A stretch of DNA of 7,746 nucleotides from a virus (lineage: Duplodnaviria; Heunggongvirae; Uroviricota; Caudoviricetes): IMG/VR virus record IMGVR_UViG_2778261451_000010; one strand, 5' to 3'. Below the pieces are notes generated by a model that worked only from the letters and a program-made list of their open reading frames with translations, had not been told where the DNA came from and did not search any database. The position numbers and the translations under genes are program-made. Below, one piece after another: positions 1 through 7,746 of this stretch; positions within the stretch are counted from its first letter, which is position 1, and every line of letters starts with the position of its first letter.

Positions 1-1170
1 TCACTCCTCATTTTCTTCTGAGCTGTACTCCACATCGGAGAGTTTAACCTCAAGCTCTAAGCCCGTCGTGAAACCGTTATTATTGAGGTTGTGGGTCACC
101 TTGCTGATTAACCATGCCTGCTCGTCTATGACGCGCTTAAAGCCTGACACGCGTACAGGCGTCTCAGGAAATAAATCCGCTCGCCCTAGCGCCAGTGTGA
201 TTGAAAACTCCGCAACGCCTCGCTGCAGTTTATCCCACTTAGCCTGAGCGGCGCGCATTGCCTGTGCCTTTGAGGCATAGACCGTCGTCAGCGCCAGCAC
301 GTTATCGGCTTCACCGGCCATGTACTCACCCTCACGTGCTTCCTGTTCTTTTTTGACCTTTGTCTTTTTGCTGACCGGCTTTGCTTTTGGGTGTTCCAGT
401 GCGCGCAGGTGCTTCTCTTTTGGCTTGCGTTTCAGCGTTACTTTCTGCTTTTGTGGCTTCGGGTCTTTGGTGTGCAACCATTTAGCAGTGACGCCGGTAT
501 AAGCCCCACGGTCGGCAATGGCAAACTGATGACGGTCACCATCACTGCGGGTCAGCGTCATTTGCGGGACGGGTTTGCCGCTGGCCGTCATCGCACTACC
601 GGCTTTCAGAAACAACAGTTTCCCTGCCTTCACCGATACCGTTGCCCCGTTGCGGTCAGCCAGTCGACTCAAAAATACCGCGTCGGATTCCTGCGACTGG
701 TCGATATGCGGTACCGGGATTTTTTTCAGCGATTCCGCAATGTTGGCCGTCAGTTTGTTGCGCTTTGCGATGGTACTGACCAGTTCGCCGATGGTGGTGT
801 CGTGCCATGACTCTTCACGCCTGGAATTTAGCGTGCCGCGAAAGTCCGCGCTGCGCGCCCGGATGGTCAGGGTATCAGGAGCCCCCCGGTGCTCAATCTC
901 ATCGACCGTAAAATCCCCCTTATTCAGCAGCGCCGAACCCTGCCAGCCAAGCCACAACGTCAGCACTGCCCCGCGCAGGGGTAACTCGACTTTCCCATCG
1001 GTGTCATCGAGCTCAATGTCGAGCTGGTCAGCTTCAAAGCCCCTATTGTCCGTCATGGTGAGAGAAATCAGCCGGTCGCTGAAGTTGCTGGTAATGTCCT
1101 GACTGTTCAGCGTCAGCATAAAAGCCGGTGCAAGGCTGGCACCGGCGTCAATTGCCATCCCCGTTATCAT
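1..1170 (-). CDS. D: Tail protein D (P2 gpD-like baseplate hub / late control gene D protein), 389 aa, complete
   Basis: ORF in track; N-terminus MITGMAIDAGASLAPAFMLTLNSQ and overall length match my recollection of P2 gpD; last gene of the module, directly after U with ATGA start/stop overlap at 1167-1170; stop codon occupies window positions 1-3. Confidence 0.88.
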   Translation of the reverse strand: MITGMAIDAGASLAPAFMLTLNSQDITSNFSDRLISLTMTDNRGFEADQLDIELDDTDGKVELPLRGAVLTLWLGWQGSALLNKGDFTVDEIEHRGAPDTLTIRARSADFRGTLNSRREESWHDTTIGELVSTIAKRNKLTANIAESLKKIPVPHIDQSQESDAVFLSRLADRNGATVSVKAGKLLFLKAGSAMTASGKPVPQMTLTRSDGDRHQFAIADRGAYTGVTAKWLHTKDPKPQKQKVTLKRKPKEKHLRALEHPKAKPVSKKTKVKKEQEAREGEYMAGEADNVLALTTVYASKAQAMRAAQAKWDKLQRGVAEFSITLALGRADLFPETPVRVSGFKRVIDEQAWLISKVTHNLNNNGFTTGLELEVKLSDVEYSSEENEE

Positions 1171-1652
1171 GCAGTGAAACCTCCGGGCATACCCTGCAGT
1201 TTATCTGTCAAATTACCGGCAGAGCCGAGAAGCTCACTGGCCTGTTTATTCAGGTCACCAAACATCTCTGTCAGCGATTCATCAACCCGTTTTAGCGAAA
1301 GCGTGAAATCAATCTTTCTGGCCGCACCATCACTGAAAAACTCGGTGCGTGTAGTCGATACTTTATCGACGATATACATCCCGAGGATATTTCCGGTTCC
1401 CTCTATCAACGGCCACGCTCTGCCTTCATTGGCCATCACCTCTACAGCCTTTAGTGAGATCCAACCGCCAGTGATAGCGGGGTATAGCGTACCAGCAAGC
1501 TGTATCGAGGTTTCCCCCTCGCCAAGAAACTGATAGGCAGGTGGTTTACCCACCCGGTCATTGGACACCCAGCGATAATCTTTCGAATGCTGCATCGACT
1601 GGTAAGGCAGGGTGCGAAGTTCAAACACAAACATTCCGAGAGCAAGCATCAT
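1167..1652 (-). CDS. U: Tail protein U (P2 gpU-like tail terminator / tail completion protein), 161 aa
   Basis: ORF in track beginning MMLALGMFVFELRTLPYQSMQHSKDYRW, size about 160 aa, position between T and D as in P2; a GGGGG Shine-Dalgarno lies 5-10 nt upstream of the ATG at 1650-1652. Confidence 0.88.
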   Translation of the reverse strand: MMLALGMFVFELRTLPYQSMQHSKDYRWVSNDRVGKPPAYQFLGEGETSIQLAGTLYPAITGGWISLKAVEVMANEGRAWPLIEGTGNILGMYIVDKVSTTRTEFFSDGAARKIDFTLSLKRVDESLTEMFGDLNKQASELLGSAGNLTDKLQGMPGGFTA

Positions 1653-1665
1653 CGTTTAATCCCCC

Positions 1666-4110
1666 TCAATAGTCGTGGGTCATGTTGGCACGCTGGCGGG
1701 CGCGTTTATCGCGCTCAATCTGTTCGAGCGTGTCGCGTAGTTGTCTGTCAAGCTGATGCCCCGGCGCAACACCTCCCGGCAGATTGATGTTGTATTCGCT
1801 TTTGCTCTGGTCAATGTAAGAGCGCCCCGCCGGTGCGGTAACTGGCTGATAAGCCTGATAGCCGCCATATGTGCTGGTTGCCGGGATGTAGGAATTACCC
1901 TGTGTGGCGGCATTGGTTTTGGCGGCGGTCTGGTCGAGGCTGTCCGACTCTTTGTTGATGATGCCGAGCTTTTCGAGAAGCCAGTCGACACCGCTGCGCA
2001 GCTTGTTAAAAACATTGAGCGGAGCCATCAAGGCAGAGGCCAGTGCCTGACCAAATATGACGCCGACATTTTTGCAGCTATCAAGCGTTTCCTGCGTGGC
2101 CTTAACCGGTGCTATCAGGTCTTTAAACCACTGCCAGACGCCGCGCAGTTTCTCGCCGAGACCATCAAAAATGGGAGCCAGTGGAGCGAACATTTCCCCG
2201 ACTGGGGCAAAGGCACTCATGATGCCCTCAATCACTCCCGAGAAAAATGCGCTGATGGGCTCCCAATATTTACGGATGAGTAGCGCCCCCGCCACAATCG
2301 CCGCACCGACGGCCACTATCGGCCAGGTAATCGCACCGAGCGCTGTCGCAATGGCACTACCGACGACAGTAAAGACCGTACCCAGCACGCCAGCAGCGGC
2401 GATAATGGCATTAATTCCCATGACAACCGGCCACGCAACGAGACCAATGCCGCCGATGATACCAATCAGCGCCAGCGCACCACCGGCAATAATCCCGATA
2501 GTTGTCGTCAGCCCTTTGTTTTTCTGGATCCAGCCGTCGAGCTTCAACACGTATTGTGTGGCGGTTTGGGTGAGTTTGCGCAGCGAGCCCTCTTGCTGGT
2601 CAAAAAGGTCGGTACCGACAGCCTCATAAGCAGACTGGAACTCTTTAAAATCACCGCCGAGGTTGTCCTGCATAATTTTAACAAGCTCTGCGGTTTTTCC
2701 GTCTGAGGCTTTCAGGGTGGAGGTTAGCTGGTCAAGTTTGCCGGTTGAGGCGGCAGTCATGAGCACTGCCGCCGCCGAACTGGCTTCCTCACCGAATATC
2801 GTTTTCATGTATTCGGCTTGTTGACCGGTGCCGAGATTGTTACGCTCAAAACTGGCCTGCATTTCCTTGAGGATGGTAAAAATCGGGCGCGTGTTGCCTT
2901 TACTGTCGGAAGTTTTGACACCCAGCTCCTTAAGCGCATCCCACGCTTTACCGGTCGGAGCCTGCAGGCGGCTTAAAACCGCACGGCTCCCGGTGCCGGC
3001 CATCGAGCCGGTGATTTTGGCGTCATGCAGGGCGCCCACCATTGCGGCAGTTTCTTCAATGCTGACACCGGCATTTTTCGCCACCGGCGCGGCGTATGTC
3101 AGCGCATCGCTCAGCCCGTCGAAATCGGCAGCAGTTTTATTCATCACCGTCGACAGAACGTCGCCAATGTGCGCCACCTTGTCATTGGAAAGCTGAAACG
3201 CAGAGCGCATCCCCATCAGTAATGCGGCGTTTTCTTCCATCGTGCGACGGTTGGCAAGCGCCATATTGAGGGTGACCGGTGTCGTCGCCTGAATGGCTGC
3301 CGCATCGCCACCCCCTTTGGCGATAATAATCTGCGCACTGGCTGCATCATCAGCAGAAGCGGCTGTATTGTCACCGAGCTGGCGTGCCTGTTTGCGTAGC
3401 GCCTCCATTTCTGGTGACTGCTTATCGACCCCGAGCACAGCCTGCAGCTCGGAGTTTTTTTGCGCAAAGTCATAACCGGGCATCAGCAATTTAACCCCGG
3501 CCATCGTTCCCGCTGTCGCAATACCGACCCCGGCAGCACCTGCAGCGGCCATGTTACCGGCAAGTTCCTTACCCGATTTATATCGCTCTTTCACTCGGTT
3601 TAGGTGCGCCTGCTGTGCGCTGACCTTCGCCAATGCTTCGCGCTGCCGGTTGAGCTGCGCCGTCGTCTCGCTGATGCGTGTTTTAAGCCCCCGCTCATCG
3701 TTTGCCAGATTGCGGGTATTGATACCGGCGGCACCCAGCTCGCGTTGCTGGCGTTTAACCGACTCGGTGAGGCTGTTGTATTTAACCTGCAGCCCCTCGG
3801 CGGCACGTTTTGCGGATTCGAGCACCTGTGCCTGCGCTCGCGTCGGGCGCTCAGTATTTTTGAATTGCGTGGCAAGCGCTTCAGCCTCGCGCTTTGCCTT
3901 CTCCAGCGACTGGCCGGTTACGGCCAGTTGAGCGCTGGTTTTGCGAAAGCCGTCGATTTTCGCGGCCTGCCCGTTCAGGTCACGCAGCCCTTTTTGTGTG
4001 TCGCGAATATCGCCCGACAGGGTTTTACTCGCGGTCTGGATGGATTTAAGCGGTCGGGTCGCCTGGTCGACCGCTTTCAGCAAAACCTCAAGTCTCAGGT
4101 TATTACTCAT
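1666..4110 (-). CDS. T: Tail tape measure protein (P2 gpT-like), 814 aa
   Basis: 814-aa ORF; long alpha-helical, Ala/Gln/Arg/Lys-rich N-terminal region, a central block of Gly/Ala/Ile-rich hydrophobic helices (..TTIGIIAGGALALIGIIGGIGLVAWPVVMGINAIIAAAGVLG..), and position immediately downstream of E/E'; start ATG 4108-4110 overlaps the E' stop. Confidence 0.92.
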   Translation of the reverse strand: MSNNLRLEVLLKAVDQATRPLKSIQTASKTLSGDIRDTQKGLRDLNGQAAKIDGFRKTSAQLAVTGQSLEKAKREAEALATQFKNTERPTRAQAQVLESAKRAAEGLQVKYNSLTESVKRQQRELGAAGINTRNLANDERGLKTRISETTAQLNRQREALAKVSAQQAHLNRVKERYKSGKELAGNMAAAGAAGVGIATAGTMAGVKLLMPGYDFAQKNSELQAVLGVDKQSPEMEALRKQARQLGDNTAASADDAASAQIIIAKGGGDAAAIQATTPVTLNMALANRRTMEENAALLMGMRSAFQLSNDKVAHIGDVLSTVMNKTAADFDGLSDALTYAAPVAKNAGVSIEETAAMVGALHDAKITGSMAGTGSRAVLSRLQAPTGKAWDALKELGVKTSDSKGNTRPIFTILKEMQASFERNNLGTGQQAEYMKTIFGEEASSAAAVLMTAASTGKLDQLTSTLKASDGKTAELVKIMQDNLGGDFKEFQSAYEAVGTDLFDQQEGSLRKLTQTATQYVLKLDGWIQKNKGLTTTIGIIAGGALALIGIIGGIGLVAWPVVMGINAIIAAAGVLGTVFTVVGSAIATALGAITWPIVAVGAAIVAGALLIRKYWEPISAFFSGVIEGIMSAFAPVGEMFAPLAPIFDGLGEKLRGVWQWFKDLIAPVKATQETLDSCKNVGVIFGQALASALMAPLNVFNKLRSGVDWLLEKLGIINKESDSLDQTAAKTNAATQGNSYIPATSTYGGYQAYQPVTAPAGRSYIDQSKSEYNINLPGGVAPGHQLDRQLRDTLEQIERDKRARQRANMTHDY

Positions 4111-4590
4111 TGTGGTGTCCGCTACGCTGCAGCGCCTTTTCGCGCCATGTGATGAGCTCGGTCAGGCTCAGGGAATAGAGCTCTGATGGCGACCAGTGGA
4201 ATATCACTGCAATATCCGCCATCAGGTCATCGGTCGACAGGTCGGGCGGAAAATCTACTCCGCCGAAGCCGGTGACAAAAAACCAATCACCTTAGCGGCC
4301 AGCGAAAGCATATCGGGCAGGTTCATCGCGGTTAGCTCCTGCGTGGTGAGCGCGGGATAGGTCATGCGGGGCAGCACTTTAATCAGCGCATCGACCTCGG
4401 ACTGCGCCACCGCCGCCAGACTGACACCGCGCAGGGTACCGGCGTTCGGCTCAATCAGGGTGACTTTATCAATCGTCTGACCGGCGCGCTTAATCGGCTT
4501 GTCGAGGGTCACGACGTTCGGGTTTACGGTGTCAATTTCATTGCCAGCCGTATCAACAAATTCAGCGGTTTTACGTGGTGCTTTTGCCAT
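4103..4590 (-). CDS. E+E': Tail assembly chaperone E+E' produced by programmed -1 ribosomal frameshift at T_TTT_TTG (plus-strand coordinates 4276-4282); predicted 162 aa
   Basis: By hand translation, the -1 frame after the heptamer is open for 57 codons (VTGFGGVDFPPDLSTDDLMADIAVIFHWSPSELYSLSLTELITWREKALQRSGHHNE) and ends at TAA 4103-4105, 2 nt before the T start codon. This is the conserved chaperone/chaperone-extension arrangement upstream of tape measure genes (lambda G/GT, P2 E/E+E'). Confidence 0.78.
4255..4590 (-). CDS. E: Tail assembly chaperone E (P2 gpE-like), 111 aa, in-frame product
   Basis: ORF between the tube gene and tape measure gene; contains the slippery heptamer near its 3' end; position and size are typical of the tail chaperone upstream of the tape measure gene. 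Confidence 0.8.
   Translation of the reverse strand: MAKAPRKTAEFVDTAGNEIDTVNPNVVTLDKPIKRAGQTIDKVTLIEPNAGTLRGVSLAAVAQSEVDALIKVLPRMTYPALTTQELTAMNLPDMLSLAAKVIGFLSPASAE
4276..4282 (-). promoter_or_regulatory. Slippery heptamer T_TTT_TTG for the -1 programmed frameshift (reads caaaaaa on the plus strand)
   Basis: Zero-frame codons GGT TTT TTG give X_XXY_YYZ geometry; the -1 frame is open downstream to a stop overlapping the T start. Confidence 0.75.
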
Positions 4591-4610
4591 GATGTTTTTC
4601 TCTGCTCTGA

Positions 4611-4645
4611 AAGGGGATTAATAACCGGCCAGCCATGCTGACCGG
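4611..4645 (-). terminator. Candidate partial intrinsic terminator / attenuator hairpin directly after the FII stop codon
   Basis: Minus-strand RNA CCGGUCAGC-AUG-GCUGGCCGG forms a 9-bp GC-rich stem (one G.U pair) followed by UUAUUAAUCCCCUUUC. The U tract is interrupted, so at best a leaky terminator that would lower expression of genes downstream of the abundant tube protein. Confidence 0.3.
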
Positions 4646-4653
4646 TCATGGAA

Positions 4654-5172
4654 TTACAGCCCGATTGCGCGGCGGTGCTGTTCCAGACGGTCGACGCCGT
4701 TCACCTTCTCGACCATGTTGACGGTGTCGATTTCGATGACGTCGCTACCATCAATCGTCAGGCGGTAATAGGTGCAGACCGTCGACAGTTTGGTCGAGGT
4801 GTTTTCACCCTGCTTATTTTCGCCGCCGTCGATTTCTTTATGACGGCCACGCATGACCACCTCGACCGCGTTGATTTCGCCGGTGTCGTCGCGCTGGTAG
4901 GATCCAGCAAAACGCAGCGGCACAGCGTCAGCACCCGGCGCGGCGTACTGCGCCCACAGAGCCACATCAGGCTGGCCACCGACAGACCACTCGACGGTTA
5001 ACGCATCATCGTCGAGACCGAGGTCAATCGCCGCCGCGCCATTCATGCCGCCGCCGCGATAGTTTTCGAGTTTGCGGGTCAGCTTCGGCAGCGTCACGGA
5101 TTCAACAACGCCCATATAGCTAAGGCCGTCGTTAAACATGTTCAGATATTTGAGTTTGCGGGGTAGTGCCAT
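4654..5172 (-). CDS. FII: Tail tube protein FII (P2 gpFII-like), 172 aa
   Basis: ORF beginning MALPRKLKYLNMFNDGLSYMGVVESVTLPKLTRKLENYRGGGMNGAAAIDLGLDD and ending VNGVDRLEQHRRAIGL, matching my recollection of P2 FII; sits directly downstream of the sheath gene. Confidence 0.93.
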   Translation of the reverse strand: MALPRKLKYLNMFNDGLSYMGVVESVTLPKLTRKLENYRGGGMNGAAAIDLGLDDDALTVEWSVGGQPDVALWAQYAAPGADAVPLRFAGSYQRDDTGEINAVEVVMRGRHKEIDGGENKQGENTSTKLSTVCTYYRLTIDGSDVIEIDTVNMVEKVNGVDRLEQHRRAIGL

Positions 5173-5187
5173 GTTGTTTCAGGCTCC

Positions 5188-6366
5188 TTAGCTGTTGACC
5201 GATTCGGCCAGATTCACCAGATATTTATCGGTGATACGCTGGCGCAGGGTCAGGCTTTCCAGTGGTGGAACCGGCGTATAGTCGTAGTCGATATACAGTT
5301 TCCCGGCCTTGAGGGTTTCCTTGTCATTCGATTCCTCGTCGAACCAGCATTCACCGTCCACGATGTAGCCATTTGATTTCAGCTCGCGGAATTTGGCATT
5401 AATGCCGTCGACAATGTCACGGATGAGCGATGCGGTAATGGGCTTATCGACCGCCCACATGTGAGCCTCGGCCATCGTGTCGGCCAGCACCTGCGCGGTG
5501 CGGGTGTAGTTCTCAAACAGGAAAAGCGGGTCATCAGAGCAGGTGCGGTTACCCCAAAAGCGGAAACCATCTTTGCGCACCAGCGTCGTGACCCCGGCCT
5601 CGTTGAGCAGGTCAGCATCGGTACCAGATGCCTGCAAATCCCAAAACACTGAGGCGCTGATGCCGGTGACACCCTGCACGCCGACGTTAGACAGGGTTTT
5701 ATGCCAGCCGACGGTCTGGTCGATGTAGGCGCGCAGGCCGAGTGCGCGCGCAGTGGCGTAGGCTGTTGCAGTGGCGTTCGCGGTGGTGTCCCATGCGAGG
5801 AAATCAGGCCAGATAAGCATCAGTTCGCGCTGGCTGAAATTCTCGCGATAGGCCATCGCCTCGGAAATAGTCTTACAGCCCCATGCACTGACATAGCCAA
5901 AGGCGCGCAGGCTGATACAGACCGACGCAAGTGCGACTGCGACCTCTTTGGTATCGAGCCCCGGCACGCCGAGAATGCGCGGCTTAACGCCGGTGACCGC
6001 TTCGGCAGTCAACAGCGCCTTGATACCGGTGTATTTACCGTTCTCATCCGTGCCGCCGATGATATTTGAAATGGTCTGCGCTTCCGCGTCTTCTCCGGTA
6101 CCTTCGGCAACACGCACGACAACGGTGACGGGCTTTGACTGGTCGGCGATGGCCTGCAGGGAGGCAGACAGCGTGCCTTTTTTACCGGCTTTCGCAATGG
6201 CGCTCTGCACATTGGTAATCAGTACCGGCTCGTTGAGGGGGAATGTCGCGGCATCCGCATCGCTGGCCGTGCAGACCATGCCGACAATTGCGGTTGCAAC
6301 AGTGGAAATGACGCGGGTGCCGTCGTTAATCTCAAGCACCTGCACGCCGTGGTGAAAATCACTCAT
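5188..6366 (-). CDS. FI: Tail sheath protein FI (P2 gpFI-like), 392 aa
   Basis: ORF in track. I place the start at ATG 6364-6366 (MSDFHHGVQVLEINDGTRVISTV...), preceded by GGAG 8 nt upstream, rather than at the upstream TTG the track uses; the N-terminus then matches the P2 FI N-terminus as I recall it. Confidence 0.93.
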   Translation of the reverse strand: MSDFHHGVQVLEINDGTRVISTVATAIVGMVCTASDADAATFPLNEPVLITNVQSAIAKAGKKGTLSASLQAIADQSKPVTVVVRVAEGTGEDAEAQTISNIIGGTDENGKYTGIKALLTAEAVTGVKPRILGVPGLDTKEVAVALASVCISLRAFGYVSAWGCKTISEAMAYRENFSQRELMLIWPDFLAWDTTANATATAYATARALGLRAYIDQTVGWHKTLSNVGVQGVTGISASVFWDLQASGTDADLLNEAGVTTLVRKDGFRFWGNRTCSDDPLFLFENYTRTAQVLADTMAEAHMWAVDKPITASLIRDIVDGINAKFRELKSNGYIVDGECWFDEESNDKETLKAGKLYIDYDYTPVPPLESLTLRQRITDKYLVNLAESVNS

Positions 6367-6443
6367 CCGGTTAACTCCGTGGTTAGTGGGCAAGTGTTAT
6401 TGTCCTGGCTGGTCTGTTGAGGGGCTATTTGTCAGTGTTGGGC

Positions 6444-6466
6444 GATGTCTGACACATTGAGACATC
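6444..6466. promoter_or_regulatory. Perfect 7-bp inverted repeat GATGTCT-N9-AGACATC upstream of FI; possible late-promoter activator (Ogr/Delta-type) binding dyad
   Basis: Dyad centre lies about 89 nt upstream of the FI ATG; it contains TGT...ACA half-sites but with N13 spacing in my reading, not the canonical TGT-N12-ACA; no U tract follows, so it is not a terminator. Confidence 0.3.
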
Positions 6467-6707
6467 AGCAACGGATGCGGGAAATTTTTTGTATAGCGTT
6501 GAGATACCCGAGGCGATCCAGTTTCCAGACCACAAGCGTATCGCCCTCTGACAAGGTTCTGAGTAACCTCTTTAGCCCCGGCCAGTCTGATGTTTTGCCG
6601 CTGATTTTATCTTCGAAAATCAGCTCACATCCTGCGCACTCCAGTTCATTTCGCTGTAATGCGGTGTTCTGGTCATTTGTTGATACACGTACATAACCGA
6701 TAAACAT
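6465..6707 (-). pseudogene. Truncated serine recombinase (Hin/Gin/Pin/Cin-family DNA invertase), N-terminal catalytic fragment only
   Basis: MFIGYVRVSTNDQNTALQRNELECAGCELIFEDKISGKTSDWPGLKRLLRTLSEGDTLVVWKLDRLG matches the invertase N-terminus including the catalytic Ser in the RVST motif; homology stops after residue 67 and the ORF ends 13 codons later (YLNAIQKISRIRC*). Only about 100 bp remain before FI, so the E-helix and C-terminal HTH DNA-binding domain are absent. Confidence 0.8.
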
Positions 6708-6761
6708 GAGAAATAACCCGGTAAAAAGTCGGGATCATGCCAGCTGAACGGAATATCTGCA

Positions 6762-6787
6762 TTTTCTAAAAGGTTGGTTTGGGAGAA
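6762..6787. promoter_or_regulatory. Candidate Hin/Gin-type inversion crossover site (hix/gix-like, 12-2-12 bp)
   Basis: Minus-strand reading TTCTCCCAAACC-AA-CCTTTTAGAAAA matches hixL (TTCTTGAAAACC AA ...) at 9 of 12 in the left half with the AA core; the plus-strand right half GGTTTGGGAGAA matches the gix right half GGTTTTGGATAA at 10 of 12. It lies about 55 bp upstream of the invertase start and at the 5' boundary of the plus-strand fibre-tip reading frame. Reference sites are recalled from memory. Confidence 0.45.
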
Positions 6788-7117
6788 GCCAGATATGTCA
6801 TTCAGCGAGGAGCTAATGCCAATGGTGCATGGATACGCTGGTCAGATGGTGCAATAGAAGTATTTGGAACCGGTGGATCTAATGATAATGGACTGGCTAA
6901 AGTTGTTTACCCAATTGCACTGCCTAAACTTTCACGTTTTATCAGTATCGCGGAAAGAATAAGAACGGATTACGAGAGCACACCTAATAATGTTCACGTT
7001 TCAATGATCGTGGATGATCAGGTAACAAATACCGGCTTTTATGCCCGCTGCCAGATGTACGACGGCAGACCATCATCAAATGCTTTTTCCTGGAGGGTTT
7101 ATTGTGCGCCTGTTTAA
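6779..7117 (+). CDS. Alternative tail-fibre C-terminal tip cassette (Sv'/stfE-like variable receptor-binding domain); has no independent start in its current orientation
   Basis: The frame opens at 6770 right after a TAA inside the candidate crossover site; the sequence ..GAWIRWSDGAIEVFGTGG..VVYPIALP..TGFYAR..FSWRVYC.. follows the pattern of phage tail-fibre C-terminal tip domains as I recall it; opposite strand to the tail operon and AT-richer than flanking genes. Confidence 0.55.
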   Translation: MGEARYVIQRGANANGAWIRWSDGAIEVFGTGGSNDNGLAKVVYPIALPKLSRFISIAERIRTDYESTPNNVHVSMIVDDQVTNTGFYARCQMYDGRPSSNAFSWRVYCAPV

Positions 7118-7301
7118 TCCAGTTACTTTGACTGAAGTAATCCCCGGTCTTCATGACGTGACCGGGGCTATTGAATTACCGGAGGACAACTGGTTTTTTA
7201 CTATGACAGAAATTCCTCAGGGCATGGAGCTAACAATTAATGAGAAAGGCGAACCAATACTAATTGAGGTTAATCAGTCTCAGGGAATACAGGCCAAATA
7301 A
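7104..7301 (+). CDS. Short ORF (about 65 aa) downstream of the alternative fibre tip; possible remnant or minimal form of an alternative tail fibre assembly protein (U'/tfa-like)
   Basis: GTG start at 7104 with GGAGG 7 nt upstream, overlapping the fibre-tip stop by 14 nt (operon-like coupling); it terminates inside the 3' end of the convergent Tfa gene. Function is assigned by position only; I see no recognisable conserved Tfa C-terminal motif. Confidence 0.3.
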   Translation: MRLFNPVTLTEVIPGLHDVTGAIELPEDNWFFTMTEIPQGMELTINEKGEPILIEVNQSQGIQAK

Positions 7302-7746
7302 TATCAGGCGCGGTGCTGGTATCTGTTGCCGTCACCGCGTCAGTGTAATCCAGCACAGCGTTAAGCCGGGTTGTTTCTGCCTGCGTCAGTTTCCGCCCGG
7401 CCTGTAATTTCAGCTGAATCAGACTAATGGAAGCCATTGCTGCATCAATCAGTGACTGACGCTGTGCTTCTGCCGCTTCTACTGCGGCACCGTGTTGTGC
7501 CTCAGTATCCGTCACCCATTTCTCACCATCCCATTTATCGTATGGCGTTAATGGGGCGATAGTGGTTGTATTATCAGGGTAATTACCCGGAGCTGTGATT
7601 TCTTTTGATTCTCCTGTTGCGGTGCTAAAGACGATTTCACCGCGATGGTCTGGCACATATTCCCATGAGTTAAAATCTGCAGAACGGCAGATTGCATAAC
7701 CAGCTTTGTATGCGCCTGGAGCATCTAAACAGGAACATGCCGGAAT
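7270..7746 (-). CDS. Tail fibre assembly protein (lambda Tfa / P2 gpG / Mu U family), 5'-partial; the N-terminus lies beyond the window end
   Basis: Conserved motifs SWEYVPDHRGEIVF and the C-terminal ..RLNAVLDYTDAVTATDTSTAPDIIWPVFPE resemble lambda Tfa (..SWHLVEDHRGKTVY.. / ..RVDTSTAPDIEWP..). The track starts the ORF at GTG 7656, but by hand translation the frame stays open to position 7746 and the DHRG motif normally sits about 60-70 residues into Tfa proteins. Confidence 0.85.
   Translation of the reverse strand: MPACSCLDAPGAYKAGYAICRSADFNSWEYVPDHRGEIVFSTATGESKEITAPGNYPDNTTTIAPLTPYDKWDGEKWVTDTEAQHGAAVEAAEAQRQSLIDAAMASISLIQLKLQAGRKLTQAETTRLNAVLDYTDAVTATDTSTAPDIIWPVFPETD

Follow-up and report, generated by a model that had tools for sequence, protein, structure and literature searches.

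The closest described relatives of the locus studied here are the invertible tail-fibre segments of phages and prophages. In the P segment of e14 in E. coli K-12, with the invertase PinE, a constant fibre N-terminus is combined with two opposed cassettes of tip plus Tfa, and the invertase lies adjacent. This segment can also be inverted by PinQ, the recombinase of another prophage (PMC12529663). Inversions in P2-like prophages have been seen in EPEC (PMC4272514). Mu and P1 carry functional serine invertases, Gin and Cin, which invert the G segment of Mu and the C segment of P1 at 26-bp sites with a 2-bp core, one of the two sites lying within the fibre ORF. For Salmonella, Kutsukake et al. are said to have described Hin and Fin as cross-acting invertases. 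In these cases, as with PinQ on e14, the switch is run by a recombinase encoded elsewhere, as we propose below for our locus, and there the cis enzyme has usually been retained, or its loss was brought about by experiment.

We analysed a stretch of 7,746 nucleotides from a virus record (Caudoviricetes; IMGVR_UViG_2778261451_000010), called the window in the following. A P2-like prophage of E. coli EC6622 is 100% identical to it. In the PGAP annotation of L001 the prophage genes follow the order D-U-T-E/E'-FII-FI, with the fibre genes H/G alongside, and then I-J-W-V, as they also do in Peduovirus S164, such that the element carrying the inversion module is the tail module of a P2-like (Peduovirus) prophage. 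The inversion module itself lies between FI, which encodes the sheath, and the fibre gene, H. The first-pass annotation had described a fibre switch with a fibre assembly gene, an opposed tip with a small ORF, a crossover site and an invertase remnant. All of these elements were recovered, at or close to where it had placed them. Leftwards from the window end they follow in this order, with the assembly gene and the remnant on the minus strand and the tip and the small ORF, of 65 aa, on the plus strand. Its likening of the locus to the Mu G, P1 C and e14 P segments is supported. The Peduovirus Escherichia phage S164 has an identical order of sheath, invertase (-), stored tip (+), small ORF (+), Tfa (-), fibre (-), gpI and gpJ. 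Its stored tip lies at the same position and is 36% identical to that of the window, whereas its recombinase of 199 aa is intact and the window has a remnant only. An invertase placed between FI and the fibre genes occurs in other Peduovirus phages and prophages, too. Several close DNA relatives of the segment are annotated tfaE/pinE. A promoter and terminator scan of window positions 6350-7746 returned no more signals than shuffled sequence. We consider it likely, at a probability of roughly 85%, that the locus is an invertible fibre switch of the e14 P/Mu G type in a Peduovirus prophage whose own invertase is dead and whose segment would be inverted in trans. The module is a known type of switch whose own enzyme has decayed and which is probably served from elsewhere.

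The crossover site that had been reported as retained is a 26-bp site of the hix/gix/pix type at 6762..6787, proximal to the invertase (site 1). Its plus-strand sequence is TTTTCTAAAAGG TT GGTTTGGGAGAA (core dinucleotide, 6774-6775) and its minus-strand sequence TTCTCCCAAACC AA CCTTTTAGAAAA. The partner site that was to be sought beyond position 7746 is present inside the fibre gene, outside the window and approximately 580 bp past its end (site 2, TTCTCCCAAACC AA GGTTTTTAAGAA, L001 13935-13960, corresponding to 8328-8353 in window numbering). Both sites are in inverted orientation with matching AA/TT cores and bracket an invertible segment of 1564 bp, while the common stretch of the inverted repeats amounts to only about 14-21 bp. 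The length of 26 bp, the 2-bp core and the position of one site within the fibre ORF are as in Mu and P1. With e14 the locus shares its general plan and the crossover repeats: site 1 contains 15 of the 16 bases of the P-segment repeat TTGGTTTGGGAGAAGG, and the e14 P repeats TTGGTTTGGGAGAAGG / CCTTCTCCCAAACCAA match the crossover sites at 15/16 and 16/16 positions (PMC12529663). The elements differ in that e14 is lambdoid with a segment of 1797 bp, whereas the EC6622 element is P2-like, has the shorter segment and carries an internally deleted invertase gene. Among the related loci examined, both 26-bp sites recur in 14 of 15; site 1 is identical in all 15 carrier loci, and TW10598 has kept site 1 and lost site 2. 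This recurrence is far beyond chance.

Site 2 covers approximately codons 199-207 of the 357-aa fibre, such that inversion replaces the C-terminal third of the protein. The stored alternative C-terminus (6779..7117, + strand) was located by in-silico inversion, PHROG and Pfam matches and the S164 relative. Its ORF has 112 aa, of which about 110 follow the crossover, and at present it is not connected to the constant part of the fibre gene. Upon in-silico inversion it joins in frame after '...VLKNLGLGE' and yields an uninterrupted fibre of 316 aa. The stored tip matches the C-terminus of PHROG 2557 (E=3e-15) and other PHROG tail-fibre families, and Pfam Gp53-like_C with E=0.002, a match that falls short of the Pfam cut-off. 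Although weak, these profile matches agree with a fibre tip. A tblastn search of 50,697 phage records gave three weak matches only (32-36% identity), and the phage database therefore says little about the receptor of the stored tip. The fibres and cassettes of Mu and P1 are unrelated to it in sequence. The claim that the plus-strand cassette is an alternative fibre tip stood up, given the profile matches together with the in-frame 316-aa fusion, which is encoded as such in strain ESBLEC_MG48.

Of the two opposed cassettes, the expressed one consists of a collar-domain tip with a 201-aa Tfa and the stored one of a gp53-like tip with a Tfa-like ORF of 65 aa. The assembly gene of the expressed cassette (7270..7746, - strand; PGAP CDS, L001 12877-13482) is cut by the window end and extends to window-equivalent position 7875; its full-length product of 201 aa matches Caudo_TAP PF02413 (E=1e-31) and phrog_105 (E=5e-96). 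The 65-aa ORF lies 3' of the stored tip (7104..7301, + strand) and was assigned from phrog_5400, of which it covers positions 1-66 of 145, and from Tfa alignments. In the latter it aligns to the N-terminal parts of Tfa proteins of 131-150 aa with 23-31% identity; it is devoid of the conserved C-terminal Tfa block 'VDTSxAPDIEWP' and retains the last few residues of Tfa. As judged from these alignments it looks like an internally shortened Tfa, a feature of the stored cassette that is not shared by e14. In strain FEX669 an identical 65-aa protein (WP_001440573.1) adjoins an intact invertase. The ORF may be too short to act as a chaperone for the tip, in which case the stored form may be non-functional even when expressed.

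The invertase gene next to site 1 is reduced to a 5' remnant of codons 1-67 (6508..6707, - strand), as obtained from Pfam, PHROG 125, PDB and an alignment to the full-length FEX669 gene. It forms part of an 80-aa ORF (6465-6707, - strand) that past the deletion junction reads out of frame to a stop at 6465. The remnant includes the catalytic Ser in 'YVRVSTNDQ'. Pfam Resolvase PF00239 covers residues 3-67 only (profile positions 2-76 of 145), and the 80-aa ORF gave no Pfam match to HTH_7, while the full-length FEX669 invertase has Resolvase at 3-135 and HTH_7 at 138-180. PHROG 125 'DNA invertase' matches residues 1-67, and residues 1-68 align to residues 1-68 of Gin (PDB 4m6f, 3uj3). The remnant belongs to the same serine invertase subfamily as Gin and Cin; in tblastn its 67 residues share 76% identity with D108 Gin, and the value is 81% for the DNA invertase in a P1 record. 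PGAP labels it 'recombinase family protein, incomplete, missing C-terminus', in line with the NCBI annotation in which the gene was already flagged as a pseudogene. Of a complete small serine invertase, with catalytic domain, E helix and C-terminal HTH, only residues 1-67 are thus found beside the segment. That the enzyme is cut to its first 67 residues and is devoid of the dimerisation helix and the HTH domain, as proposed initially, agrees with Pfam and the alignments.

The lesion itself turned out to be different from a C-terminal truncation. Aligned to the FEX669 gene, columns 301-611 are absent, which corresponds to an internal deletion of 311 bp with the junction 6508|6507. As 311 cannot be divided by 3, the deletion shifts the reading frame. 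A 3' stub survives out of frame (6425..6507, - strand, from the alignment to the FEX669 invertase) and encodes 'ISTLYKKFPAS', the last codons of the old gene, in another frame; the ORF 6425-6535 (- strand) contains STLYKKFP, comparable to the C-terminal STLYRKFP of the FEX669 invertase. Given this sequence, the own invertase of the EC6622 prophage is certainly non-functional. A functional remnant peptide was considered separately and ruled out, since the remnant itself varies among carriers, with a 1-nt deletion and a 4-nt duplication.

A 327-nt query spanning the junction matched the deletion allele, at an identity of at least 98.2%, in 35 of the 5426 complete E. coli genomes; the 35 belong to several lineages. 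Comparison across strains revealed that both orientations exist in nature. EC1/DETEC-S565 and KE40 carry the same deletion allele in opposite orientations: between EC1 and KE40 the flanks of 4381 and 2014 nt are 100% identical, and a segment of 1931 bp is 100% identical only when reverse-complemented. In a second set, 222 compared to 2779/98192/98224, flanks of 3000 and 2000 nt are identical and a 1540-bp segment is again 100% identical only as the reverse complement. Because the flanks are fully identical and the segments match only as reverse complements, the sequences indicate that exact site-specific inversion took place after the loss of the invertase, in two independent strain sets. For the segment type of the window, ESBLEC_MG48 holds the inverted state beside the same deletion junction and encodes the 316-aa fibre (WP_101169350.1) at 98.4% nucleotide identity.

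Opposite orientations could also arise when prophages in the same host exchange cassettes or undergo homologous recombination, and would then have no bearing on invertase activity. The region does get reshuffled, since cassette content varies widely among carriers: the segments are between 1450 and 1982 bp long, and identical sites adjoin several different combinations of tip and Tfa. We regard this origin as very unlikely for the two strain sets. In either pair everything between the two core dinucleotides is perfectly reverse-complemented; not one substitution occurs in the 1931 or the 1540 bp, and the flanks are 100% identical. Moreover, the short inverted repeats offer little length for RecA-mediated inversion but are the substrate of Din-family invertases. 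It is even harder to believe that the orientation differences are assembly artefacts, or mixed populations from which the assemblers picked a state arbitrarily. Heterogeneity of invertible segments within a culture is common (PMC4272514), and an assembly shows one state. A mixed population, however, needs ongoing inversion and would thus support inversion in trans, and mis-assembly would not place exact endpoints at the cores in two unrelated sets from different laboratories. RecA-mediated inversion and assembly artefact were both ruled out as candidates by the exact endpoints and the zero substitutions.

According to the first-pass annotation the segment should be frozen unless a related invertase is encoded elsewhere in the genome. 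Freezing is not supported, given the two strain sets, which occur in both orientations with the same dead invertase; the evidence points to the exception, as EC6622 encodes an intact PinR. This full-length invertase (2547509-2548099; 196 aa, Resolvase and HTH_7), the kind of enzyme that had been suggested as a search target, was found by synteny, is of the Rac type and is identical to K-12 PinQ at 194 of 196 positions. One further candidate Gin/Pin-like locus is indicated in EC6622 by BLAST place counts; it matches the N-terminal part of the invertase gene as well as the part deleted in the remnant. Such loci were counted with chimeric 'anchor + test' BLAST queries. The e14 prophage (pinE) was sought at icd in EC6622, where the region was intact and held no prophage, such that e14 was ruled out as the identity of this further locus. 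One PinQ/PinR-type locus is present in every strain of both inversion sets, and 4583 of the 5426 complete E. coli genomes match a query composed of the invertase remnant plus part of pinQ. On the ESBLEC_MG48 chromosome no other invertase-like place was found; in this strain the inversion therefore predates the present state or used an enzyme from a plasmid or phage.

With these elements the switch would operate as follows. Two inverted 26-bp sites would delimit a segment with two opposed cassettes, and its inversion would exchange the C-terminal third of the fibre and, by analogy with Mu, P1 and e14, change the receptor specificity. The own invertase would be dead and the switch itself intact, as suggested by the matching cores, the in-frame alternative tip and the retained enhancer region. 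Inversion would most likely be carried out in trans by host serine invertases encoded elsewhere, i.e. PinR and at least one further Gin/Pin-like locus, and may then also proceed in present-day EC6622. A contrary view is that the EC6622 segment is locked in its present orientation without a cis invertase, the alternative tip being a permanently silent relic. This would agree with the certain loss of the invertase and with extra frameshifts in other carriers, which show no selection on its coding capacity. Furthermore, deletion of pinE in K-12 locks the e14 P segment although chromosomal pinQ is present (PMC12529663). Native levels of PinQ/PinR may be insufficient, given this locked segment; alternatively, the pinE deletion may have removed the enhancer. 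We consider a locked segment unlikely, given the two independent exact inversions among otherwise identical prophages with the same dead invertase, the inverted segment of the window's own type beside the same junction in ESBLEC_MG48, the intact PinR and the other invertase-like locus in EC6622, and the identity of the EC6622 crossover sites with the sites of relatives that do flip.

In the Mu/P1 family the recombinational enhancer lies early in the coding sequence of the invertase, and Din-family enhancers are normally located about 100 bp from a site. From its place in the family we predict a cis-acting, Fis-dependent enhancer at 6624..6689, which we take, going by the hin sequence, to correspond to codons 7-28 of the invertase gene. 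The distance from the site centre to the beginning of the predicted stretch is 85 nt, and the whole stretch falls within the remnant that was kept. Enhancer location and requirement have been described (PMC2724282, PMC3798978), with the hin enhancer towards the 5' end of the invertase coding sequence (PMC2724282). Window positions 6588-6732 are invariant in 10 deletion carriers and all indels lie 3' of this region; within the remnant, all frameshifting indels are found 3' of codon 40. In the neighbouring sheath gene 8.6% of the columns are variable. We tentatively suggest, as a possibility that we hold to be somewhat doubtful, that about 200 bp at the start of the dead gene were kept for the Fis enhancer and that the locus is an 'orphan' switch, its host-range variation being driven wholly by the invertases that cryptic prophages in the same host encode (PinR/PinQ, Pin-like). 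The low diversity of 6588-6732 could equally result from recent spread of the allele, and the sample of 10 carriers is small. The position of the indels 3' of codon 40, the invariant stretch and the locked state of pinE-deleted K-12 all fit a retained enhancer. Were the suggestion right, the receptor choice of one prophage would be controlled by the enzyme of another.

Compared with PinQ on e14 and with Hin/Fin, the cis enzyme was here lost naturally, in a lineage of 35 genomes, and inversion is still seen. A pseudogenised invertase beside an invertible fibre segment does accordingly not mean a dead switch. What matters are the sites and probably the enhancer, and further serine invertases are usually present in an E. 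coli genome. While the current understanding of Din-family inversion is unchanged by this locus, it provides a natural deletion series for the question whether 5' parts of invertase genes are kept for the enhancer. With carriers in several lineages, it would be a natural example of prophage receptor-binding variation that depends on the enzymes of other prophages.

The window is 100% identical to part of the E. coli EC6622 chromosome (NZ_CP096587.1), where it belongs to a P2-like prophage whose insertion adjoins rplS; window positions are obtained by subtracting 5607 from positions in the extracted prophage locus, L001. Window positions 1-6393 carry the late-control D, U, tape-measure, E/E', tube (FII) and sheath (FI) genes on the minus strand, and the switch region is the stretch between the FI and fibre genes. 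Upstream of the tape-measure gene, two tail-assembly ORFs (4255-4590 and 4103-4240, minus strand) correspond to the P2 E / E+E' pair. A slippery run GGTTTTTTG is found near 4275-4283, close to the end of the first ORF; in P2 a -1 programmed frameshift occurs at this place. In the PGAP annotation the second ORF stands as a CDS of its own ('GpE family').

The invertase-proximal crossover site (site 1) lies at 6762-6787 with its core at 6774-6775. A partner was looked for beyond the window end and found within the fibre gene (357 aa), around codons 199-207: site 2, TTCTCCCAAACC AA GGTTTTTAAGAA, occupies L001 13935-13960, i.e. 8328-8353 in window numbering. Both sites have a conserved half-site and the AA core in common and bracket 1564 bp. 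The first-pass annotation had described a tail-fibre inversion switch, and every element of that anatomy is present at the locus.

It had also called the invertase decayed, which was borne out. The 80-aa ORF (6465-6707, minus strand) is invertase-like in residues 1-67 only: the Pfam Resolvase match covers just residues 3-67 (profile positions 2-76 of 145), residues 1-68 align with residues 1-68 of Gin (4m6f, 3uj3), and HTH_7 was not found in the ORF by Pfam search. A full-length related invertase, from strain FEX669, shows Resolvase at 3-135 and HTH_7 at 138-180 (Pfam). DNA alignment to the FEX669 gene revealed a frameshifting 311-bp deletion with its junction between 6508 and 6507. Since the old 3' end ('ISTLYKKFPAS', out of frame, 6425-6507, minus strand) survives beyond it, the gene was deleted internally and not end-cut. 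The PGAP (NCBI) annotation already lists an incomplete recombinase pseudogene.

The stored tip (6779-7117) and a 65-aa ORF (7104-7301) lie on the plus strand, while the 201-aa tail-fibre assembly (Tfa) gene of the expressed cassette runs on the minus strand from 7270 to beyond the window (Caudo_TAP, E=1e-31). In-silico inversion between the cores joined '...DVLKNLGLGE' in frame to 'ARYVIQRG...CAPV', giving a fibre of 316 aa with the 65-aa ORF behind it. ESBLEC_MG48 has this hypothetical junction (98.4% identity) in a gene annotated as phage tail protein, 316 aa, and the 65-aa ORF lies 3' of the expressed alternative fibre; the prophage invertase there has the same deletion junction and a 4-nt duplication. 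The in-frame fusion and its occurrence in ESBLEC_MG48 therefore identify the stored cassette as a fibre tip, as had been proposed, with weak library matches: phage records gave three distant ones only, among them Peduovirus S164, whose genes stand in the same order but include an intact 199-aa recombinase. Of the 145 positions in profile phrog_5400, the 65-aa ORF matches just 1-66; it also aligns with the N-terminal parts and the final few residues of Tfa proteins of 131-150 aa. It has the appearance of a Tfa shortened internally, but an identical protein adjoins the intact invertase in FEX669, and in ESBLEC_MG48 the ORF comes after the expressed alternative fibre.

The loss of the invertase had led to the expectation that the segment would be frozen in its present orientation unless a related invertase is encoded elsewhere in the genome. 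Two strain sets with the same dead invertase speak against a frozen segment. Between EC1 and DETEC-S565 on one side and KE40 on the other, the flanks are 100% identical (left 4381 nt, right 2014 nt), and the 1931-bp core-to-core interval is 100% identical only as reverse complement. Strain 222 compared with 2779, 98192 and 98224 showed the same pattern over 1540 bp of segment. Judged from these alignments, the differences are exact site-specific inversions that followed invertase loss. Homologous recombination could also place sister strains in opposite orientations, but this is unlikely: the repeats have only about 14-21 bp in common, and the inverted segments differ by zero substitutions. 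A mixed population or an assembly effect would itself imply ongoing inversion.

A 327-nt query across the deletion (at least 98.2% identity) detected the allele in 35 of 5426 complete E. coli genomes, and 15 carrier loci were retrieved for comparison. Site 1 was identical in all 15; site 2 was present in 14, with a single substitution in one. Segment length ranged from 1450 to 1982 bp across the compared loci with several tip/Tfa combinations, and the segments of L001, L003-L012 and L015-L018 encode Tfa-type proteins of 65, 88, 131, 144-150 and 197-203 aa with differing tips. Such varied segments beside identical sites and the same remnant point to frequent cassette exchange besides inversion. 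In the rearranged prophage of TW10598 (L003 5855-6347) the fibre constant part and everything up to the terminase gene are absent, and only the inner half-site TTCTCCCAAAGC of site 2 is left before unrelated sequence; as far as its sequence tells, this copy really is unable to invert. In ECE313 (L011 5956-6936) this module shows another form of decay: its fibre gene is in two pieces, a gp53-like CDS of 137 aa and a constant part that is pseudogenised.

Invertases acting in trans were sought with chimeric BLAST queries combining a carrier-unique anchor and a test fragment, counting matching places per chromosome. For EC6622 the place counts (2 in one query, 3 in another) indicated one further Gin/Pin-like locus, with matches both to the N-terminal portion of the invertase gene and to the portion lost in the deletion, as well as two PinQ/PinR-type places (4 places counted with a third query). 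One PinQ/PinR-type place occurs in every strain of both inversion sets. One of the EC6622 loci was traced to the pinR gene (2547509-2548099; 196 aa, Resolvase and HTH_7), which lies in a Rac-like remnant, and its product is identical to K-12 PinQ at 194 of 196 residues. PinQ inverts the e14 P segment, with repeats TTGGTTTGGGAGAAGG / CCTTCTCCCAAACCAA (PMC12529663), which the sites here match at 15/16 and 16/16 positions; e14 itself is absent from the icd region of EC6622. Deletion of pinE in K-12 locked the P segment despite pinQ (PMC12529663); native PinQ could be too weak, or the deletion could have removed the enhancer. Because no stf fibre gene is annotated in the EC6622 remnant, where the CDS that follows is a DUF4055 pseudogene, the pinR locus seems to hold an invertase without a fibre substrate of its own. 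An IS1 element lies directly beyond tfaR (L021 28827-29524; EC6622 2548826-2549523). In NZ_CP095856.1 (486592-487441) and 18 similar records, pinR directly adjoins a second recombinase gene with a match to the N-terminal part of the Gin/Pin-type invertase, and a tail fibre assembly gene is next to it; by these matches, two serine invertases of different subfamilies are present at one Rac-like locus.

The predicted enhancer of the present system would lie at about 6624-6689, within the retained remnant. Din-family invertases require such a cis-acting, Fis-bound element (PMC2724282, PMC3798978). Among 10 carriers, positions 6588-6732 are invariant, and the two changes that disrupt the remnant's reading frame further, a deletion of 1 nt and the duplication of 4 nt, are each located 3' of codon 40. 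Variable columns amount to 0.7-2.9% in the remnant region (6394-6760), compared with 8.6% in the sheath gene and 6.0% in the tube gene (compared stretch 4654-6393). This low variability could reflect enhancer retention or DNA constraint, but recent origin or spread of the allele accounts for it just as well.

The locus belongs to the Mu G / P1 C / e14 P class but is housed in a P2-like prophage, a setting in which inversion is already known from EPEC (PMC4272514). Earlier work likewise describes invertible regions that have no recombinase close by (PMC9881135). FEX669 (L002 5640-8123) carries the same segment (1.84 kb at 96.6% identity) together with an invertase that is intact at 186 aa, but its host element is a Mu-like prophage (baseplate J/gp47, gp46, DNA circularisation protein). 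Since the same segment occurs in Mu-like and P2-like prophages, the switch is evidently transferred as a complete module from one tail type to another, unrelated one. The mildly novel element is evidence at population level: this invertase-less allele persists in several lineages and still inverts.

Follow-up and report, generated by a model that had tools for sequence, protein, structure and literature searches.

Gene organization of the locus

The window analysed in this study, a stretch of DNA of 7,746 nucleotides, is identical to the corresponding part of the chromosome of Escherichia coli EC6622 (NZ_CP096587.1), and contains the tail module of a prophage of the P2-like type whose insertion point adjoins rplS. 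Positions beyond the window are given in the 19.4-kb region designated L001, in which a window position equals the L001 position minus 2701. The tail genes (gpD, gpU, tape measure, E/E', tube, and sheath) are encoded on the minus strand. Rightward from the sheath gene, the locus continues with a resolvase-family open reading frame (ORF) on the minus strand, a 26-bp element, a fibre tip without a start codon and a 65-aa ORF, both on the plus strand, and a tail fibre assembly gene (Tfa) on the minus strand that crosses the window end. The tail assembly chaperone pair (4103–4240 and 4255–4590, minus strand), annotated as two coding sequences ('phage tail assembly protein' and 'GpE family'), is located just upstream of the start of the tape-measure gene and overlaps it, which is the usual place of the programmed frameshift of P2 E/E+E'. 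Beyond the window, two hypothetical genes (L001 14270–15204, plus strand) lie between baseplate V and the virion morphogenesis genes. This pair on the opposite strand is found in EC6622 and in strain ESBLEC_MG48, and its absence from the prophage of the CH strains described below indicates that it is probably a cargo (moron) locus.

Fibre tips and assembly genes

The silent fibre tip cassette (6776–7117, plus strand) consists of 113 codons and a stop codon, without a start codon of its own. It is related to the virion structural protein family phrog_2557 (E = 1.4e-15), and shows a weak match to the Gp53-like_C family (E = 0.0023) that falls below the Pfam cut-off. Downstream of this tip, where a cognate assembly or chaperone gene would be expected, is the 65-aa ORF (7104–7301, plus strand; WP_001440573.1), which matches phrog_5400, a family of unknown function, over profile positions 1–66 of 145 only (E = 1.4e-25). 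The product is weakly similar to a 139-aa Tfa in the N-terminal part of the latter, and is devoid of the conserved Tfa C-terminus. Its length of 65 aa is kept in TW01221 (L002), ESBLEC_MG48 (L003), and a further locus (L006). Judging from its position, the 65-aa ORF is a candidate assembly partner of the silent tip.

In the expressed orientation, fibre gene H (L001 10576–11649, minus strand) encodes a protein of 357 aa composed of a P2-type Phage_tail_fib N-terminal domain (E = 8e-63) and a Collar domain tip (E = 5e-15). The accompanying 201-aa Tfa (7270–7746 within the window, minus strand, with the full gene reaching window-equivalent position 7875; RefSeq coding sequence, L001 9971–10576) belongs to the Pfam family Caudo_TAP (E = 6e-32 to 1e-31). 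The 3' ends of the 65-aa ORF and the Tfa gene, which are encoded on the plus and minus strands, respectively, overlap by 32 bp (7270–7301). The two tips thus come from different families (Collar domain versus a weak match to Gp53-like_C), which is suggestive of different host ranges conferred by the two tips.

Crossover site A

The 26-bp element at 6762–6787, hereafter site A, has a 12-2-12 architecture with an outer half (6762–6773), a TT core (6774–6775), and an inner half (6776–6787), and reads TTTTCTAAAAGG TT GGTTTGGGAGAA on the plus strand and TTCTCCCAAACC AA CCTTTTAGAAAA as the reverse complement. In a scan of the window with the Hin/Gin/Cin/Pin consensus TTNTCNNAAACCNNGGTTTNNGANAA at up to three mismatches, site A was the sole match, with two mismatches; by chance, 0.01 matches would be expected per window, and 1 of 200 shuffles contained one. 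As a positive control, 6.2 kb of phage Mu was scanned at up to four mismatches, and the two annotated G-segment boundaries were returned and nothing else, showing that the consensus criterion is both sensitive and specific. An earlier note, made from the DNA letters of the window, had described the element as a hix/gix-like site of 12-2-12 organization. The Hin-family assignment was borne out by the scan, but the specific type is that of the P segment of prophage e14 (Pin) and neither hix nor gix, with window positions 6774–6789 matching the published P-segment repeat at 15 of 16 positions (PMC12529663).

The codons in the tip frame across site A are TTC TAA AAG GTT GGT TTG GGA GAA GCC. The frame is closed by the TAA at 6767–6769, inside the outer (left) half of the site, and is open from 6770 up to the stop codon at 7115–7117, in agreement with the description of the frame boundary in the earlier note. 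No partner of site A was found within the window by the consensus scan, and a half-site-like match at 2563–2574 (two mismatches) was rejected as a partner because it is at chance level. A fortuitous resemblance, in which the 26-mer would not be a recombination site at all, has nothing in its favour apart from the outer half TTTTCTAAAAGG being off the consensus at two positions, and is already refuted by the low expectation given above, by a partner site having the correct orientation, core, and frame, and by natural inversion end-points located exactly at the site, both of which are described below; its probability is negligible. Site A is a crossover site of a Pin-type tail-fibre switch.

Partner site in the fibre gene and the predicted inversion product

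The partner, site B (TTCTCCCAAACC-AA-GGTTTTTAAGAA; L001 11029–11054, window-equivalent 8328–8353), lies about 1.5 kb further on, past the window end, inside fibre gene H, and matches the consensus with one mismatch. Its location in the fibre gene upstream of the Tfa gene is where the earlier note had anticipated an inverted copy. Sites A and B were the only two consensus matches in the 19.4 kb of L001, and two matches occurred in no shuffle; a third site, as in a shufflon-like multi-inversion system, was not found in the 19.4 kb at up to four mismatches. All 16 compared positions of site B agree with the published P-segment repeat of e14, TTGGTTTGGGAGAAGG (PMC12529663).

Sites A and B are inverted relative to each other and share the central dinucleotide, which appears on the plus strand as TT at A and AA at B, as had been predicted. 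Their inner halves are identical as reverse complements at 12 of 12 positions, and the two sites form an inverted repeat of 21 nt that is 90% complementary, with 15 nt being perfectly identical. At A as at B, the core falls on codon positions 2–3 and is followed by GGT TTG GGA GAA (G-L-G-E), the site within the fusion encoding L-G-L-G-E. When the 1,566 bp between the cores was exchanged in silico, both sites were regenerated, and the inverted H gene encoded an uninterrupted fibre of 316 aa with the last 118 residues derived from the silent cassette. The reading frame is therefore kept over both junctions, which is a further expectation of the earlier note.

Disruption of the adjoining invertase gene

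The resolvase-family ORF beside site A is a 5' fragment of an invertase gene (6507–6707, minus strand) that keeps codons 1–67, including the catalytic-serine motif YVRVSTNDQ. It matches the Pfam Resolvase family (E = 7e-20) over profile positions 2–76 of 145 only, and is marked in RefSeq as a pseudogene 'missing C-terminus'. Over 67 residues, the fragment is 88% identical to residues 1–67 of an intact P2-like Pin, 87% to PinE of EC6622, and 78% to Gin of Mu. Relative to TW01221 (L002), in which this place is occupied by an intact gene for 197 aa, 319 bp is missing between the aligned blocks (residues 68–170). The deletion junction is located at about 6507–6517, and the 3' remnant (6428–6517, minus strand) corresponds to codons ~171–197 and is out of frame; residues 171–197 of the invertase were found by tblastn in another frame. 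The deletion was mapped by short-word blastn and tblastn, default megablast of the truncated versus the intact region having given no match. Since this copy lacks the E-helix, the remainder of the catalytic domain, and the greater part of the DNA-binding domain, no active enzyme can be produced from it, and a functional small serine recombinase (about 180–200 aa, with catalytic domain, E-helix, and C-terminal HTH) adjoining one of the sites is lacking at this locus.

Of 5,426 complete E. coli genomes, 35 gave an uninterrupted match to a probe for the deletion junction, and these carriers of the deletion allele were obtained in varied countries from humans, calves, swine, river water, and wastewater. 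The probe also matches the Peduoviridae record vB_EcoM-613R3. On these grounds, the deletion marks a widespread and successful P2-like lineage and is not a private lesion of one strain.

The recombinational enhancer of the invertase family is an element of 65 bp with two Fis sites; in its native arrangement, it is situated within the invertase gene, ~99–100 bp away from one of the crossover sites (McLean et al., PMC3798978). The centre of site A lies ~67 bp from the invertase ATG, a spacing also found in Mu, in pinE, and in TW01221 (L002). Geometry and homology place the expected Fis-dependent enhancer at ~6620–6690, well inside the retained 5' fragment. A Fis-like 15-mer (G-N13-C) is present at 6672–6686, 95.5 bp from the centre of site A; no convincing distal Fis-like partner of this 15-mer was found in a Fis-site scan. 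The retained fragment may bear a functional enhancer.

Inversion in related prophages

The junction predicted to arise from inversion, used as a 700-nt query, gave a full-length match of 98.1% in strain ESBLEC_MG48. At this position (L003 3743–4693), the strain has an annotated fusion fibre of 316 aa followed by the 65-aa ORF, and the collar tip and Tfa are now silent and located beside the invertase remnant. The segment in ESBLEC_MG48 is likewise 1,566 bp long, is bounded by the same two sites, and has the orientation opposite to that of the window. The single assembly of EC6622 presents one orientation.

The strains CH423, CH458, and CH425 come from one hospital, have genomes of 4,740,891–4,740,904 bp, and harbour a sister prophage with different cassettes. 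No mismatch was seen between CH425 and CH423 in the 38,500 bp flanking the segment, a length that takes in the whole prophage and ~11 kb of host DNA, and the 1,865 bp between the 26-bp sites, themselves identical to A and B, is the exact reverse complement in one strain of that in the other. Both CH425 and CH423 carry the deleted invertase allele. As the two prophages are identical but for the inversion, the inversion postdates the deletion and is very recent. The exchange point in this pair is resolved to the shared 15-bp identity, and the comparison does not tell enzymes apart.

In principle, RecA-dependent homologous recombination acting on the two short inverted repeats could also produce the inverted orientation and would give the same product sequence as an invertase; the 21-nt repeat with its 15 identical nucleotides is consistent with such a route. 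However, 15 identical bp are generally too few for RecA to recombine them efficiently in E. coli, and the sites have the full 12-2-12 architecture at the canonical ~67 bp from the invertase start codon. Moreover, inversion at this same repeat by Pin enzymes has been shown, with locking in a pinE mutant (PMC12529663). We therefore consider this route very unlikely, and site-specific inversion by a Pin-type enzyme is preferred.

In many other prophages, the constant part of H is 99–100% identical to that of EC6622, and the similarity ends only a few bases from where site B does (positions 364–370 of the 700-nt junction query), past which different tip/Tfa cassettes are found. Site B is therefore also a mosaic boundary at which cassettes have been exchanged.

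Candidate invertases acting in trans

A chimeric query, consisting of an EC6622-specific single-copy anchor and the 309 bp of pin that is deleted in the window, detected exactly one extra Gin/Pin-type locus per chromosome in EC6622, CH423, CH425, and CH458. In EC6622, the extra locus is an intact pinE gene of 184 aa in a prophage that looks complete and lies between paoD and thrW, 2.57 Mb away from the window, and the encoded PinE is 81% identical to Gin. An intact pinE is present at the same paoD/thrW position in CH423, an assignment made by position and not by the probe. No extra chromosomal Gin/Pin-type locus was found in 10035210-2, GMM060, FDAARGOS_1253, and KE40; in these four genomes, the early region of the prophage is 99.7–99.8% identical to the CH anchor, and the deleted allele was confirmed in KE40 only.

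The pinE gene of EC6622 belongs to a second, complete invertible tip/Tfa system (NZ_CP096587.1 3711869–3714652; L018 11870–14653). Its own sites are TTCTCCCAAACC-AA-CGTTTATGAAAA and TTCTCCCAAACC-AA-GGTTTTCGAGAG. The inner half and the AA core are those of sites A and B, and the outer halves differ at several positions. At two places 2.57 Mb apart, the EC6622 chromosome accordingly has a total of four crossover sites that are compatible with one another.

Other chromosomal sources of an enzyme were also considered. Neither EC6622 nor CH423 has the e14 prophage at icd. A 168-bp pinH-like fragment near ypjA (L016 22438–22605) is a pseudogene and not a target of the probe. The pinR gene of the Rac prophage was likewise dismissed as a probe target, being ~37% identical to the Gin/Pin group and without a DNA match. 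In EC6622, pinR (L011 12510–13100) is intact and adjoins tfaR in Rac, with stfR apparently replaced by IS1, and no crossover-like sites were found near it. PinR is kept as a secondary candidate because of the published precedent on the homologous segment of e14. The P segment of e14, bounded by the repeats TTGGTTTGGGAGAAGG and CCTTCTCCCAAACCAA, was shown by qPCR to be inverted by PinE and also by PinQ and PinR from other cryptic prophages, and a pinE mutant was locked (Kirigo et al. 2025, PMC12529663). Works cited in the same paper describe an action of Fin, from Fels-2, on the H segment of Salmonella, and of PinE on both the H segment and the G segment of Mu.

With the local invertase dead and the sites and the 5' fragment retained, it is most likely that the segment is flipped in trans by the intact PinE of the second prophage, as supported by the clonal comparison of the CH strains, the matching half-sites, and the published precedent. 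Possibly, PinR of Rac acts on the segment as well.

A contrasting explanation is that the switch is a fossil, its genuine sites being frozen in EC6622 and the inversions seen in relatives either predating the deletion or representing rare accidents. The cis invertase is unquestionably dead, and genomes without an extra Gin/Pin-type locus (e.g., KE40) may well be locked, both of which are in line with such a state. However, CH425 or CH423 was inverted after the deletion, the two being otherwise identical over 38.5 kb; PinR and an intact PinE, the latter with matching half-sites, are encoded in EC6622; and both cassettes and both sites are intact in EC6622 without pseudogene flags. We thus regard a frozen switch as unlikely.

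Proposed mechanism of the switch

Altogether, it is highly probable that the locus is a Pin-type switch of a P2-like prophage whose own invertase is dead, and which is flipped, most likely in trans, by PinE. The 1,566-bp segment holds two convergent cassettes, each composed of a fibre C-terminal tip and a downstream assembly gene, a putative one in the case of the silent tip. In the proposed mechanism, the tip that faces the constant N-terminal 198 codons of H would be translated as a fusion across the site. In the orientation of the window, the collar-domain tip and the 201-aa Tfa would be expressed, and the tip beside site A and its 65-aa partner would be silent. PinE of the co-resident prophage, and possibly PinR too, would supply the inversion, and EC6622 may still be switching. 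The fusion of a constant fibre N-terminus to this tip in the manner of Mu S/S', as put forward in the earlier note, is upheld by the in-frame product of 316 aa and by the natural relative that carries it, but not as a self-flipping system, the adjoining invertase being internally deleted.

If the segment is indeed controlled in trans, it would be expected to be locked in one orientation in genomes without an extra Gin/Pin-type locus. An annotation of the locus as a fixed fibre plus 'hypothetical proteins' overlooks the alternative fibre of 316 aa. When a compatible enzyme is encoded in the genome, a prophage with a dead invertase can still switch, so that the other prophages of the cell may influence the host range of tailocin-like particles or of the phage after induction.

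A broader and more tentative proposal concerns the whole lineage with the deletion (35 of 5,426 complete E. coli genomes). It is conceivable, though we lean against it at present, that this lineage has kept an orphan switch, with its sites and the enhancer-bearing 5' fragment, that is obligatorily run by the invertases of unrelated prophages (PinE, and perhaps PinR or PinQ). Were this the case, host-range switching of one phage would depend on the other prophages of its host, and the host might also exploit the switch, by analogy with the anti-T2 effect of StfE2 of e14; Pin-driven inversion of the homologous e14 segment was recently reported to block T2 adsorption. The lineage is a convenient natural system for studying cross-prophage control.

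Comparison with known invertible tail-fibre systems

The closest known system is the P segment/PinE of e14 in E. coli K-12 (PMC12529663; Plasterk & van de Putte 1985, as cited in PMC4272514), which has the same crossover repeat, agreeing with site B at 16 of 16 and with site A at 15 of 16 positions. The pinE-annotated loci of ECOR29 and STEC1575 are ~90% identical in nucleotide sequence to window positions 6507–7746. Loci of the e14 type share the layout found here (invertase, silent tip, small ORF, convergent Tfa, and expressed tip), the in-frame fusion across the site, and the capacity to be inverted by enzymes of other prophages. Unlike e14, the present segment resides beside the sheath gene of a P2-like (Peduoviridae-type) prophage, has a constant part resembling P2 H (Phage_tail_fib), and has lost its local invertase by deletion.

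With the G segment/Gin of Mu (S-U/S'-U'), the locus has in common the inverted 26-bp sites of 12-2-12 architecture, of which one lies within the fibre gene and its partner precedes the invertase start by ~67 bp, and a constant N-terminus joined to alternative C-termini, each with an assembly gene, a role that the 65-aa ORF would have for the silent tip by its position. It differs from Mu in the core (AA/TT versus TC/GA), in the length of the segment (1.6 kb versus 3 kb), and in having no functional cis invertase.

Inversion of tail-fibre segments was demonstrated by sequencing and PCR in two P2-like prophages of enteropathogenic E. coli (EPEC) E2348/69 and in e14 (Goldberg et al. 2014, PMC4272514). 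These P2-like loci of E2348/69 and that of TW01221 (L002) are from the same type of phage and occupy the same place between the fibre and sheath genes. TW01221 has the intact 197-aa invertase and the sites TTCTCCCAAACC AA CGTTTAAGAAAA and TTCTCCTAAACC AA GGTATGCGAGAA. The EPEC and TW01221 loci have an invertase of their own, and one of the EPEC loci has three repeats giving four variants, whereas only two sites are present here.

The action of PinQ and PinR on e14 and, as far as the citation in PMC12529663 indicates, that of Fin on the Salmonella H segment likewise involve an enzyme from another prophage of the same genome. However, those targets also have a working invertase of their own (PinE and Hin, respectively), whereas the cis gene is dead at the present locus, so that action in trans would be obligatory. 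The kind of system is thus already known, and the locus is an ordinary example of it that involves no new class of mechanism, with the modest twist that a lineage deleted for its invertase still flips, most likely by PinE of another prophage.

Follow-up and report, generated by a model that had tools for sequence, protein, structure and literature searches.

The question raised by this locus is whether a 65-codon ORF that lies directly behind a phage fibre tip is a damaged tfa gene or a small gene with a role of its own. The ORF starts with GTG, runs from 7104 to 7301 on the plus strand of the window, by which we mean the whole stretch of 7,746 nucleotides analysed here, and encodes a product of 65 aa. 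The first-pass annotation described an ORF at this position with a 32-nt convergent overlap with the tfa gene, and it left the choice between a deletion scar and an unusual minimal chaperone or unrelated small protein. Position and overlap are confirmed. The window is 100% identical to a prophage of E. coli EC6622 (locus L001; window position = L001 position + 399), in which RefSeq lists the hypothetical protein WP_001440573.1 at the same coordinates. The stop codon of the minus-strand tfa lies at 7270–7272, and the two genes share the 32 nt from 7270 to 7301, a feature to which we assign no strand. With 61 ORFs of at least 40 aa in the window, a length of 65 codons is by itself unremarkable; the short ORF is lifted above chance by its conservation.

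The window belongs to a P2-like prophage and represents its tail region, with genes D, U, T, E, FII and FI on the minus strand (1–6393). A truncated serine invertase of the Pin/Cin type is found on the minus strand at 6465–6707 (Resolvase E 6.8e-20, residues 3–67), for which RefSeq records a pseudogene 'missing C-terminus'. In this remnant (6465–6707 on the minus strand, with 6394–6506) about 67 N-terminal resolvase residues are intact before the sequence diverges, a deletion has removed the C-terminal part together with the HTH, and about 70 nt separate the remnant from the start of the sheath gene. The invertase-proximal crossover site, a pix-like sequence AAAAGGTTGGTTTGGGAGAAG at 6768–6788 without assigned strand, is one arm of a 21-nt inverted repeat. 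An alternative fibre tip cassette on the plus strand (6779–7117) encodes 112 aa from the crossover site and ends in FSWRVYCAPV; it matches phrog_2557 at E 3e-15 and, weakly, Gp53-like_C. This tip ORF is promoterless in the window and joins the constant part of H after inversion. The gene on the other side of the short ORF is a full-length two-domain tfa of the TfaE type on the minus strand (7270–7746, Caudo_TAP E 6e-32), which runs past the window end, has 201 aa in the full record and belongs to the currently expressed cassette.

The partner crossover site is beyond the window, inside gene H (about 8327–8347 in window numbering), with 1538 nt between the arms in L001. The sites match the published e14 site TTGGTTTGGGAGAAGG, and the segment, about 1.58 kb in size, is of the Pin type. 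Inverted crossover sites thus flank two opposed tip cassettes, and the window cassette is in the OFF orientation beside an invertase that is not intact. Unless a further Pin supplies the activity in trans, the window segment is probably locked, and for e14 such trans action by PinQ and PinE is documented (PMC12529663). Related loci carry intact invertases of 186–199 aa, and the module is observed in both orientations. The identical 65-aa protein is OFF in L016–L020, L022 and L023 and ON in L015, L021 and L024; in the ON loci a 463-aa H protein ends in the tip of the window and is followed by the short ORF, with an intact invertase near. The IMG/VR loci comprise 31 ON and 28 OFF cases, and both annotation patterns occur among the 116 E. 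coli genomes with the module, which is found in P2-like and in e14/Mu-like baseplate contexts. Many relatives of the short ORF lie on contigs of about 1.2–1.7 kb, and the longest carrying contig is below 2 kb in 1077 of the 2928 assembly-collection blocks in which the window protein is indexed. The two ends of a Pantoea wallisii contig (L011) coincide exactly with the arms of a 15-nt inverted repeat (1–15 and 1665–1679). We ascribe the short contigs to short-read assemblies breaking at crossover sites, as expected for a segment of mixed orientation or a repeated segment.

This organization is similar to the e14 P segment (stfP/tfaP - tfaE/stfE - pinE), the Mu G segment and the P1 C segment, in which two opposed tip-plus-chaperone cassettes likewise lie between inverted sites, with an adjacent serine invertase and a convergent 3' overlap of the chaperone genes. 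In contrast to these segments, one cassette of the window has a 65-aa N-domain-only protein in place of a two-domain Tfa, and the window invertase is truncated. The expectation that alternative chaperones have about 175 aa does not always hold, as TfaP of e14 has 137 aa and a shortened Tfa in related segments has 88 aa. It had also been pointed out that the convergent overlap leaves no room for a terminator. Indeed, no terminator-like site above chance was found between the short ORF and tfa in the window, but the arrangement itself is normal for this family of segments, since tfaP and tfaE of K-12 e14 overlap by 29 nt, compared to 32 nt here.

The start of the short ORF is tightly interlocked with the end of the tip. 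A Shine-Dalgarno sequence GGAGG (7092–7096, plus strand) is placed 7 nt before the GTG and is embedded in the tip codons W-R-V (TGG AGG GTT); its GGAG is kept in most loci examined. The start codon is GTG in the E. coli lineage of the window versus ATG in other genera. A single A-to-G change (7101–7106) accounts for this difference, and it also replaces TAT (Tyr) by TGT (Cys) in the overlapping tip codon, giving ...RVYCAPV versus ...RVYYAPV. The short ORF always follows one tip class, ending in ...FSWRVYxAPV. The stop of the tip ORF (6779–7117) overlaps the start of the short ORF by 14 nt, in which the ...YAPV terminus with its stop codon and the MRLFN... start are co-encoded, and this exact overlap is found in 13 of the 14 loci examined closely and in most of 61 IMG/VR loci. 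Identities of tip and short ORF co-vary with a Pearson coefficient of 0.74, a value not corrected for phylogeny. As for Tfa genes, the short ORF is directly downstream of a fibre tip and co-inherited with it. In the metagenome protein P0164 (...GFSWRVYLRLFNPITMTEV...), the tip is fused in frame to the short protein, which is either a natural fusion of tip and chaperone or the result of a sequencing frameshift.

Protein database searches retrieve 123 relatives when the short ORF is used as a single query sequence, and 234 when a profile is used. The 161 relatives that were listed are all between 46 and 100 aa long, with modes at 61 and 65 aa, and the short form has a length of 57–69 aa. At least 12 genera are represented among the listed relatives. 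The family includes Escherichia, Enterobacter, Salmonella, Citrobacter, Cronobacter, Kosakonia, Hafnia, Yersinia, Xenorhabdus, Erwinia and Pseudescherichia, to which a genome scan adds Pantoea, Intestinirhabdus and Trabulsiella. The alignment of the family shows a gap-free core of 55 residues (codons 1–55, 7104–7268 on the plus strand) with 11 invariant residues, F4, N5, T10, E11, H17, A22, L25, W30, F32, P51 and L53, followed by a tail of 2–12 residues that varies in length and sequence. Of the 5426 complete E. coli genomes searched, 116 carry the module with the short ORF. Selection was assessed by the Nei-Gojobori method on codons 2–55 of 11 loci from seven genera. A mean pN of 0.21 compares to a mean pS of 0.72, at which synonymous sites are saturated, the median dN/dS is about 0.12, and of the 54 columns, 51 are variable at the third codon position. 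The upstream tip behaves like the short ORF, with dN/dS of 0.1–0.2. An intact short ORF of 58–69 aa is found in 59/59 complete copies among the 61 IMG/VR viral contigs. The short ORF is a real, widely conserved phage gene under strong purifying selection. The first-pass annotation had stated that the same short ORF conserved under purifying selection in related elements would mark a true small gene rather than a scar; this is what we find, and on this ground the reading as a recent scar is refuted.

In full, this alternative is a deletion scar or pseudogene, a remnant of a full-length alternative tfa that lost its C-domain and has no function of its own. The short ORF does lack the Caudo_TAP C-domain that its longer homologues have, and the adjacent invertase in the window is also truncated. 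Low dN/dS with saturated synonymous sites across genera, the intact copies, and the conserved start codon, Shine-Dalgarno sequence and 14-nt coupling overlap argue against it. The same holds for the prophages in which the short ORF stands alone. In non-invertible P2-like prophages (L027–L032), no gene other than the homologue of the short ORF separates H from the sheath gene, so that it is the sole occupant of the gpG slot, and no tfa is nearby. The homologue has 58 aa, is 67% identical to the window protein and is followed by an intrinsic terminator; the H protein of these prophages has 433 aa, with a tip ending in FSWRVIYAPV. The same layout of H, short ORF and sheath gene is found in 9 diverse IMG/VR contigs whose flanks contain no invertase.

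The 3' end of the short ORF tells a different story from its core. Wherever the two genes overlap, codon 55 is followed after 2 nt by the stop codon of tfa, and this is the case for five tfa types, with overlaps of 17 to 32 nt. This fixed junction resembles a single old fusion or deletion, as a scar would. The copies in Xenorhabdus and Pantoea speak against a scar here: in these, the short form has its own stop 2–6 codons past the core, a terminator hairpin and no overlap. Weighing both sides, we regard the scar or pseudogene as very improbable. The hairpin is GC-rich and located between the short ORF and tfa (at about 4180–4207 in L009, L012 and L013, and at 540–583 in L011); it is a candidate bidirectional terminator and has been lost from the overlapping enterobacterial versions. 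From the position of the tfa stop, fixed after codon 55, and from the own stop and hairpin in Xenorhabdus and Pantoea, we conclude that residues 56–65 (the variable tail, which with the stop codon covers 7269–7301 on the plus strand) are read-through into the antisense of tfa and not a functional extension. The last 10 codons and the 32-nt overlap would then have no separate function and be what an old compaction of the intergenic terminator left behind. In two other E. coli P2-like prophages (L033 and L034, both 3471–3737 on the minus strand), the convergent gene with the same 32-nt overlap is the 88-aa shortened Tfa, paired with a glycine-rich tip. Its N-domain is of another type and leads straight into the terminal ...DTSTAPGVIWPVPPEMV motif, the helical region being absent, and the protein is a second, independent kind of shortened Tfa.

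Where the core comes from is indicated by its longer homologues. The short ORF is a member of phrog_5400 (E 1.4e-25; residues 1–64 aligned to profile positions 1–66 of 145), which PHROG annotates as 'unknown function'. The greater length of this profile is due to two-domain members such as gene_1 of Cronobacter phage JK004. This protein has 128 aa and follows directly after a related tip ORF; its N-terminal 56 residues are like the short ORF, with 34% identity, and its C-domain is a Caudo_TAP domain (Pfam 1.4e-20). P0178, a Gilliamella-type Tfa of 131 aa, is related to the short ORF with a BLASTP value of 1e-15 and 45% identity over residues 1–51, and the core aligns end to end with P0178 residues 1–57. 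P0178 itself is recognised by the Pfam model Caudo_TAP (3e-20), and with its C-domain it matches Mu Tfa (PDB 5YVQ_B; E 5e-5). The short ORF is therefore homologous in its N-terminal domain to a bona fide PF02413 member. It lacks the conserved helical C-domain and the ...D(T/x)xxAPxxxWPxxP end of PF02413, for which no match was obtained at E values up to 1. Alignments with the long forms end at about residue 57, and beyond the core, the window sequence is antisense to the neighbouring tfa. By sequence homology, the core is the N-terminal domain of Tfa-type proteins without the conserved helical C-domain, which supports the earlier guess of a Tfa N-domain whose C-domain is missing. In P0177 and P0185, the same N-domain is joined to other C-terminal ends. 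In a Gilliamella-type locus (L026, 2721–3590 and 3590–4372), alternative tip and long-form Tfa adjoin a recombinase of the tyrosine type (Phage_integrase) rather than a serine invertase.

Searches of Pfam, NCBIfam and PDB sequences with the short ORF or its profile gave nothing meaningful. The family has no Pfam or NCBIfam model and no curated annotation, and we found no literature on it. Several candidates were rejected. The giant repetitive proteins P0162, P0170, P0179 and P0181–P0184 are not tandem-repeat relatives; their matches are an artefact of summed weak repeats. P0162 (2709 aa) reaches a phmmer E of 2e-32 with the 65-aa query through 15 weak stretches and illustrates caution on summed repeat scores, not homology. 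As whole proteins, these sequences score 'significant' for many unrelated Pfam families without any individually significant stretch, and they are Spiralin/DUF285 or Ig-like repeat surface proteins. TfaP of K-12 e14 (137 aa) was discarded as a longer counterpart, its N-domain being of a different type by inspection. Restoration of a C-domain by frameshift or read-through was also dismissed, as the sequence downstream is tfa antisense in the window, and the non-invertible prophages have a terminator there and then the sheath gene.

The AF2 model of the short ORF, built with a 23-sequence NCBI-sourced alignment, has a mean pLDDT of 81.5 and predicts a small beta-rich folded domain at residues 1–55, with strands up to residue 55. 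The tail beyond is predicted to be disordered (pLDDT about 40). A single-sequence model was poor, with a pLDDT of 51, and was set aside. The fold search of solved structures with the short-ORF model gave no match, the N-domain of TfaMu included. The best viral fold match is ORF47 of Pantoea phage LIMEzero (Foldseek probability 0.99, E 0.04, TM 0.56–0.59), a 60-aa protein named 'tail fiber assembly protein' in UniProt. In this lytic phage, ORF47 likewise follows directly after the tail fibre gene, and it can be aligned colinearly with the short ORF from its MRYF... start. LIMEzero differs in being an Autographiviridae phage, the function of ORF47 is putative, and the sequence similarity is not significant (hhalign probability 18%). 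The fold match is suggestive.

In its location directly after a fibre gene and in its pairing with a tip, the short ORF is similar to the Tfa family (Mu gpU/TfaMu, PDB 5YVQ; lambda Tfa; P2 gpG; PF02413). Its core is homologous to the N-domain of the members P0178 and JK004 gene_1, the domain that binds the fibre in TfaMu. For Mu Tfa and Pam3 gp25, the variable N-domain binds the fibre and the conserved C-domain trimerises (PMC9608196). The short ORF differs from the family in having neither the helical C-domain nor the ...D-x-APxxxWPxxP end, and in its length of 57–69 aa compared to 130–200 aa for two-domain Tfa. We consider it likely that the short ORF is a functional small gene and encodes an N-domain-only 'mini-Tfa', the cognate partner of the ...FSWRVYxAPV tip; tip binding and a role in fibre assembly we infer by analogy. 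Inversion would fuse the constant part of gene H to the tip upstream of the short ORF, and the mini-Tfa would then be translated from the same late transcript as H, the 14-nt stop/start overlap, together with a GGAGG site of its own, coupling its translation to that of H. In analogy to the N-domain of Mu Tfa, it would attach to the fibre trimer at the distal tip and act there as assembly helper or as retained cap. A small domain on the distal fibre tip, possibly staying as a cap, is a concept shared with Pam3 gp25 and the fibre chaperones of Alteromonas phages; these keep the helical trimerisation part, and the likeness is conceptual.

Two further alternatives accept the short ORF as a real gene. 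It could be derived from a Tfa N-domain and retained as a tip accessory instead of a chaperone, acting as a transient cap that shields the receptor-binding tip, as a co-adhesin or as a lysogen factor that blocks incoming phages with prophage fibre fragments. Mu Tfa stays on the fibre tip and may contact the receptor, and the Alteromonas phage chaperones have been proposed as transient caps that are dispensable for folding (PMC10579305; PMC9608196). In addition, inversion of the e14 P segment yields a fibre-derived protein that blocks T2 adsorption (PMC12529663), and the loss of the trimerisation domain suits a binding-only role. Since some assembly factor is usually expected in the position where the short ORF is the sole gene after H, we hold an accessory without chaperone function to be unlikely. 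A split chaperone is the second alternative, in which the mini-Tfa depends on a Tfa C-domain that the convergent full-length tfa or tfa genes of other prophages provide in trans. It would fit with most copies of the short ORF adjoining a full tfa, with the different C-terminal ends joined to the N-domain in P0177 and P0185, and with phrog_3792, a profile of 78 residues that matched only the C-terminal residues 78–156 of the 158-aa Tfa fragment in the window; Tfa domains thus do occur as separate modules. In the ON orientation, however, the neighbouring tfa is antisense to the late transcript, and the non-invertible prophages with H and the short ORF have no tfa to supply such a domain, so that we give the split chaperone hardly any weight.

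Fibre tips and their chaperones set the host range of phages and tailocins and are swapped routinely in engineering. In the current model, which derives from Mu Tfa and Pam3 gp25, the C-terminal trimerisation domain has the essential and conserved role, and a widespread, selected partner with only the N-domain questions the generality of this model. Coming back to the mini-Tfa, we propose tentatively, and with somewhat less than even confidence, that the 55-residue tip-binding domain alone is a complete accessory factor for one myophage tip class, for which the helical C-domain, regarded as the universally conserved core of Tfa function, would be dispensable. It might serve as a minimal chaperone or else as a cap that stays on the tip or covers it transiently, and it could also modulate receptor recognition. 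The domains of Tfa would in that case be freely separable modules that occur in N-only, shortened and two-domain forms in one and the same family of invertible segments. A family so far annotated only as 'hypothetical protein' also receives a name and a probable role. The pair of tip (about 110 aa) and partner (about 55 aa) offers a very small and tractable system for asking what the minimal task of a chaperone is, and the selected loss of a supposedly essential C-domain makes the minimal needs of a fibre chaperone directly testable.
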